Below, one piece after another: positions 1 through 64,000 of a stretch of DNA of 64,000 nucleotides (within the stretch, counting starts at the first letter, position 1; every line of letters begins with the position of its first letter). The notes below the pieces were generated by a model. The model was not told where the DNA came from and made no database searches. It worked only from the letters and a program-made list of their open reading frames with translations. Made by a program: the position numbers and the translations under genes. Origin of the DNA: an uncultured Clostridia bacterium (GTDB lineage Bacteria > Bacillota > Clostridia > Christensenellales > UBA1242); the NCBI GenBank assembly GCA_947649575.1, contig CANSRZ010000004.1:71569-135568 (forward strand). Reading direction: 5' to 3'.

Positions 1-795
1 TTGCCTGACGCTCCTGTTGCTTTATTTTGCAAGGGGGACGTGTCTTTGCTGCAAAAATTTTCAATAGCCATAGTTGGCTCTCGCAGTCCGTCAAATTATG
101 GTCGAATTGTGACTGACGAGTTCGCAAGCGAGATTGCAAGGTCTGGTGCTATTGTTGTAAGCGGGCTTGCTTATGGCGTTGACAGTATTGCTCATGAAAA
201 GACTTTGGAAATTGGCGGAAAGACGATTGCTGTTTTAGGCAGCGGCTTTAACTATATTTATCCTGCCGAGCATACTCAGCTTGCAAATGAAATTGCCCAG
301 AAAGGCTTGCTTATCAGCGAGTACAGCCCGTCTTTTAAGGCGACAAAATACACTTTTGTGGCAAGGAACAGGATTATTGCTGGGCTTTGCGACGGACTGC
401 TTATCACAGAGGGCAGTTTGTCTAGTGGCACGCGTTCTACAAAAGATTTTGCGCTTAATTATGGCAAAGATGTTTATGCAATTCCTGGCTCAATCAAGAG
501 TTTGGCATCTGACCTGCCAAACAAACTGATTGCATGCGGTCATGCAAAGTGTGTACTTTCGGCAAAGGACATTTTGGAGGAATATAATCTTAAAAGCGTC
601 AAGAAAGTGGAGGTTAGACAAACATCCGCGCAAGAGGATATAATTCTCAATTTGCTTGCCGACGGCGAGAAAGATGTGGCATATTTGCAAGAAAATTCTG
701 GATTTGATATAAAAAATCTTAATTCTTATTTGACATTACTTGAAATTCGTGGGATAATAAGAAAGTTGCCGGGTAATTTTTACGCGGTCGTTTAA
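1..795 (+). CDS. dprA: DNA processing protein DprA/Smf (N-terminus may lie outside window)
   Basis: ORF open at left edge. Motifs GSRSPSNYG, SGLAYGVDSIAHE and GSGFNYIYPAEH are typical of DprA. Stop overlaps the topA start (TAATG). dprA-topA synteny is as in Firmicutes. Confidence 0.85.
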   Translation: MPDAPVALFCKGDVSLLQKFSIAIVGSRSPSNYGRIVTDEFASEIARSGAIVVSGLAYGVDSIAHEKTLEIGGKTIAVLGSGFNYIYPAEHTQLANEIAQKGLLISEYSPSFKATKYTFVARNRIIAGLCDGLLITEGSLSSGTRSTKDFALNYGKDVYAIPGSIKSLASDLPNKLIACGHAKCVLSAKDILEEYNLKSVKKVEVRQTSAQEDIILNLLADGEKDVAYLQENSGFDIKNLNSYLTLLEIRGIIRKLPGNFYAVV

Positions 796-2897
796 TGGAG
801 GAAAAATTGAAACTTGTTATTATTGAGTCTCCTGCAAAGAGAGAATCACTTAAAAAATATCTTGGCCCTGATTATGAGGTCTATGCAACAAAAGGTCATA
901 TCCGCGACTTGCCTCAAAAATCTTTTGCCATTGATTTAAAAAATAATTTTCAACCTAAATATGAAATTTTGCCAGACAAGAAAGAACTTATTGCTGGGTT
1001 AAAGAAAAAGGCTGAGCAAGCTGATTATGTTTATATCGCAACCGACCCCGACCGTGAGGGTGAGGCTATTTCTTGGCACGTGGCTTATGTGCTTGGATAT
1101 CCAGCTGACAAAAAATGCAGAATTCAATTTAATGAAATCTCTAAAAAGGCTGTTACAAAGGCTCTTGAAGAGCCAAGGGCAATTGACCTTAATCTTGTAG
1201 ACGCTCAGCAGGCTCGAAGAGTTATGGATAGAATCGTGGGCTATAAGCTTTCTCCAATTCTTTGCAAAAAGATTGCGCCTAAACTTTCGGCAGGGCGTGT
1301 TCAATCAGTTGCACTCAAACTTGTTGTTGACCGTGAAAAAGAGATTGAAGAGTTTAAGCCAGAAGAATTTTGGACTGTGACTGCAACTCTTGAAAAGTCA
1401 GGGCAGGCATTTAAAGCAAGTCTTGACAAAAAAGATAAGAAAAAATTTGTCCCTAAAAACAAAGAAGAAGTTGACCAGGCACTTGAAAAAATCAAGCAAG
1501 GTCAGTTTGAAATTGTTGAACTTAAAAAAGCTAACACAAAATCTCATGCCCCAGCACCATTTACAACTTCGACTATGCAACAAGACGCGCTTAATAAACT
1601 TGGCATGAGTTTGAAGAGAACTTCTTCAGCTGCACAACAACTTTATGAAGGCGTTGAACTGAAAGGCGAGGGCAAGACCGCTCTTATCACTTACATCAGA
1701 ACTGACAGCGTGCGAATTTCAACTGACGCACAAAATGCTTGTCTTGATTATATCAAGCGTACTTATGGCGACAAGTTTGTGCCAGCAAAGCCTAACATTT
1801 ATCATACAAAAGAATCGGCTCAGGACGCGCACGAAGCTATCAGACCTATTTCTATGGATAGAAAGCCAGAGGATATTAAAGATAGCGTTGCGCCTGATAA
1901 TTATAGATTATATAAGCTTATTTATGAGCGTTTCCTTGCCAGTCAAATGGCAGAAGCCGAATATGCAAGCGTGACAGTCAACTTTGACGTCAATGGCTAT
2001 GGCTTTAAGGCGAGCGGAAAAACTATGCTTTTCCCTGGCTATACAACTGCATACAAGGAATATGTTGACGATGATAAAAATGAAGGCAAAGAAACTTTGG
2101 CAGGCAAACTTCCTGTTATGGAAGAGGGAGAAGTTATTCCTTGCAAAGAAATCTTGCCAGAGCAAAAATTTACAAAGCCTCCAACTCGTTACACTGAGGC
2201 AAGCCTTGTCAAGGCTATGGAAGAAAAGGGGATTGGTCGACCTGCAACTTATGCGGCAACTATCACTGTTTTAACAAGCAGAACATATTGCGAAAAAGAG
2301 GGGAAATATCTTGTTCCAACAAAGCTTGGAAGAAATGTTACTGATTATCTTGACCAATTTTTCTCATCAGTTATCAATGTTAAATTTACGGCTCACATGG
2401 AGCAACGTCTTGATGATATTGCTGAGGATAAAGATGAATGGCAGAAAGTTATTGAAGCGTTCTGGGACGGTTTTTCTGTGCTTCTTGGAAAAGCTGACGC
2501 CTCAGCTGTTACTATGAAAGCTCCGCCAGAGGAAACTGACATTGTTTGCGAAAAATGCGGAGGCAAAATGCTTATCCGTGAGGGGCGTTATGGCAAGTTT
2601 TTGGGTTGTGCAAATTTCCCAAAATGCAAGAACGTTCAGCCACTTCCTGAAAAGGCGGCTGAGCCTAAAAAATATGCTGGCATTTGCCCTGAATGTGGAG
2701 CAAAAATGACGGTGCGTCATTCAAAGCGTGGAAAGTTATATTATTCTTGCGAGCGTTATCCTGATTGCACTTGCATGACTTGGGATTTGCCTACTGGCAA
2801 AAAGTGTCCTAAATGCAAAAGCCCAATTGTGCAAAAAGGCAAAGTAATCAAGTGTAGCAACAAGGATTGCGATTATAAGGAAGAAAATCCAAGTTAA
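795..2897 (+). CDS. topA: DNA topoisomerase I
   Basis: TOPRIM N-terminus (LVIIESPAKRESLKKYLG, ATDPDREGEAISWH). Active-site region ITYIRTDS. Several C-terminal Cys4 zinc ribbons (CEKCGG..C..FPKC, CPECGAKM, CPKCKSP). Confidence 0.95.
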   Translation: MEEKLKLVIIESPAKRESLKKYLGPDYEVYATKGHIRDLPQKSFAIDLKNNFQPKYEILPDKKELIAGLKKKAEQADYVYIATDPDREGEAISWHVAYVLGYPADKKCRIQFNEISKKAVTKALEEPRAIDLNLVDAQQARRVMDRIVGYKLSPILCKKIAPKLSAGRVQSVALKLVVDREKEIEEFKPEEFWTVTATLEKSGQAFKASLDKKDKKKFVPKNKEEVDQALEKIKQGQFEIVELKKANTKSHAPAPFTTSTMQQDALNKLGMSLKRTSSAAQQLYEGVELKGEGKTALITYIRTDSVRISTDAQNACLDYIKRTYGDKFVPAKPNIYHTKESAQDAHEAIRPISMDRKPEDIKDSVAPDNYRLYKLIYERFLASQMAEAEYASVTVNFDVNGYGFKASGKTMLFPGYTTAYKEYVDDDKNEGKETLAGKLPVMEEGEVIPCKEILPEQKFTKPPTRYTEASLVKAMEEKGIGRPATYAATITVLTSRTYCEKEGKYLVPTKLGRNVTDYLDQFFSSVINVKFTAHMEQRLDDIAEDKDEWQKVIEAFWDGFSVLLGKADASAVTMKAPPEETDIVCEKCGGKMLIREGRYGKFLGCANFPKCKNVQPLPEKAAEPKKYAGICPECGAKMTVRHSKRGKLYYSCERYPDCTCMTWDLPTGKKCPKCKSPIVQKGKVIKCSNKDCDYKEENPS

Positions 2898-4156
2898 TGA
2901 AAATTAAAAGAACTGTGAACATTATAGGTTGTGGTTTCGCGGGCATTGAGTGTGCTTTGTTTTTGGCGAGCCATGGCGTTAATGTTCACATTTTTTGTGA
3001 TAAAGAGGAGTCATATAAATGCGATTGCATAACCTGCGAGTGTCTTGCTAAAAGTGAGAAAAACTCTAACTATGCAAGAGATATGCTTCGCGAAGAACTA
3101 AAAACTTTGAACAGCGCTCTTATTGACGAAGAAAGCAAACTATCTAAAAACGGTCTTGTTGAATGTGGCTGTGTGGCGTCAAGGCTTCTTGAATTTGGAA
3201 GAAATTTGATAAAAAATCATGAAAACATAAAGCTTTTTAAAATTAATGTAAAAGAGCTTGACACAGAAGAACTTAATGTTGTTGCAACAGGCACTCACAC
3301 AAGCAAAGAGTTGTTTGAATGGCTTAAAGATTGTTTTGGCTCAATGAGGCTGATTGATGATTGTTATGAAAACCCGATTGTGAACAGGCTTGATAAAGAT
3401 TTTCTTTTTAAGAAAGAGGGTGATGAAAGCGAAGATTTATATCTCCCGCTTGCTTATCATGAATATATTGGCTTTTGCAATGAGATTGTCAAAGCGCACA
3501 ATGAATATCTTGATTTAACAAAGTCAAACAAGCTGGATAGCGGTGAGTTTACTGTTGAGAAACTTATCGGGAAAGGCAAGGACGCTCTCAAAAATTATGC
3601 ATTTCGCGAATGTAAACTTGTTGGACTTGAAGAAAGGCCTTATGCAATAATTCGTTTCAAAAAGCATGAACTGGGATATGAAATTTGTGGTCTGGCAAGT
3701 GAACTGCCAACAAATTTTCAAGATAGATTTATATATTTCTTAACGCCTTGCTATAATTGCCAAATTGTGAGATATTCAAGAGTTGTAAAAAGTGGATATA
3801 TCAACTCGCCATACATCATCAATGAACATAGTCAAGCAGTTAAAAATCCAAGGCTTTTCTTTGCAGGGGCAATCACTGGCTTGGAGGGACATTTGGAAGC
3901 AATGGCAAGCGGACTTGTAACTGCTATGAACTTATTAACTCAAATAAAAGGCAAAAAATTTGTCAGTTTGCCAAAAAATACAATGATTAGCAGTTTAACT
4001 CGTAAAATTTTAACAAATAATGGTATAAAATTCTCGCCAATTTTGGCAAATTATGATATAATGGAAGAAAGCCTTGACCGAGAGGAGTTAAAATCTCGCT
4101 CAAAGCAAGAACTTACAAAATTTATGGAGGACTTTAATGGAAAATTCAATGTTTAG
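2897..4156 (+). CDS. TrmFO/Gid-like FAD-dependent tRNA (uracil-5)-methyltransferase homolog, divergent
   Basis: N-terminal dinucleotide-binding motif [15 protein letters not shown]-terminal [21 protein letters not shown] matches the TrmFO signature. Position between topA and hslV is as in Bacillus. The central region is poorly conserved. Confidence 0.6.
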
Positions 4157-4679
4157 AGGGACAACCATTTGTGGCGTAAAACGTAACGGCAAAATTGCTA
4201 TTGCTGGTGACGGACAAGTTACAATGGGTGAAAGTGTTATTTTTAAAGGTAACGCAAAAAAGGTTAGAAGAATTTATAATGATCAAGTTGTTATCGGATT
4301 TGCAGGAAGCGTGTCTGATGCTTTTTCACTTTGCGAAAGATTTGAAGCTATGCTTTCAAAATTCTCAGGCAATCTTATGAGATCTGCTGTCGAGCTTGCT
4401 CAAACCTGGCGTGATGACAAGGCTGTTCGCAAACTTGACGCGCTTATGATTATTGCTGATAAAAATCAAATTTTGATGGTGTCAGGCACTGGCGAAGTTA
4501 TTGAGCCTGATGATGACATTTGTGCAATTGGCTCTGGCGGTAACTACGCTTTTGCTGCTGCCAAAGCGTTAAAGCAAAATACTGATTTGTCAGCCACTGA
4601 AATCGCTGGCAAAGCACTTAAAATTGCAAGCGAGATTTGTGTGTTCACAAACGGAAATATCATTGTGGAGGAGGTTTAA
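4137..4679 (+). CDS. hslV: ATP-dependent protease subunit HslV (ClpQ)
   Basis: N-terminal [22 protein letters not shown] (Thr protease). [11 protein letters not shown] motif. Followed by hslU. Confidence 0.9.
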
Positions 4680-4680
4680 T

Positions 4681-5976
4681 ATGAACTATTCACCAAGACA
4701 AGTTGTTGAAGAACTTGATAAATATATTGTTGGGCAAGCAAAGGCAAAAAGAGCGGTTGCTATTGCACTCAGAAATCGTTATCGTCGCAGTCAACTCCCA
4801 AAAGAGTTAAGAGAGGAAATTACTCCTAAAAATATCATTATGCGTGGCCCTACTGGCGTTGGTAAAACTGAAATTGCAAGACGTCTTGCTAAACTTGTTA
4901 AAGCGCCATTTATTAAAATCGAGGCCACTAAGTACACAGAGGTTGGCTATGTTGGACGTGATGTTGAAAGCATGATTCGTGACCTTGTTGAGGTTTCTGT
5001 AAGAATGGTCAAAGACGAAAAAGCTCATGAAATGGAAGCAAAAGTTGCTCCAACTGTTGAAAATCGCATAGTTGACGCTATTTGCGACACTTGGCGCGCT
5101 CAGGACAAGCAAGTTGACCGCACAATTGTTACAAACGAATATCGCGCAGGCATGCTTGATAATGAAAATATTGATATTATGGTGACTGATACTCCAAAAC
5201 CTATGGTGGCTATTGGTGGGCCTGGGATTGATTTAGGTTCTATGTTTGACGGGATTATGCCATCAAAACGAAAAAAGCGCAAAATGACTGTTGCAAGAGC
5301 GCGCGAAGTTGTTATGGCGGAAGAATGTGACCGCGTGATTGATAACGACAATGTGAACGCAGAGGCAATACGCCGTGCAGAAGAAGAGGGCATTATCTTT
5401 ATTGACGAAATTGATAAGATTATCGGCAAAGGCGGAGCAAGCAATAATCAAGATGTTTCAAGAGAGGGCGTGCAACGTGATATTCTGCCAATTGTTGAGG
5501 GTAGCACAGTTTCAACCAAATATGGCAATGTAAAAACGGACTTTATTCTTTTTGTAGCATCAGGAGCGTTCCATGTTAGCCGTATTGAAGATATGATTCC
5601 AGAACTTCAAGGCCGTTTCCCAATTCGCGTTGACCTTGACAACCTTACAAAAGAGGACTTCAAAAAAATTTTGGCAGAAACCAAAAACTCACTTATCTTC
5701 CAGTATTCAAGCATATTGAAAGTTGACAATATTGACCTCAAATTTACAAAGGACGCGCTTGACGAAATTGCTGAAATGGCAGTTGCTGAAAATGAAACAA
5801 GCGAAAACATTGGTGCACGCCGACTCCACACAATCATGGAACTTCTTCTTGAAGACATTTCTTTCAACGCCTCAGGCGACCACCCAATGCTTGAAGTGAA
5901 GATTGATAGAGCATATGTTCAAAACGCATTCAAAGAAACAAAGAAAAAGTTTGATTTAAAGAAGTATGTGTTATAA
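4681..5976 (+). CDS. hslU: ATP-dependent protease ATPase subunit HslU (ClpY)
   Basis: Start moved from the track's 4624 to the ATG at 4681 (MNYSPRQVVEELDKYIVGQ), directly after the hslV stop. Walker A GPTGVGKTEIARRLA. Walker B IIFIDEIDKI. Confidence 0.95.
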   Translation: MNYSPRQVVEELDKYIVGQAKAKRAVAIALRNRYRRSQLPKELREEITPKNIIMRGPTGVGKTEIARRLAKLVKAPFIKIEATKYTEVGYVGRDVESMIRDLVEVSVRMVKDEKAHEMEAKVAPTVENRIVDAICDTWRAQDKQVDRTIVTNEYRAGMLDNENIDIMVTDTPKPMVAIGGPGIDLGSMFDGIMPSKRKKRKMTVARAREVVMAEECDRVIDNDNVNAEAIRRAEEEGIIFIDEIDKIIGKGGASNNQDVSREGVQRDILPIVEGSTVSTKYGNVKTDFILFVASGAFHVSRIEDMIPELQGRFPIRVDLDNLTKEDFKKILAETKNSLIFQYSSILKVDNIDLKFTKDALDEIAEMAVAENETSENIGARRLHTIMELLLEDISFNASGDHPMLEVKIDRAYVQNAFKETKKKFDLKKYVL

Positions 5977-5991
5977 AAAGGAGAGGCGCAA

Positions 5992-6603
5992 ATGAAGATT
6001 TATTTTATTAGACATAGTGAATCTAAGGATGATTTAATCAACTGTTATGGTGGGGCTTCCGATTGGGATTTGACAGAAAACGGGGCAAAAAAGGTTGAAA
6101 AATTTAGGCCTAAATTTGAAAAGTTTAATATTCAAAAAATTTATGTTAGTCCTTTGAAGAGGGCATATAAAACGGCAGAAATCTTAAATAAAAAGACAAA
6201 TCTGCCTATTGAAAAGGTTTTTGATTTGCACGAAACAAATCATTATGGTTTTTTGACTGGACTTGAAAAGAATTTGGCAAAAGAATTGTTTGCATATTTG
6301 CTTGAAAAACCAGAATATCAAAATGCAAGTTATTACAACAGAAAAAGTATGCCTGGCGGGGAAACTGCCGACGAATTAGATAAGCGTGTTAAGTGCGTTT
6401 TGAAAAATATAATAAAGAGTAGTAAAGATTTGGACACTATCGCAATAGTAACTCATGGTGGTGTTTTAAGAAGTATATTTTCAACCATTTTAAAAGAAAA
6501 ACGTAAAATTTTAGACATTAAAGACGTTGCATGTGCTGAAGTAGAAAATAACAAAGGCAAATTTACAGTTAAACAAACTGATGGTTTTGTTTTTGAAAAG
6601 TAG
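5992..6603 (+). CDS. histidine phosphatase family protein (phosphoglycerate mutase-like)
   Basis: N-terminal catalytic motif IYFIRHSES. Later THGGVLR motif. RBS AGGAGAGG upstream. Confidence 0.7.
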   Translation: MKIYFIRHSESKDDLINCYGGASDWDLTENGAKKVEKFRPKFEKFNIQKIYVSPLKRAYKTAEILNKKTNLPIEKVFDLHETNHYGFLTGLEKNLAKELFAYLLEKPEYQNASYYNRKSMPGGETADELDKRVKCVLKNIIKSSKDLDTIAIVTHGGVLRSIFSTILKEKRKILDIKDVACAEVENNKGKFTVKQTDGFVFEK

Positions 6604-6609
6604 GGGAAG

Positions 6610-7317
6610 ATGGAAAAAGATAACAAAGTTTTTGACACCTCACGTACAGAACTTCTTATTGGAAAAGATGGAATTGAGCAGTTGAAAAGTAAAAGTGTGA
6701 CGCTTGTTGGTGTTGGCGGTGTAGGTGGCTATGTGGCGACCATGCTTGCGCGTGCTGGGATTGGCAAAATTAAACTTGTGGATTTTGACAAGGTTAGTCC
6801 GTCCAATATCAATCGTCAGGTCGTTGCAAATGTTAACACAATTGGCAGAAGCAAGGTGGAAGTTTTGAGGGAAATGTTGCTTGAAATCAACCCTGAGCTT
6901 GATTGTGAGATTGTTGACGAGAGACTCACGTCAGAAAATGTCGAGAAAATTGTTACGGCTTGTGATATGTGCATAGATGCAATCGACAGCGTGAGTGATA
7001 AGGTTAGCCTAATCGTGCATTGTAAGCAAAACAATATTCCAATTATTTCAGCCATGGGAGCTGGCAATCGTGTGAGCATTCCTAGATTTTACTTGACCGA
7101 TATTTACAAAACTCATGATGACGGCCTTGCCAAGGTATTGAGAAAGAAGTTAAGAGAAAGTGGCATTGCCACACTCGATGTTGTAACTTGCGAGGAAAAA
7201 GCTTTGCAAGTTGAGGGGCGAACAATTGGCTCGATTAGTTATTATCCTGCGATGTGCGGGATAACGTTAGCGGCGGTTGTTATTAATAAATTTTTAGGTG
7301 GATTATCCACTTTTTAA
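6610..7317 (+). CDS. ThiF/HesA family protein, TcdA-like tRNA threonylcarbamoyladenosine dehydratase
   Basis: Rossmann motif LVGVGGVGGYVA. DFDKVSPSNINRQ motif typical of E1-like ThiF/MoeB/TcdA enzymes. Confidence 0.7.
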   Translation: MEKDNKVFDTSRTELLIGKDGIEQLKSKSVTLVGVGGVGGYVATMLARAGIGKIKLVDFDKVSPSNINRQVVANVNTIGRSKVEVLREMLLEINPELDCEIVDERLTSENVEKIVTACDMCIDAIDSVSDKVSLIVHCKQNNIPIISAMGAGNRVSIPRFYLTDIYKTHDDGLAKVLRKKLRESGIATLDVVTCEEKALQVEGRTIGSISYYPAMCGITLAAVVINKFLGGLSTF

Positions 7318-7332
7318 TAAAAGGAGAAATTT

Positions 7333-7641
7333 ATGGAAATTTTGAATAAGGATAATTTTGAAGAACAGACAAAAGATGGCATTGTTGTTGTTGACTTTTT
7401 TGCAACCTGGTGTGGACCTTGCAGAATGATGAGCCCAATTTTGGAAGAAGTGCAAGAAGAGCTTGCAGGCAAGGTGAAAATCTTTAAGGTTGATGTGGAT
7501 GAGAGCGAAGAACTTGCACGCAAGTTTGGAGTTATGATGATACCAACAATTGTTATCTTAGAAAACGGGGAGCAACGCGAAAAGCACGTCGGGCTCTGGC
7601 AAAAAGACGATATGCTTGATGAAATAAAATCGTATCTTTAA
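7333..7641 (+). CDS. trxA: thioredoxin
   Basis: 102 aa with active site WCGPC. RBS AAGGAGA upstream. Confidence 0.9.
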   Translation: MEILNKDNFEEQTKDGIVVVDFFATWCGPCRMMSPILEEVQEELAGKVKIFKVDVDESEELARKFGVMMIPTIVILENGEQREKHVGLWQKDDMLDEIKSYL

Positions 7642-7647
7642 TTTCAT

Positions 7648-7683
7648 CTTCTTTTCTTTTAAAGAAAAGAAGCAAAAGAAAAC
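7648..7683 (+). repeat. hairpin repeat family, solo copy (CTTCTTTTCTTT-T-AAAGAAAAGAAG + CAAAAGAAAAC), A orientation, directly 3' of trxA
   Basis: Perfect 12-bp polypyrimidine/polypurine inverted repeat followed by CAAAAGAAAAC. The same unit recurs at 15299, 19698, 27133, 27333, 46371 and 46577. Confidence 0.8.
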
Positions 7684-7690
7684 TAAAAAC

Positions 7691-7730
7691 AAAACGCTTA
7701 CTAAAATTATTTAATTTTAGTAAGCGTTTT
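7691..7730. terminator. bidirectional rho-independent terminator between trxA and the convergent 7760..8107 gene
   Basis: AAAACGCTTACTAAAATT / AATTTTAGTAAGCGTTTT long perfect stem flanked by A and T runs. Confidence 0.8.
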
Positions 7731-7759
7731 GTATTGACTTTAACTTTATTAAATTCTTA

Positions 7760-8107
7760 TTACTCTTGTGGGATGACAAGTTCGCGAAGAGTGTTTGTTT
7801 CTTGTTGAAGTTTGTTTGTTTCATGCTCTTCATAATCATTTATCCAGTCAAGCCCAAACTCCTTTGCCATACCTTGCCTAAAAGCAGCATTTACTTGATC
7901 GTTTTTATCATACTCGCTTAAGCAATTGACTTCATAATCATTTTTAAAGATAATATATTCTAAAGCATATACTGCAACATATTCACCCTCATTATTGATA
8001 TAATGTTGCGATAAAGGATAAAAGCATTCTGGCATGTGTTTGTTTAAAAATTTTTCAAAAATTTTTTCTGTCTTTAAATATTTATGTTTTTTGTTTGATT
8101 TTAACAT
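7760..8107 (-). CDS. hypothetical protein (115 aa)
   Basis: Intact ORF with RBS (AGGAGG in the reverse complement of 8108-8125). No recognisable motif. Confidence 0.5.
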   Translation of the reverse strand: MLKSNKKHKYLKTEKIFEKFLNKHMPECFYPLSQHYINNEGEYVAVYALEYIIFKNDYEVNCLSEYDKNDQVNAAFRQGMAKEFGLDWINDYEEHETNKLQQETNTLRELVIPQE

Positions 8108-8293
8108 ATTGTATAACCTCCTAATGTTTATGTTTTTATTATATCATAATAATCGCTTTTGTCAAGAGGTGAAATAAATTAAAATTCTTAGAAAATTAAG
8201 CCATTTTTGGGCAAAAATCGCTTAAAAAGTTGATTTTTGGGTTAAAATTTGATAAATGTGTTAAAATTTTGCTTATTCTTAACAATTTATCTA

Positions 8294-8322
8294 TTGACAA
8301 TCTTGTGGCAAAGTGATAAAAT
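8294..8322 (+). promoter_or_regulatory. sigma-A type promoter for nifS-iscU
   Basis: TTGACA (8294-8299), 17-nt spacer, extended -10 TGaTAAAAT (8314-8322). Confidence 0.7.
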
Positions 8323-8445
8323 AAAAGCGACAGAAGAATGAAAATCACAGCTTTTGATTTGCTTTTTGTTATTGATAAACCATCACTTAAAAACAAAAAC
8401 AAGCAAAAGAATGCTTCTATCAAACTTTTTATAAAGGAAGTGACT

Positions 8446-9618
8446 ATGAGAAAAGTTTATCTTGATAATGCAGCAACAACTTATGTTTCTAGCGAAGTTT
8501 TGGCTGAAATGTTGCCTTGTTTTAACACAATTTATGGCAATTCAAGCTCGCTTCACAGCTTTGGGCGTGAGGCTTCAAACATTGTGGACAGAGCTAGGGA
8601 CAGAATAGCAAATGCTATTGGTGCTGCAAAATCCAATGAAATATATTTTACTTCTGGCGGAACAGAAGCTGATAACTGGGCAATTAAAGGCATTGCTCAT
8701 GCTTATGCAAATAAAGGCAAACACATCATCACAAGCGCGATTGAGCATCATGCGATTTTGGAAGCCTGCAAACAACTTGAAAAAGAGGGTTATGAAGTGA
8801 CTTATCTTCCTGTTGACAAATATGGTCTTGTAAGTTTGCCTGACCTTATTCATGAAATCAGAAAGGACACAACTCTTGTTTCAATTATGACTGTTAATAA
8901 CGAAGTTGGAACTATTCAAAATGTTAAAGCTATTGCAAAGATTTGTCATGAATATGGCGTAATTTTCCATACTGACGCTGTTCAGGGCATTGGCGCACTT
9001 AGAATCAATGTTAAGGATATGGATATCGACGCTATGAGCATTTCGGGGCATAAAATTTATGGACCAAAAGGCGTCGGCGCGTTGTATCTTAAAAACGGGA
9101 TCAGAATTGATCCACTTATCATTGGCGGCAATCAAGAACGTGCTAAACGTGGCGGAACTATTAACGTTCCTGCTGTTGCTGGCTTTGGAAAAGCTGTTGA
9201 AATTGCTGTTCGTGACATTGCAATCAATCAACAAAAACTTAAAGCAATTCGTGAGTACTTTATTGATAAGGTTACAGAGCGCATTCCATATATTCAAATC
9301 AACGGACACCCACAACAAAAAATTCAAGGCACTGTTCATATCTCTTTTGAGATGATTGAGGGAGAATCAATCCTTATGCTGCTTGACCTTGAAGGTATTG
9401 CTGTTTCTACTGCTTCGGCTTGCACTTCAAATTCACTTGAGCCATCTCATGTTTTGCGTGCTATGGGCATTCCTGATGAAATTGCACAGGGCTCAATTCG
9501 TTTCTCATTTGGCAAAAATATTTCTAAAGACGATGTTGACTATGTTGTTGATGTGCTTGAAAAAGCAGTTGAACAACTTAGATCGATTTCACCAATAACT
9601 AAAGCGGGGAGGAAATAA
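8446..9618 (+). CDS. nifS: cysteine desulfurase (NifS/IscS type)
   Basis: Start moved from the track's 8338 to the ATG at 8446 (MRKVYLDNAATT), preceded by AAGGAAG. PLP-lysine motif SGHKIYGPKG. Catalytic loop SACTSNS. Confidence 0.9.
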   Translation: MRKVYLDNAATTYVSSEVLAEMLPCFNTIYGNSSSLHSFGREASNIVDRARDRIANAIGAAKSNEIYFTSGGTEADNWAIKGIAHAYANKGKHIITSAIEHHAILEACKQLEKEGYEVTYLPVDKYGLVSLPDLIHEIRKDTTLVSIMTVNNEVGTIQNVKAIAKICHEYGVIFHTDAVQGIGALRINVKDMDIDAMSISGHKIYGPKGVGALYLKNGIRIDPLIIGGNQERAKRGGTINVPAVAGFGKAVEIAVRDIAINQQKLKAIREYFIDKVTERIPYIQINGHPQQKIQGTVHISFEMIEGESILMLLDLEGIAVSTASACTSNSLEPSHVLRAMGIPDEIAQGSIRFSFGKNISKDDVDYVVDVLEKAVEQLRSISPITKAGRK

Positions 9619-9620
9619 TT

Positions 9621-10025
9621 ATGTATAACAAAACTGTTTTAGAAAGATTTAAAAATCCTAAAAACGCTGGCGGACTTCGTGGCGCAAACGGCGTTGGCAA
9701 AGTTGGCAATGCTGCTTGTGGCGATATTATGAAAATGTATCTCTTAATCAACGAGGACGGCATAATCGAGGACGCAAAGTTCAAAACATTTGGTTGCTGC
9801 GCTGCGATTGCTTCAACTGATGTTGCTTGCGACCTTGTTAAAGGCAAAACAATTGATGAAGCACTTAAAGTGACAAACAAACAAGTGTTTGATATCTTAG
9901 GCGATTTGCCAGCACATAAAATTCACTGCTCAGTCTTGGCTGAAGAGTCAATCAGAGCAGCAGTTGAAGATTATTACAAGCGTGTGGAAAAAGAATCTAA
10001 AAAAATAGCTAAAGATAATCAATAA
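9621..10025 (+). CDS. iscU: Fe-S cluster assembly scaffold IscU/NifU N-terminal type
   Basis: Three conserved Cys contexts: AACGD, FGCCAAIAS and HCSVLA. Immediately downstream of nifS. Confidence 0.9.
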   Translation: MYNKTVLERFKNPKNAGGLRGANGVGKVGNAACGDIMKMYLLINEDGIIEDAKFKTFGCCAAIASTDVACDLVKGKTIDEALKVTNKQVFDILGDLPAHKIHCSVLAEESIRAAVEDYYKRVEKESKKIAKDNQ

Positions 10026-10026
10026 C

Positions 10027-10054
10027 AAAAAACAGCCAGTTTGGCTGTTTTTTA
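10027..10054 (+). terminator. rho-independent terminator after iscU
   Basis: AACAGCC-AGTT-TGGCTGTT stem followed by a T run. Confidence 0.8.
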
Positions 10055-10067
10055 TAGAATAAAAGTC

Positions 10068-10096
10068 TTGATATTTGTAATGCTTTGTGTTATAAT
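10068..10096 (+). promoter_or_regulatory. sigma-A type promoter for the 10118 small ORF / 10262 gene
   Basis: TTGATA (10068-73), 17-nt spacer, TGtTATAAT extended -10 (10088-96). Confidence 0.65.
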
Positions 10097-10117
10097 ATTC
10101 TTATAAGGAGTTTTTTG

Positions 10118-10258
10118 ATGGCTAACATTTTGAATGATATTTTGACAATTTTGGCACAAAATCCTGATTTTGTTAAACAGCTTCATTATGAAGAGCTTGA
10201 GGCTCTTATAGTTTCTGCCAGTGAGGCTGAAAAATCTAATAAACAAAGGAGAAATTGA
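10118..10258 (+). CDS. small hypothetical protein (46 aa), below ORF-track cutoff
   Basis: ATG preceded by AAGGAG (10105-10110). Hand translation: MANILNDILTILAQNPDFVKQLHYEELEALIVSASEAEKSNKQRRN. The stop is 3 nt before the next ATG, and an RBS for that gene (AAGGAGA) lies inside its 3' end. Confidence 0.45.
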   Translation: MANILNDILTILAQNPDFVKQLHYEELEALIVSASEAEKSNKQRRN

Positions 10259-10261
10259 TTT

Positions 10262-10924
10262 ATGTTAGATAGAAAGGCAACTAATCTTGAAGAAGCAAAT
10301 TTGGACGAACAATTTTTGAAAGTTTACAGCAATCTTGTTGCTGGAAATTGGTCATTCGATGAATTTTTTGACAAATATTACAACAAAAATTTTACTTATA
10401 AAAAAATTGCTGAAAAATTGCAAGGGAAAAGAGCTTTGAAACATATTTTTGTTAAAAAGATTTTGGATTATTATGACGCATTAGATTCAGTTTATATCAC
10501 GCAAGCGCAAGTGGATTTTATTGCAGATAAATCTATTAAACTTAAATTTAGCGATTTTAATACAGACACAAGAAGCACTCTTGCAATGTGTGATGATAAG
10601 GATTATATTGATATTAGTCATAATGTTTATAAAAAATTGGGATTGCTGCAAACTGGATTTGACCGCAGAGGCAGTTATTTGGCTTACGTTGTTGACGGGC
10701 AGCGCAAAAACGTTGACGATGATGTGCTTGATCAAGCTTTGGCATATGCAAAAAGCAAGAATATCTATCGTTGCAATTACACAATTTCTAAACTTGCAAA
10801 AGAAATTGTTTGTGGCAATATAGATTATTCAGAAGAGACTCAACAAGAAATGGCCGAAATGCAAAAAACTGTTTTAGAAATGGTACAAGAAAGTCAAGTA
10901 TCAGAAACACAACAACAAAATTAA
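10262..10924 (+). CDS. hypothetical protein (220 aa)
   Basis: Intact ORF, coupled to the preceding small ORF, followed by a terminator. No recognisable motif. Confidence 0.55.
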   Translation: MLDRKATNLEEANLDEQFLKVYSNLVAGNWSFDEFFDKYYNKNFTYKKIAEKLQGKRALKHIFVKKILDYYDALDSVYITQAQVDFIADKSIKLKFSDFNTDTRSTLAMCDDKDYIDISHNVYKKLGLLQTGFDRRGSYLAYVVDGQRKNVDDDVLDQALAYAKSKNIYRCNYTISKLAKEIVCGNIDYSEETQQEMAEMQKTVLEMVQESQVSETQQQN

Positions 10925-10955
10925 AAATATCACGGAATTTCCGTGATATTTTTTT
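10925..10955. terminator. bidirectional terminator between the 10262 gene and the convergent ytxH-like gene
   Basis: AAATATCACGG-AATT-TCCGTGATATTT followed by a T run. Confidence 0.8.
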
Positions 10956-11193
10956 ATTTTTTTGCGCTTGTTGCACTTTGCATTTGCTTTTTGATAGCAT
11001 TATTACCTTTCTTGATTGTTTTTGCTACCTTTTCAGCACCTTGCTCTGCTTTTTGTCCAATCTTTTCGGCTTCTTTCATGACGGTCTTCTCTCCATTATC
11101 CATCATTTTTTTAGCATCCTGGCTATGTTTGTATAGCATTGCGCCTGTGATAAGTCCTAAACCGAACCCTGCAAGCATAAAAATATCTTTCAT
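10954..11193 (-). CDS. YtxH-like general stress protein
   Basis: 79 aa. N-terminal hydrophobic segment FMLAGFGLGLITGAML, then a K/E/A-rich helical tail, as in the YtxH family. The antisense ORFs 10810..11136 and 10943..11218 are shadows. Confidence 0.6.
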   Translation of the reverse strand: MKDIFMLAGFGLGLITGAMLYKHSQDAKKMMDNGEKTVMKEAEKIGQKAEQGAEKVAKTIKKGNNAIKKQMQSATSAKK

Positions 11194-11346
11194 TTTGCCT
11201 CCTTTAACCTATCCTTAGGTTGTGCAGAATTTGTGATTTTATACATGTTGGTCTATTATTTTTGTTATTATAATCCATATTTCTTCGTAGCTCAGACCAT
11301 TCCCCGTGGAAACGAAAAAAAAGTTTTAATTTTCTTTCTCAAAAAG

Positions 11347-11374
11347 TTGACACGGGGGGGGGATTTGCTATACT
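11347..11374 (+). promoter_or_regulatory. consensus promoter with a G9 homopolymer in the spacer
   Basis: TTGACA (11347-52), 16-nt spacer containing GGGGGGGGG (11354-62), TATACT (11369-74). Lies upstream of the GLUG-repeat surface protein gene. Confidence 0.6.
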
Positions 11375-11437
11375 GATTTTGAAAATCAATATAGATTTTT
11401 AGTTATACTCAAATATTTAGTAAATACTGTAAAATAA

Positions 11438-11466
11438 TTGACTTTTGATATTAAAAATTATACAAT
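11438..11466 (+). promoter_or_regulatory. second candidate promoter upstream of the GLUG-repeat gene
   Basis: TTGACT (11438-43), 17-nt spacer, TACAAT (11461-66). Confidence 0.5.
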
Positions 11467-11564
11467 TTACTTATATTTTGAGTAAAAGTAAAAGCTTGCT
11501 AGATGACACCTTTGCTATGACTAAAAAGTGCATGCTTGCACATATTAACAAAGGAGAGTTTGTT

Positions 11565-14285
11565 ATGAAAGAAAAAAGCAAAAAACTCACGAAAATTGGG
11601 AAAATTTGGATGACGATTGTTTCTGCCGCATGTGTTTTAACTCTTGTTTTTGGCTTGACTTTTGGGCTTGGAAATTTTTTTGATAAGTTGCCAGAAAATG
11701 AGGAGGATTCAATTGGTGGGCCAACAAATTCTACATTTTGGGACGCAGATATCAGTCAGGTAGACACTGATTGGGAAGGCAATGGCACTCAAAATGACCC
11801 ATGGCTTATTTCTAGCGCAGAGGAACTTGCTGGTCTGGCTTATACAATTTCGCAAAACACAGCATCTGCAAACGATAAATACGCAGAAGGCGATGCAACT
11901 TATTTTTATAGCGGTAAATATTTTAAGTTAACAAATGATGTAGATTTGTCCAAATATTACTGGCGACCAATTGGAGTGCAGGGCAAGAATACGTCATTTG
12001 GGCAAAGTGCAGTAACTCCTTGTTATTTTTCTGGGATGTTTGACGGAGATTATCACATGATTACTGGCATGTTTGCAAGCAATAGTGATATAAGTGGAAG
12101 CGGTTATATGAATGGAGTAGGTTTGTTTGGCTCTGTGAGCGGATATTTTTTGCCGTCTGGCGATGTAATTTCAACTACAATAGAAAATATAAAACTTGAC
12201 AAATCTGAAAGTGCCAATGGACAGGGCTATTATACGGGAGGTATTATTGGATTTGCTTCAAGTCTTACAAATGTTCTAAATTGTAGCAGTAATGCTCAAG
12301 TTGGTGCAGGAGCTTGTGTAGGGGGTATTGTTGGTGGTGGTTCAGCAACTCTTACTGTTAAAAATTGTTATAATTCTGGAAATGTTACAAACTTGGGACC
12401 TAATGGTGGTGGAATTATTGGTATGGTAGGTGCTGCATGTACAATTGAAAATTGTTATAATACTGGTACAATAGATTCTTCAAATGGTGGAGGCGGAGGG
12501 TTGGTTGGTAATAGTGGTATTGTTTATATGAAAAATAGTTATAACTTTGGCACGTTGAGATACTATTCAACTGCAGGTGGTTTGGTTGGAACTTGCTCAA
12601 CTGGAAGTATTACAAATTCATATAATATTGGCTCTTTAGTTAATGGTTCTGCATCAACTGCAACTAACATTGGGCAATTGATTGGCTCAGTTGCGCTTTC
12701 AATAACTCTTTCAAAAGTGTATTATAAAAGCGGTACTGCAATTGGAAGCGGTACTGGCTCAGCTATTGCAAAAAGCGATTTGGCAACTGTTGCTAAGAAT
12801 AAAAGTTTTTATACCACTCAATCAAATTGGGACAGTTCATCTCCTTGGGATTTTGATAATGTTTGGGCAATTGATGGCTCTTTGAATGATGGCTATCCTG
12901 TGTTTATTTGGCAAGTGCCAATTACAAAATGGACTCAGGTTGCAGACATGTCTTATGAAACTTTAAATGAAGGAACTGAAGCAAACCCTTATATAATTGA
13001 CACGCCTGAAAAGTTGGCTGGGATTGCTAAATACGTAAACAGCGGTTATGAAATAAGTAAAAATACCACTTATGCTGGCAAATACTTTAAGCAAACTGCA
13101 AACATACGTTTGGGTCAATATGATTGGGAAGCTATTGGATATTTTGGAATGTATTCTTATTTTGCAGGCACTTATGACGGCAACGGATACAAAATCTCTG
13201 GGTTGCATGTAAACACAAGCAAGCTATTTCAAGGATTGTTTGGTGTTTTAGGTGGTGGTGGAATAATCAAAAATGTTACTTTAGAGAATTCTGAGATAAT
13301 TGCGACAGGCGGTTATACAGGTGCTATTGTTGGCTGGTGTGATAATCGTAATACAGTTAAGAACTGCAGAGTTATGTCGACTGTGTCAATCACAGGAGGA
13401 GGAAGTCATATAGGCGGAATTGTTGGGGCTTCAGGTCCGGGCGGTATACAAGAAATATCTAATTGTGAAAATTATGCTTCAATAAAACAAACGTCAAACG
13501 CTGCAATTTATGTTGGCGGAATATCTGGTATGGTGCAGGGGAGCGTCAATGTTATAAATTGTGTAAACTATGGCAATGTGACAAGTGCTGGTGATTACGT
13601 AGGCGGAATTTATGGTTATACACCTGGAGGTAAGGTTGAAAATTGTGTTAATCATGGCAATATAACTGGCAAAAATCATGTTGGTGGCATTTCTGGAGGT
13701 GATTCAGTCGATACAACTATCACAAATTGCATAAACAATGGAATAATAACGGGAATAGAATTCGTTGGCGGAATAGTTGGGAATATGGGGAGGTGTAAAA
13801 TTATTAACTGTATTTCTTCTGGTAATCTTATTGGCGACAAATATGTTGGAGGAATAGCGGGAACTCAGCCAATTGGAATACGCTCTGATCCAACTGAAAA
13901 TCCAAAGTCTACTGGAGAAATTAAAAATTGTTTAGCAACTGGTTTCATCAAATATAACGGCGATGACCTTGCATTTGCTGGAACTTTGGTTGGATATGTT
14001 CAAGATTCTGTTAGCGGTTTTATAGTTACAAATTGTGCTTTTTATGGTTCTAGTAACAAAGACCTTGGCATGTTTGCAAAAGCAACTGCCAGTGCTATGA
14101 CATTTGATTCTTGTTATAGTGATTGTCAACGGGTTAAACAATATTCAAGCGGTGATTTTGCTGGATTTGGTATTGTTGACGGATTAAACGACGGATATCC
14201 TGTTCAAAAGGAGTTATTCTGGGCGGCGGAGTTTGCGCCTGCTTTGGACGTGGCAAGTTATTTTGCTGGCTGGACAAAAATCTAA
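11565..14285 (+). CDS. large secreted/cell-surface protein with GLUG-motif repeats
   Basis: Start moved from the track's 11445 to the ATG at 11565 (MKEKSKKLTKIGKIW..), preceded by AAGGAG. N-terminal TM/signal segment. Many repeats of the GGIIG / VGGIVG / GGLVG type (GLUG motif) in two blocks. Confidence 0.7.
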   Translation: MKEKSKKLTKIGKIWMTIVSAACVLTLVFGLTFGLGNFFDKLPENEEDSIGGPTNSTFWDADISQVDTDWEGNGTQNDPWLISSAEELAGLAYTISQNTASANDKYAEGDATYFYSGKYFKLTNDVDLSKYYWRPIGVQGKNTSFGQSAVTPCYFSGMFDGDYHMITGMFASNSDISGSGYMNGVGLFGSVSGYFLPSGDVISTTIENIKLDKSESANGQGYYTGGIIGFASSLTNVLNCSSNAQVGAGACVGGIVGGGSATLTVKNCYNSGNVTNLGPNGGGIIGMVGAACTIENCYNTGTIDSSNGGGGGLVGNSGIVYMKNSYNFGTLRYYSTAGGLVGTCSTGSITNSYNIGSLVNGSASTATNIGQLIGSVALSITLSKVYYKSGTAIGSGTGSAIAKSDLATVAKNKSFYTTQSNWDSSSPWDFDNVWAIDGSLNDGYPVFIWQVPITKWTQVADMSYETLNEGTEANPYIIDTPEKLAGIAKYVNSGYEISKNTTYAGKYFKQTANIRLGQYDWEAIGYFGMYSYFAGTYDGNGYKISGLHVNTSKLFQGLFGVLGGGGIIKNVTLENSEIIATGGYTGAIVGWCDNRNTVKNCRVMSTVSITGGGSHIGGIVGASGPGGIQEISNCENYASIKQTSNAAIYVGGISGMVQGSVNVINCVNYGNVTSAGDYVGGIYGYTPGGKVENCVNHGNITGKNHVGGISGGDSVDTTITNCINNGIITGIEFVGGIVGNMGRCKIINCISSGNLIGDKYVGGIAGTQPIGIRSDPTENPKSTGEIKNCLATGFIKYNGDDLAFAGTLVGYVQDSVSGFIVTNCAFYGSSNKDLGMFAKATASAMTFDSCYSDCQRVKQYSSGDFAGFGIVDGLNDGYPVQKELFWAAEFAPALDVASYFAGWTKI

Positions 14286-14323
14286 TGTTTTGACAAGATT
14301 TGCAAGGAAATTATTTAAAAACC

Positions 14324-14352
14324 TTGCAAATCTTGTTTTTTTGTGTTATAAT
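14324..14352 (+). promoter_or_regulatory. promoter of the SRP RNA gene
   Basis: TTGCAA (14324-29), 17-nt spacer, TATAAT (14347-52). Confidence 0.7.
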
Positions 14353-14356
14353 CATA

Positions 14357-14631
14357 AAACCGAGCTAGACGGAGAGTTAGCGGTGCTCTGTAACCTACAA
14401 TCCGCTATAGTAGGGTTGACGATTTGCTTCGGTTTAAATTTTTTGAATATGTGTGATGTTATTTAATGTTGAAGTCAAGGTCTTATGCAATTAAAATTCA
14501 TGAACCAGGTCAGAGCTTGACGGCAGCATCCTTAAGTGAACACTTTAGTGTGCCATAAGGTAGCTTTGGTGGAGTTAAATAATGTCAAGGCAGTCAGGGA
14601 ATTTTTATCAACGCAAATCGCTCGGTTTTGA
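14357..14631 (+). ncRNA. ffs: signal recognition particle RNA, large Bacillus type (scRNA)
   Basis: AGCGGTGCTCTGTAACCTACAATCCGCTATAGTAGGG matches the Alu-domain of B. subtilis scRNA. TCATGAACCAGGTCAG..GACGGCAGCATCCTTAAGTGAA matches domain IV. The 5' end AAAACCGAGC pairs with the 3' end GCTCGGTTTT. Ends are approximate. Confidence 0.85.
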
Positions 14632-14638
14632 AAATTCA

Positions 14639-14681
14639 AGGCAGTCAAAAGGCTGTCTTTTTTGTGCCTTAGGCACCTTTT
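14639..14681 (+). terminator. two short hairpins with T runs downstream of SRP RNA
   Basis: AGGCAG..CTGTCT followed by TTTTTT, then GTGCC-TTA-GGCAC followed by CTTTTATT. Confidence 0.5.
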
Positions 14682-14714
14682 ATTGTTGCACGACTATAAA
14701 ATTAAAAATAACTA

Positions 14715-14742
14715 TTGACAAATAAAAAAATTATGATAAAAT
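14715..14742 (+). promoter_or_regulatory. promoter for the 14773 gene
   Basis: TTGACA (14715-20), 16-nt spacer, TGaTAAAAT (14734-42). Confidence 0.6.
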
Positions 14743-14772
14743 ATAAGTGAAAATAAATTCAAGGAGAAAATT

Positions 14773-15219
14773 ATGTTTTTAAAAGAAGGCGAAAAAAGAT
14801 TTGTACTTATTAAAAGTGTTGACCAATTGTATGAAATTTTAAGGCCTGCATTTGTAGGATATGGGGTTGAGAAAAAAGATTTTATAGCAGATGAGACAGA
14901 TGTTGATGGCTGTTTCACTGATAATAGAGATTTTAAAAAGATACAAGAATGTGGGTGTCTTATTAAAAGACCACATGCTTATTGTGTTGTAGTAAATGAT
15001 TTTTGTGTAGTAAATATTTATGGTGACCAAGAAGATAAATTTGTTACTAGGGTCTTAAGAAAAGGGCTTGTTAAAACTGAAGGCAAAAAAGCGGTAAAAT
15101 TGTTGCGTGAATACAAAACAAGAGAAAGAGTTGACCCTGATATGCAATGTTATTATGCAATGGTTGGAATTACAGACCCACTTGAACTATATAAAGAAGA
15201 TACAACTGAAAATGAATAG
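14773..15219 (+). CDS. hypothetical protein (148 aa)
   Basis: Intact ORF with AAGGAGA RBS. No recognisable motif. Confidence 0.5.
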   Translation: MFLKEGEKRFVLIKSVDQLYEILRPAFVGYGVEKKDFIADETDVDGCFTDNRDFKKIQECGCLIKRPHAYCVVVNDFCVVNIYGDQEDKFVTRVLRKGLVKTEGKKAVKLLREYKTRERVDPDMQCYYAMVGITDPLELYKEDTTENE

Positions 15220-15248
15220 ATTTCATTTTTAAAAAGTAAATAAAATTT

Positions 15249-15298
15249 AAAACAAACCTTTCGACAACTTTGAAAAAAGCTTAGAAAGGTTTGTTTTT
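15249..15298. terminator. hairpin terminator between the 14773 gene and ung
   Basis: AAAACAAACCTTTC ... GAAAGGTTTGTTTTT, 14-bp stem with a long loop. Confidence 0.6.
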
Positions 15299-15335
15299 AT
15301 TTTTCTTTTGTTTCTTTTCTTTAAAAGAAAAGAAA
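15299..15335 (-). repeat. hairpin repeat family, solo copy (TTTTCTTTTG + TTTCTTTTCTTT-AA-AAGAAAAGAAA), directly 3' of ung
   Basis: Same unit as 7648..7683 in the opposite orientation on the + strand. Relative to ung (minus strand) it lies just after the stop, in the same way as the other A-orientation copies. Confidence 0.75.
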
Positions 15336-15343
15336 TCTAAAAT

Positions 15344-16003
15344 TTATTCCCAGTTTATAGGTTGTTCGTCATGTTTGACTAAAAAGTCGTTGCATTTGGA
15401 AAAATGCTTGCAACCGAAGAAACCACGATAAGATGAGAGCGGGCTTGGATGAGGCGCTTTGAGGACTAAGTGATGACTTGGTATTTGCGGAGCAAAGGCT
15501 TGTGCGTTTGAGCCCCAAAGAAGAAATACGATTGGCTTTTCGCGCTTAGCAAGGAGGTTTATCACTGCGCTTGTGAACTCTTCCCAGCCATGGCCTCGGT
15601 GAGAGTTTGCTTGATGAGCGCGAACGGTTAGTGTGGTGTTGAGTAGCAGTACTCCTTGTTTTGCCCAGCGTGACAAATTGCCAGAATTGATTGGCTCTAT
15701 GCCGAGGTCGTCATGGATTTCCTTAAAAATATTTACAAGGCTTGGCGGAATAATAAAATCGTCTGGCACTGAGAAAGAAAGCCCTTGTGCTTGACCTGGT
15801 TCGTGATAAGGGTCTTGACCAATGATTACAACTTTGACATCATCATATGAAGTGAAGTTCAGGGCATTGAAAATATTCTCCATTGACGGATAAATTGTTC
15901 GCGTGGCATACTCGTCATCCAAAAATGCTTGCAAATTTTTGAAATATGGCTTGTCAAATTCTGGCTTTAAAAGTTCAAACCAATTCTTTTTGATTTTTAT
16001 CAT
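15344..16003 (-). CDS. ung: uracil-DNA glycosylase
   Basis: Motifs GQDPYH and HPSPLS. Start placed at the second ATG (MIKIKKNWFELL), which has an AAGGAAA RBS; the track starts at 16024. Confidence 0.93.
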   Translation of the reverse strand: MIKIKKNWFELLKPEFDKPYFKNLQAFLDDEYATRTIYPSMENIFNALNFTSYDDVKVVIIGQDPYHEPGQAQGLSFSVPDDFIIPPSLVNIFKEIHDDLGIEPINSGNLSRWAKQGVLLLNTTLTVRAHQANSHRGHGWEEFTSAVINLLAKREKPIVFLLWGSNAQAFAPQIPSHHLVLKAPHPSPLSSYRGFFGCKHFSKCNDFLVKHDEQPINWE

Positions 16004-16125
16004 ATGTTTTCCTTTTATATGCAAAGTTTAGCATATTTGCATATTCTCAGTCAAGCGAAAATATTTTTTTAATTTTGGCTTGTAAAAATTTTGAGTTTGT
16101 GATATAATTAAAATAAGGAGAGGTT

Positions 16126-16464
16126 ATGGAAAAGAAAGATTATCCAGAGTTGAAATATGATTTATTATACAAAACCGAAAGAGAACTTATGAACAAAGAG
16201 GCAGTGCCAGATAAGAATAAGTTTAAGGCAATAACTGAGAAATTGGGTTATGTGTTGGCGTTGCAAGACGCATGCAAAACTGGACAGTGTCTTGTTGACA
16301 GTGCAAGTGACTCAAAATCTAAATTGAACAGAATGGCAGAACTTAAACAAACTGAGTCCCTTTATCAAGACACATTAAAGGCAGCTTATGATGTTTTGTG
16401 CGAAAATGGTGGCAAAGATATTTACGCCAATCTTTTGCAAGAGGCAAATAAAGAACAAGAATAA
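16126..16464 (+). CDS. hypothetical protein (112 aa)
   Basis: Intact ORF with AAGGAGAGG RBS. No recognisable motif. Confidence 0.5.
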   Translation: MEKKDYPELKYDLLYKTERELMNKEAVPDKNKFKAITEKLGYVLALQDACKTGQCLVDSASDSKSKLNRMAELKQTESLYQDTLKAAYDVLCENGGKDIYANLLQEANKEQE

Positions 16465-16500
16465 AAAGTGGCATTTAGTCACTTTTTTTGTTGTTTTGTT

Positions 16501-16528
16501 TTGATATTTCTGCGTTTTGGGTTATAAT
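16501..16528 (+). promoter_or_regulatory. promoter for the IscU-like/GGGtGRT operon
   Basis: TTGATA (16501-06), 16-nt spacer, TATAAT (16523-28). Confidence 0.6.
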
Positions 16529-16548
16529 TTTAGCGGAGGAATTATTTT

Positions 16549-17217
16549 ATGAGTTGTCCTAAAAATATTAAAGGGTTTGGACCTAGCCCTATTCCTGAGG
16601 AAGCAAAATGGGTTCAGAGTAAAGAAATTACGCAGATTTCTGGATTTTCTCACGGGTGCGGAAAGTGCGCGCCTCAGCAAGGCACTTGCAAACTGACTTT
16701 GAATGTTAAAAACGGCATCATCAAAGAAGCCCTTGTGGAAACAATCGGTTGCAGTGGCATGACTCATTCAGCGGCTATGGCGGCTGAAATCTTGCCTGGA
16801 AAAACATTGCTTGAAGCTTTAAACACTGACCTTGTTTGCGACGCTATCAATGATGCTATGAAAAACATCTTTTTGCAACTGGTTTATGGTCGCAGTCAAT
16901 CGGCATTCTCTGAGGGCGGGCTTGAAATCGGTGCAGGCTTAGAAGACCTCGGCAAAAACTTGACTAGCAGCGTTGCCACAGTTTATTCAAGAGAAGATAC
17001 AGGGACAAGATATTTAAATCTTACTGAGGGATACATCACAAAGCAGGCACTTGACGAGAATGGCGAAATTATTGGCTATGAATATGTTTCAATCGGCGCA
17101 CTTATGAACCTCTTAAAAGATGAAAATGTTGACGTGAAAGAGGCTATCAAAAAATCAACAAAGCGTTATGGCAGATTTGACGAAGCGGTCACTGTGATTG
17201 ACCCAAGGAGGGATTAA
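16549..17217 (+). CDS. IscU/NifU N-terminal-like domain protein with C-terminal extension
   Basis: GCGKCAP..., KEALVETIGCSGMTHSAAMAAEILPGKTLLEALN parallels the IscU pattern (FKTFGC..AIASS...KGKT..EA). Coupled to the downstream GGGtGRT gene. Confidence 0.6.
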   Translation: MSCPKNIKGFGPSPIPEEAKWVQSKEITQISGFSHGCGKCAPQQGTCKLTLNVKNGIIKEALVETIGCSGMTHSAAMAAEILPGKTLLEALNTDLVCDAINDAMKNIFLQLVYGRSQSAFSEGGLEIGAGLEDLGKNLTSSVATVYSREDTGTRYLNLTEGYITKQALDENGEIIGYEYVSIGALMNLLKDENVDVKEAIKKSTKRYGRFDEAVTVIDPRRD

Positions 17218-17219
17218 TT

Positions 17220-18215
17220 ATGGATTATGTTACAAAATATATCGCTATTAAAGACGCACTTAATCAATATGGAATGAAAGACCTTGACGAAGCAAAAAAG
17301 ATTTGTCTTGACAATGGAATTGATGTTGAAAGTATTGTTAAAGGCGTTCAGCCAATCTGTTTTGAAAACGCTGTTAAGGCTTACGAACTCGGCACAGCAA
17401 TTGCAATCAAGAGCGGAGTAATATCTGCTTGCGAATGTGCTGAAAAAATAGGTGAGGGATTGCAAGCATTCTGCGTGAAAGGCTCGGTTGCTGATGACCG
17501 CCAAATTGGATTAGGTCATGGCAGGCTTGCTTCAAGACTTTTGGATGAAAAAACAAAATCTTTTGCATTCCTCGCTGGGCATGAATCTTTTGCAGCAGCA
17601 GAGGGGGCTATGGGAATTGTCCGCACTGCAAACAAAGTTAGAACAACTCCTCTTAATGTTATATTGAACGGACTTGGCAAAGACGCAGCATATATTATTG
17701 CAAGAATAAACGGCTTCACTTTTGTGCAAACAGAATACGACCACTATACGGGCGAACTTAAAATTGTCAAAGAGATACCTTTCTCAAAAACTGAGAAAGC
17801 AAACGTAAAAGTTTATGGTGCTTATGACGTTCCAGAGGGCGTTGCAATTATGCAGCACGAAAAAGTTGACGTTTCTATTACAGGCAATTCAACAAACCCA
17901 GTACGTTTCCAACATCCAGTTGCAGGCACTTACAAAAAGTGGTGCAATGAAAACGGAAGAAACTATTTTTCAGTTGCCTCAGGTGGCGGAACAGGCAGAA
18001 CTCTTCATCCAGACAATATGGCAGCAGGGCCTGCAAGTTATGGCTTGACTGACACTATGGGAAGAATGCACTGTGATGTTCAGTTTGCAGGTTCTTCATC
18101 AGTGCCAGCGCATGTTGCAATGATGGGCTTTATTGGCATGGGCAACAATCCAATTGTTGGTGCAACGGTGGCTCTTGCTGTTGCAGTTGCAACAAGCCCA
18201 AGCGTTCAGCATTAA
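17220..18215 (+). CDS. GGGtGRT family protein (function unknown)
   Basis: Contains the eponymous SGGGTGRTLHPDNMAAGPASYG motif. About 330 aa, as in that family. Confidence 0.8.
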   Translation: MDYVTKYIAIKDALNQYGMKDLDEAKKICLDNGIDVESIVKGVQPICFENAVKAYELGTAIAIKSGVISACECAEKIGEGLQAFCVKGSVADDRQIGLGHGRLASRLLDEKTKSFAFLAGHESFAAAEGAMGIVRTANKVRTTPLNVILNGLGKDAAYIIARINGFTFVQTEYDHYTGELKIVKEIPFSKTEKANVKVYGAYDVPEGVAIMQHEKVDVSITGNSTNPVRFQHPVAGTYKKWCNENGRNYFSVASGGGTGRTLHPDNMAAGPASYGLTDTMGRMHCDVQFAGSSSVPAHVAMMGFIGMGNNPIVGATVALAVAVATSPSVQH

Positions 18216-18220
18216 TATAT

Positions 18221-18252
18221 AAAAACTCACCAATAAAATAGGTGAGTTTTTT
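18221..18252. terminator. bidirectional terminator between the GGGtGRT gene and the CBS gene
   Basis: AAAAACTCACC-AATAAAATA-GGTGAGTTTTTT. Confidence 0.8.
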
Positions 18253-19018
18253 AATATAATTCCAAAATTTTATTCATGTCAACAACGTCACTTCCTGTAA
18301 CTATGCCAAGAGTTTTTTGATTTATGTCACCGTCTTTGGTGATAAGAATTGCCAATAATTTTGGCTTATTGTGAAACTCATTCAAAGCTTCTTCAACTGT
18401 GATTGAGGCTGGTGCAATTGTGTAATAATTTGAATTTTCCACAACAGAAAGCATATCTTCAATTTTAACATGATTTAAAAAGTTTTCGCTTTTGCCACCT
18501 GCAAGCAAAAATTGACCGAGGCTATCCAAAATCTTTTGCCCATTTGCAATTCCAATCAAATTTTCGCCGTCATAAACTGGCAAGTTGGAATATTTTGAGG
18601 TTGCCATTAAAGTTATAATATCATACATGCTGGTATCAGCTGAGACTGTTAACACATCACGTCTTGCAACTGTATCAAGTGCTTTTGGAGGAGTGGTTAA
18701 AAGTTTTGCGATGCGCTCTATATCTTCAACAACAGACATATGAGGCTCTGCAATCACGATATCCTCATTTGAGTTGTGAACAATTGCATTTCGAAGCCTG
18801 CCATAATCTATCAAATTATCTTCATTTTTTCTGATGATATAGTTTAAAACAACCGCCTTTCTGATAAGGTCTGAAAAGCCCATGCTTCTGTTTATGCTGT
18901 ATCTCACTTTGAGAGCATAATCGATGTCATTATAGGCGTCAATAAATCGTTTTGCATTTGTTTTTTCTTCATTAATATTTTCTTGTTTGCTAGTTTCTTG
19001 AACTTTTTTCTTTGTCAT
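18251..19018 (-). CDS. CBS domain pair protein with unknown N-terminal domain
   Basis: The C-terminal half shows two CBS-like units (DVLTVSADTSMYDIITLM..., NLPVYDGENLIGI...; ...AILITKDGD..LGIVTGSDV). Confidence 0.65.
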   Translation of the reverse strand: MTKKKVQETSKQENINEEKTNAKRFIDAYNDIDYALKVRYSINRSMGFSDLIRKAVVLNYIIRKNEDNLIDYGRLRNAIVHNSNEDIVIAEPHMSVVEDIERIAKLLTTPPKALDTVARRDVLTVSADTSMYDIITLMATSKYSNLPVYDGENLIGIANGQKILDSLGQFLLAGGKSENFLNHVKIEDMLSVVENSNYYTIAPASITVEEALNEFHNKPKLLAILITKDGDINQKTLGIVTGSDVVDMNKILELY

Positions 19019-19104
19019 AAAACCTCACTAAGTTAATTATATAATAATATTTTATACAAATTTGCAAAAAAAGTAAAATAAAATCGCTAAAAAACAAAAT
19101 TTAC

Positions 19105-19132
19105 TTGACAAAAGTTTTCAGATGGATATACT
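19105..19132 (+). promoter_or_regulatory. promoter of the ileS leader
   Basis: TTGACA (19105-10), 16-nt spacer, TATACT (19127-32). Confidence 0.65.
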
Positions 19133-19139
19133 TAAAGTG

Positions 19140-19382
19140 TATTTGAAATAAAAGCGTTGATGAAAGACAAGGTTTTAAGCGGAAGTTTTCAGAGAGTTGC
19201 TGGTTGGTGAAAAGCAATGGCGGAGGCATAAAATTATCACTTTCGGAGTTGCTTGGCTGAAAATTATAGTAAGGCAAGTCGGGACTTCCCGTTATAGAAG
19301 GCGTGAGTGATAGCTCACTATAAGTTTACAAGTGGTTAAGCCTTTTTAAAGCACGGGGGTCTTGTATCTTTCCGTGCTTTTT
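19140..19382 (+). promoter_or_regulatory. T-box leader (Ile specifier) with intrinsic terminator
   Basis: Stem I elements TGATGA (K-turn), CAGAGAG and GGTTGGTGAAA. Candidate specifier ATC followed by A at 19236-39. UGGU bulge at 19333-36 flanked by ACAAG/CTTGT. Terminator AAAGCACGGG / TCCGTGCTTT followed by a T run (19348-19382). Lies upstream of ileS. Confidence 0.75.
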
Positions 19383-19384
19383 GC

Positions 19385-19581
19385 AACCTGATGTTGCACG
19401 ACTGTCTTATGAGCTTATAGCAAATTCAAATTGTATTCGTTCATAACAAGCGACCAGATGTCGCCCGAGTGTCTGCGAACTGTAATGAAAATTCATTTTA
19501 CAATCGTTCAACTAGCAAAGCGCTTGGCAATTGTCTTATTGGACACTTACAAAAACTAATTAGTTGTGCAACATCTGGTTA
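19385..19581 (+). repeat. approx. 197-nt element closed by a 19-bp imperfect inverted repeat (structured RNA or MITE-like insert)
   Basis: AACCTGATGTTGCACGACT (19385-19403) pairs with AGTTGTGCAACATCTGGTT (19562-19580), with 1 mismatch and 1 G-U. Internal hairpins at 19407-46, 19450-64 and 19478-19508, and helix 19467-74/19541-48. Confidence 0.6.
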
Positions 19582-19697
19582 TTTTCTTCTTTAAATTTTA
19601 TTAAAAAAATAAAAGATAAAGTTTGCGATTTTAGAAATTTGCAAATGAATTAGAAAGAAGAAAAAATCTTAAAGCGAATTTCTTAAATCGCAAAAAG

Positions 19698-19732
19698 TTT
19701 TCTTTTGCTTCTTTTCTTTGAAAGAAAAGAAG
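19698..19732 (-). repeat. hairpin repeat family copy (TTTTCTTTTG + CTTCTTTTCTTT-G-AAAGAAAGAAG type), B orientation, about 10 nt upstream of the ileS RBS
   Basis: GTTTTCTTTTG CTTCTTTTCTTT G AAAGAAAAGAAG. It is the right end of a partial third copy of the 235-bp element (19598-19732 resembles the right halves of the 27133 and 46371 elements). Confidence 0.75.
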
Positions 19733-19753
19733 ATAGGATAAGGAGAGAGAAAA

Positions 19754-22700
19754 ATGAAAAAAGAAAATTCAATGCCAAACTTTGTTGAAATGGAACACGG
19801 CGTGCTAAAACTTTGGGAGGATAACAAATGCTTTGATAAAGTTAAAGCCCAAAACGCAGGACACGAGCGTTTCCGCTTTTTGGACGGCCCTGCAACGGCA
19901 AATAATCGTTTGGGAATTCACCACTTTTGGGGCAGAACGCTTAAAGATTTAACAATTCGATATAACGCACTTAAAGGCAGAGATTGCCAATTTCAAAATG
20001 GCTTTGACGGTCAAGGCCTTTGGGTGGAAGTTAATGTCGAGAAAGAACTAGGCTTAAACGGCAAGCCAGAAATCCAAAAATATGGAATTGATAAATTTAC
20101 CAACAAGTGTATGGAGCGTGTTGCATATTTTGGCAATGAAATAACTCAGCAGTCAAAGCGCATGGGTCAATTTATGGACTGGGAGAATAGTTATTACACT
20201 AACACCGATGAAAATATCACTTCTATTTGGCATTTCCTTAAAACTTGCCATGAAAAAGGCTGGATTGCAAAAAAACATCGTCCAATGGCATGGTGTCCTC
20301 GATGTGGGACAAGCTTGTCTGAGCATGAAATGAGTTCATCTTATCATGAGGTTGAGCACACTGCAATTTATGCTAAATTCCCTGTGAAAAGCAAAGATTT
20401 TTATATCGTTGCATGGACAACAACGCCTTGGACGCTTTCTGCCAATGTGGCACTTGCTGTTAATCCAGAGTTTGATTATGTTAAAGTAGAGTTCAACGGC
20501 GAAAAGCTTGTGCTGGGCAAAGATAGGCTTAAACTTTTGAAAGCGGACGTTAAAATTTTGGAGACTTTTAAAGGCTCTGACCTTGTTGGACTTGAATATG
20601 AAACTTGTTTCCCAGAACTTGGCGACCAAAACTTTGCTCACAAAGTTGTTGCTTGGGATGAAGTCTCTGACGAGGACGGCTCTTGCGTTGTTCATATTGC
20701 ACCTGGCTGCGGTATGGAGGACTTTGAACTTGGACAATCTCTTGGGCTTCCAGAAATTTGTCCAATCAATGAGCAAGGAGTTATGCTTCCGTCAACTGGC
20801 TTCTTGGCTGGCAAAAAGACAACCGATGTTGTTGATTTGGTGGTTGATAGACTTAAACAAGACAATAAATTATTATATGCACATAAGCACAAGCACTCAT
20901 ATCCATTCTGCTGGCGCTGTAAAACTGACCTTGTTTACAAACTTATTGACGCGTGGTTCATCAAGGTAGACGAAATACGTCCAATGGCGCTTAAAGCTAT
21001 TGAAAGCGTTGAGTTTAAGCCTGAATATGCTAAAAAGCGTATGGTTGATTGGCTTTCAAACATGGGCGATTGGAACATTTCTCGTAGTCGTTTCTATGGG
21101 CTGCCACTTCCATTCTATGTTTGCGAAAAATGCAAAAAAGTTCACGTTATTGGCAGTTTGGAAGAGCTTAAAGCAAAGGCGATTGATCCTAGTCTTGTTG
21201 ACAAGCTCCCAAATATTCACAGACCTTGGATTGACGACATCAAAATCAAGTGCGAGTGCGGAGAAGAGCTTTCTCGTGTTCCAGAAGTTGGCGACGTTTG
21301 GCTCGACGCGGGGATTACGCCTTTCTCGACTAAGAAATATTTCACTGACAAAAAGTTTTTTGAAGAAAATTTCCCAAGCCAATATGTTTGCGAAATGATT
21401 GAGCAAATCAAGCTTTGGTTCTATTCACTTTTGATGATGAGCGTTGTTTTGACTGGCAAAGCTCCTTATGAAAAAGTTGTGACTTATCAATATGTTAAAG
21501 ATGAAAACGGCGGGGAATTCCACAAGAGCGGTGGAAATTCTTTGGAAGCCGACCATGTTGCTGATAAAGTTGGCGCTGACGTTGTAAGATATTTGTATTC
21601 TTCTTCAAGCCCTGTCAACGACATGCGTTTTGGCTTTAATTTGACCGATGAGGCAAGACGAAAATTGCTCAGTTTTTGGAATGTTTACACTTTCTTTAAC
21701 ACTTACGCTTGCATTGATAATCCTGATATTGCTGACTTCTATCCAAAAGAAAAAGACCTTTCTTATGCTGATAAGTGGCTGATTGAAAGCGTGAACAAGT
21801 TTATCAAAGATAGTGATGAGAATTATGCAAATGACAAAAACTATTTTGTTGTGCGCGATTTTGAAAAACTGGTGGATGATATTTCAAATTATTATATCCG
21901 CTCAAACAGAAAGCGCTTCTGGAAGAGCGAGAATAAAATCGACCAAATGACCGCTTATTGGTGTTTGTATTATGCAATCAAGTCAATAATTCAAGTTATG
22001 ACACCTATTATTCCATTTGTGACTGAGTATATTTGGCAAAATATGGTACGCGAAGTTGAAAAGAGTGAAAAAGAGTTCATCATGATGGCGGGCTATCCTG
22101 AAAAATTGTATGATAAAACTTTTGACGGCGTGCTTGAAACAACTGCCGTAGCAAGAGATATTATGTCAACTGCTCAGCGTTTAAGAAATGAAAACCAAAT
22201 CAAGGTTAAACAGCCTTTAAAGAAGATGTATGTGGCTGGCGAGAATGTTGAAAGTGTGGTTGAAGTTTTGGGAGAAATCATCAAAGACGAACTCAACATC
22301 AAAGAGATTGAGTGCGTGACTGACGACTCTAAGTTTAACGATGAATATCTGTCTGTCAACTTTAAAAAAGCGGGCGCAGTTTTAAAGGGTGATGTTCAAA
22401 AGCTCAAAAATGCACTTGCTGAATTGACGGATGAACAAATTAAGTTTGTAATGAATGGCTATTATAACGGCAAAGTTAGCGTTGGAGAATTTAAAGACCT
22501 TGACAGTGAACTGTTCAACCTTGAAAAGAAGCCTAAAACAGATTTTGTTATTGCTCATGAAAATGGTAACACCGTTGTGCTTGATATAAATCTTGATAAA
22601 GCGCTTGTATTAGAGGGCTATTATCGCGAATTTGTGAGAGGACTTCAAGTTCTTCGTAAAGAAGCCGATTTTGCAATTGACGAACGCATTTACGCTTACT

Positions 22701-22870
22701 TTGAAACAGCTGATGACGAACTTGCCGAAATGCTTTTCAACTACATGGATAAAATTAAGCAAGAAGTGCTTATCATCCGTGCAGTTGAAAGAGTGCTTAA
22801 GCCAGTGATTGAAAAAAACATTGAAGTTGGCGACAGTTTTATTATTGCAAAGCTAGAGAAATCTGAATAA
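19754..22870 (+). CDS. ileS: isoleucine--tRNA ligase
   Basis: 1038 aa class I aaRS. WCPRCGTSLSEHE zinc/editing-region motif typical of IleS. HIGH-like GIHH and KMSKS-like HKSGGNS. T-box with ATC specifier upstream. Confidence 0.88.
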   Translation: MKKENSMPNFVEMEHGVLKLWEDNKCFDKVKAQNAGHERFRFLDGPATANNRLGIHHFWGRTLKDLTIRYNALKGRDCQFQNGFDGQGLWVEVNVEKELGLNGKPEIQKYGIDKFTNKCMERVAYFGNEITQQSKRMGQFMDWENSYYTNTDENITSIWHFLKTCHEKGWIAKKHRPMAWCPRCGTSLSEHEMSSSYHEVEHTAIYAKFPVKSKDFYIVAWTTTPWTLSANVALAVNPEFDYVKVEFNGEKLVLGKDRLKLLKADVKILETFKGSDLVGLEYETCFPELGDQNFAHKVVAWDEVSDEDGSCVVHIAPGCGMEDFELGQSLGLPEICPINEQGVMLPSTGFLAGKKTTDVVDLVVDRLKQDNKLLYAHKHKHSYPFCWRCKTDLVYKLIDAWFIKVDEIRPMALKAIESVEFKPEYAKKRMVDWLSNMGDWNISRSRFYGLPLPFYVCEKCKKVHVIGSLEELKAKAIDPSLVDKLPNIHRPWIDDIKIKCECGEELSRVPEVGDVWLDAGITPFSTKKYFTDKKFFEENFPSQYVCEMIEQIKLWFYSLLMMSVVLTGKAPYEKVVTYQYVKDENGGEFHKSGGNSLEADHVADKVGADVVRYLYSSSSPVNDMRFGFNLTDEARRKLLSFWNVYTFFNTYACIDNPDIADFYPKEKDLSYADKWLIESVNKFIKDSDENYANDKNYFVVRDFEKLVDDISNYYIRSNRKRFWKSENKIDQMTAYWCLYYAIKSIIQVMTPIIPFVTEYIWQNMVREVEKSEKEFIMMAGYPEKLYDKTFDGVLETTAVARDIMSTAQRLRNENQIKVKQPLKKMYVAGENVESVVEVLGEIIKDELNIKEIECVTDDSKFNDEYLSVNFKKAGAVLKGDVQKLKNALAELTDEQIKFVMNGYYNGKVSVGEFKDLDSELFNLEKKPKTDFVIAHENGNTVVLDINLDKALVLEGYYREFVRGLQVLRKEADFAIDERIYAYFETADDELAEMLFNYMDKIKQEVLIIRAVERVLKPVIEKNIEVGDSFIIAKLEKSE

Positions 22871-22871
22871 C

Positions 22872-22899
22872 AAAAAACACGATAACATCGTGTTTTTTT
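22872..22899 (+). terminator. rho-independent terminator after ileS
   Basis: AAAAAACACGAT-AAC-ATCGTGTTTTTTT. Confidence 0.85.
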
Positions 22900-22901
22900 G
22901 A

Positions 22902-23450
22902 TTAATCTTCATTGATTTCGATAAATTTCATAAGCTTTATGTACATTTTTGAATTTTCTTTTTCTGTATATATAGTGGATGAACCATCCTCAAAAACGAC
23001 CTTAAATTTATAAACTCGTGTTTGTATAATTTCTTGATAGTTTAGAAATCCATGTAGCTTATCTGACATTTCAGTATAACTATCGATAATTTTTACTGCT
23101 TTTATGTATTTACCATTTATTTGCTTTGAATCTTCTATAATTAAAAGTTTGTTTATAATGCCATATTTAGCCCAGTTTTCTTCTTTCCATTTAAATTTTC
23201 GCGGGTCTGCTTTTTTAAACATTAAAATAATTGATACAGGAATATATATCAATATAAATATACTAAAAAGAAAATAGCCCAATACTATCCCCGTTATCCC
23301 AATTATTAAAATCAAAATATCAAATATAATATATTTTGAAAATTTGGTTTTAAAATTTTTTTTAGCTTCTTTGGCCTCTTCCTTAAGTTCTTCTTTAGAC
23401 ATATTATCTAATAATTGTTTTGCTTTTTCTTCAATTTGATTATAATCCAT
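22902..23450 (-). CDS. hypothetical membrane protein (182 aa)
   Basis: Charged coiled N-terminus, two hydrophobic segments (IIFDILILIIGITGIVLGYFLFSIFILIYIPVSIILMF), soluble C-terminal domain. Divergent from the XRE regulator. Confidence 0.5.
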   Translation of the reverse strand: MDYNQIEEKAKQLLDNMSKEELKEEAKEAKKNFKTKFSKYIIFDILILIIGITGIVLGYFLFSIFILIYIPVSIILMFKKADPRKFKWKEENWAKYGIINKLLIIEDSKQINGKYIKAVKIIDSYTEMSDKLHGFLNYQEIIQTRVYKFKVVFEDGSSTIYTEKENSKMYIKLMKFIEINED

Positions 23451-23479
23451 AATTTTTCTCCTTTATATTTCCTATTATA

Positions 23480-23529
23480 TACGAGAATTCCTCGTAAGTC
23501 AAGTAAAAAACGAAAATTTTTCGTATAAT
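23480..23529 (+). promoter_or_regulatory. operator-like palindromes and -10 box of the XRE gene
   Basis: TACGAG-N5-CTCGTA (23480-96). ACGAAAATTTTTCGT (23510-24) abuts TATAAT (23524-29). The ATG lies 6 nt after the -10 box. Confidence 0.55.
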
Positions 23530-23535
23530 ATTTTT

Positions 23536-23736
23536 ATGAATATAGGCGAGAATATAAAATCATTGAGGTTAGAGAGAGGAATGACGCAAACTCAGCTTGC
23601 GGAGATTCTGTTTTTAAGTCAAGATACTATTTCGCTATGGGAGTGTAATAAAAGTTTGCCAGATATTATTTCATTAATTAAATTATCTCAAACTTTTCAA
23701 GTTTCTACCGATTATATATTAGGATTAGAAAAATAG
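23536..23736 (+). CDS. XRE-family helix-turn-helix transcriptional regulator
   Basis: 66 aa. IKSLRLERGMTQTQLAEILFLSQDTISLWE is a classic HTH_3 pattern. No SD sequence (candidate leaderless mRNA). Confidence 0.85.
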   Translation: MNIGENIKSLRLERGMTQTQLAEILFLSQDTISLWECNKSLPDIISLIKLSQTFQVSTDYILGLEK

Positions 23737-23740
23737 AAAA

Positions 23741-23762
23741 CGACTTTCTAAGTCGCTTTTTT
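23741..23762 (+). terminator. terminator after the XRE gene
   Basis: CGACT-TTCTA-AGTCG followed by CTTTTTT. Confidence 0.55.
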
Positions 23763-23824
23763 GTTTATTTCTATTGCTTTTTTCTTAAAATTTTGCTAAA
23801 ATATAATTAATTAAGGAGAAAAAA

Positions 23825-24685
23825 TTGAAATTAGCAAATTCTTGGCAAGATTATAAAGTTTTGGCGACTGGCGATGGTGAAAAACTTGAAAAGTGGGGAG
23901 ATGTTACTCTTCTTCGTCCTGACCCTCAGGTTATTTGGCACGCAAAAAATAATTTAGCAAAAACAAAAGGACTTGACGCTCATTACAAACGCGAAAGCAC
24001 GGGTGGCGGTCATTGGGAATATCTTAAAAAAATTCCAGAAGAGTGGATAATATCTTGGCAGGGTGTGAAATTTTCTATCAAGCCTATGGGCTTTAAACAC
24101 ACAGGGCTTTTTCCTGAGCAGGCTGTTAATTGGATTGACATTGCAAAGCTTATTAAAAATTCAAATCGAGAAATTAAGGTGTTAAATCTTTTTGCTTATA
24201 CTGGTGCGGCAAGCGTTGTTTGTTCGCTCGCTGGCGCAAAAGTCACTCATGTGGACGCAAGCAAGGGCATGGTTGAGCGGGCAAGAGAAAATGCACGTTT
24301 AAACAAAATTGACAATATAAGATTTATAATAGACGACTGCAAAAAGTTTATTGAGCGTGAAATTCGCCGTGGCAACAAGTATGACGCAATCATTATGGAC
24401 CCACCAAGTTATGGGAGAGGAACAAGTGGCGAAACTTGGAAGCTTGAGGACAATCTTTTTGATTTTGTGTCACTTTGCAAGGGTGTGCTTAGCGATAATC
24501 CGTTGTTTGTTTTGATAAGTTCTTACACAACAGGTTTGCAGCCAGGAGTTTTGACAAATGTTTTAGGGCTTAACTTTGGCTATTCAAACATTGACGCTGA
24601 CGAAATCGGCTTGCCAAGCGAGGACGGCACAATCCTCCCTTGCGGTGCTAGGGGATTGAAAGTATTTAGGAGGGGAAATGAATAG
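23825..24685 (+). CDS. class I SAM-dependent methyltransferase (RlmI/YcbY C-terminal-like)
   Basis: TTG start after AAGGAGA. Motifs VLNLFAYTGAASV (SAM binding) and IIMDPPSYGRG. Confidence 0.7.
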   Translation: MKLANSWQDYKVLATGDGEKLEKWGDVTLLRPDPQVIWHAKNNLAKTKGLDAHYKRESTGGGHWEYLKKIPEEWIISWQGVKFSIKPMGFKHTGLFPEQAVNWIDIAKLIKNSNREIKVLNLFAYTGAASVVCSLAGAKVTHVDASKGMVERARENARLNKIDNIRFIIDDCKKFIEREIRRGNKYDAIIMDPPSYGRGTSGETWKLEDNLFDFVSLCKGVLSDNPLFVLISSYTTGLQPGVLTNVLGLNFGYSNIDADEIGLPSEDGTILPCGARGLKVFRRGNE

Positions 24686-25811
24686 GTTTGTATATTTAGA
24701 TAATAATGCGACAACCAAGATTTCAGCCTCTATTAAAGAAAAATTGCAACCATACTTGGATTTGCAATATGGGAATCCAAGTTCACTTTATGGTCATGGT
24801 GTAAAAATCAAGAAAGAGATTGTAAAAGCACGCCAAAATTGTGCAGATCTTTTAAATTGTAAGCCAGAAAATTTAATTTTTACCAGTGGTGGAAGTGAGA
24901 GTAATTGTTCTGCTTTTAATTCAGCAGTTAATCAATTTCCAAATAAAAATAAAATAATTACTACAAAGGTTGAACATAGTTCAATACTTGAATATTGCAA
25001 AATTCTTGAAAAGAAAGGTTATGAAATTGTTTATTTGGATGTAGATGAAAATTGCAATATAAATTTAAAACAACTTGAACAAGAAATTGATGAAAAAACT
25101 TGCCTAGTTTCAATTCAATTTGCAAACAATGAAGTTGGAACGATTTTACTTACAAAAGAAGTTGTTTCAAAAGTTGAGAAACTCAAACAAAAATTTGATT
25201 TTCTTTTTCATGTTGACGGTGTTCAAGGACTTGGGAAATTTAAAATTGATGTTGATGATTTGAACGCAGATTTCCTTTCTTGTTCAGGTCATAAAATACA
25301 TTGTCCAAAAGGAATTGGGTTGCTTTATATTAAGGACACCAAAAACTATATTCCTTTAATTGCAGGACATCAAGAATTTGGGCTTCGTGGTGGAACTGAA
25401 AATGTGTTAGGGATTATTGCTTTGGGAGAATCTTGTAATTATATAAACAACAATTTCAACGAAATTCATGAAAAGATTGTTGAAACTCACAATTATTTAG
25501 AAGAACAACTTTCAATGATTAAAGGTTTAAAAATAAATTGTAAAGATGTAGAGAGAATTCCAAACACAACAAGCCTAACTTTTGATGATATCTCTAGTAA
25601 TCAACTTATGTTTAAACTTGATGAAGTGGGGATATGTGTTTCAACAGGTTCAGCTTGTAACAGCGAAAGCAGTGAGCCAAGTTATGTTTTGACAAGTATG
25701 GGAATAAAAAATCCACAGAATACAATTCGAGTTAGCATTGATGAAAATACAACAATAGGTCAAATAGATTATTTCATAGAAAATTTAAAAAATATTTTAA
25801 AAGGAGAATAA
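24678..25811 (+). CDS. cysteine desulfurase family aminotransferase (second copy)
   Basis: YLDNNATT, PLP-lysine SGHKIHCPKG, catalytic GSACNSES. The start overlaps the preceding gene and follows AGGAGG. Confidence 0.85.
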   Translation: MNRFVYLDNNATTKISASIKEKLQPYLDLQYGNPSSLYGHGVKIKKEIVKARQNCADLLNCKPENLIFTSGGSESNCSAFNSAVNQFPNKNKIITTKVEHSSILEYCKILEKKGYEIVYLDVDENCNINLKQLEQEIDEKTCLVSIQFANNEVGTILLTKEVVSKVEKLKQKFDFLFHVDGVQGLGKFKIDVDDLNADFLSCSGHKIHCPKGIGLLYIKDTKNYIPLIAGHQEFGLRGGTENVLGIIALGESCNYINNNFNEIHEKIVETHNYLEEQLSMIKGLKINCKDVERIPNTTSLTFDDISSNQLMFKLDEVGICVSTGSACNSESSEPSYVLTSMGIKNPQNTIRVSIDENTTIGQIDYFIENLKNILKGE

Positions 25812-25815
25812 AATT

Positions 25816-26406
25816 ATGCCAGCAATTATAAATCATAAAATTTGTGACCAAGCAAATGCTTGTGGAGGAATTAATGTTTGTCCAGTGGGGGCATTCACTT
25901 ACAATGAAAAAACAAAAAGAATTGAAATCGATAATGATAAATGTATTTCATGTGGTGCTTGTGCAAAAACTTGTCCTATTGCTGCAATTGGAGTTGCAAA
26001 AACTTGGGAAGAGTTTGAAGAATTAAAACAAGCCATTGATGAAGATCCTAGAAGTGCAGATGATTTGTTCGTTGATAGATTTGGTGGTGACATAATCAAT
26101 GAAAATGTTTTGATTGATTTTGAAAATCTTGACAAAGTTATTAAAGAAAATGATAAAGTTATTATTGAACTTTTTAATGATGACAGCATTATGTGTCTAT
26201 TGAAATCTATTCCATATCAAGATATTTTAGCAAATTCAAATTACGATAAATATTATAGATGCAATGTTGGGACAAATGATTTTTCTAAGTATGGTATAAG
26301 TGAGCTTTCAAGTTTGTTGTTAGTAAATAACGGCAAAGTCACAAAAGTTGTAAATGGATATTTTGAAGAAAAATATAAGGAAAAACTATTTACATTATTA
26401 AAATAA
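25816..26406 (+). CDS. 4Fe-4S ferredoxin-domain protein with thioredoxin-like C-terminal region
   Basis: N-terminal Cys clusters CDQANACGGINVCP and CISCGACAKTCP. The C-terminal approx. 110 aa is not identified further. Confidence 0.55.
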   Translation: MPAIINHKICDQANACGGINVCPVGAFTYNEKTKRIEIDNDKCISCGACAKTCPIAAIGVAKTWEEFEELKQAIDEDPRSADDLFVDRFGGDIINENVLIDFENLDKVIKENDKVIIELFNDDSIMCLLKSIPYQDILANSNYDKYYRCNVGTNDFSKYGISELSSLLLVNNGKVTKVVNGYFEEKYKEKLFTLLK

Positions 26407-26422
26407 AGTTTAAGGAAGAAAA

Positions 26423-27124
26423 ATGGAAGAAAAGTTGAATGTTTTATATGAAGATAATCATGTGGTTGTGGTGATTAAGCCTCAAAATATGCCTTCGCAA
26501 GAAGATGAAAGCGGGGACATGGATTTATTAACGCTTGTAAAAAGTTATATTAAAGAAAAATATAACAAGCCAGGCGAGGTGTTTATTGGTCTTGTTCATA
26601 GACTTGATAGGCCTACCGGTGGCATTATGGTTTTTGCACGCAATTCAAAGTCGGCTGCAAGACTTTCAGAGCAAATCCGTGAGCATCAAATGGAAAAAAC
26701 TTATTATGCAGTTTGCAATGGCTGTCCTAAAGAGAAGAGCGGTAGTCTTATCAACTATCTTAAAAAGGACGAGAAAGAGAATATTGTTAAGATTGTGACG
26801 CGTAGTGAAACTGGCGCAAAAGAGGCAAAGTTAAGTTATAAAGTTTTGCAGGCAAATGAGGATAAATCTTTACTTGAAGTCAAAATTATAACTGGACGCA
26901 GTCATCAAATTCGCGTGCAAATGGCAGGCATAAACTGTTCACTTGTAGGGGACAATAAATATGGCAAAAATACTAACAAGGCTACTTCAAACTTAGGACT
27001 TTGGGCTGGCAAGTTAGAATTTGTTCACCCAGTAACCAAAGAGAAAATGGTGTTTATGGCAAAGCCTGACCAAGGCAAAGCTCCTTGGAAAGATTTCTAT
27101 TTAGATAAATATTTTATACGATAA
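26423..27124 (+). CDS. RluA-family pseudouridine synthase
   Basis: Catalytic motif HRLDRPTGGIMVFA. GRSHQIRVQM motif. Confidence 0.85.
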   Translation: MEEKLNVLYEDNHVVVVIKPQNMPSQEDESGDMDLLTLVKSYIKEKYNKPGEVFIGLVHRLDRPTGGIMVFARNSKSAARLSEQIREHQMEKTYYAVCNGCPKEKSGSLINYLKKDEKENIVKIVTRSETGAKEAKLSYKVLQANEDKSLLEVKIITGRSHQIRVQMAGINCSLVGDNKYGKNTNKATSNLGLWAGKLEFVHPVTKEKMVFMAKPDQGKAPWKDFYLDKYFIR

Positions 27125-27132
27125 GAGTTTGA

Positions 27133-27367
27133 CTTACTTTTCTTTTAAAGAAAAGTAAGCAAAAGAAATATAAAAGCCTTTCTTAATTATTAAATAATTG
27201 GCGAAAGGCTTTAAAATTTTTTCTTATTTTTAAAAAAAGTAAAAAATATAATATTTAACGTTTTGAAAAATTTCCGAATTACTTTAATGAGAAAAGGATT
27301 TTAAAGCAAATTTAAAAAGCGTTAATATTTAGATTTCTTTTGCTTCTTTTCTCAAAAAGAAAAGAAG
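27133..27367 (+). repeat. full-length approx. 235-bp intergenic element (MITE-like) with hairpin-containing terminal inverted repeats, copy 1
   Basis: Left end CTTACTTTTCTTTTAAAGAAAAGTAAG CAAAAGAAAT (27133-69). Right end ATTTCTTTTG CTTCTTTTCTCAAAAAGAAAAGAAG (27333-67). Internal boxes TTAACGTTTTGAAAAATTT (27255-) and AAATTTAAAAAGCGTTAA (27308-25) are shared with copy 2 at equivalent offsets. Confidence 0.8.
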
Positions 27368-27391
27368 AGGGAAAAACAATAAGGAGATTTT

Positions 27392-29167
27392 ATGAAAACG
27401 AGAAATGAGATTGAAGAAAAGTATAAATGGGATTTGAGCTGCTTTGGTGTTAACGATGGCAATTTTTATGCCAAGTGTGATGAAATCAAGAAACTTATGG
27501 AAGAAATATATAAGTTTAAAGGAAAGCTTGAAACCGATGATGATATTTACAAAGTTATGAAGCTTGATGATAAAATTGACAGACTGATTGAGCCTCTTGA
27601 CATGTTTATTCATCTTAAAAGCGTGGAAGATTTAAGCCTCTCCAAATATGACGAGATGAGTGATTTTTTGGAAAAGATTGAAATTGAATATAATCAAAAA
27701 ACGCTGTTTGTTACCGAGAAACTTAAAAAACTGAGCAATAAACAAATCAATGACATGCTGGCACAAAAACGTTTTGAGGAGTGGGAACTGTATCTTAAAA
27801 AACTGAAAGATAACAGGAAGCACAGAGTATCCAACAGCGTTGATAAATTTTTGGCAGGCGCTGACTTTTTGGGTGGAAACAATGAAATTATGGAAAAATT
27901 TACTGATGTGGATATGACATTCCCAGATGTTGAAGACGGTGAAGGCAAAAAGCATGAATTTAACGAAAGCAATGCGATAAGCTATCTTCAAAGCGATGAT
28001 AGAATTTTGCGCAGAAATGCAATTGTTAATTTGCATGGCACTTACGGCAAATATATCAACATGTTTTCAACAAATTATATTTATTCTGTCAAAGAAGATT
28101 GCTTTTTTGCTAAGGGTTATAAATTTAAAAATGCAATGGCTCGTTCTATGAATGCGGAGGAAGTTAAAGAGAAGATTTACATTACTTTAATCAAAAATGT
28201 ACGAGAAAATTTGCCACTTTTGTTTGACTATTTTGAACTTAAACGTCAAAAACTTGGGTTGAATGATTTTTATAATTATGACGCTTATGCAACATTGGAT
28301 GTTGAAAACAATAAAAAATTCACCTACGACGAAGCAATTGAACTTATCAAAAAAGCGGTTGCTCCGCTAGGCGAGGATTATGTTTCGCTAATTCAAAGAG
28401 CAAAAGACGAACGCTGGATTGACGTTTTCCCTAACAAGAACAAGCGTGGAGGAGCATTTGAAACTTCAATATATGGTTATCATCCATTTGTTATGACAAA
28501 TTTTAACTGTGGGCTTGAAGATGTGTTCACGCTTGCACATGAGCTTGGTCATGCAATGCATTCATATTATTCTGACAAAGCTCAGAATTATGAGAAAGCT
28601 CAATACAAAATCTTTGTTGCCGAGGTTGCAAGCACTACAAATGAAATGTTGCTTTTGCAATATCTTCTTAAAAATGCCAAATCTGACAAAGAAAAAGAAT
28701 GCTATTATAATAAACTTTTTGAAAGCGTGAAATCTACAATTTTCCGTCAAACGATGTTTGCTGAGTTTGAAGAAAAAGTTCATGCTGAACATGAAAACGG
28801 CGGGGCTTTGTCAAAAGACAAACTTTGCGATATCTATTACAAACTCAACGAGGACTATTTTGGCAAAAAAGTTAAACTTATGCCAGAAGTTAAATTTGAA
28901 TGGGCAAGAATCCCGCATTTCTTTTCGCCATTCTATGTTTATAAATATGCAATTGGACTTATATGTGCGTTGAATTTTGCTGAGAAATTATTTAATCAAG
29001 AAACTGGTGCACGAGAGAATTATATCAATAAATTTTTGTGTGCGGGCAAAAGCAAACCGCCAGTTGAGATTTTGAAAGAGGCAGGTTGTGACCTTGAAAA
29101 ACAAGAAACTTATACAGAAACTTTTGAATATTTGCAAGACATGTTAAAGGCATGGAAAAAACTTTAA
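27392..29167 (+). CDS. pepF: oligoendopeptidase F (M3B)
   Basis: 591 aa with zinc motif HELGHAMH. M3 family layout. Confidence 0.9.
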   Translation: MKTRNEIEEKYKWDLSCFGVNDGNFYAKCDEIKKLMEEIYKFKGKLETDDDIYKVMKLDDKIDRLIEPLDMFIHLKSVEDLSLSKYDEMSDFLEKIEIEYNQKTLFVTEKLKKLSNKQINDMLAQKRFEEWELYLKKLKDNRKHRVSNSVDKFLAGADFLGGNNEIMEKFTDVDMTFPDVEDGEGKKHEFNESNAISYLQSDDRILRRNAIVNLHGTYGKYINMFSTNYIYSVKEDCFFAKGYKFKNAMARSMNAEEVKEKIYITLIKNVRENLPLLFDYFELKRQKLGLNDFYNYDAYATLDVENNKKFTYDEAIELIKKAVAPLGEDYVSLIQRAKDERWIDVFPNKNKRGGAFETSIYGYHPFVMTNFNCGLEDVFTLAHELGHAMHSYYSDKAQNYEKAQYKIFVAEVASTTNEMLLLQYLLKNAKSDKEKECYYNKLFESVKSTIFRQTMFAEFEEKVHAEHENGGALSKDKLCDIYYKLNEDYFGKKVKLMPEVKFEWARIPHFFSPFYVYKYAIGLICALNFAEKLFNQETGARENYINKFLCAGKSKPPVEILKEAGCDLEKQETYTETFEYLQDMLKAWKKL

Positions 29168-29172
29168 ATAAT

Positions 29173-29203
29173 AAAAAAGTGGACTACAAAGTCCACTTTT
29201 TTT
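29173..29203. terminator. bidirectional terminator between pepF and the Cys-rich gene
   Basis: AAAAAAGTGGAC-TACAAA-GTCCACTTTTTTT. Confidence 0.85.
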
Positions 29204-29561
29204 AATCCTTTTTGCAATTGGCAAGCATGTAGCCAGCATACATATATAAAAGCGAACAAGGAATTTGGAAGTTTATGCAGCTACATGATGGCATGCAGGA
29301 TTGGATAGGGAAGTAGTTAAAATTTGGCTGTTGCCAACAAGGTTGCTGAAAGGGCGGGCAGATTTGAGGTGAAAATTGCGGAAAGCAAGAAGCGTTCTGC
29401 CAGCAAGAGCATTGATTTTTTGGACGATTGCAACGCGGGCAAAAGTCGAAGCATGGCTGGCAAGTGCATTGATGTGGTGGACGTCCACAATGAGGACAGA
29501 GGCGTGGCGGGCGATGAAAATCAAAACACATGCCCTCTACATAATTTGTATTTAATTTCAT
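29202..29561 (-). CDS. cysteine/proline/glutamine-rich protein (119 aa, 18 Cys)
   Basis: Repeated CPxC / CxC / QxC spacing (CPHCGRPPHQCTCQPCFDFCPRCNRPKNQCSC...). RBS AAGGA upstream, terminator downstream. The other frames here (29273..29524 -, 29324..29563 +) look like shadows. Confidence 0.55.
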   Translation of the reverse strand: MKLNTNYVEGMCFDFHRPPRLCPHCGRPPHQCTCQPCFDFCPRCNRPKNQCSCWQNASCFPQFSPQICPPFQQPCWQQPNFNYFPIQSCMPSCSCINFQIPCSLLYMYAGYMLANCKKD

Positions 29562-29592
29562 AAGTAATCCTTTTTTTTAATAAATTATATTA

Positions 29593-30609
29593 ATGAAAAT
29601 TTTTGCTAACAAAGCTGTCATGACTTTTATGGTCATTGTTGGAACTGTTATTGGCTCAGGATTTTTAAGCGGGAAAGAAATCGTTGTATTTTTCTCTCGC
29701 TTCGGAAATATGAGTTATTTTTGCATTTTTATTGCATTTTTTCTGTTTTTTGCGTTATTTTATTATTTTTTAAAATTTGGCGACATCATTGTTGACAAAT
29801 TGTCTAAAAGCAAATTTTCTAATATCCTTAATTGCTTTATTTGCTTTACACTTTCAAGCGCTATGTTTGCTGGCATTTTCAGTCTGGTTGAAGATATGCA
29901 TTTTGTTATAAAACTTGCAACTATGCTGATTGTTTTTGTGTACGCTTGTCGCGTTGCAATCAAAGGCGCAAGTTTGCTTGAAAGATTAAATCTTATTCTT
30001 GTGCCAATTATGATTATATTTTTGCTTATCAACCTTATCAGGTTGTTTTCTGTTAAAAGCGGAAGTTTATTCTTGGGCGGGTTTTATCCATTCAGCCTTT
30101 TCTTTTGCATTTTGTATGTTGTGCTTAATACTTCCAACTCAGCAATTGTTATTTCAAGCTTTGGCAAGGACCTTTCTAATAAGCAAAAAGTGCAAGTCAG
30201 TTTTTTTTCTGCACTTGCACTTTGTTTGATTCTTTTATTTGCAAATATAGTTCTTTTGCAAAACTCTTTTGTGTTCGGCGAAGATATGCCTATTCTTGAA
30301 CTTTTTGTTGGCCCACAAAAATTTGTCATGAGTTTAATTATTCTGCTCGGGTGCGTAACAACATTGTTTTCTTTGGTTTATAGTAACACGGGGTCTTTGA
30401 GGGGTGTGTGCAATAATAATATTTTTGTTTTGTTTATTGGTGTTGTTATGCCCTTTGCTTTAAGTTTTATGGGCTTTGGATTTATTGTTTCAAAATTTTA
30501 TCCACTTACAAGTGTGCTGGGGATATTTTTGTTATGCGATTTACTGTTGTTTCCTCTTTTCAAAAAGGTTTACAAGAAAATACATTCCGCCAGCAAGAAT
30601 AGACAATAA
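29593..30609 (+). CDS. polytopic membrane protein (YkvI-like)
   Basis: About 10 hydrophobic segments. N-terminal IGSGFLSGKEIVVFF resembles the YkvI-family GxGFASGQE motif. No obvious SD. Confidence 0.5.
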   Translation: MKIFANKAVMTFMVIVGTVIGSGFLSGKEIVVFFSRFGNMSYFCIFIAFFLFFALFYYFLKFGDIIVDKLSKSKFSNILNCFICFTLSSAMFAGIFSLVEDMHFVIKLATMLIVFVYACRVAIKGASLLERLNLILVPIMIIFLLINLIRLFSVKSGSLFLGGFYPFSLFFCILYVVLNTSNSAIVISSFGKDLSNKQKVQVSFFSALALCLILLFANIVLLQNSFVFGEDMPILELFVGPQKFVMSLIILLGCVTTLFSLVYSNTGSLRGVCNNNIFVLFIGVVMPFALSFMGFGFIVSKFYPLTSVLGIFLLCDLLLFPLFKKVYKKIHSASKNRQ

Positions 30610-31347
30610 AATTATGCTTGCCATAACAAGGTCAAGATTGAGCATGGACTTGCCATAATTAATGAGATAGCCAAGTCCTGCTGAACTTGAAATATATTCG
30701 CCCATAACAGTTCCGACCCAACTCATGCCAACATTGATTTTTAACACCGAAACAAATTCGGGGATTGCATTTGGCAGAATAAGTTTTCTTAATATTTGAA
30801 ACTTGCTTGCATGCATTGACTGCATAAGAAGTATCTTATCTTGGTCGCAAGATGTGAATGCATTTAATAATGATATGATTGTTATCACGATACATATAAG
30901 CACACACATCACAACTGTGGCTGAAAAGCCACTGCCAACCCAAAAGATAATCATTGGGCCAAGGGCTATTTTGGGCAAACTGTTTAAGATAACTAGATAT
31001 GGCTGTGAAACTTTTCTAGCGCGTTCGCTCCACCAAAGCAGGATTGCTATGATTGCTCCAAGCAGGGTGGCAACAATAAAGCCTATCACAGTTTCTGCCA
31101 AACTTATGCCCATGTGCATCCAAATTTCACCGCCAGCAATAAGACTGGCTATGCATTTGATAACTCTTGACGGGCTAGAAAAGAAAAATGGGTCTATCAC
31201 TTCAAAATGTGCTAGAAGTTCCCATAACCCTAAAAGCAGGGCTAGAATAAATATTTGCAGAAAGACTACTAAAATTTTTTCTTGTTTTAATCTTTTTATA
31301 TATTTTTTATGTGCCTGTGAAAAATTAACTTGTTTTTTGGTTTTCAT
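30541..31347 (-). CDS. ABC transporter permease (NitT/TauT-like)
   Basis: Six TM segments. EAA-like loop LMQSMHASKFQILRKLILPNAIP. Start placed at MKTKKQ (GGAGAA RBS), overlapping the ATPase gene end. Confidence 0.8.
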   Translation of the reverse strand: MKTKKQVNFSQAHKKYIKRLKQEKILVVFLQIFILALLLGLWELLAHFEVIDPFFFSSPSRVIKCIASLIAGGEIWMHMGISLAETVIGFIVATLLGAIIAILLWWSERARKVSQPYLVILNSLPKIALGPMIIFWVGSGFSATVVMCVLICIVITIISLLNAFTSCDQDKILLMQSMHASKFQILRKLILPNAIPEFVSVLKINVGMSWVGTVMGEYISSSAGLGYLINYGKSMLNLDLVMASIILLSILAGGMYFLVNLFEKRKQQ

Positions 31348-32101
31348 TGGTAAGACTTCTCCAAATGGTTTCAAAATACCTGCCAAATTCTTTGTCCTCG
31401 CGCTTTAATAGTGGCGTCTTACCCTCAAAGCTTAGGTCAACCACTTGCTTTGTGCAAGCTGGTCGTGATGACAACACAATTATTCTATCCGACATTGATA
31501 AAGCCTCTGAAATGTCGTGACTGACAAGCAGAGCGGTTTTTTGTTCGCGTTTAATAATATCATATACATCATCGCAGACAAGCAGCCTTGTCTGAAAATC
31601 GAGTGCTGAGAAAGGCTCGTCTAAAAGTAAAAGCTGAGGTTCTAGCATTAATGTTCGAATGAGCGCAACTCTTTGACGCATTCCGCCACTAAGCTGGCGA
31701 GGTTTTTTGTTTCGGAAGTTGTAGAGGTCATATTTTTTTAACAATTCTTCGGCACGAGCAAGTTTTTTGGGGTCTTTATTTTTCTTTTGTATTTCAAGCC
31801 CTAGGGTTATATTTTGCCAAATTGTGCGCCACTCAAAAAGATGGTCACGTTGGAACATATAGCCAACTTTGCCGTCATGTTTGCCAACTTTTTCATTGCC
31901 AATAAGGATTTCGCCTGTTGATGGCGTCAAAAGCCCTGCGGTCAAGGAAAGAATTGTTGTTTTTCCACATCCGCTTGGACCAACTATTGAAGCAAACTGA
32001 TTTTCATTTACTGAAAAGGTCAAGTCTTTAACAGCTTGAATTTCGTTATCTTTTGTTTGATAGAAATAACTTACACTATTGAATTGTAAAAAATTTTCCA
32101 T
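31325..32101 (-). CDS. ABC transporter ATP-binding protein (NitT/TauT-like)
   Basis: Walker A GPSGCGKTT. Signature LSGGMRQRVAL. Walker B LLLLDEPFSALD. Confidence 0.9.
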   Translation of the reverse strand: MENFLQFNSVSYFYQTKDNEIQAVKDLTFSVNENQFASIVGPSGCGKTTILSLTAGLLTPSTGEILIGNEKVGKHDGKVGYMFQRDHLFEWRTIWQNITLGLEIQKKNKDPKKLARAEELLKKYDLYNFRNKKPRQLSGGMRQRVALIRTLMLEPQLLLLDEPFSALDFQTRLLVCDDVYDIIKREQKTALLVSHDISEALSMSDRIIVLSSRPACTKQVVDLSFEGKTPLLKREDKEFGRYFETIWRSLTNENQKTS

Positions 32102-32181
32102 ATTGTTGACCTCTACATTATCAGTTTAGTTTCAACTTTTTAAATTGTGCAAAAATTTATTTGGATTTTTGGCAGTAACTA

Positions 32182-32210
32182 TTGAGTTCGAAAAATTTGT
32201 AAGATATAAT
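32182..32210 (+). promoter_or_regulatory. candidate promoter of the capsid-module operon
   Basis: TTGAGT (32182-87), 17-nt spacer, TATAAT (32205-10). Confidence 0.55.
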
Positions 32211-32220
32211 TTGGCAAAAG

Positions 32221-32529
32221 TTGCTTGGGGAGGATTTTGTGGATGAGGAAATTAAATTAAAAAAAGCCTTGCTTAAAAAGGCTCTCGGCTATAATGCTGA
32301 CGAGGTTGTTTGCGAATATGTGCTTGATGAGGACGGGCAAGCAAAGTTAAGCAAGAAAAAAGTTACTCGAAAACATTATGCTCCTGATATTTCAGCCGTT
32401 AAGGTTTTGCTTGAACAATATCACGGCGACTATGCCAGCGAGGTGCTTAACATGACCGACGAGGAATTAGAAATCGAAAAAAAGCGACTTTTGAATTTAT
32501 TAAAGGAGGAAGATAGTGGAGATAACTAA
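32221..32529 (+). CDS. terminase small subunit-like fragment (C-terminal region only)
   Basis: KKKVTRKHYAPDISAVKVLLEQYHGDY resembles the C-terminal part of Terminase_2-type TerS proteins. No N-terminal HTH. Start uncertain (TTG 32221 or GTG 32239). Confidence 0.4.
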   Translation: MLGEDFVDEEIKLKKALLKKALGYNADEVVCEYVLDEDGQAKLSKKKVTRKHYAPDISAVKVLLEQYHGDYASEVLNMTDEELEIEKKRLLNLLKEEDSGDN

Positions 32530-32737
32530 GTGCAAACATATTGTTAAATGCGACTTTTCTGGTTGCAACAACTTGGCACAGTTCTCTTTTTCAACAAAGG
32601 GCTTGATTAAGAGAGATTTATGCTTTTGTGAAGATTGTTTGAAAAGCATGTTTGAATGTTTTTCTAAAATGCAAATTCCAAAAGGAATTGAAAGCCCATT
32701 TAAATTAAACAAGAGGTTAAAGAAAAATGAAAAATAA
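32516..32737 (+). CDS. small Cys-rich (zinc-ribbon-like) protein
   Basis: GTG start after AAGGAGGA. Cys pairs CKHIVKC..C and CFCEDC. Overlaps both neighbours. Confidence 0.4.
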   Translation: MEITKCKHIVKCDFSGCNNLAQFSFSTKGLIKRDLCFCEDCLKSMFECFSKMQIPKGIESPFKLNKRLKKNEK

Positions 32738-34571
32738 AAATGTAGATAAAAAGAATTTAGTTAAAGATGTGATTGACGATTTTCATAAACGTCAAATTGA
32801 TAGAAAAAGTTTTGATTCTATTTGGCAAGTTAATATGAACTTTTTGCTTGGCAATCAATATTGCAATATTGGCTATGGCGGACTTTTAGAAGAGCAAGAC
32901 AAGCAATATTTTTGGCAGGAGAGGGAAGTTTTTAATCATATTGCACCTATTTATGATGTTCGCTTTGCAAAGCTGTCTAAGATTAAGCCAAAGATGACGG
33001 TTATTCCTGCGACAACTGATGAGCGTGATGTTAAAACTGCAAAGGTTTCTAAAAAAATTCTTTCAGCAGTTTACAACAAGATGAGTTTTGACGACAAAAT
33101 CAACACTGCATTAAAGTGGAGCGAGGTTTGCGGAACTTGTTTTTATAAAGTTGTCTGGTCAAACGAACTTGGACAAGTTGTTGGCATTGACGAGGACGGC
33201 AACAAAATCAGAAGCGGGGATATTGACATAAGCGTTTGCTCACCATTTGAAATTTATCCTGACAATATGTCGGCTGAAAGTCTTGACCAATGCCAATCTA
33301 TTATTCACGCAAAAGCGTACAGTGTTAGCGAAATCAAAGAAATGTTTGGCGTTGACGTTGAGGGCGGAACAATAAAAACATTTACTTTAAACAATGTTAT
33401 TTCAGGGCTTGGCGGACTTGGCTATAACGCAACGGCTACAAAAATTACCCAAAGCGTGAAAGGTGATTCTGCAATTGTTATTGAGCGTTATGAAAGACCA
33501 AGCAAAGGTTATCCAAATGGCAGACTTGTTATTGTTGCGGGCGACAAACTTGTATTTGACGGCGAACTTCCTTATCTTAACGGCATTGACGGCAAGCGTG
33601 ATTTCCCATTTGTTCGTCAGGTTAGTTTTGAAAACCCAGGCTGTTTCTGGGGAAGCAGTGTGATTGAAAGACTTATTCCTGTGCAAAGGGCTTATAATGC
33701 TGTTAAAAACAGAAAGCATGAATTTATTAATCGTTTATCGCTTGGCATTTTGAGTGTTGAGGACGGTTCAGTTGATATTGAAAACTTGGAGGATGAGGGC
33801 TTGTGTCCTGGCAAAGTTCTTGTGTATAGACAAGGCTCAAATCAGCCTAAATATCTGTCTGCTGAAAGTATTCCGACAGGGCTTAGCGATGAAGAAGATA
33901 AACTTTTAAGTGAATTTTCTAAAATAAGCGGAGTTAGTGAACTTTTGGATAGTAATTATCTTGCCTCAAATGTGTCAGGCTCGGCACTTGAACTTTTGAT
34001 TAATCAAGATGAAATGCGATTAAATACAAGCAGCGAAAGTTTGAAAAGTGCTATCAAATTTGTTGCTCAACATATTTTGAGATTGTATAAGCAATTTGCT
34101 CTTTTCCCAAGACTTGCAAAACTCGTTGGAGAAAACGGTCAGGTTGAGATGTTCTATTTCTCATCAAACGATGTGTCTAGTGACGATGTTGTTATCAGCG
34201 CTCAAAATGATATGGGGGAAACCTTAACTCAAAGACGAGAAACTTTGTTTAAACTGCTTGAAAAAGGACTGTTATATGACCAAGACGGCAATTTAAACAG
34301 CAGAGCAAAGGCTAAATTTTTGGAAATGTTCGGGCTTGGAGTTTGGGAAAGCGGTCAAGATTTGAACAGTTTGCAACTTAACAATGCCGAAGAAGAAAAT
34401 CTTAAAATGCTTGACGGCGTTGTTGTTAAGAATAGCGAAATTGATGACAATCAAATTCATATAAATGCACATATTGCATTCATGCTTGGCGAGGATTATA
34501 AAAAGGCAAAGGCTAAAAATCCAAAACTTGAAAGTATATTCTTAGAGCATGTAAGGGCTCATAAAGCTTAA
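32727..34571 (+). CDS. phage portal-like protein
   Basis: 614 aa. N-terminal pattern R..D.KSFDSIWQVNMNFLLGNQY followed by VFNHIAPIYDVRFAKLSKIKPKMTVIPATTDERDVKTAKVSKKIL is typical of portal N-termini. Position is upstream of scaffold and capsid genes. Confidence 0.6.
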   Translation: MKNKNVDKKNLVKDVIDDFHKRQIDRKSFDSIWQVNMNFLLGNQYCNIGYGGLLEEQDKQYFWQEREVFNHIAPIYDVRFAKLSKIKPKMTVIPATTDERDVKTAKVSKKILSAVYNKMSFDDKINTALKWSEVCGTCFYKVVWSNELGQVVGIDEDGNKIRSGDIDISVCSPFEIYPDNMSAESLDQCQSIIHAKAYSVSEIKEMFGVDVEGGTIKTFTLNNVISGLGGLGYNATATKITQSVKGDSAIVIERYERPSKGYPNGRLVIVAGDKLVFDGELPYLNGIDGKRDFPFVRQVSFENPGCFWGSSVIERLIPVQRAYNAVKNRKHEFINRLSLGILSVEDGSVDIENLEDEGLCPGKVLVYRQGSNQPKYLSAESIPTGLSDEEDKLLSEFSKISGVSELLDSNYLASNVSGSALELLINQDEMRLNTSSESLKSAIKFVAQHILRLYKQFALFPRLAKLVGENGQVEMFYFSSNDVSSDDVVISAQNDMGETLTQRRETLFKLLEKGLLYDQDGNLNSRAKAKFLEMFGLGVWESGQDLNSLQLNNAEEENLKMLDGVVVKNSEIDDNQIHINAHIAFMLGEDYKKAKAKNPKLESIFLEHVRAHKA

Positions 34572-34588
34572 AAATAAAAGGAGTTATT

Positions 34589-35269
34589 ATGGAAAAAGAT
34601 TTTAGAGAACAACCATTAGAGGAACCGGCAAATGCTTTAAACGTAGCGAATGAGGAAAGTGCTGTGAGTGAGAATGGCTCTCTTGAACAAAGGCAAGAGG
34701 AAAGTTCTGAAAATTTAAACAGCCAAAGCGATAATTTTGAAAAAGAGAGTCAAACTTTTGGCAAATTTAAAAATGCGGAAGCGTTGTTAGAAGCTTATAA
34801 CAATCTTCAATCAGAATTCACCAAAAAGTGCCAGCGCCTAAGTGAACTTGAAAAAGACAAAACTGAAAAAGCAACACAAGAACAAAATACAGAAAGTTTA
34901 CTGGAAAACAATTTAAATCAGTTCCTTTCAAAGAACGCTGAAGCCAAAGATTATGCCGAAGAGTTGAAACAAAAAATTTCTATTCAAGGCGATTATTCTG
35001 AAAACGCTTTTCAAAATGTTTGGGCAGGCATTGTGCTTGACCATATCAAATCAAAAGCATGTGTTCAGGATAAAATAGTGGACAAATATGTCCTTTCTGA
35101 CGAAAATGTAAAAAATATAGTTATTCAAAATTATCTAAATTCACTTAAAGAAAATTCTTCACCAATTGTAATTTCTTCTAAAAAGGGTGAGAGGGTGTCT
35201 GATTTATCATCGGACACTCCAGCTTCCCTTAACGATGCAAGAATTATGATGGAAAGATTATTTAACTGA
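34589..35269 (+). CDS. scaffolding-like protein
   Basis: Acidic, Q/E/K-rich, predicted coiled coil. Lies between the portal-like and capsid-like genes. Confidence 0.5.
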   Translation: MEKDFREQPLEEPANALNVANEESAVSENGSLEQRQEESSENLNSQSDNFEKESQTFGKFKNAEALLEAYNNLQSEFTKKCQRLSELEKDKTEKATQEQNTESLLENNLNQFLSKNAEAKDYAEELKQKISIQGDYSENAFQNVWAGIVLDHIKSKACVQDKIVDKYVLSDENVKNIVIQNYLNSLKENSSPIVISSKKGERVSDLSSDTPASLNDARIMMERLFN

Positions 35270-35344
35270 TTTTTATATAATTTATAATAAAAAAACTACA
35301 TTTTTGTTAAATTATTTAAATTTTTAATTTTTAAGGAGATGAAA

Positions 35345-36544
35345 ATGGTTACTTTAACTACTGCAAACAACGCACTTAAAGAAGTTTACGTTGGCGTTGT
35401 AGCAAATCAATTAAACATTAATGCAAACCCACTTCTTGCTCAAATCAAAAGAAGCAACAAGGATATATGGGGAAAAGAAATCGTAAAAATGACTACTTAT
35501 GGAATTAACGGCGGTGTTGGCGCTGGCGAAGAAGCTGGCGAACTTCCTGTTGCAACTGGCAATAACTATGCTCAAATTCGCGCAAGCCTTAAAAACCTTT
35601 ATGGTCAACTTGAAATTTCTGACAAAGCAATAAAAAGCTCATCAAACAACATCGGCGCTTTTGTTGACCTTTTGGCTTATGAAATGGAGGGGCTTGTAAA
35701 GGCTAGCTCTTTCAACCTTGGAAGAATGCTTTATGGCGATGGCACTGGCAAAGTTGCTACTATTTCTGCTGTTGATACAGCAAGCAAAACTGTTACTTGC
35801 GACAGCGTTAGAAACATAATCGAGGGCATGATTTTAAATGCTTATGCTGGCGACACAAAGAAAAACACTTCTGTTATCAAAGTTACTTATGTTGACCGCG
35901 TTAACAATAAGTTCACTTTTGACGGAACAATCTATGCAGGTGATGAACTTGCTGAAAGTCAAGTTTTGTATGTTCAAGGCTCAAAAGGACTTGAAATTTC
36001 TGGTCTTGGCAAAATTTTCTCTGAAACAGAGGATACTCTTTATGGACTTTCAAAAGCTGACAATGCTTGGCTTAAACCTTATCAAACTGCTACTACTGAA
36101 AAAGAAATCTCTGATATTTTGATGCAAGAAGCTCTTGACTTCTTAGAGGAAAACGTTGGCTCTAACATCAACTTTATTGCAACTTCAAGCAAAGTTCGCA
36201 GAGCTTATCAAGAATATCTTGGCGCTTACAGAAGAAACGTTGAAATTATGGAACTTAACGGCGGATTTAAAACACTTTCTCATAATGGAATCCCTGTTGT
36301 TGCTGACCGTTTTGTTGCTGATGATGAAATGTTTATGCTTAACACAAACGACTTTACTCTTCATGAACTTGACGACTGGAAATGGATTGAGGGTGAGGAT
36401 GGAAGCGTTCTTCGTCAAAATCCAGGACATGCAACTTATAGTGCAACTCTTGTTAAATATGCTGAACTTGTTTGTGATAGACCAGCAGGACAAGCAAAAA
36501 TTCGCGGAATCAAATCTAGCGTAACAAATCCATTCCATGCTTAA
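35345..36544 (+). CDS. major capsid-like protein
   Basis: About 400 aa. Start at the second ATG, 6 nt after AAGGAG. Followed by a strong terminator. Position after the scaffold gene. Sequence features (LYGQLEISDKA, RMLYGDGTGKV) are reminiscent of HK97-fold capsid proteins. Confidence 0.6.
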   Translation: MVTLTTANNALKEVYVGVVANQLNINANPLLAQIKRSNKDIWGKEIVKMTTYGINGGVGAGEEAGELPVATGNNYAQIRASLKNLYGQLEISDKAIKSSSNNIGAFVDLLAYEMEGLVKASSFNLGRMLYGDGTGKVATISAVDTASKTVTCDSVRNIIEGMILNAYAGDTKKNTSVIKVTYVDRVNNKFTFDGTIYAGDELAESQVLYVQGSKGLEISGLGKIFSETEDTLYGLSKADNAWLKPYQTATTEKEISDILMQEALDFLEENVGSNINFIATSSKVRRAYQEYLGAYRRNVEIMELNGGFKTLSHNGIPVVADRFVADDEMFMLNTNDFTLHELDDWKWIEGEDGSVLRQNPGHATYSATLVKYAELVCDRPAGQAKIRGIKSSVTNPFHA

Positions 36545-36549
36545 TAAAT

Positions 36550-36579
36550 AAAAAGCCAAAAATAATTTTTTGGCTTTTT
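36550..36579 (+). terminator. terminator/attenuator after the capsid-like gene
   Basis: AAAAAGCCAAAAA-TAA-TTTTTTGGCTTTTT. Confidence 0.8.
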
Positions 36580-36647
36580 ATTCTATTTTAGTTATAAAAA
36601 ATGTGTTTTTTGCAGTTTTTTGATTAATTTTTTGAAAATTAGGAGTT

Positions 36648-36965
36648 ATGATGAAAAAATATTTTTTGATAAATAGCGATGTGTATTTTATAGCAGAGCG
36701 TATAAAGCAAATTGATAAAAACTATTTTATTGTTTTCAACCGATTGAAAAACAAGTTTGAAGTTCACGCCTTTGGGCAAGAGGGAGGCACTTATTGTTTT
36801 ACTATTCCATTTGACGCCCTTGACGAGCGAACGCTTGAATTTACTTTAAAAACGCGAAGCCAAAATATGAATCAAATCATAAAAGAGATTGACGAGGCTA
36901 ATCAAAAGCTGCAAAAAGACAACCTGAAATTTGCGACTAAAAAAATTGAGGAGGTTTTATTATGA
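36648..36965 (+). CDS. hypothetical protein (105 aa), capsid module
   Basis: Intact ORF. Its stop overlaps the next start (ATGA). Confidence 0.45.
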   Translation: MMKKYFLINSDVYFIAERIKQIDKNYFIVFNRLKNKFEVHAFGQEGGTYCFTIPFDALDERTLEFTLKTRSQNMNQIIKEIDEANQKLQKDNLKFATKKIEEVLL

Positions 36966-37522
36966 ACGCAATAGATATTATTAAGCTTGCTTGTGATTTT
37001 ACTGGCAATGAAGATTTGGCGATGAAGCTTGAAGAAGAAAACCCAGAGTTTACAACTTCTGAAAACAAAACATTAGCTGTAATGCTGAAATGCTTGAACT
37101 TAATTCAAAACGAAGTGGCAACTGAATATATTCCACTTGTTGCATTTCAAGATGTGACAGCCGTGGACTTCAAAGTTGATTATTCTAAGTTTGACAAAAA
37201 GCCAATTTCTATAATTTCTGCAAAAGACAAACTTGGCAGAAATATCCGCTTTAAAGCTTTTGCCGATTATCTGATGTTATTTGCTGGCAAGGCAAAAATA
37301 AAATATTATTATATGCCAGAAGAGATAAATTCAATCCAAGATACACTTTCTCAGCCACTTTTGCCTATGCGCATATATGCATATGGCATAGCTAGAGAAT
37401 ATTATCTTCTTCAAAATCTTTCTGACGATGCTGATATTTGGGAGGTTAGATTCAAGGATAGTCTATCTGTTTTTGCAAGAAAAAAACAAGATGTCAAAAT
37501 GCCTTGTAGGAGGTGGTTATGA
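36962..37522 (+). CDS. hypothetical protein, possible head-tail connector
   Basis: 186 aa. The N-terminal IIKLACDFTGNEDL resembles gp6-like connector N-termini. ATGA coupling on both sides. Confidence 0.35.
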   Translation: MNAIDIIKLACDFTGNEDLAMKLEEENPEFTTSENKTLAVMLKCLNLIQNEVATEYIPLVAFQDVTAVDFKVDYSKFDKKPISIISAKDKLGRNIRFKAFADYLMLFAGKAKIKYYYMPEEINSIQDTLSQPLLPMRIYAYGIAREYYLLQNLSDDADIWEVRFKDSLSVFARKKQDVKMPCRRWL

Positions 37523-39003
37523 TTTATAAACACCTTGTAAAGGGCAAAAAAAGCACCAGCAAAGATTTGGTGTTTGATGTCTTTGATGATTATGTTAATT
37601 TAAACGATTCAGAAGATAAACAAAAATTTAACAGAGTTTCTAGCACTTATAATTTTGACTTATCTAACGGGCAGTTGTTGACAGGCTATGGATTTAAAGA
37701 TTTAAGCATGCCAACAAACACGTCTGATATGGACAACGAAACATTAATCAATGTTAGAGGAAATGAAATAACTGCAATTTGGTCATTCAGATGGTTCGAC
37801 TTTGCTTTAAAAGACAATAAATATTATATTGTTTACTTTAACGATGGAAACTATCTGGAATTTGCTAATCTTTTTCATGAAAGACCGCTTCCGCTTTATG
37901 CAGAAACTCATTTCAATAAAGCACCAATCGGATGCCCAATACGTTATGAAAAAGATGACGCCTTGTTGTTTTCATCAGATGTTGACGGCTTGTTTTTGCT
38001 GACAGGTGCAATCACCAAAACTTTCAAACTTGCTCCAAGGCTATTGTCGCTTTGCTCGGCATTTGATAAAATTTTTGCGGTTATTGCAAATGACAGAGCA
38101 AGCTTGATGTACACAGATGATAAAAACATTTCGCATTGGACTGAAAACAATTTGGAAGAAATCAAGTTTGACGATGAAAGAGGGAAACTCAATAAAGTTA
38201 TACTTTTGAACGATTATGTTTATGTTATACGTGACTTTGGAATAAGCAGAATTTCTGTTTACAGCACAAGTGGCAACTTTGATATCAGTCAACTTTATCA
38301 ATCGGACAGCTATATTTTCCCAGGAACGATTGCCTCATCTGGTGATAAAATATACTTTTTGGAGGGCTCTGGAATCTTTGCTTTTAATGGTTCATCTACA
38401 AGCAAGATTAATCTTGACTGCGATGAACTGTTGAAAAACGCTGACAAACGTAATGCCAGTGCAGTTTGTTTTGAGGGGAAATATTATCTTTCGTGCAGAT
38501 ATGATTTTAACGACGGACAAACTGTGGGCTGTGAAAGCAATCCTAAATGTGTGAACAATTTGCTTTTGGTGCTTGACCTTGTTTCAAAAAAGGTGAATGT
38601 GCTTAGAGGTGTTGATATTCATCAACTTTGCGTGTTGAACAATCCTTATAAAAGCAAAGTTGTTGCATGTTTTAACGGCGAGTATTGCAATAGAATTGGG
38701 GAACTGACAAATGACGGAATAATATTTGATAATGCGACGCAAAAAATTTGGACAAGCGTGCTTAGCACTTTGTCTTATCCAGAGAAATTGAAGCGTGTTA
38801 AATTTTTGAATATAAAAACAAAAACCGATTGTGATGTTGTGATAACAAGCGAAAAGCAGTCAAGGACTTATCATGTTTATGGAAGTGATAAACTTCAACA
38901 AATCAAAGTGGATGTGACAGGACGAGAACTTCAAATATCTTTCAAATGCAATGATGCAAATGCTAACATTTCTAATGTGAAGTTAATATATAATGTGATA
39001 TGA
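37519..39003 (+). CDS. hypothetical structural-type protein (494 aa)
   Basis: ATG 5 nt after AGGAGG, overlapping the previous stop. Beta-rich repetitive composition. No Walker A motif, so it is not a terminase. Confidence 0.45.
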   Translation: MIYKHLVKGKKSTSKDLVFDVFDDYVNLNDSEDKQKFNRVSSTYNFDLSNGQLLTGYGFKDLSMPTNTSDMDNETLINVRGNEITAIWSFRWFDFALKDNKYYIVYFNDGNYLEFANLFHERPLPLYAETHFNKAPIGCPIRYEKDDALLFSSDVDGLFLLTGAITKTFKLAPRLLSLCSAFDKIFAVIANDRASLMYTDDKNISHWTENNLEEIKFDDERGKLNKVILLNDYVYVIRDFGISRISVYSTSGNFDISQLYQSDSYIFPGTIASSGDKIYFLEGSGIFAFNGSSTSKINLDCDELLKNADKRNASAVCFEGKYYLSCRYDFNDGQTVGCESNPKCVNNLLLVLDLVSKKVNVLRGVDIHQLCVLNNPYKSKVVACFNGEYCNRIGELTNDGIIFDNATQKIWTSVLSTLSYPEKLKRVKFLNIKTKTDCDVVITSEKQSRTYHVYGSDKLQQIKVDVTGRELQISFKCNDANANISNVKLIYNVI

Positions 39004-39118
39004 TAATTATAAATAAAGGGCATATTTCTCACTACAAAAAAAAGGAATATTTAAAAGAGGTGAGCAATATGAAAAATATTTTTAAGGAAGAAGATTACAA
39101 TTCTGAGAGGATAGAAAA

Positions 39119-39346
39119 ATGAACTTTTGGAATGAAATAATCAGTGTGGTGGTAAGCAATGGCGTTTTTGCAACTTTGTTTGTCTTTTTGTTTTTCTATC
39201 AACTTAAAGACAGCGCAAAACGTGAAAAGGCATATCAAAGCACCATAAAGGATTTAACTGAACATTTGGAAGTTATTGAAGCTGTTAAACAAGATGTTGA
39301 AGAGCTTAAAAATGTGATAACAAGAGGAGGGTGTGATGAAGAATAA
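39119..39346 (+). CDS. BhlA/UviB-family holin-like protein
   Basis: 75 aa. One N-terminal TM (VVSNGVFATLFVFLFFYQLKDSAKREKAYQ) followed by a charged helix, as in BhlA/UviB. Confidence 0.55.
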   Translation: MNFWNEIISVVVSNGVFATLFVFLFFYQLKDSAKREKAYQSTIKDLTEHLEVIEAVKQDVEELKNVITRGGCDEE

Positions 39347-39605
39347 ATTCCGCTCTTATGGCTTTTGGACTGCTCTTGCAGGTGCTGTTGTTGTGCTTAT
39401 CAATGCACTTGGACAAGCTTTTGGATTTACAATTGATAATGAAATTGTCACTAATATAATCATGGCAATTGCAGGAGTTCTTGTTGTTTTTGGAGTTGTT
39501 TCAATGCCTAAAAAGGATAATGAAGATAAAGAGGAAGAAAATTTGGATATTCAAGAAAAGGATAATCAAACTTCTGAGCAAGAAGAAAATATGCAAGATA
39601 AATAG
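39333..39605 (+). CDS. two-TM holin-like protein
   Basis: 90 aa. Two TM segments (FWTALAGAVVVLINAL, IIMAIAGVLVVFGVV) and an acidic tail. Overlaps the previous gene after AGGAGG. Confidence 0.5.
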   Translation: MMKNKFRSYGFWTALAGAVVVLINALGQAFGFTIDNEIVTNIIMAIAGVLVVFGVVSMPKKDNEDKEEENLDIQEKDNQTSEQEENMQDK

Positions 39606-39634
39606 AAAAAACCGAGCAAATTGCTCGGTTTTTT
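39606..39634. terminator. bidirectional terminator closing the capsid module and the convergent lipoprotein gene
   Basis: AAAAAACCGAGCA-AAT-TGCTCGGTTTTTT. Confidence 0.85.
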
Positions 39635-39635
39635 G

Positions 39636-41999
39636 TTATTTTCTTGTTGAGGCAGGGCCGTCAATCATTCCAATGCCTACTTGGAAACTATAGTTTTTAG
39701 GTTGAGCACCAGAGTTTTGGTCATAAGTGTCTTTCACAATTTTAAAAGCAATTTCAATGTAGTCACATCCGTTTTCATCCAAAGCGAATGCAGCAGGATT
39801 TAATATACCATAAGAAACATACTTTGTTGTGTCGCCAGTGATGGGGTCAGTTTCAACTGCGCGGTCAACAAGCTGATAATAATCTTTGCGTTTATCATTT
39901 CCGTTGATAGGCAGGCGAGTGCCGATGCTTTGCCAGCCAATGTATCCGTCAGTGATTGAGTTTAACGCGCCATCAGCAATTTGTCTGTTCCATTCTCCAC
40001 ACTTGACACCAGTTTGATTGCCTTGCTCATCGCGCTCTTTAAGTCCAAACATCATCATTGTGTTATTCTTTGAACCATAGTCAAATGGTCCAGCTTTAAC
40101 CTCAATTGTGAACTGTGGATTATCAGCATCGCCCTCAGGATTTGGAATAACTTTCCAAGTATTTGTTGCCTTTGTATATTTGTGCAAATAAACATTTATT
40201 GTTAAACTTGCATCGTCTGGCACTGCCTGATTGCCATATTTGTCATATCCATAGCGGAAGAAGAGCATCATGTTAGAAAATTCATAGTCTTTGCCAAACA
40301 TAAAGCACATGCTTTGATATTCCATAACAGGAATGTTTTTAAATTCATTGCCACTGTCGGCCGAGATAAAGAAATCATTGCCATAATAATCGCATATTTC
40401 TGAGGCTACAAATTTATCGTCAATGTTAGGTCCGTTTTCGTCGCCAGAAGAATTGCCGATAGAAACTTGCTTTGTACAAATATCAATTATTGCCTCAACA
40501 TTTTCTTCATATTTGCGGTCAATTTCAATAGGCTTGTTAGTTTTTGTAGTTTCTATATCAGGGTCAAATTGTCCATCAATAACATTCCCATTTGAATCTT
40601 TATAATATACAACTTGATTGCCAATTTTGCGTACCATAACTTCTTTAGTTTGTGGTTTGCCTAAAGGGTCGTTTACAATAGGGTCATTTTCATCAATTTT
40701 GCCATCACCATTTGTGTCAATGGTTGAAATATTTGCAACATATTGAGTGTAGGTCTTTTCAGTTTGAGCAATTTCAAATGTGCTGTCGCTGTCAGTGCCA
40801 ATAATGTTTTCAAGAATCCAATTTTTCAGTCTGATTTGTTGACGTTCAGTAACACCAACATATGTACCAATTTGCTTAAAAATTTCTTTAATATTTTCAA
40901 GCGCAACTTCAGCAGAGGATTTATCAGCAGTTGCAGGGTATCCATCAACTTTAACTATAGGCATACCAGTAGTTGAGTCTATATTAACAGTAATATTATT
41001 AGGTCTTAAATCAAGGTTAATGCAATAGATTGCATATTCAAGTGCCTTGACATAGTCGGAATAAACACCATTGTTTTGCTTAGTGTATTCAGTGCCTAAA
41101 AAAGTTCTAGAATAAGCGTCAGTATTATTAGTTAAACTCCAATAGTAATTTATTAAGTTTGGGAGATTTCCTGTTTGTATATAATCACCATTAATATCAA
41201 TATTGTTAAGTATATTTTTTAATTTATTCTGGTCTTTATAGAAATAAATATTATTGTCATTATCATAATAATAACTTGTAGGGTATGCTGAACCCCCAAT
41301 AGTTATTTCGCTGTTATATAAAGGGTTGTCAGTATAAATTTTTTGAATTTGGGTCAAATATGAGTTATTATTGATAGTTTTTTCTATTGGGCTTAAAGGG
41401 AATTGATTGTCTGCGTATGTATAAACTGTTTGTAAGCCAAGTGTCCAGTTCCAATCGCTATTATGATTTGCTGTTATTTCAAAAAACTGTGTCTGCCCTT
41501 TTACTGTTTCATTGCCAGCATTATCCAATTCAATTTTTTTAAGTGTTATGTCGCTATATTCTTGCATTTGATATCTTATACTGTCGTACCAGCCTGTTTT
41601 AATTTCTGCGTCAGAACTAATAATTATTGGCTTTTCTGTTTTTTGACTTTTGACATATAAATTATTGTCATTGCTTTGGTCTGCAAGACCATATGTGCCT
41701 AGCAGTCCATTTAATAGCCACCAAGCATACTGTTCATAATAATTGCTGTTTTCTTCTCCACCAACATTGTCATCCCAATTATAGCTTGTAGGGCGATATA
41801 AAACCTTTGTTCCATAAAGGGGAACTGACATTGACGATTGGCGCTGTTCAAGATATTCTTCATAACTTATCTGACCATTTTCATAAGCTTCTTTAAGGCT
41901 ATCGGCATAATCAGAGTCATTGCCAGCACAGCCAACAAAAATAAAGCCTATCATTAGACATAAAATATAAGCAAATATTCTTGACAATTTCTTTTTCAT
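39636..41999 (-). CDS. large lipoprotein (787 aa), function unknown
   Basis: Signal peptide with lipobox FIFVGC. Contains one DTNGDGKIDENDP calcium-loop (dockerin/EF-hand-like) motif. Confidence 0.65.
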   Translation of the reverse strand: MKKKLSRIFAYILCLMIGFIFVGCAGNDSDYADSLKEAYENGQISYEEYLEQRQSSMSVPLYGTKVLYRPTSYNWDDNVGGEENSNYYEQYAWWLLNGLLGTYGLADQSNDNNLYVKSQKTEKPIIISSDAEIKTGWYDSIRYQMQEYSDITLKKIELDNAGNETVKGQTQFFEITANHNSDWNWTLGLQTVYTYADNQFPLSPIEKTINNNSYLTQIQKIYTDNPLYNSEITIGGSAYPTSYYYDNDNNIYFYKDQNKLKNILNNIDINGDYIQTGNLPNLINYYWSLTNNTDAYSRTFLGTEYTKQNNGVYSDYVKALEYAIYCINLDLRPNNITVNIDSTTGMPIVKVDGYPATADKSSAEVALENIKEIFKQIGTYVGVTERQQIRLKNWILENIIGTDSDSTFEIAQTEKTYTQYVANISTIDTNGDGKIDENDPIVNDPLGKPQTKEVMVRKIGNQVVYYKDSNGNVIDGQFDPDIETTKTNKPIEIDRKYEENVEAIIDICTKQVSIGNSSGDENGPNIDDKFVASEICDYYGNDFFISADSGNEFKNIPVMEYQSMCFMFGKDYEFSNMMLFFRYGYDKYGNQAVPDDASLTINVYLHKYTKATNTWKVIPNPEGDADNPQFTIEVKAGPFDYGSKNNTMMMFGLKERDEQGNQTGVKCGEWNRQIADGALNSITDGYIGWQSIGTRLPINGNDKRKDYYQLVDRAVETDPITGDTTKYVSYGILNPAAFALDENGCDYIEIAFKIVKDTYDQNSGAQPKNYSFQVGIGMIDGPASTRK

Positions 42000-42055
42000 A
42001 ACTATATTTTATACTAAAATTAAATAAAAATCAAATAAAATAATATATTTATAAT

Positions 42056-42083
42056 AAAAAATAGAGCATATTGCTCTATTTTA
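42056..42083 (-). terminator. terminator after the 465-aa lipoprotein gene
   Basis: AAAATAGAGCA-TAT-TGCTCTATTTT. A T run follows on the minus strand. Confidence 0.7.
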
Positions 42084-43466
42084 TAAATTTTGTTCAATTT
42101 CTTGTTGTGGTGTTTGATGAAGTAAGATGTCTTGATCTTTAACATTTTCAGGCAAAACTTGTATTGTTTGTTTACTTTCAAGTGTAAACTTTGAATCATC
42201 TTCAGCTTCTAAATAATTTTTGATGAAAGCAGGGATAGGAGCAGTTTGCGCAGAATCATTTAGAACAGTAAAAACAATTTCTCTTATATCTTTTCCGTCA
42301 AATAATCTCATAGTATGTCTATCGTCCTGAGGTCCATGCCCCAAAGTCCAGCCTGTCCAAATAGGTGTAACATAATCTTCTTTAAAAACTTTCTTATAAG
42401 ATTTATCAACATCCAATTGGTCAAAGCCTTGCATTGTGTTGATACTATTCCCATAAAATAATTCTCCTCCCATTTCGTTTCTAGTATAAGTCCACTCTCG
42501 CAATGCATCGGCGCCTTCAATTTTGGCGTTATCTTGAAATAAATCTTGCCAAGATAAATCTTTTTCTAGAACTTTTTTTGTAAGTGCTGTATGAATCATT
42601 GTGCTATTGTTGACCACCATGACAAAACCAATAGTATCTATAAATTGACTGTTTTTGCAATATAAGTAAGATTGTATAATTTTATAATTATCGTAATTTG
42701 GAGTTACCATATTGACCAAAAGATTGGTTGCTTCTTTTAAGTTTTCTTCCAGTTTTTCGATGTGGGCTGGATTATTTGGGTCAAACTGGTTTACAACAGG
42801 TGGTTTTTCTTGTGTGTTATCATTATACTCAGTTGGAACTTTTACGTTTGTAGCACCTGCGTTGTTGATAACTACTGTTTGTGTGCCGTTGCTGATTGTT
42901 ATTGTGTCAGTTGTATTGTTATAGCTATAAGTTATGTTTGTTTTGCCTGAAGCTGTTTCCATTGTGCCAGTTATTGTGTTGTCTTCAACTTTTTCAAGTT
43001 TAACGCTGTCAAGCATTGCATCAAAGCGCTGTTTGCATTCATCAGCCATTGGGATGTCGTTTGCAATATTATCCTTTTGCCATTCTTGCGCTGACATTGA
43101 ATAAACAAAATTGCCGTCAGAAGCTTTTTCATAGATTTTTGTGCCATTTTTGTCGGTCACTTTCATTTTATTGCCGTCTATTTCATATTTAACGCTTTCG
43201 TTGCCTTGTTTAAATTCAATTGTTACATCATCAGCCATTGCGATTTTGTTTCTAACAATTTCAAATTCAGCATTAACTTCTTCAATTTTTTTATCAGGGT
43301 CTGGCGTTTCAATAATGATTGGTGGCTTTTCTTGTTCGTTATTGACAGGCTTTTTATTATTATCACAAGCTGTTAACACTGCACCACCACTAAAAGCCAT
43401 TGTCAAAGCTAGAATGCCAGTTAAAAATTTATGTTTTTTAAGTTCAGGTTTGTCTATATATTTCAT
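42081..43466 (-). CDS. lipoprotein (461 aa), function unknown
   Basis: Start at the second ATG (MKYIDKPEL), preceded by GGAGGT. Lipobox AVLTAC. Confidence 0.65.
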   Translation of the reverse strand: MKYIDKPELKKHKFLTGILALTMAFSGGAVLTACDNNKKPVNNEQEKPPIIIETPDPDKKIEEVNAEFEIVRNKIAMADDVTIEFKQGNESVKYEIDGNKMKVTDKNGTKIYEKASDGNFVYSMSAQEWQKDNIANDIPMADECKQRFDAMLDSVKLEKVEDNTITGTMETASGKTNITYSYNNTTDTITISNGTQTVVINNAGATNVKVPTEYNDNTQEKPPVVNQFDPNNPAHIEKLEENLKEATNLLVNMVTPNYDNYKIIQSYLYCKNSQFIDTIGFVMVVNNSTMIHTALTKKVLEKDLSWQDLFQDNAKIEGADALREWTYTRNEMGGELFYGNSINTMQGFDQLDVDKSYKKVFKEDYVTPIWTGWTLGHGPQDDRHTMRLFDGKDIREIVFTVLNDSAQTAPIPAFIKNYLEAEDDSKFTLESKQTIQVLPENVKDQDILLHQTPQQEIEQNL

Positions 43467-43724
43467 AATTACCTCCATATTTTCAATTATATTATATCAT
43501 AATCAAAAACAAATTGCAATAGTTTTTTAATTTTTTATTTTATTTAAAATTCAAATAAAAGGAGTAAAAGCAATAAAAAATTCACTTCAAAATTTGCTTT
43601 CGACAAAAAGTTGCAAAATTTAACGTTTTTTGCTATATTTTAGCCGTTTTTCTGTTTGGCAAAATTTTTCTTTTATTTTATACTGACATTGCTTTTAAAA
43701 GCAGAGTATTTAAAAGGAGTATTT

Positions 43725-44045
43725 ATGAAAAATGACATTTTAAAAGAGCTTGCATTGAAGGCTAAAAATAGACTTATTCACAAAGACATGAAAGGTGAAG
43801 GAGATAAAAAAGATTATCGCATAAAAATCATTAAAAGCGGAGATGACGCTTTTTATAATAAAGTTAAAAACCTGCTTGGACGAGAAGAAGAAATTTTAAA
43901 TCCTATCAAATTTTTGATGGATGATGGTTTGCTCTCTGAGATGAGTGACGGAGAAAGAGAAAAATACTTATTTGAAACAGTTGATAAATATAATAAATTT
44001 AAATCGCAAATTGAAGACCAAAATCAAGTTGGATATGGATATTAA
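43725..44045 (+). CDS. hypothetical protein (106 aa)
   Basis: Start moved from the track's 43656 to the ATG at 43725 after AAAAGGAG. No motif. Confidence 0.5.
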   Translation: MKNDILKELALKAKNRLIHKDMKGEGDKKDYRIKIIKSGDDAFYNKVKNLLGREEEILNPIKFLMDDGLLSEMSDGEREKYLFETVDKYNKFKSQIEDQNQVGYGY

Positions 44046-44109
44046 TAAAATTAAAAAATCAAGCCCAAATGTTTGCCTTTCTATGTTAAAAAGTGTTAAT
44101 ATATGATAT

Positions 44110-46356
44110 ATGGCAAATTATGATATCAATTCTTTAAATGATGAACAATTACTCCCTCTCAAACAAATCGAGGGGGCTATTTTAGTTACAGCAGGTGCTG
44201 GCTCTGGCAAAACAAGGTTGCTTACTCACAGAGTTGCTTATTTGATAGACGAGTTTCATGTTTCTCCTTATAATATACTTGCTATTACATTTACAAATAA
44301 GGCTGCTGGCGAGATGAAAGAGCGTATTTCAAAAATGGTTGACGGGGCTGAGGGTGTTTGGATTTCTACTTTTCACTCTATGTGTGCAAGGATTTTAAGA
44401 CGTGACATTTCTGTAATGTATCCTTATGACAAAAATTTTACAATTTATTCAGCAGATGACAGCAGTCGAGTTGTAAAAGATATTCTTTCAGAGCGAAACA
44501 TCACTGATGATAAAATCAAAAAAGCAGTTGAGTTCCATTTGTCCAATTGGAAAAACACAAGCATGAGGCTTGAAGAATATGTGACTGCGCATAAAGACGT
44601 GATTGATATTGAAAAAATCGGATTTTTTATCAAAGAGTATGAAGATAGGCTGAGAAAGAACAATGCTCTTGATTTTGATGACCTGCTTAGAAAAACAATG
44701 CAGCTTTTTAAAGAATATCCTGATGTGCTTGCTCATTATGCAAATAGATTTAAGTTTATTTTAGTGGATGAGTTTCAAGATACAAACACTGTTCAATATG
44801 ACCTTGTTAAACTTCTTGCGTCAGTTCATGGCAATGTGTTTGCTGTTGGCGATGAGGATCAATGCATTTATTCTTGGCGCGGAGCTAACTTTCAAAATAT
44901 CTTTAATTTTAAGAAAGACTTTCCAAATTGCAAAGTGTTTAAGCTTGAACGCAATTATCGTTCAACTTCTGGCATATTGACGGTTGCAAATAATGTTATC
45001 AAAAACAACTCAGCGCGTCTTGACAAAAAGATGTGGACTGACAAAGGTGTTGGACAAACGCCTGAGCTATACAATGCCTATGACGAGCGAGATGAAGCAC
45101 TTTTTGTGGCTAAAAATATAGAAAAACTTGTTGCAAATGGCTATAAATATGATGAAATTGCGGTTTTAATGCGTTTAAACGCGTTATCACGCAGTTTTGA
45201 AGAGGCGTTTTTATCTTATAACATTCCGCACAGAATTTATGGCGGCTTTAAATTTTTTGAACGTCAAGAAATTCGATATATAATTTCATATTTAAGACTG
45301 TTTATAAACAAAAAAGACGATGTTTCTTTGCTTAGAGTTATCAATTTCCCAAAACGTGGCATTGGCGATGGAGCGATTTCGAAAATTAAAGCTTTGGCGG
45401 GTGACAATTCGCTGTTGGATACAATATTATCTCCAATTATGCTTGATGAAAATGCTGTTTACAAAAAGCTTGCAGATTTTGTCAATGTTTACAATGCTCT
45501 AGAAAAGCATTCCCACAACAAAATTTCAGAGTTTGTTGAGGAGGTTATAAAGGCGTTCAAAATCAGGGAGGCGTACAGCGAAAAGACAGAAGAAGACACA
45601 AACAGACTGCTCAATATTGACTCTTTTACGGCTTCTGTCAAAGAGTTTGAGAATGCTAATCCTGAAATGACATTGGCAGATTATCTTGAAACTATAACTT
45701 TGATTTCTGACAGTGATGAGATTGGTGAAAACGGAGCGGTCACTATTGCAACCGTGCATGCTGTTAAAGGACTTGAATACAAAGCGGTGTTTGTGATTGG
45801 GCTGGAAGAGGGGATATTCCCTATTTCGCGAGTTAACAGTGCAAGCGACCTTGAAGAAGAGAGGCGACTTTTGTATGTCGCAATCACGCGTGCCGAAGAA
45901 ATTTTGTACATGAGCCATTGTTCAAAGAGATACATGTATGGTCAAAGCCAATATCAATCTGCAAGCAGGTTTATAAGAGAGCTTGGGCTTTTGGGATTAT
46001 CAATGACCAAGTCTGACAGAAATGATTTTGCGTTTTCTGGAAATTCTGGTGGCGGATATAAGGCAACAAAATCTTGGACAAGTACTGCGTTTGGCGGAGA
46101 TAATTTATCAAGCGAGAATTCAACTGGCTTTACATTTAAGCATAATGATTTTATGAGCAAGCTTAACAGTAAAGTTGACGACAAGCCAAAGAAAGATGTA
46201 ACTATATATAATATAGGGCAAAAGGTTGTTCATCCCAAGTATGGCGAGGGGCAGATTATTGATATCACGCCAGACGGACTCGTGGCAGACATACTTTTTG
46301 AAGATTTTGGCAAGAAGTCCCTAATGCTAGAACTCGCCCCACTAGAAATAATTTAA
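44110..46356 (+). CDS. pcrA: ATP-dependent DNA helicase PcrA (UvrD family)
   Basis: Walker A AGAGSGKTRLLTHR. DEFQDTN. YRS..I. VHAVKGLEY. pcrA-ligA synteny. Confidence 0.93.
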   Translation: MANYDINSLNDEQLLPLKQIEGAILVTAGAGSGKTRLLTHRVAYLIDEFHVSPYNILAITFTNKAAGEMKERISKMVDGAEGVWISTFHSMCARILRRDISVMYPYDKNFTIYSADDSSRVVKDILSERNITDDKIKKAVEFHLSNWKNTSMRLEEYVTAHKDVIDIEKIGFFIKEYEDRLRKNNALDFDDLLRKTMQLFKEYPDVLAHYANRFKFILVDEFQDTNTVQYDLVKLLASVHGNVFAVGDEDQCIYSWRGANFQNIFNFKKDFPNCKVFKLERNYRSTSGILTVANNVIKNNSARLDKKMWTDKGVGQTPELYNAYDERDEALFVAKNIEKLVANGYKYDEIAVLMRLNALSRSFEEAFLSYNIPHRIYGGFKFFERQEIRYIISYLRLFINKKDDVSLLRVINFPKRGIGDGAISKIKALAGDNSLLDTILSPIMLDENAVYKKLADFVNVYNALEKHSHNKISEFVEEVIKAFKIREAYSEKTEEDTNRLLNIDSFTASVKEFENANPEMTLADYLETITLISDSDEIGENGAVTIATVHAVKGLEYKAVFVIGLEEGIFPISRVNSASDLEEERRLLYVAITRAEEILYMSHCSKRYMYGQSQYQSASRFIRELGLLGLSMTKSDRNDFAFSGNSGGGYKATKSWTSTAFGGDNLSSENSTGFTFKHNDFMSKLNSKVDDKPKKDVTIYNIGQKVVHPKYGEGQIIDITPDGLVADILFEDFGKKSLMLELAPLEII

Positions 46357-46370
46357 GTTTGTTTTTATGT

Positions 46371-48583
<2,213 letters not shown>

Positions 48584-48640
48584 TTTTGCTCTTCTTTTTA
48601 TATTTATACTTATTTATTTTGCGTTTTTGAAATTTGGGTC

Positions 48641-48668
48641 TTGACAAACAAAATATATATGATAAAAT
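48641..48668 (+). promoter_or_regulatory. promoter for the 48689 gene
   Basis: TTGACA (48641-46), 16-nt spacer, TGaTAAAAT (48660-68). Confidence 0.6.
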
Positions 48669-48688
48669 ATAGTCAAGGAGATTATAAA

Positions 48689-49381
48689 ATGATTAAACAA
48701 GAGAAAAAATTATCACCAGCAAAAAAATCTTGCATAAAGTTTGGTGTGCTTAGTGCTGTAAATGCTTCACTTGGCGTCGCTGGGCTTGTTTGCTCGGATA
48801 ATCCTATTCTTTCTGTTGTTGCAGGAGCAAGTTTGATTGTTTCTGGGCTTTGGACATTTTTGGGAGTTAAAGCTTTCCGTGCTCCTAAAAAAGAGGATAG
48901 AAAAGCCAAAAAATGTGCTTGCAAAGACCATAAAAAATGTTTCCATGATGCAAAAGTTTGCAAGGGCGTTGAGAAAAAAGAAATCAAAGCACAGGTTAAG
49001 GCTGAATATCCAGGGCTTAAAAACTTCTTTAAAAGAATTGCTGAGACTCAAAAAAGATACAAAGAGGCAGGCATTCCTAAATCTGCAAAGCCGTATAGAA
49101 TATGGAAAGGCACTTCAATAACTATTGGCGTTTTGTGCGGACTTATTGCAATGGGCAGCGGAGTTTTCTTGGCGAATAATATTATTGACGCTGAAACTCT
49201 TGCAAGTGAGGACAATACACAATCAGAGCAGTATTTGGATACTGATAAAGTTGCAAGCAATTCGCTTGGAGTTGCAACGGCAGGAGCAAGTTGCATAGGT
49301 CTTGCAATTGCAGCCGCCTCAGCAGCAAAAGCCGCAAAAAAACGTGAAGACGCAATGATTGAGAATTATCATATTGATTAA
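48689..49381 (+). CDS. hypothetical membrane protein (230 aa)
   Basis: Start at the ATG after AAGGAG. Several TM segments. K-rich central region. Confidence 0.5.
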   Translation: MIKQEKKLSPAKKSCIKFGVLSAVNASLGVAGLVCSDNPILSVVAGASLIVSGLWTFLGVKAFRAPKKEDRKAKKCACKDHKKCFHDAKVCKGVEKKEIKAQVKAEYPGLKNFFKRIAETQKRYKEAGIPKSAKPYRIWKGTSITIGVLCGLIAMGSGVFLANNIIDAETLASEDNTQSEQYLDTDKVASNSLGVATAGASCIGLAIAAASAAKAAKKREDAMIENYHID

Positions 49382-49421
49382 TAAATTATATTGAAAGAAA
49401 AACAAAAGGAGTGTTAATAAT

Positions 49422-49724
49422 ATGGATAAAAAAGAATTTGAACAAACAATAAAATTAACGGAATTGTTTTATGGGGTGTGCTCATCGGATGTTGATCCTA
49501 AACAGGTTGAGGAATTTGAAAAGACAATCAACGAAATTGCTGATCGTTTTATTTTTGAGAGAAATTTTGATAAAAAGCTTGAGAGATATTCTCTCCTAAG
49601 AATTCAAAAAGTATCTTCAAGGCAAAGAGATAATGCCTTAGTGAATTTGTTTTCAGATGCAATAAAGGTTTGTCCTAGTTTGGCGTCGAAGCAAGATGAA
49701 AAATTGCAACACCTTTATGCATAA
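49422..49724 (+). CDS. hypothetical protein (100 aa)
   Basis: Intact ORF with AAAGGAG RBS. Confidence 0.45.
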   Translation: MDKKEFEQTIKLTELFYGVCSSDVDPKQVEEFEKTINEIADRFIFERNFDKKLERYSLLRIQKVSSRQRDNALVNLFSDAIKVCPSLASKQDEKLQHLYA

Positions 49725-49725
49725 A

Positions 49726-50046
49726 ATGGCAAACGCAGGTTTTTGGAGTGTTTGTCTTAGTGCTGTTGAATGTGTGCCAGACTCAATGGATGTTAAGAAT
49801 AACGAAGGTAAAACTTTTGTTGATATTTATGGTGCGGCAAGTTTGAAATGTTCTTGTGCAAAAATATTAAGACTTTGCGGGGGTGCTAGTAAAGAATTAA
49901 AGGGAGTTTATAAAACTCTCTGCGAAAAATATCCAGAAGCCAAAGACCCTTATGCAGTGGCTGTTGATAAATCTATGGTAGAGCATAAAAAAGAAGAATC
50001 AGAAAAACCTTTGCTATCCAATATCGAGTTTTGGTTTGAAGATTAA
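49726..50046 (+). CDS. hypothetical protein (106 aa)
   Basis: An ATG immediately after the previous stop (MANAGFWSV...). The track's alternative start 49696 overlaps the previous gene. Confidence 0.45.
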   Translation: MANAGFWSVCLSAVECVPDSMDVKNNEGKTFVDIYGAASLKCSCAKILRLCGGASKELKGVYKTLCEKYPEAKDPYAVAVDKSMVEHKKEESEKPLLSNIEFWFED

Positions 50047-50058
50047 AAACAAAAATTT

Positions 50059-50091
50059 CTTGTCAAAAACACTTGACAAGGGATTTTTTTT
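50059..50091 (+). terminator. terminator after the 49726 gene, overlapping the rpsL promoter -35 box
   Basis: CTTGTCAA-AAACAC-TTGACAAG, then GGATTTTTTTT. Confidence 0.6.
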
Positions 50092-50101
50092 ATTGTATAA
50101 T
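50073..50101 (+). promoter_or_regulatory. consensus promoter of the str operon leader
   Basis: TTGACA (50073-78), 17-nt spacer, TGTATAAT (50094-50101). Confidence 0.75.
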
Positions 50102-50298
50102 CATCCACGTATGCTTCGTTGTCGGAAGCAATGCTAAAACAAACTTTTGCTTTGGAGTGATTGACAAAGTGAAATGTGTTGAAAAGCATTAACAAACAAC
50201 AAGTGAGGTTTTCTCGCTGATTTGCTTAAATAGCAAAGTTACTCTTTAGGTGTGGGTAATCGTGTTGTTCATGTTTTACAATGTTTTTGCATTTTTTT

Positions 50299-50338
50299 CG
50301 CGGCAATAAAGTTACAGAACTTTAATGTCGCGTTTTTT
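50299..50338 (+). terminator. intrinsic terminator-like hairpin inside the rpsL leader (candidate attenuator)
   Basis: 15-bp stem CGCGGCAATAAAGTT / AACTTTAATGTCGCG (1 G-U, 1 mismatch), 4-nt loop, followed by TTTTTT. Lies 30 nt upstream of the rpsL ATG. Confidence 0.65.
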
Positions 50339-50367
50339 AACGACAAATTTTAAAAAGGAGGAAAAAG

Positions 50368-50745
50368 ATGCCTACAATAAACCAACTCGTTAGACAAGGA
50401 AGAAAGACTTTTGATAAAAAATCAAAATCTCCACTTCTTGAAGAGAACCCTCAAAGAAGAGGCGTTTGTTTGTCAGTAAGAACTGCAACTCCTAAGAAGC
50501 CTAACTCAGCTCTTAGAAAGATTGCCAGAGTTAAACTTACAAACGGTTATGAAGGAACTTGCTACATCCCTGGTGTAGGACACAACTTGCAAGAGCATAG
50601 TGTTGTTCTTATCCGTGGAGGAAGAGTTAAGGACTTGCCTGGTGTACGTTATCATATTGTTCGTGGAACTCTTGATACCGCTGGCGTTGTTAACAGAAAG
50701 CAAAGCCGTTCTAAATATGGTGCTAAAAAACCAAAATCTAAATAG
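50368..50745 (+). CDS. rpsL: 30S ribosomal protein S12
   Basis: [13 protein letters not shown]... [10 protein letters not shown] ... canonical S12. Confidence 0.97.
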
Positions 50746-50876
50746 CAGCCCAAGCGCTGCGCGACTGTCAGCATAGAGAATTGAAATTTATGTTGCATTC
50801 GTTCTACATTTAATAAAAATTACTAAATTAAAAACATATTTATGTGCTACGGCACTGCAAAAGGAGGATTTATACA

Positions 50877-51350
50877 ATGCCAAGAAGAAATAGTGCGGTA
50901 AAGAAAGATGTGCTTCCTGATCCAATTTATAACAGCAAAGTTGTTACTAAACTCGTTAACCAAGTTATGGAAAGCGGAAAGAAAGGACTTGCTCAAAGAA
51001 TTGTTTACGGAGCTTTCGATATAATTAAAGAAAAGATGGGTGCTGAACCTATGGACGTATTCACAACTGCTCTTGAAAATGTTAAGCCTGTGCTTGAAAC
51101 AAAATCAAGAAGAGTTGGTGGTGCTACTTACCAAGTTCCAATGGAAATCAGACCTGAAAGACGTCAAACTCTTGCAATCAGATGGATTGTTGACTTTTCA
51201 AGAAAACGTTCAGCTGAAAGAGGAATGGACGCTAAACTTGCAGGCGAAATTATGGACGCTTACAATTCTACTGGTTCATCAATTAAAAGAAGAGATGAAA
51301 TGCACAGAATGGCTGAAGCCAATAAGGCGTTTGCTCATTACAAATGGTAG
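50877..51350 (+). CDS. rpsG: 30S ribosomal protein S7
   Basis: Start at [20 protein letters not shown] after AAAGGAGG. Canonical S7. Confidence 0.97.
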
Positions 51351-51459
51351 AATCGAAAATCTTGCTATACATCTCAAACTTTGCTAGGCAAAGTTCTACG
51401 ATTTTAACGCAAGTTTTCGATTCTCGCCGCCAAACGAAATCGCTAGCGATTTGCGGCGA
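51350..51459 (+). promoter_or_regulatory. two strong GC-rich hairpins immediately 3' of rpsG
   Basis: GAATCGAAAATCTTGC (51350-65) pairs with GCAAGTTTTCGATTC (51409-23), with an inner hairpin CTTTGC-TAG-GCAAAG. Second hairpin is TCGCCGC..AAATCGC-TA-GCGATTT-GCGGCGA (51424-59). No T run follows. Confidence 0.6.
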
Positions 51460-51502
51460 CTCTCGTGCGAAGAAAAAATTCTAAGCCGATAAGGAGAAAA
51501 AT

Positions 51503-51781
51503 ATGGAGTTAAACAAAAAGACCAAAGATATAATGAATAAAAATCTTTTAGACGAACTCGGGATATCTTTTGAAGAAGCGCAAGAAATGGATTGGGAAGA
51601 GTTTGAAAGTCTTATTGAATTAAAGTCAGGTAAAAAACTTAGTTATGCAAAACCAAGTATTTTACATCAAAATTCTGGTGATGATAGTGTTCTTATTGAT
51701 AATGGTAGATTCACGACTATGGAAGAAGTGGATGAAAAAATGGATAGAATGCTCAAAAAGGAAAGAGGTTTAGAAAAATAA
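51503..51781 (+). CDS. hypothetical protein (92 aa) inserted between rpsG and fusA
   Basis: Intact ORF with AAGGAGA RBS. Acidic. No motif. Confidence 0.5.
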   Translation: MELNKKTKDIMNKNLLDELGISFEEAQEMDWEEFESLIELKSGKKLSYAKPSILHQNSGDDSVLIDNGRFTTMEEVDEKMDRMLKKERGLEK

Positions 51782-51841
51782 AAAGTGTTTAACATCACTT
51801 TAAAAAGTTAAAATGTGCATTTGCACACAAAAGAGGTTATT

Positions 51842-52426
51842 ATGTATATTGAAAAACTCAGTGATGAAAAGATTTTGACTATTGCTAAAAAAGCAACAAT
51901 AGACCATTTCCCAAAAGAATGGCATGCAAATATTAGTTATGAGATTTTGGATGGGGAAAACAAAAGGGTAAGAAAAGAACCTGAAAAATTCTTCACTTAT
52001 GATGGATCACTTGGTTCTCCTATTGCACGAACATTACCTACTCATAAATTTTATGGTTATGCCCAATTTAAACAAAAACTTGTTAAAAGAGCAGAAGGTG
52101 GTTTTGCTGAGGAGTTATGTGTTGTAAAAACTACAAAAGAAATGGGATATGCTTATATCAAGGCAGAGTTGAAACAGCCTGAGAAAGAACCTTTAAAAAT
52201 TGGCTATATGTATATTGATGATAACACTTTTGAATTCTTTAATTTTGAATTATTTAAAGAAGAAGTGGACCCAGACTATATAATAGCAGAAGATTGGTTG
52301 CAGTTATGTCATGGTGGAATATTGCCAAATAAACCTGAAGCACAAAATCAACGAGAACAGTCTAAAAAGATTTTTAAACAAGAAATGGCTAATGAATTTG
52401 CTGATTATGCAGAAAGTCAAAAATAA
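51842..52426 (+). CDS. hypothetical protein (194 aa) inserted between rpsG and fusA
   Basis: ATG after AGAGG (MYIEKLSDEK...). No motif. Confidence 0.5.
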   Translation: MYIEKLSDEKILTIAKKATIDHFPKEWHANISYEILDGENKRVRKEPEKFFTYDGSLGSPIARTLPTHKFYGYAQFKQKLVKRAEGGFAEELCVVKTTKEMGYAYIKAELKQPEKEPLKIGYMYIDDNTFEFFNFELFKEEVDPDYIIAEDWLQLCHGGILPNKPEAQNQREQSKKIFKQEMANEFADYAESQK

Positions 52427-52517
52427 TTTAATAAACATAAAACCTTATAAAAATAATAAAAAGGTGGTTATAACCTGCCTAAAAAGGTTATAAATCTTAT
52501 AAAAGGAAATTAAAAAA

Positions 52518-54590
52518 ATGGCTAATGATTTACACATGACTAGAAATGTTGGTATCATGGCTCACATTGATGCTGGTAAAACTACTACCACTGAGCGTAT
52601 TCTTTACTATACTGGTAAGAGCCACAAAATTGGTGAAGTTCACGATGGCGCTGCTACTATGGACTGGATGGCTCAAGAGCAAGAAAGAGGTATTACTATT
52701 ACTTCTGCTTGTACTACTTGTAAATGGAAAAACCACACAATCAACATCATCGACACTCCTGGACACGTTGACTTCACTATCGAAGTTGAACGTTCTTTGA
52801 AAGTTCTTGATGGTGCTGTGCTTGTTTTGTCTGCTCGTGACAAGGTTCAACCTCAAACTGAAACAGTTTGGCGTCAAGCTACAAAATACCATGTTCCAAC
52901 AATTATCTATGTTAACAAAATGGATAGAGATGCGGCTGACTTCTTTGGTTGCCTCGAAAGCATCGAAAGACGTCTTAAAACTCCAACTCTTGCTATTCAA
53001 ATGCCTATTGGAGAGGCTGATACTTTCAGCGGAATTATCGACCTTTTGACAATGAAAGCTGAAATTTACAAAGACGATATGGGAACTCAAATTGAAATCA
53101 CTGAAATCCCTGCTGAACTTAAAGACAAAGCTCAACAATATCACGATAAAATGATTGAACAAATCGTTGAAACTGATGATGTTTTGCTTGAAAAGTTCTT
53201 CGGCGGAGAAGAAATTTCAATGGACGAACTCAAAAAAGCTCTTAGAAAGGGCACTATCGCAAAAACTTTCACTCCTGTTCTTTGCGGTTCTTCTTACAAG
53301 AACAAGGGTGTTCAAATGTTACTTGACGCTATGGTTGATTATCTCCCAAGCCCACTTGACATTCCACCAATCAAGGGTGTTAACCCTGATAACGAACAAA
53401 CTGAGGAAAGACATGCTGACGAAACTGCTCCACTTGCTGGACTTGCATTCAAAATTATGAATGACCCTTACGTTGGCGGACTTACTTTCTTCCGCGTTTA
53501 CTCTGGTAAACTTACAGCTGGCTCTTATGTTTATAACTCAAACACTGGCAAACAAGAGCGCGTTGGTCGTCTTATCCGTATGCACGCAAACAATCGTCAA
53601 GAAATCACTGAGGTTGGTGCAGGGGATATCGCTGCTATTGTTGGGCTTAAAGATACTATCACAGGACACACTCTTTGTGATGAAAAACATCCAATTCAAC
53701 TTGAGTCTATGCAATTCCCAGAGCCTGTTATTCAACTTGCTATCGAGCCTAAAACAAAAGATATGCAAGAGAAAATGGGTATTGGCTTAGGCAGACTTAT
53801 GAGAGAAGACCCATCTTTCAGAGTTACAACTAACCAAGAAACTGGACAAACTCTTATCGCTGGTATGGGCGAACTTCACCTTGAAATTATCGTTGACAGA
53901 CTTCTTCGCGAATTTAAAGTTGAAGCTAAAGTTGGTGAACCACAAGTTTCTTATCGTGAAGCTATCAAGAAAGCTGTTAAAGCTGAGGGTAAATTCATCC
54001 GTCAATCTGGTGGTAAAGGTCAATATGGTCACTGCGTTATCGAACTTGAACCATTGCCAGCAGGCAGTGGATATGAATTCGTTGACAAAACTGTTGGCGG
54101 CTCTATTCCAAAAGAATATATTCAACCTATTAATAATGGTATCCAAGAAGCAGCTCATAACGGCGTAGTTGCTGGTTATGACACAGTTGACTTCCGTGTT
54201 ACTGTTGTTGACGGCTCTTATCACGAAGTTGACTCTTCTGAAATGGCGTTCAAGATTGCTGGCTCAATGGCATTCCAAGACGGCGCTAAAAAAGCTGATC
54301 CAGTTCTTCTTGAGCCTATCATGAAAGTTACTGTAGAAGTTCCTGATGAATATCTTGGAACAGTTATGGGCAACCTTACTTCTCGTCGCGGTATGCTTAC
54401 AGGCACAGAAAGCAGTGCAGGTATTCAAATCGTAAACGCAGAAGTTCCACTTGCTGAAATGTTTGGTTATGCAACTGACCTTCGCAGCCAAACTCAAGGC
54501 CGTGGCAATTATGTTATGGAACCACTTCGTTATCAAGAAGTTCCAAAATCAATTGCTCAAAACATTGTTGCAGCAAGAGCGAAAAACTAA
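52518..54590 (+). CDS. fusA: elongation factor G
   Basis: [28 protein letters not shown]. 690 aa. Confidence 0.97.
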
Positions 54591-54908
54591 GGCTGTGCGG
54601 GGACAACTAGAATTTTAAACGCGGACACGCCTTTGGCTAACCGCTAAAATTCGTTTTCCCCACAGTACCCCTTTTCGCCTCTTGCGAAATCACGCAGTGC
54701 ATTTCGCTGCGAGTAGGGAGGTAAGCAATTTTTCAGGGTCGGGCAAAGCCCTTCTTCCCATAAAAACTTGCTTACGATTATATAAAATTTTTAGTATGCT
54801 AGATGCTAAAAAAGCAAAATATAGTGCCTTGTTTGCTTAAATTTACAAAATATTGAGTTTAGGCAGGCAAAAAACTTATAAAAACTTAAAAAAGTTATCA
54901 AAATCATT

Positions 54909-54936
54909 TTGAATTTAATTCTAAATGTGTTAAAAT
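54909..54936 (+). promoter_or_regulatory. candidate internal promoter for tuf
   Basis: TTGAAT (54909-14), 16-nt spacer, TGtTAAAAT (54928-36). Confidence 0.55.
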
Positions 54937-54976
54937 AACATCGTAAAAAATATTTACAAAAAAGGAGATTAAAAAA

Positions 54977-56179
54977 ATGGCAACTGGAGTATTTAATAGA
55001 TCTAAGCCACACGTAAACATTGGAACAGTTGGTCACGTAGACCATGGTAAAACTACTTTGACTGCTGCTATCACAATGACCCTTGCTGCTGAAGGTAAAG
55101 CAGAAAAAATGAGATATGACCAAATTGATAAGGCACCTGAAGAAAAAGCTAGAGGTATCACTATCAATACATCTCACGTTGAATATGAAACAGACAAACG
55201 TCACTACGCTCACGTTGACTGCCCAGGACACGCTGACTACGTTAAAAACATGATTACTGGTGCTGCTCAAATGGACGGAGCTATCCTTGTTGTTGCTTCA
55301 ACTGATGGTCCTATGCCTCAAACAAGAGAACACATTCTTCTTGCTCGTCAAGTTGGCGTTCCTTACATCGTTGTTTTCATGAACAAAACTGATCAAGTTG
55401 ACGATCCTGAACTTCTTGAACTTGTTGAAATGGAAATCAGAGATTTGCTTACTGAGTATGGTTTCCCAGGAGATAAAACTCCTATTATTAAGGGCTCTGC
55501 TCTTAAAGCTTTGGAAGCTGCTCAAGCTGGAAACGCTTCTGACCCTGCTTGCGACTGCATCCGTGAACTTATGGATGCTGTTGACTCTTATATCCCTGAC
55601 CCAGTTCGTGACACTGATAAACCTTTCCTTATGCCTGTTGAAGACGTATTTACTATCACTGGCCGTGGAACTGTTGCTACTGGTAGAGTAGAAAGAGGAC
55701 AAATTAAGGTTAACGACGTTGTTGAAATCGTTGGTCTTGGTGCATCTAAACAAACTGTTGTTACAGGCGTTGAAATGTTCCACAAATCACTTGACGCTGC
55801 AATGGCTGGTGATAATGCTGGACTTCTTCTTCGTGGTGTTCAAAGAAATGAAATCGAAAGAGGTCAAGTTCTTTGCAAGCCTGGTTCAATTCACCCACAC
55901 ACAAAATTCACTGCTGAAGTTTACGTTCTTAAGAAAGAAGAGGGTGGACGTCACACTCCATTCTTCAATGGTTACAGACCACAATTCTATTTCAGAACAA
56001 CTGACATCACTGGTGTTATCGAACTTGAAAAGGGCGTAGAAATGGTTATGCCTGGCGATAATGTAAGAATGACTATCTCTCTTATTAACCCAATCGCTAT
56101 TGAACAAGGACTTCGTTTCGCTATCCGTGAGGGTGGCAGAACAGTTGGTTCTGGTGTTGTTGCTTCTATCATTGAGTAA
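54977..56179 (+). CDS. tuf: elongation factor Tu
   Basis: [26 protein letters not shown]. 400 aa. Confidence 0.97.
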
Positions 56180-56376
56180 TAACTGGGAAGAACTAGAATT
56201 TTAAGTGTTTAAAACACAAGACGCTTGCTCGTCTATAAATAAAATAATAGAAAATAAAACTCTTTGCATAAAGTTTATTTATCAATAGGATAGGTTTTTG
56301 CTGTGCAAAATTAATAATGTATTTAAGCTAAACTGCCAACGCGCGGGCAGTTTGGTTATAAATTCATAACATAAAA

Positions 56377-56417
56377 AATAACTAAGTGTTTGTGATTGGG
56401 CACTTAGTTATTTTTTT
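56377..56417 (+). terminator. strong terminator about 200 nt downstream of tuf
   Basis: AATAACTAAGTG ... CACTTAGTTATT followed by TTTTT. Confidence 0.75.
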
Positions 56418-56420
56418 GTG

Positions 56421-56449
56421 TAAAAAATGGTGAATTTAATTCACCATTT
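56421..56449 (-). terminator. terminator of the WG-repeat gene
   Basis: AAATGGTGAA-TTTAA-TTCACCATTT. A T run follows on the minus strand. Confidence 0.7.
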
Positions 56450-56451
56450 AT

Positions 56452-57378
56452 TTAGCATGGATCACAATATTTATTCCGTTCAATTTCAACTTCAAGTCTT
56501 TTTTTATACTTTTCACTTTTAACTTGTTTATAAAATGGGTCTTTTTCTCTGCCATTAATTTTATCAAGTTCAGTTATAAATCTTTCATATTTTTCAACAG
56601 ATCCAAATGAATGGCAAATTAAATCATTGATTGGTTTGTCAATTCTTGCATTTAATCTTTTTATAGTTGTTTCATTGTAGTTATTCTGGTGAATATCATT
56701 ATAAATTTCTCTAAGACTTTCAATTCGAGAAAGATATGTAATAAAACGACGAGTAGGTGAATGGCTAGCTTTTGCTGTATCATAACCATTTTTATCTGCA
56801 ACATATAATTTTTCGCCACGCTTTGAGTAAACATCAATGGTGCTATCGCCAACAGCCACAATAACACCTTTTAATACTTCAAATTGCTCAACTTTGCTGT
56901 ATCGTGCTGGCTCAAAAGAATTATCTTTGTATTGGATAGGCACAATTTCTTGACCTTTTTTGTCTATTATCCCAAGTAATCCGTTTTTTCCAACAACACC
57001 AAGCCCGTTTACAAATAAACTAACGTGATCATAAGTCCCTATAGGATTGTCAACATACTCATCATAAACGTCTACTCCGTTCAAAGTTTGAACAGAAAAC
57101 ATTCCGTCTCCGATTGAGCAAAAGTTCCATTCAGTTTCACTAAAAACATTGCCTGAAAGGCTACCAGCATCATCACTGATTGTAACAGAAGCGCTATTAA
57201 ACATTTGTGCATTTTCTGGAGTCATCACTTCAATAATTTGCCCTCTTTCACCATGAATATGCTTGCATTTGTAAGGTATAATATTCTGTTTGATTATAGC
57301 GTTTTGTGATGAACGTTGAAAACCATCTGCAATAGAGTCAAAATCATCTGTAATTTCAACAAATTTTTTCTTTTTCAT
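56452..57378 (-). CDS. WG-repeat-containing protein
   Basis: Segments such as VGKNGLLGIIDKKGQEIVPIQY resemble the KWG/WG repeat family. 308 aa. Confidence 0.55.
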   Translation of the reverse strand: MKKKKFVEITDDFDSIADGFQRSSQNAIIKQNIIPYKCKHIHGERGQIIEVMTPENAQMFNSASVTISDDAGSLSGNVFSETEWNFCSIGDGMFSVQTLNGVDVYDEYVDNPIGTYDHVSLFVNGLGVVGKNGLLGIIDKKGQEIVPIQYKDNSFEPARYSKVEQFEVLKGVIVAVGDSTIDVYSKRGEKLYVADKNGYDTAKASHSPTRRFITYLSRIESLREIYNDIHQNNYNETTIKRLNARIDKPINDLICHSFGSVEKYERFITELDKINGREKDPFYKQVKSEKYKKRLEVEIERNKYCDPC

Positions 57379-57466
57379 TTTTATCTCCTTTTGTTATGAA
57401 AATTATATTATATTTACATCCAAAAGTCAATACCTAAAATAAAAAATTGCATTTCCTTATAAAAAT

Positions 57467-57495
57467 TTGCAAAAAGTTATTGTTTATGCTAAAAT
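57467..57495 (+). promoter_or_regulatory. promoter for sepF-lspA-rluD
   Basis: TTGCAA (57467-72), 17-nt spacer, TGcTAAAAT (57487-95). Confidence 0.65.
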
Positions 57496-57516
57496 ATTGT
57501 TGTATAGAGGTAGAAT

Positions 57517-57885
57517 ATGGGATTTATGGATTATATCTTTAAAGCACTCGGGTTTGAGGCGGGTGAGAAAAAAGTAAAAAATGTTAAGAAAAAAACGAGG
57601 GCAAGTTATAAGCTTAAAAATGGCAAAGCGCAGGATAGGGTTGAAGAGATTGACGGCATTCCTGTTTACTATCCAGAAAATTTTGTTCAAGCAAAAGAGT
57701 TTGCCGAGTTTTTAAAAGATAAAAAAGCGGTTATAATATCTACTGACCTGTGTGACAAAGAATCAACTGAACGCATAATCGATTTTTATAATGGTGTAGT
57801 TCTTGCTATTGGCGCTAAATTTATTGTGCTGGATGAGGGCAGGTTATATTTGCTTTTGCCGGAGGGAATGGAAGTTGAAGAATAA
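57517..57885 (+). CDS. sepF: cell division protein SepF
   Basis: 122 aa. N-terminal MGFMDYIFKALGF amphipathic helix. C-terminal DUF552-like core (P..F..A..I...LK....VI..L). Confidence 0.7.
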   Translation: MGFMDYIFKALGFEAGEKKVKNVKKKTRASYKLKNGKAQDRVEEIDGIPVYYPENFVQAKEFAEFLKDKKAVIISTDLCDKESTERIIDFYNGVVLAIGAKFIVLDEGRLYLLLPEGMEVEE

Positions 57886-58621
57886 AAATCAAAAAAACGA
57901 ACAAGAAAAAGCTTCAAAATTTAACAAAAAGCAAGTTATTTGCAATATTTTGATGCTTGTTTTTTTGGTGTTTTTTTTGGTTTTAGATATTGCTCTTAAA
58001 TATGTTATTGAAAGCAAACTTGGCTCTGGCGGGGTTGCAAATTTTATTCCAGGTTTTATCAACCTTGTTGTGGTTCATAATTATGGCGCGGCTTGGGGCT
58101 TATTTGCAAAGGTGCAATGGCTTTTGATTGTGGTCACTTTTATTTTTTTGATAGTATTTTTATGGTTTTTCTTTACAAAAAAGTCAAATTCATATTTGCT
58201 TGGAATAGCTTCGGGATTGCTACTAAGCGGAACGCTTGGCAATCTTTATGACCGCTTGGTTTTTGGCTATGTTCGTGATTTTTTGAACTTTGAATTTATG
58301 AATTTCCCTGTATTCAATATAGCTGACTCAGCGCTAACCGTGGGAATTATTTTGCTTTTAATTTATTTTGTTTTTATCTATCCAAAAGAGTTAAAAATTG
58401 AAAAGCAAAGGATGAAGAAAGAATTTGGCAAAAACGGCGAAATTAACACTGACGATTTAGATAATATTGATACTAAAAGATTTGATTTAAAAGAGGCGTT
58501 AAACTTCAAGAAAATGTGGAAAAAGCATTCAGAAAAGAAAGCGGAGAAAAAAAGGCAAACAACTTTGCAAAATGTTGAGGCTGATAATGATAAATTGGAC
58601 GGCGAGGAGGATGAAAAGTGA
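57875..58621 (+). CDS. lspA: lipoprotein signal peptidase II with long charged C-terminal tail
   Basis: Motifs NYGAAWG and FNIADSALTVG. Start proposed at TTG 57875, 8 nt after GGAGGG (the track's 57803 overlaps sepF). About 85 extra K/E/D-rich residues at the C-terminus. Confidence 0.75.
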   Translation: MKNKNQKNEQEKASKFNKKQVICNILMLVFLVFFLVLDIALKYVIESKLGSGGVANFIPGFINLVVVHNYGAAWGLFAKVQWLLIVVTFIFLIVFLWFFFTKKSNSYLLGIASGLLLSGTLGNLYDRLVFGYVRDFLNFEFMNFPVFNIADSALTVGIILLLIYFVFIYPKELKIEKQRMKKEFGKNGEINTDDLDNIDTKRFDLKEALNFKKMWKKHSEKKAEKKRQTTLQNVEADNDKLDGEEDEK

Positions 58622-59517
58622 CAGGAGAGATTATTGTTGGCATTGAACACAAGGGCGAGCGTTTGGATAAATTTTGTTTGGCAAATTTTGAAAATTTGAG
58701 CCGTGCATATATAAAAAACTTGATTGAAAGTGGTGCTATTTTGGTTAACGGCAAGATTGTAAAAGCTGGCTTTGAACTTAAAAGCGGGATGAAAATTGAA
58801 TACAAAATAGATGAGCCTAAACAGCTTGACGCTAAAGCTGAAGATGTTGAGTTTGATATTGTTTTTGAAAATGAAAATTTGCTTGTTGTTAATAAACCAC
58901 AAGGGCTTGTTGTTCATCCTTGTTTATCGACCAAAAGCGGAACTCTTGTGAATGGTTTGCTTGCTAGGGTTAAAGATTTAAGTGGAATTAATGGTGTTTT
59001 AAGACCAGGGATTGTTCATCGTCTTGATAAAAACACATCAGGATTGATGTTGGTGGCTAAAAATGACATTGCTCATGTGTCTTTGGCTAAGCAAATTGCA
59101 GAGAAAACATGTGTTCGAAAATATTTGGCCTTACTTGAGGGGAATTTGAAGCATGAAGAGGGTGAAATTGTTACTCAGATAGGTCGCAATCCAAAAGACC
59201 GCAAAAAAATGGCTGTTTTACAGCAGGGCGGTCGCAAAGCAATAACTACATATAAGGTTGTTAAACGTTTTCAGCGTTATTGCCTTGTTGAGTTCACGCT
59301 CAAAACTGGCAGAACTCACCAAATTCGCGTTCATGCAAGCCATTTAGGTCATCCAGTTGTAGGCGACGACCTTTATGGCAAGGGTGAAAAGAAGTTGAAT
59401 GGTCAACTTTTGCATTCATATTATATAGAGTTTGACGAGCCTGTTTCAGGTGAGCGTTTATCGTTCGAAATTTTTCTTCCAGGCTATTTTCAAAATTTTG
59501 TTGATAAGCTAATTTAA
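58618..59517 (+). CDS. rluD: 23S rRNA pseudouridine synthase RluD-type
   Basis: S4-like N-terminus. HRLDKNTSGLMLVAK. GRTHQIRVH. lspA-rluD synteny as in Bacillus. Confidence 0.9.
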   Translation: MTGEIIVGIEHKGERLDKFCLANFENLSRAYIKNLIESGAILVNGKIVKAGFELKSGMKIEYKIDEPKQLDAKAEDVEFDIVFENENLLVVNKPQGLVVHPCLSTKSGTLVNGLLARVKDLSGINGVLRPGIVHRLDKNTSGLMLVAKNDIAHVSLAKQIAEKTCVRKYLALLEGNLKHEEGEIVTQIGRNPKDRKKMAVLQQGGRKAITTYKVVKRFQRYCLVEFTLKTGRTHQIRVHASHLGHPVVGDDLYGKGEKKLNGQLLHSYYIEFDEPVSGERLSFEIFLPGYFQNFVDKLI

Positions 59518-59572
59518 AAATAAGTATTGATTTTTGGTTTTTTGTGTGATAAAATAGGCCAAAGGAGTTTTT

Positions 59573-60256
59573 ATGAGGGGCTTGTTTTATAAAGAATTTG
59601 ACGTTGACAAAAATCCAGAAAGTCAATACTTTTTTGAATGTATTAAAAAATGTAGAATTTTGCGTGGTGTTGATAAATTATCATTGCAAGAATATTTGCA
59701 AGAGGGTTGGCGTGATTTATGTTATGTATACTCAGCGTATAACATAATGGGACTTAAATCAACTGATAGATTAATGAGGGGTGTTATTTATACAAAGAAC
59801 TATCGTGGTATAGACGACTGGAGCTTATTTGAAAAATATAATAAGAATTGTCATTATGATCGTGATTTAATTGGTTATCTTGATTTTCCGAATAGAAAGA
59901 TAAATAAATATCCTAACTATGCTCATGGCTGGGTTGAATTTGATTTTGATAATAAGACGTATATTTATGATAATCAATATAGTTATCCAGTACTCAAACA
60001 AGAATGGGAGCAAGAGCATTCCCCATATGTTTTGAGAAAGGTTTATACTCAGAAAGAATTACTTGAAATGATAGAGAATAAATATAAAGATAAACTTCAA
60101 ATTTCTACACAAGATAATCAAAAAATTATTGTAGCGCATGAAATACATGACAAATTTAAGGATGATTATATAGGGGCAATTTTCTTTAATTCGAAATTTG
60201 TTTTAGAGAATGACGAGGTTGTTGATTTTGAGGTTGAGCCTTTAGTAAGTGGTTGA
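59573..60256 (+). CDS. hypothetical protein, possible transglutaminase-like/papain-fold cysteine peptidase
   Basis: Candidate Cys-His-Asp arrangement (DLCYVYSAY ... YAHGWVEF ... YIYDN). Weak, by eye only. Confidence 0.35.
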   Translation: MRGLFYKEFDVDKNPESQYFFECIKKCRILRGVDKLSLQEYLQEGWRDLCYVYSAYNIMGLKSTDRLMRGVIYTKNYRGIDDWSLFEKYNKNCHYDRDLIGYLDFPNRKINKYPNYAHGWVEFDFDNKTYIYDNQYSYPVLKQEWEQEHSPYVLRKVYTQKELLEMIENKYKDKLQISTQDNQKIIVAHEIHDKFKDDYIGAIFFNSKFVLENDEVVDFEVEPLVSG

Positions 60257-60290
60257 AAAACCCCACCAATTATTGGTGGGGTTTTGGTTT
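60257..60290 (+). terminator. rho-independent terminator
   Basis: AAAACCCCACCAAT-T-ATTGGTGGGGTTTT, then GGTTTTT. Confidence 0.85.
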
Positions 60291-60407
60291 TTATACATTA
60301 CGAGTTGAATATCGCTTGAGCGACGTTGGTGCAATATTTGGCCTTTTGGCCGAAAAACCTTTAACTTTTAAGTTAGGCTTTAAGATAATCGTCGAACATT
60401 TGGTTCA

Positions 60408-60782
60408 TTAGCGTTGAAGTTCTGTGATTCCAACATGACGTTTCTTTCTTTCAATTTCAATCATGTTTGAAAGCATATCTCTGATTTCATATGGGTTGGC
60501 AATATGTCTTAAGTGAAAACATGGAGCACGTTCATCATTTGAATAGATTTCAATTGTTCCAGTTTTGAAAATTTTGTCACCAAGTGAAAGAAGCAGGGTG
60601 ATATCAAAGCAACGATATAGATTGATTTCGTCAATAATCGCAGATAAAAAGCCTTTGTGTCTAAAAAGTTTAACCCATTCGCCCTCTTTTTCTACCAAAT
60701 AATAACGATAAAAAGACCATGGAAGCCCAAAGTGTCTTTTTCTATCATGCCATAAAACTTTTGTTCCTTTTGGAAATCTCAT
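60408..60782 (-). CDS. hypothetical protein (124 aa), possible bacterial PH-like domain
   Basis: Intact ORF with GGAGGA RBS. Weak resemblance to the bPH fold pattern. Confidence 0.4.
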   Translation of the reverse strand: MRFPKGTKVLWHDRKRHFGLPWSFYRYYLVEKEGEWVKLFRHKGFLSAIIDEINLYRCFDITLLLSLGDKIFKTGTIEIYSNDERAPCFHLRHIANPYEIRDMLSNMIEIERKKRHVGITELQR

Positions 60783-60900
60783 AAATCCTCCATTGGAAAT
60801 ATTTTAAACAAAAATCATAAAAAAGTAAAGGGATTTTTAATTTTTTTTGAAAATTTTGTAAATTTTTTATGGCAAATACATATTTTTGTTGAATTATATT

Positions 60901-60925
60901 AAAAAAGAGAGCGTTAAGCTCTCTC
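60901..60925 (-). terminator. terminator of the Cys-rich microprotein gene
   Basis: Minus strand reads AAGAGAGAGC-TTAAC-GCTCTC followed by TTTTTT. Confidence 0.7.
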
Positions 60926-60949
60926 TTATGTGTCTATTACTTTAATGGG

Positions 60950-61129
60950 TTATTTGCAAGAGTTGCCACAACCACAGATGAGTAAAAGAAGAATTAATGT
61001 GCAGCAGTCCATTTGGCAACCGCAACCGCAGCATTGTAAAAGTAATAACAATGTTACAATTGAGCAAATGTCACAGCCATTTCCACAACCACATGAGTTG
61101 TTTCCACAGTTATTATTAAAGAAATTCAT
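60950..61129 (-). CDS. cysteine-rich microprotein (59 aa, 14 Cys), not in ORF track
   Basis: Minus-strand ATG 5 nt after AGGAGG. Hand translation: MNFFNNNCGNNSCGCGNGCDICSIVTLLLLLQCCGCGCQMDCCTLILLLLICGCGNSCK. Terminator downstream. The track's + strand ORF 60930..61142 is its antisense shadow. Confidence 0.6.
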   Translation of the reverse strand: MNFFNNNCGNNSCGCGNGCDICSIVTLLLLLQCCGCGCQMDCCTLILLLLICGCGNSCK

Positions 61130-61161
61130 TTGTTCCTCCTAAAAATTTAACTTATGTATAT

Positions 61162-61215
61162 TGTGCATTTGTTTTGCACACTATCATATTACTCAATTGC
61201 TTGCACAAATGTGCA
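61162..61215. promoter_or_regulatory. paired TGTGCA/TGCACA inverted repeats in the divergent control region
   Basis: TGTGCA-N7-TGCACA (61162-80) and TGCACA-N2-TGTGCA (61202-15). Confidence 0.4.
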
Positions 61216-61383
61216 TATTTTGCTGTTGTTTTTTTGTTTTGTTTATGCTTTTCAAGGCTTGAAAACAGTGAAATTTCATAAAAATACATTAATTTGCAAC
61301 ATTCGACAAAACAAGTCATCTTTCGTTTGCATATTAATTTGACCCATTCACAAAATATTTTTGATTTTAATGACGAAAATTTG

Positions 61384-61412
61384 TTGACATTCTGCTCAAA
61401 ATAATATACAAT
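61384..61412 (+). promoter_or_regulatory. promoter for the right-edge surface protein gene
   Basis: TTGACA (61384-89), 17-nt spacer, TACAAT (61407-12). Confidence 0.65.
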
Positions 61413-61457
61413 AGGTTGTTGAAAAAATTTTCATTAATATCATGCGAGGTTATTTCT

Positions 61458-64000
61458 ATGTTAAAAACACAAAAAAACAATGTACAAAAAATCTTTAAAG
61501 GAGCTGTCCTTGGCGTTGCTTGCGTTCTTTCTTTATCAGCAGTGCCTTTTGCTTCGCTTCAATCTGCAAGCACTTCGGCTGCTTCTGTGGAAAGTGGGAA
61601 CCCTTCCATTTCTGTTTCTGAGGCTGCAAAAACAGTTGTAAAAGGCTCTGAATATCAGATTAAAAAAGGGAAATATGTTAACGGTTCAACTTCAGAGGAC
61701 GTTGTTGTTGGCGACACTGCAGGAACAGTTAAAACTGACATTACTGTTAAGTATAAAAATTCTAATTTGAAAGAGACAATCAACGAGTCTTCTGCAACTG
61801 GCATCGCTGGAACTTTTGTGCCATCTTTGGTTGGAACTTATACTATCACTTATACAGTTCAAGATGGCGATAAAGAGTTTAGCTATGATTATGACGTAGT
61901 TTGCGAAATCAGCGACGCTTCTTTTGAGTTTGAAAGCAATGACAAAAATGTTTTGCCTTCTGTTTATGACTTGTCTATTGCAGGCGGCAAAGACGTTGTG
62001 CTTCCACTTCCAAAAGTTTTGGACGCAGACGGCGAAGAAATCAAAGTTAAAGATGGTGATGAAGAACGCACACTTAATTTCTATACTGCAAAAGATAAAA
62101 ATACAATTCCTGAAACTGAAAAAGAATATGTTTTGATTGCTGTTTCTGGTATTACTGGCATTGAGGACGGTTTTAGCTATAACAATGAAACAAAACAATT
62201 TGTTATCTCTGGCGAAACTTTGAAAAATAGCCAAGCTGGAACTTGCAGAATTGATTATAGATATTATCAAAATGGTCAATTTGTTACTTCAACAACAAAA
62301 TCTTTTGATCTTTCAAAATCTTATTATAAAGTTGAAGATAAAGATGGCGCTAATGCAGGTTACACTCTTAGAGCAACTTTTGCAACTTCAAGACCTGACA
62401 AAGCTTCAACTGGCGTGGCTCTTCCTCTTCCAACTATCAAGGCTACAACAGACGCTAAAAACTCACCATCAAGTGAGTCTATCAATGTAAGCTATTCAGT
62501 TAAAATTTCTAAACGTAACTCAAACAACAATTTTGAGGAAATCACTGATACAACTGGAATTCTTGATACAGTTAAAAATACTTTCACAGCTCCAAGTGAC
62601 GGGGATTATAAGTTTGATTACACTGTTGTTGACTTCTATGGCAACACTGTTACTGAGAACTTGTCTTTCCGTATCAATGGCGTGAAAGATGACATTGCTC
62701 CAACTGTTTATGTTTTTGACGGCAAGGATGCTGAATCTCTTGAAAAGGATGAGGACGGCAATACAATTTATACAAGCGCTATCAATGCAATCAAGTCAAG
62801 AACAAGCAACAGAAACATGGTTATCTATGCTATTGGCGCAAACGACAATGTTAAAGATAAAGACATTGAACTTACAAGAGTTATCAGAGATGCATCTGGC
62901 ACTACAAGATTCACAATTGATGACCAAGCTTATAAAAATTATAACCTTATTTTCAATTTTGGAAAGAAAGACGGTGATGATAGTGTTGGACCTTATAAAC
63001 AATTTATCTTGGACAACGCTTATGTTGCAAGAAATATGCAAAATGCAAGCACTGCAACTGAAGAAGAAATTGCTGCATTCTTGAAAGAAAACAATTATTT
63101 GATTGTAACTCATAAAGCAGAGGATAAGCCTGCAACTGATGAGGCTAAAACTGCTCTTATTGAGCGCGGATATGCTTATGTTGAAAACGCTGGAGAGCAT
63201 GTTTTCTCAACTCAAACTTACAGCCTTATTTACTCAGCAAAAGATGCTGCTGGAAATAGTGCTGAAAGCGATCCAATTTCAATGTATGTGACAACTGATA
63301 AACAATATACTGATAAAACAACTCCAAAAATCACTTTCTCAACTTCACTTCAAGACACTTATCTTCCTGACCAAAGCTTTAAGTTTGCTGTTCCAAAGGC
63401 AAGCGATGATGAAGACAGAAATGTTGAACTTTTTGTTGGTTACAGATTGCTTAAATCTACAAAGACAGGTGGCAATTATGACGTTGTTGCAAATGTAGAG
63501 GGTGAAGAAACTGTTACATTTGAAACTAACGAAAACTCTGTTGTTGCTAATAAATGGTATGGCACTCAAGGAACTCATACTGCACAATTTGTTCTTCCAG
63601 AAGCAAATTCTAACGGGGAATACAAAATTGACCTTGCTCCTTTGACAACTGCTCATACTGATGCTTCTTTCGTTGAAATCTTGGTTTATGGCATTGACGA
63701 TTATGGCAATATCGGCTTCTTCAACAAAATTATCAAAATTGCAGCTCAAAATGATACTAAAGCTCCTTCAATTGTGGCTGGCAGCATTGATACTTTTGAT
63801 AGTGAAAATGCAAGTGTTAAACAAGGCGAGAAAATCACTCTTCCTAAGATTATTTACACTGATGACCTTGTTGACTATATGACCACAACTGTAGAAGTTT
63901 ATTATGTGACTAAAACTACTACAGGTGAGGGCGCAGAAGCTGTTACAACCAAAAATTATAAAGCTATGCCAAGCGAAAACGCTAGCACAACAGTTGATAG
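61458..64000 (+). CDS. large secreted cell-surface protein with repeated Ig-like modules (3' end outside window)
   Basis: I translated this frame by hand from the ATG at 61458 to the window end (847 codons) and found no stop. Signal peptide KIFKGAVLGVACVLSLSAVPFASLQSAS. Recurrent module starts: KDDIAPTVYVF, DKTTPKITFST, NDTKAPSIVAG. All track ORFs in this span are in other frames or on the other strand. Confidence 0.75.
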   Translation, partial: MLKTQKNNVQKIFKGAVLGVACVLSLSAVPFASLQSASTSAASVESGNPSISVSEAAKTVVKGSEYQIKKGKYVNGSTSEDVVVGDTAGTVKTDITVKYKNSNLKETINESSATGIAGTFVPSLVGTYTITYTVQDGDKEFSYDYDVVCEISDASFEFESNDKNVLPSVYDLSIAGGKDVVLPLPKVLDADGEEIKVKDGDEERTLNFYTAKDKNTIPETEKEYVLIAVSGITGIEDGFSYNNETKQFVISGETLKNSQAGTCRIDYRYYQNGQFVTSTTKSFDLSKSYYKVEDKDGANAGYTLRATFATSRPDKASTGVALPLPTIKATTDAKNSPSSESINVSYSVKISKRNSNNNFEEITDTTGILDTVKNTFTAPSDGDYKFDYTVVDFYGNTVTENLSFRINGVKDDIAPTVYVFDGKDAESLEKDEDGNTIYTSAINAIKSRTSNRNMVIYAIGANDNVKDKDIELTRVIRDASGTTRFTIDDQAYKNYNLIFNFGKKDGDDSVGPYKQFILDNAYVARNMQNASTATEEEIAAFLKENNYLIVTHKAEDKPATDEAKTALIERGYAYVENAGEHVFSTQTYSLIYSAKDAAGNSAESDPISMYVTTDKQYTDKTTPKITFSTSLQDTYLPDQSFKFAVPKASDDEDRNVELFVGYRLLKSTKTGGNYDVVANVEGEETVTFETNENSVVANKWYGTQGTHTAQFVLPEANSNGEYKIDLAPLTTAHTDASFVEILVYGIDDYGNIGFFNKIIKIAAQNDTKAPSIVAGSIDTFDSENASVKQGEKITLPKIIYTDDLVDYMTTTVEVYYVTKTTTGEGAEAVTTKNYKAMPSENASTTVD

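Follow-up and report, generated by a model that had tools for sequence, protein, structure and literature searches.

The window analyzed here is a stretch of 64,000 nucleotides from a 1.09-Mb genome (9 contigs, 95% complete) that belongs to a genus of Christensenellales-like uncultured Clostridia. The genus comprises 154 species representatives, all with genomes of ~0.7 to 1.5 Mb, and its relatives are MAGs from animal and human guts. On the plus strand, the window carries rpsL (ribosomal protein S12; 50368 to 50745), rpsG (ribosomal protein S7; 50877 to 51350), fusA (EF-G; 52518 to 54590), and tuf (EF-Tu; 54977 to 56179). The translations identify rpsL, fusA, and tuf; rpsL is 85 to 91% identical across the genus, and rpsG is 78 to 92% identical in 59 of 61 genus genomes. 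The four-gene order of the classical str operon is present on one strand, but the adjacency of rpsG and fusA across a short spacer is absent: 1167 nt separate the rpsG stop from the fusA start, with two genes inside. After a 152-nt spacer (51351 to 51502) comes ORF92 (51503 to 51781; RBS AAGGAG), which encodes a small acidic protein of 92 aa with a pI of 4.75, followed by ORF194 (51842 to 52426; 194 aa, RBS AGAGG) and a 91-nt spacer that leads to fusA. The preliminary description of this DNA had reported two intact open reading frames with good RBSs between rpsG and fusA, spacers of 152 and 91 nt, and the palindrome GGTTATAACC (52466 to 52475), and our analysis confirmed all of these together with the coordinates and gene order. 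The GC content of the two genes is 30 to 32%, compared with 39 to 42% in the flanks.

A sigma-70-type consensus promoter (TTGACA-17-TATAAT, 12/12 match) lies upstream of rpsL on the plus strand at 50073 to 50101. It is the sole perfect site between positions 50000 and 56500 and is presumed from its sequence and position to be the promoter of the str operon. No terminator was predicted on the plus strand from 50218 to 56137, and we found no convincing promoter or terminator belonging to ORF92 or ORF194. With no such signals but an RBS of its own in the operon orientation, each gene most likely depends on read-through from the rpsL promoter for its transcription and is translated independently of the other. 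An Rfam match to traJ_5 at 51783 to 51847 was below threshold (30.8 versus 50 bits) and was rejected as chance.

Both spacers had been described as unusually structured, a claim that proved half right. The 152-nt upstream spacer folds at −45.8 kcal/mol (z = −4.4), a value reached by 0 of 200 shuffles; the 91-nt downstream spacer shows no unusual structure (z = −1.8), and 10 of 200 shuffles fold equally well. The upstream spacer, which we term a class A element, consists of a long hairpin, HP1 (~51351 to 51422), a conserved hairpin core, HP2 (51420 to 51480, GCCGCCAAACGAAATCGC...GCGATTTGCGGC), and a tail, ACTCTCGTGCGAAG, after which the ORF92 5′ untranslated region (UTR) and RBS begin. A covariance model of the conserved hairpin and ACTCTCGTGCGAAG tail (R1) detected eight class A copies in the genome: one after rpsG, one after rpoB, two in tRNA-operon spacers, and four others, three of which adjoin tRNA genes. 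Five of the eight are within 300 nt of a tRNA. Compensatory changes were seen at 5 of the 13 class A stem pairs, with pairing retained in 100% of cells, and every slid control collapsed. Class A was present in 15 of 31 sampled genus genomes, at 1 to 12 copies where present, and copies were again located in rpsG-fusA and rpoB-rpoC spacers in other species (G001, G003, and G046). A further element, class B (~175 nt, z = −6.7), occupies the fusA-tuf spacer of the window at 54597 to 54766, where it is 79% identical to positions 4766 to 4940 of the sister-species contig L034. Class B follows rpsG in several sister species, and L034 carries it three times, behind rpsG, fusA, and tuf.

Neither class matched Rfam at E ≤ 1, and judged by their sequences, class A and class B are two structured repeat families new to Rfam, found after tRNAs and highly expressed genes. 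We considered whether class A is an S7 autoregulatory leader RNA and rejected this because, in addition to having no Rfam match, the same element occurs at tRNAs and after rpoB. Structured intergenic repeats are known from many bacteria, among them REP/BIME, ERIC, the Correia elements of Neisseria, and the palindromic elements of Rickettsia. By analogy, classes A and B appear to behave like transcribed intergenic repeats of the REP, ERIC, or Correia type: they are multicopy, hairpin forming, ~70 to 180 nt long, patchily distributed between species, and located in transcribed spacers after highly expressed genes. They differ from REP-type repeats in their low copy number (1 to 12 per genome, far below typical REP families), in stems kept by compensatory changes, and in a strong association with tRNA genes, and, unlike REP/BIME systems with a RAYT, the window genome has neither a RAYT nor an IS200-type transposase. 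Their role could be either that of processing or stability signals or that of selfish DNA that is simply tolerated.

The rpoB-rpoC junction of the window genome is also expanded. It measures 1552 nt, compared with 14 to 85 nt in 23 of 29 other genus species, and contains a class A copy and, behind it, a dense run of five small ORFs (~82, 76, 102, 85, and 75 aa) with good RBSs. The class A copy at this junction shares the ORF92 5′ UTR (TTCTAAGCCGATAAGG...AAGGAGAAAAnTATGG), and therefore the element and the ORF92 leader seem to have moved together.

Neither ORF92 nor ORF194 had been recognized as containing a known motif, and this held in our searches, which returned no significant match for either protein in Pfam, PHROGs, PADLOC, or NCBIfam. 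A profile search with ORF92 nonetheless recovered 53 homologues in uncultured Clostridia (39 to 51% identity) that share an invariant SGDDSVLID-GR motif, which rules out that ORF92 is a species-specific orphan gene. These relatives lie at varied loci, including after recF, after rmuC, and near rpsI/trxB, and strong matches were confined to 2 of the 154 genus species; a scan of a collection of genome contigs with ORF92 gave no match. Comparison with L034 yielded a dN of 0.11 and a dS of 1.0 (dN/dS, ~0.11), and comparison with a second contig, L174, revealed 15 synonymous and 8 nonsynonymous differences, a pattern that shows purifying selection at the level of the coding sequence.

ORF194 belongs to a much narrower family. 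An exhaustive phmmer search of 1.84 billion representatives returned, besides ORF194 itself, four remote homologues of 186 to 196 aa (34 to 37% identity), and a profile search placed family members in 6 more genus species, for a total of 7 of 154. Overall, there are ~10 remote homologues at about 30 to 45% identity, some of them from metagenomes, and the closest, L055, is 45 to 48% identical. The idea that ORF194 is a species-specific orphan gene is ruled out by the homologues in 6 other genus species. An alternative GTG start at 51815 would extend the protein to 203 aa, and the homologues begin at the residue equivalent to the ATG-encoded Met. AlphaFold2 modeling based on a 5-sequence alignment predicted N-terminal helices, a sheet of ~10 strands, and C-terminal helices with good confidence (pLDDT 85.5, pTM 0.78). 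Foldseek searches of this model against the PDB and BFVD gave no match (best E ~0.03 to 0.05, TM < 0.25), nor did a sequence-profile search of the PDB. The remote-homology and structure check that had been proposed for both proteins thus produced a confident model without a PDB or BFVD relative for ORF194, and for ORF92 a weak model (pLDDT 59) that was too poor for a fold search. Judged by the model and these searches, ORF194 represents a new protein family, highly divergent and without a fold relative that could be detected. The residues invariant in the family, which include L6, P24, W27, E39, K41, Y73, G121, Y122, D127, F132, and N134, do not suggest a catalytic center, and our best guess from sequence and model is a soluble, nonenzymatic binding protein with a niche- or conflict-related role. 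A comparison of the ORF194 family with three other slot ORFs (L054, 100 aa; L060, 94 aa; L044, 103 aa) yielded no more than a weak local match over one C-terminal helix (E = 0.0015, probability 17%), which we did not accept as kinship.

Every ORF194-family gene with visible neighbors (~11 occurrences) sits between rpsG and fusA. So strict a position could just as well reflect a functional link to the str operon.

A simple explanation for two unannotated reading frames in AT-rich DNA could be that they are nonfunctional, either spurious or newly arisen from spacer, and their orphan-like character and lack of database annotation would agree with this. For ORF92, the dN/dS of ~0.1, the excess of synonymous over nonsynonymous differences from L174, and the 53 homologues speak against it. 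For ORF194, the contrary evidence consists of remote homologues of equal length, the confidence of the predicted fold, and a frame that is intact in two independent assemblies; by our estimate, a 194-codon open frame at ~31% GC would arise by chance with a probability of ~1e-7 per frame. We consider this explanation largely refuted. Given the selection on ORF92 and its homologues, together with the homologues and confident model of ORF194, both are, as far as sequence and model can tell, genuine protein genes. The two do not form a type II toxin-antitoxin pair. Neither matched toxin or antitoxin families in Pfam and PADLOC, and the idea was rejected because they occur independently of each other: ORF92 without ORF194 in L034, L171, and L173, and ORF194 relatives without ORF92 in L044, L045, and L048.

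To place the locus in context, we compared it with its closest relatives, all of which are MAGs or short contigs. Two short metagenome contigs, L171 and L173, have a class A element identical to that of the window at 152 of 152 positions (as does L172) and a fusA 5′ end that is 97 to 98% identical; their order is rpsG, class A element, ORF92, 78 nt, and fusA, with ORF194 absent. Conversely, L174, from another sample, carries an ORF194 that differs at only 3 of 585 nt (99.5% identity) alongside a different ORF92 allele, whose 23 differences from that of the window are clustered. In L034, in which S7 and EF-G are 96 to 97% identical to those of the window, the order is class B element, ORF92, 55 nt, and fusA, and ORF194 is again absent. 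In L044, in which the flanking proteins are 95 to 97% identical, a 34%-identical ORF194-family gene directly follows rpsG and precedes an unrelated 103-aa ORF. The first 90 nt of the window fusA are 96 to 99% identical to those of L034 and L044.

Between ORF194 and its L044 relative, dN is 0.66 and dS is saturated at ~3.6, compared with a dS of 0.5 to 0.6 for the flanks and 1.0 for ORF92; at ~35% identity, such dS values are unreliable and should be read as rough. The contrast points to an exchange of old alleles or to extreme diversifying evolution instead of ordinary vertical descent. In the subclade formed by L048, L052, L053, and L054, family divergence follows flank divergence (Spearman rho, 0.67 overall), as would be expected of very rapid evolution under vertical descent and not of exchange. 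Probably, both processes occur. A search of the fusA 5′ end for recombination tracts revealed none.

A survey of rpsG-fusA junctions, as the preliminary description had proposed, revealed that the contents of this slot are unrelated between species of the genus. In 26 other genus species, the spacer measures 65 to 1038 nt (median, 323 nt), compared with a median of 36 nt at 66 loci outside the genus (Mann-Whitney P = 1.5e-7). Its cargo elsewhere includes a 305-aa DHH/DHHA1 phosphoesterase, a 136-aa nucleoside-deoxyribosyltransferase-like protein, coiled-coil, lysine-rich proteins of 93 to 201 aa, and ORFs of 47 to 56 aa, and in some species the slot holds structured noncoding DNA alone. By these comparisons of gene content, neither ORF92 nor ORF194 is a conserved operon member.

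The borders of the region with ORF194 could be defined by comparison with L034 and L044. In both, 22 nt separate the fusA ATG from the end of a 31-nt motif, AGTGTTTAACTTCACTTTAAAAAGTTAAAAT, which comprises a small hairpin and an A-rich tail. The window has a copy of this leader motif (v1, AGTGTTTAACATCACTTTAAAAAGTTAAAAT; 51784 to 51814) that is identical to the L034/L044 motif at 30 of 31 positions, and it lies directly after ORF92, separated from fusA by a 681-nt insert (51815 to 52495) that is missing at exactly this point in L034. The insert opens immediately behind v1 with a palindrome, GTGCATTTGCAC (51815 to 51826), and continues with an RBS, ORF194, and a 3′ spacer to a diverged leader-type motif (v2; 52463 to 52495) that contains GGTTATAACC and likewise stops 22 nt short of fusA. 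L044 has another copy of the leader motif in front of the 103-aa ORF (z = 11 versus shuffles), so that the insert with this ORF is bounded by direct repeats; it starts at the same point as that of the window, with a similar palindrome, GTGCCAATGGCAC. The L055 homologue of ORF194 carries a v2-like motif at its 3′ end. The arrangement of a promoterless ORF with its own structured 3′ site behind a resident site was seen in the window, L044, and L055, three cases only, and within the window the similarity of v1 and v2 is not significant by itself (z = 1.3).

Taken together, these data lead us to propose that in this genus of ~1-Mb gut Clostridia the rpsG-fusA spacer is probably an enlarged slot for accessory genes that is prone to recombination, with passengers that vary between strains and species. 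In this reading, the slot of the window contains three layers: a class A copy, the structured RNA or DNA repeat peculiar to the genus; ORF92, which belongs to a broader family of small acidic proteins and would have been relocated; and the 681-nt insert, which would have landed with ORF194 and its own 3′ hairpin motif right behind the resident fusA leader motif. ORF92 and ORF194 would be passengers and not components of the translation apparatus. The flanking genes, which are at least 80% identical at the nucleotide level across the genus, may act as homology arms through which slot contents are swapped between strains and species, which would account for the restriction of the ORF194 family to the slot; given that the 5′ end of fusA showed no recombination tract, we put forward this role of the flanks as a proposal. 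Of the two readings in the preliminary description, a small insertion hitchhiking on a very strong operon is the one supported, by the lack of ORF194 in the close relatives L171, L173, and L034, by the rarity of both families (7 of 154 species for ORF194 and 2 of 154 with strong matches for ORF92), and by the unrelated genes that occupy the slot in other species. Absence from close relatives is part of what the preliminary description had itself named as a refutation. The other reading, ribosome- or EF-associated accessory proteins, receives no support from the distribution of the genes, which are dispensable between strains, though the ORF194 family is always found in the slot.

That constancy of position is a reason to weigh a variant of the accessory-protein reading, in which the ORF194 family is a lineage-specific, fast-evolving translation accessory (a binder of EF-G, S7, or the ribosome) that has been lost repeatedly and whose place in the str operon is functional, giving stoichiometric coexpression. 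All of the ~11 independent occurrences lie between rpsG and fusA, length and predicted architecture are conserved despite 30 to 45% identity, and in one subclade divergence tracks the flanks. A translation accessory would nevertheless have to be reconciled with presence in only 7 of 154 species, absence from the nearest relatives of the window strain, unrelated genes that fill the same slot in other species, and no similarity to a known ribosome-associated protein or fold; we consider it unlikely. Because ORF194 is dispensable at the strain level and the cargo elsewhere is unrelated, we give more weight to trapping than to a functional need for coexpression, and from the sequence comparisons we favor the view that ORF194 spreads solely by recombination through the conserved flanks and would for that reason be unable to leave the slot. 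The strain-level presence and absence, very fast divergence, lack of a known function, and GC content below that of the flanks could also be expected of a remnant of a phage or other mobile element, such as a moron-like, defense, or anti-defense gene. In searches of phage genomes, IMG/VR, plasmids, PHROGs, and PADLOC, the slot genes had no match; the slot contains no integrase, long att-type repeat, or other mobile-element gene; and the insert is a single gene. We therefore regard a mobile-element origin as very improbable.

The duplicated motifs raise the question of whether the inserts are integron-like gene cassettes that enter by site-specific recombination at the fusA leader hairpin, with a recombinase encoded elsewhere. 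The L044 insert between two 31- to 36-nt copies of the leader motif, the position of ORF194 between v1 and v2, the v2-like 3′ motif of the L055 homologue, and the shared starting point and similar palindromes of the window and L044 inserts all fit this model. As in an integron, a promoterless ORF with a hairpin motif stands behind a resident similar motif and downstream of a promoter, here an inferred one, and the likeness of the motifs is one of form more than of sequence. The locus differs from an integron in having no IntI integrase and no R′/R″ GTTRRRY boxes (GTTAAAA and GTTATAA, which do occur, do not fit this consensus), in motifs of ~31 to 36 nt compared with the imperfect hairpins of 57 to 141 nt of attC sites, and in having one or two inserts and not an array. 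The model is also weakened by the small number of examples (two or three) and by the v1/v2 similarity within the window noted above. No recombinase was found near the locus, the nearest of the seven tyrosine recombinases (PF00589) in the genome being ~27 kb away, and a search of the window genome (G000) for the Y1 (IS200-like) transposase PF01797 gave no match although positive controls worked. A scan of metagenomes for the leader motif yielded nothing further, and no leader-type repeats surrounded inserts in other clades. We judge the integron-like model to be improbable. A broader version, to which we assign a low but slightly higher probability, holds that an undescribed cassette-type mechanism services the rpsG-fusA junction, and in this genome also rpoB-rpoC, by placing promoterless genes with a 3′ hairpin behind the fusA leader; class A and B elements would mark or create the entry points, and ORF194 would be a strain-specific modulator, for instance in conflicts with phages or between strains, that must be coexpressed with the translation machinery.

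If the preferred reading of a recombination-prone slot is correct, the interior of a highly conserved bacterial operon can, in a gut Firmicute with a reduced genome, accommodate accessory genes that differ from strain to strain. What is new here is a slot-confined protein family without a detectable fold relative and two structured repeat families, and the duplicated leader motif at the insert borders hints at a route of gene entry. For annotation, a position within the ribosomal operon should not be taken here to imply a role in translation. Hotspots of horizontal transfer between core genes are a general concept, and the slot resembles them in harboring restricted genes between conserved core neighbors, with a transfer mechanism that is in this case only proposed.

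Multigene insertions between concatenated translation operons have been described in Proteobacteria (Brandis, Cao and Hughes 2019, PMC6735719). These and the slot have in common same-strand, mostly lineage-specific genes at fixed junctions of a conserved string of translation genes, with a junction that is open throughout a lineage and filled differently from species to species. The host here is a small-genome Clostridia genus and not a proteobacterium, the break falls inside the str operon (rpsG|fusA) instead of at a boundary of two operons, one of the occupant families is restricted to the slot, and variation extends down to the strain level. Species-specific orphan genes in operon-like contexts have been reported from gut species (Vakirlis and Kupczok 2024, PMC11293555), and the slot genes are similarly short, low in GC, taxonomically restricted, located between conserved same-strand neighbors, and without detectable viral origin. 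ORF194 differs from such orphans in that its remote homologues extend to 6 other species of the genus.

The spacer upstream of ORF92, the first of the two ORFs lying between rpsG and fusA, is a copy (51351-51502) of a structured intergenic repeat, class A, which consists of a covarying hairpin, GCCGCCAAACGAAATCGC...GCGATTTGCGGC, followed by the tail ACTCTCGTGCGAAG. About half of the genus carries class A, with 1 to 12 copies. Further copies in the genome containing the window (G000) were located on contig C1 (145942-145999 and 237284-237352), contig C3 (8928-8995, 125151-125219, and 125586-125648), and contig C5 (95130-95192 and 106443-106503), and most sites adjoin tRNA genes or come after rpoB and rpsG. 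A second family, class B (∼175 nt, three hairpins, z = -6.7), lies within the fusA-tuf spacer (54597-54766); in the sister-species contig L034, its copies are found behind rpsG, fusA, and tuf (4766-4940, 7417-7534, and 8971-9132). Neither class A nor class B had a match in Rfam.

Differences between the ORF92 allele of the window and those of four other loci (L171, L172, L173, and L174) are concentrated in one stretch of ∼90 nt (51559-51650). Because the differences are bunched in this way while the first 56 nt of the gene and its upstream element are identical, the stretch looks like a recombination tract within ORF92.

Just downstream of ORF92, the fusA leader motif, a small hairpin with an A-rich tail (51784-51814), and the GTGCATTTGCAC palindrome (51813-51828) each read on the minus strand as a hairpin-like sequence followed by T-runs, and they could act as terminators against antisense transcription entering the operon. 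Separately, the locus with the closest ORF194 homolog (L055, genome G152) carries another GC-rich, apparently structured stretch in the last ∼220 nt before fusA, between the 3' motif of that homolog and fusA, which is unlike both class A and class B.

Directly upstream of the str promoter are two plus-strand orphan ORFs with overlapping ends (100 and 116 aa; 49422-50046), for which no Pfam or PHROG match was found. At the other side, a minus-strand gene (56452-57378) converges on the end of tuf; its 308-aa product has a weak WG-repeat match. In this genome, tuf is not followed by the S10 operon.

A further interrupted junction in this genome, rpoB-rpoC, lies beyond the window (C3:7511-9062, minus strand) and holds a class A repeat and then five close-packed small orphan ORFs of ∼82, 76, 102, 85, and 75 aa. 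This junction measures 14 to 85 nt in 23 of the 29 other species of the genus.
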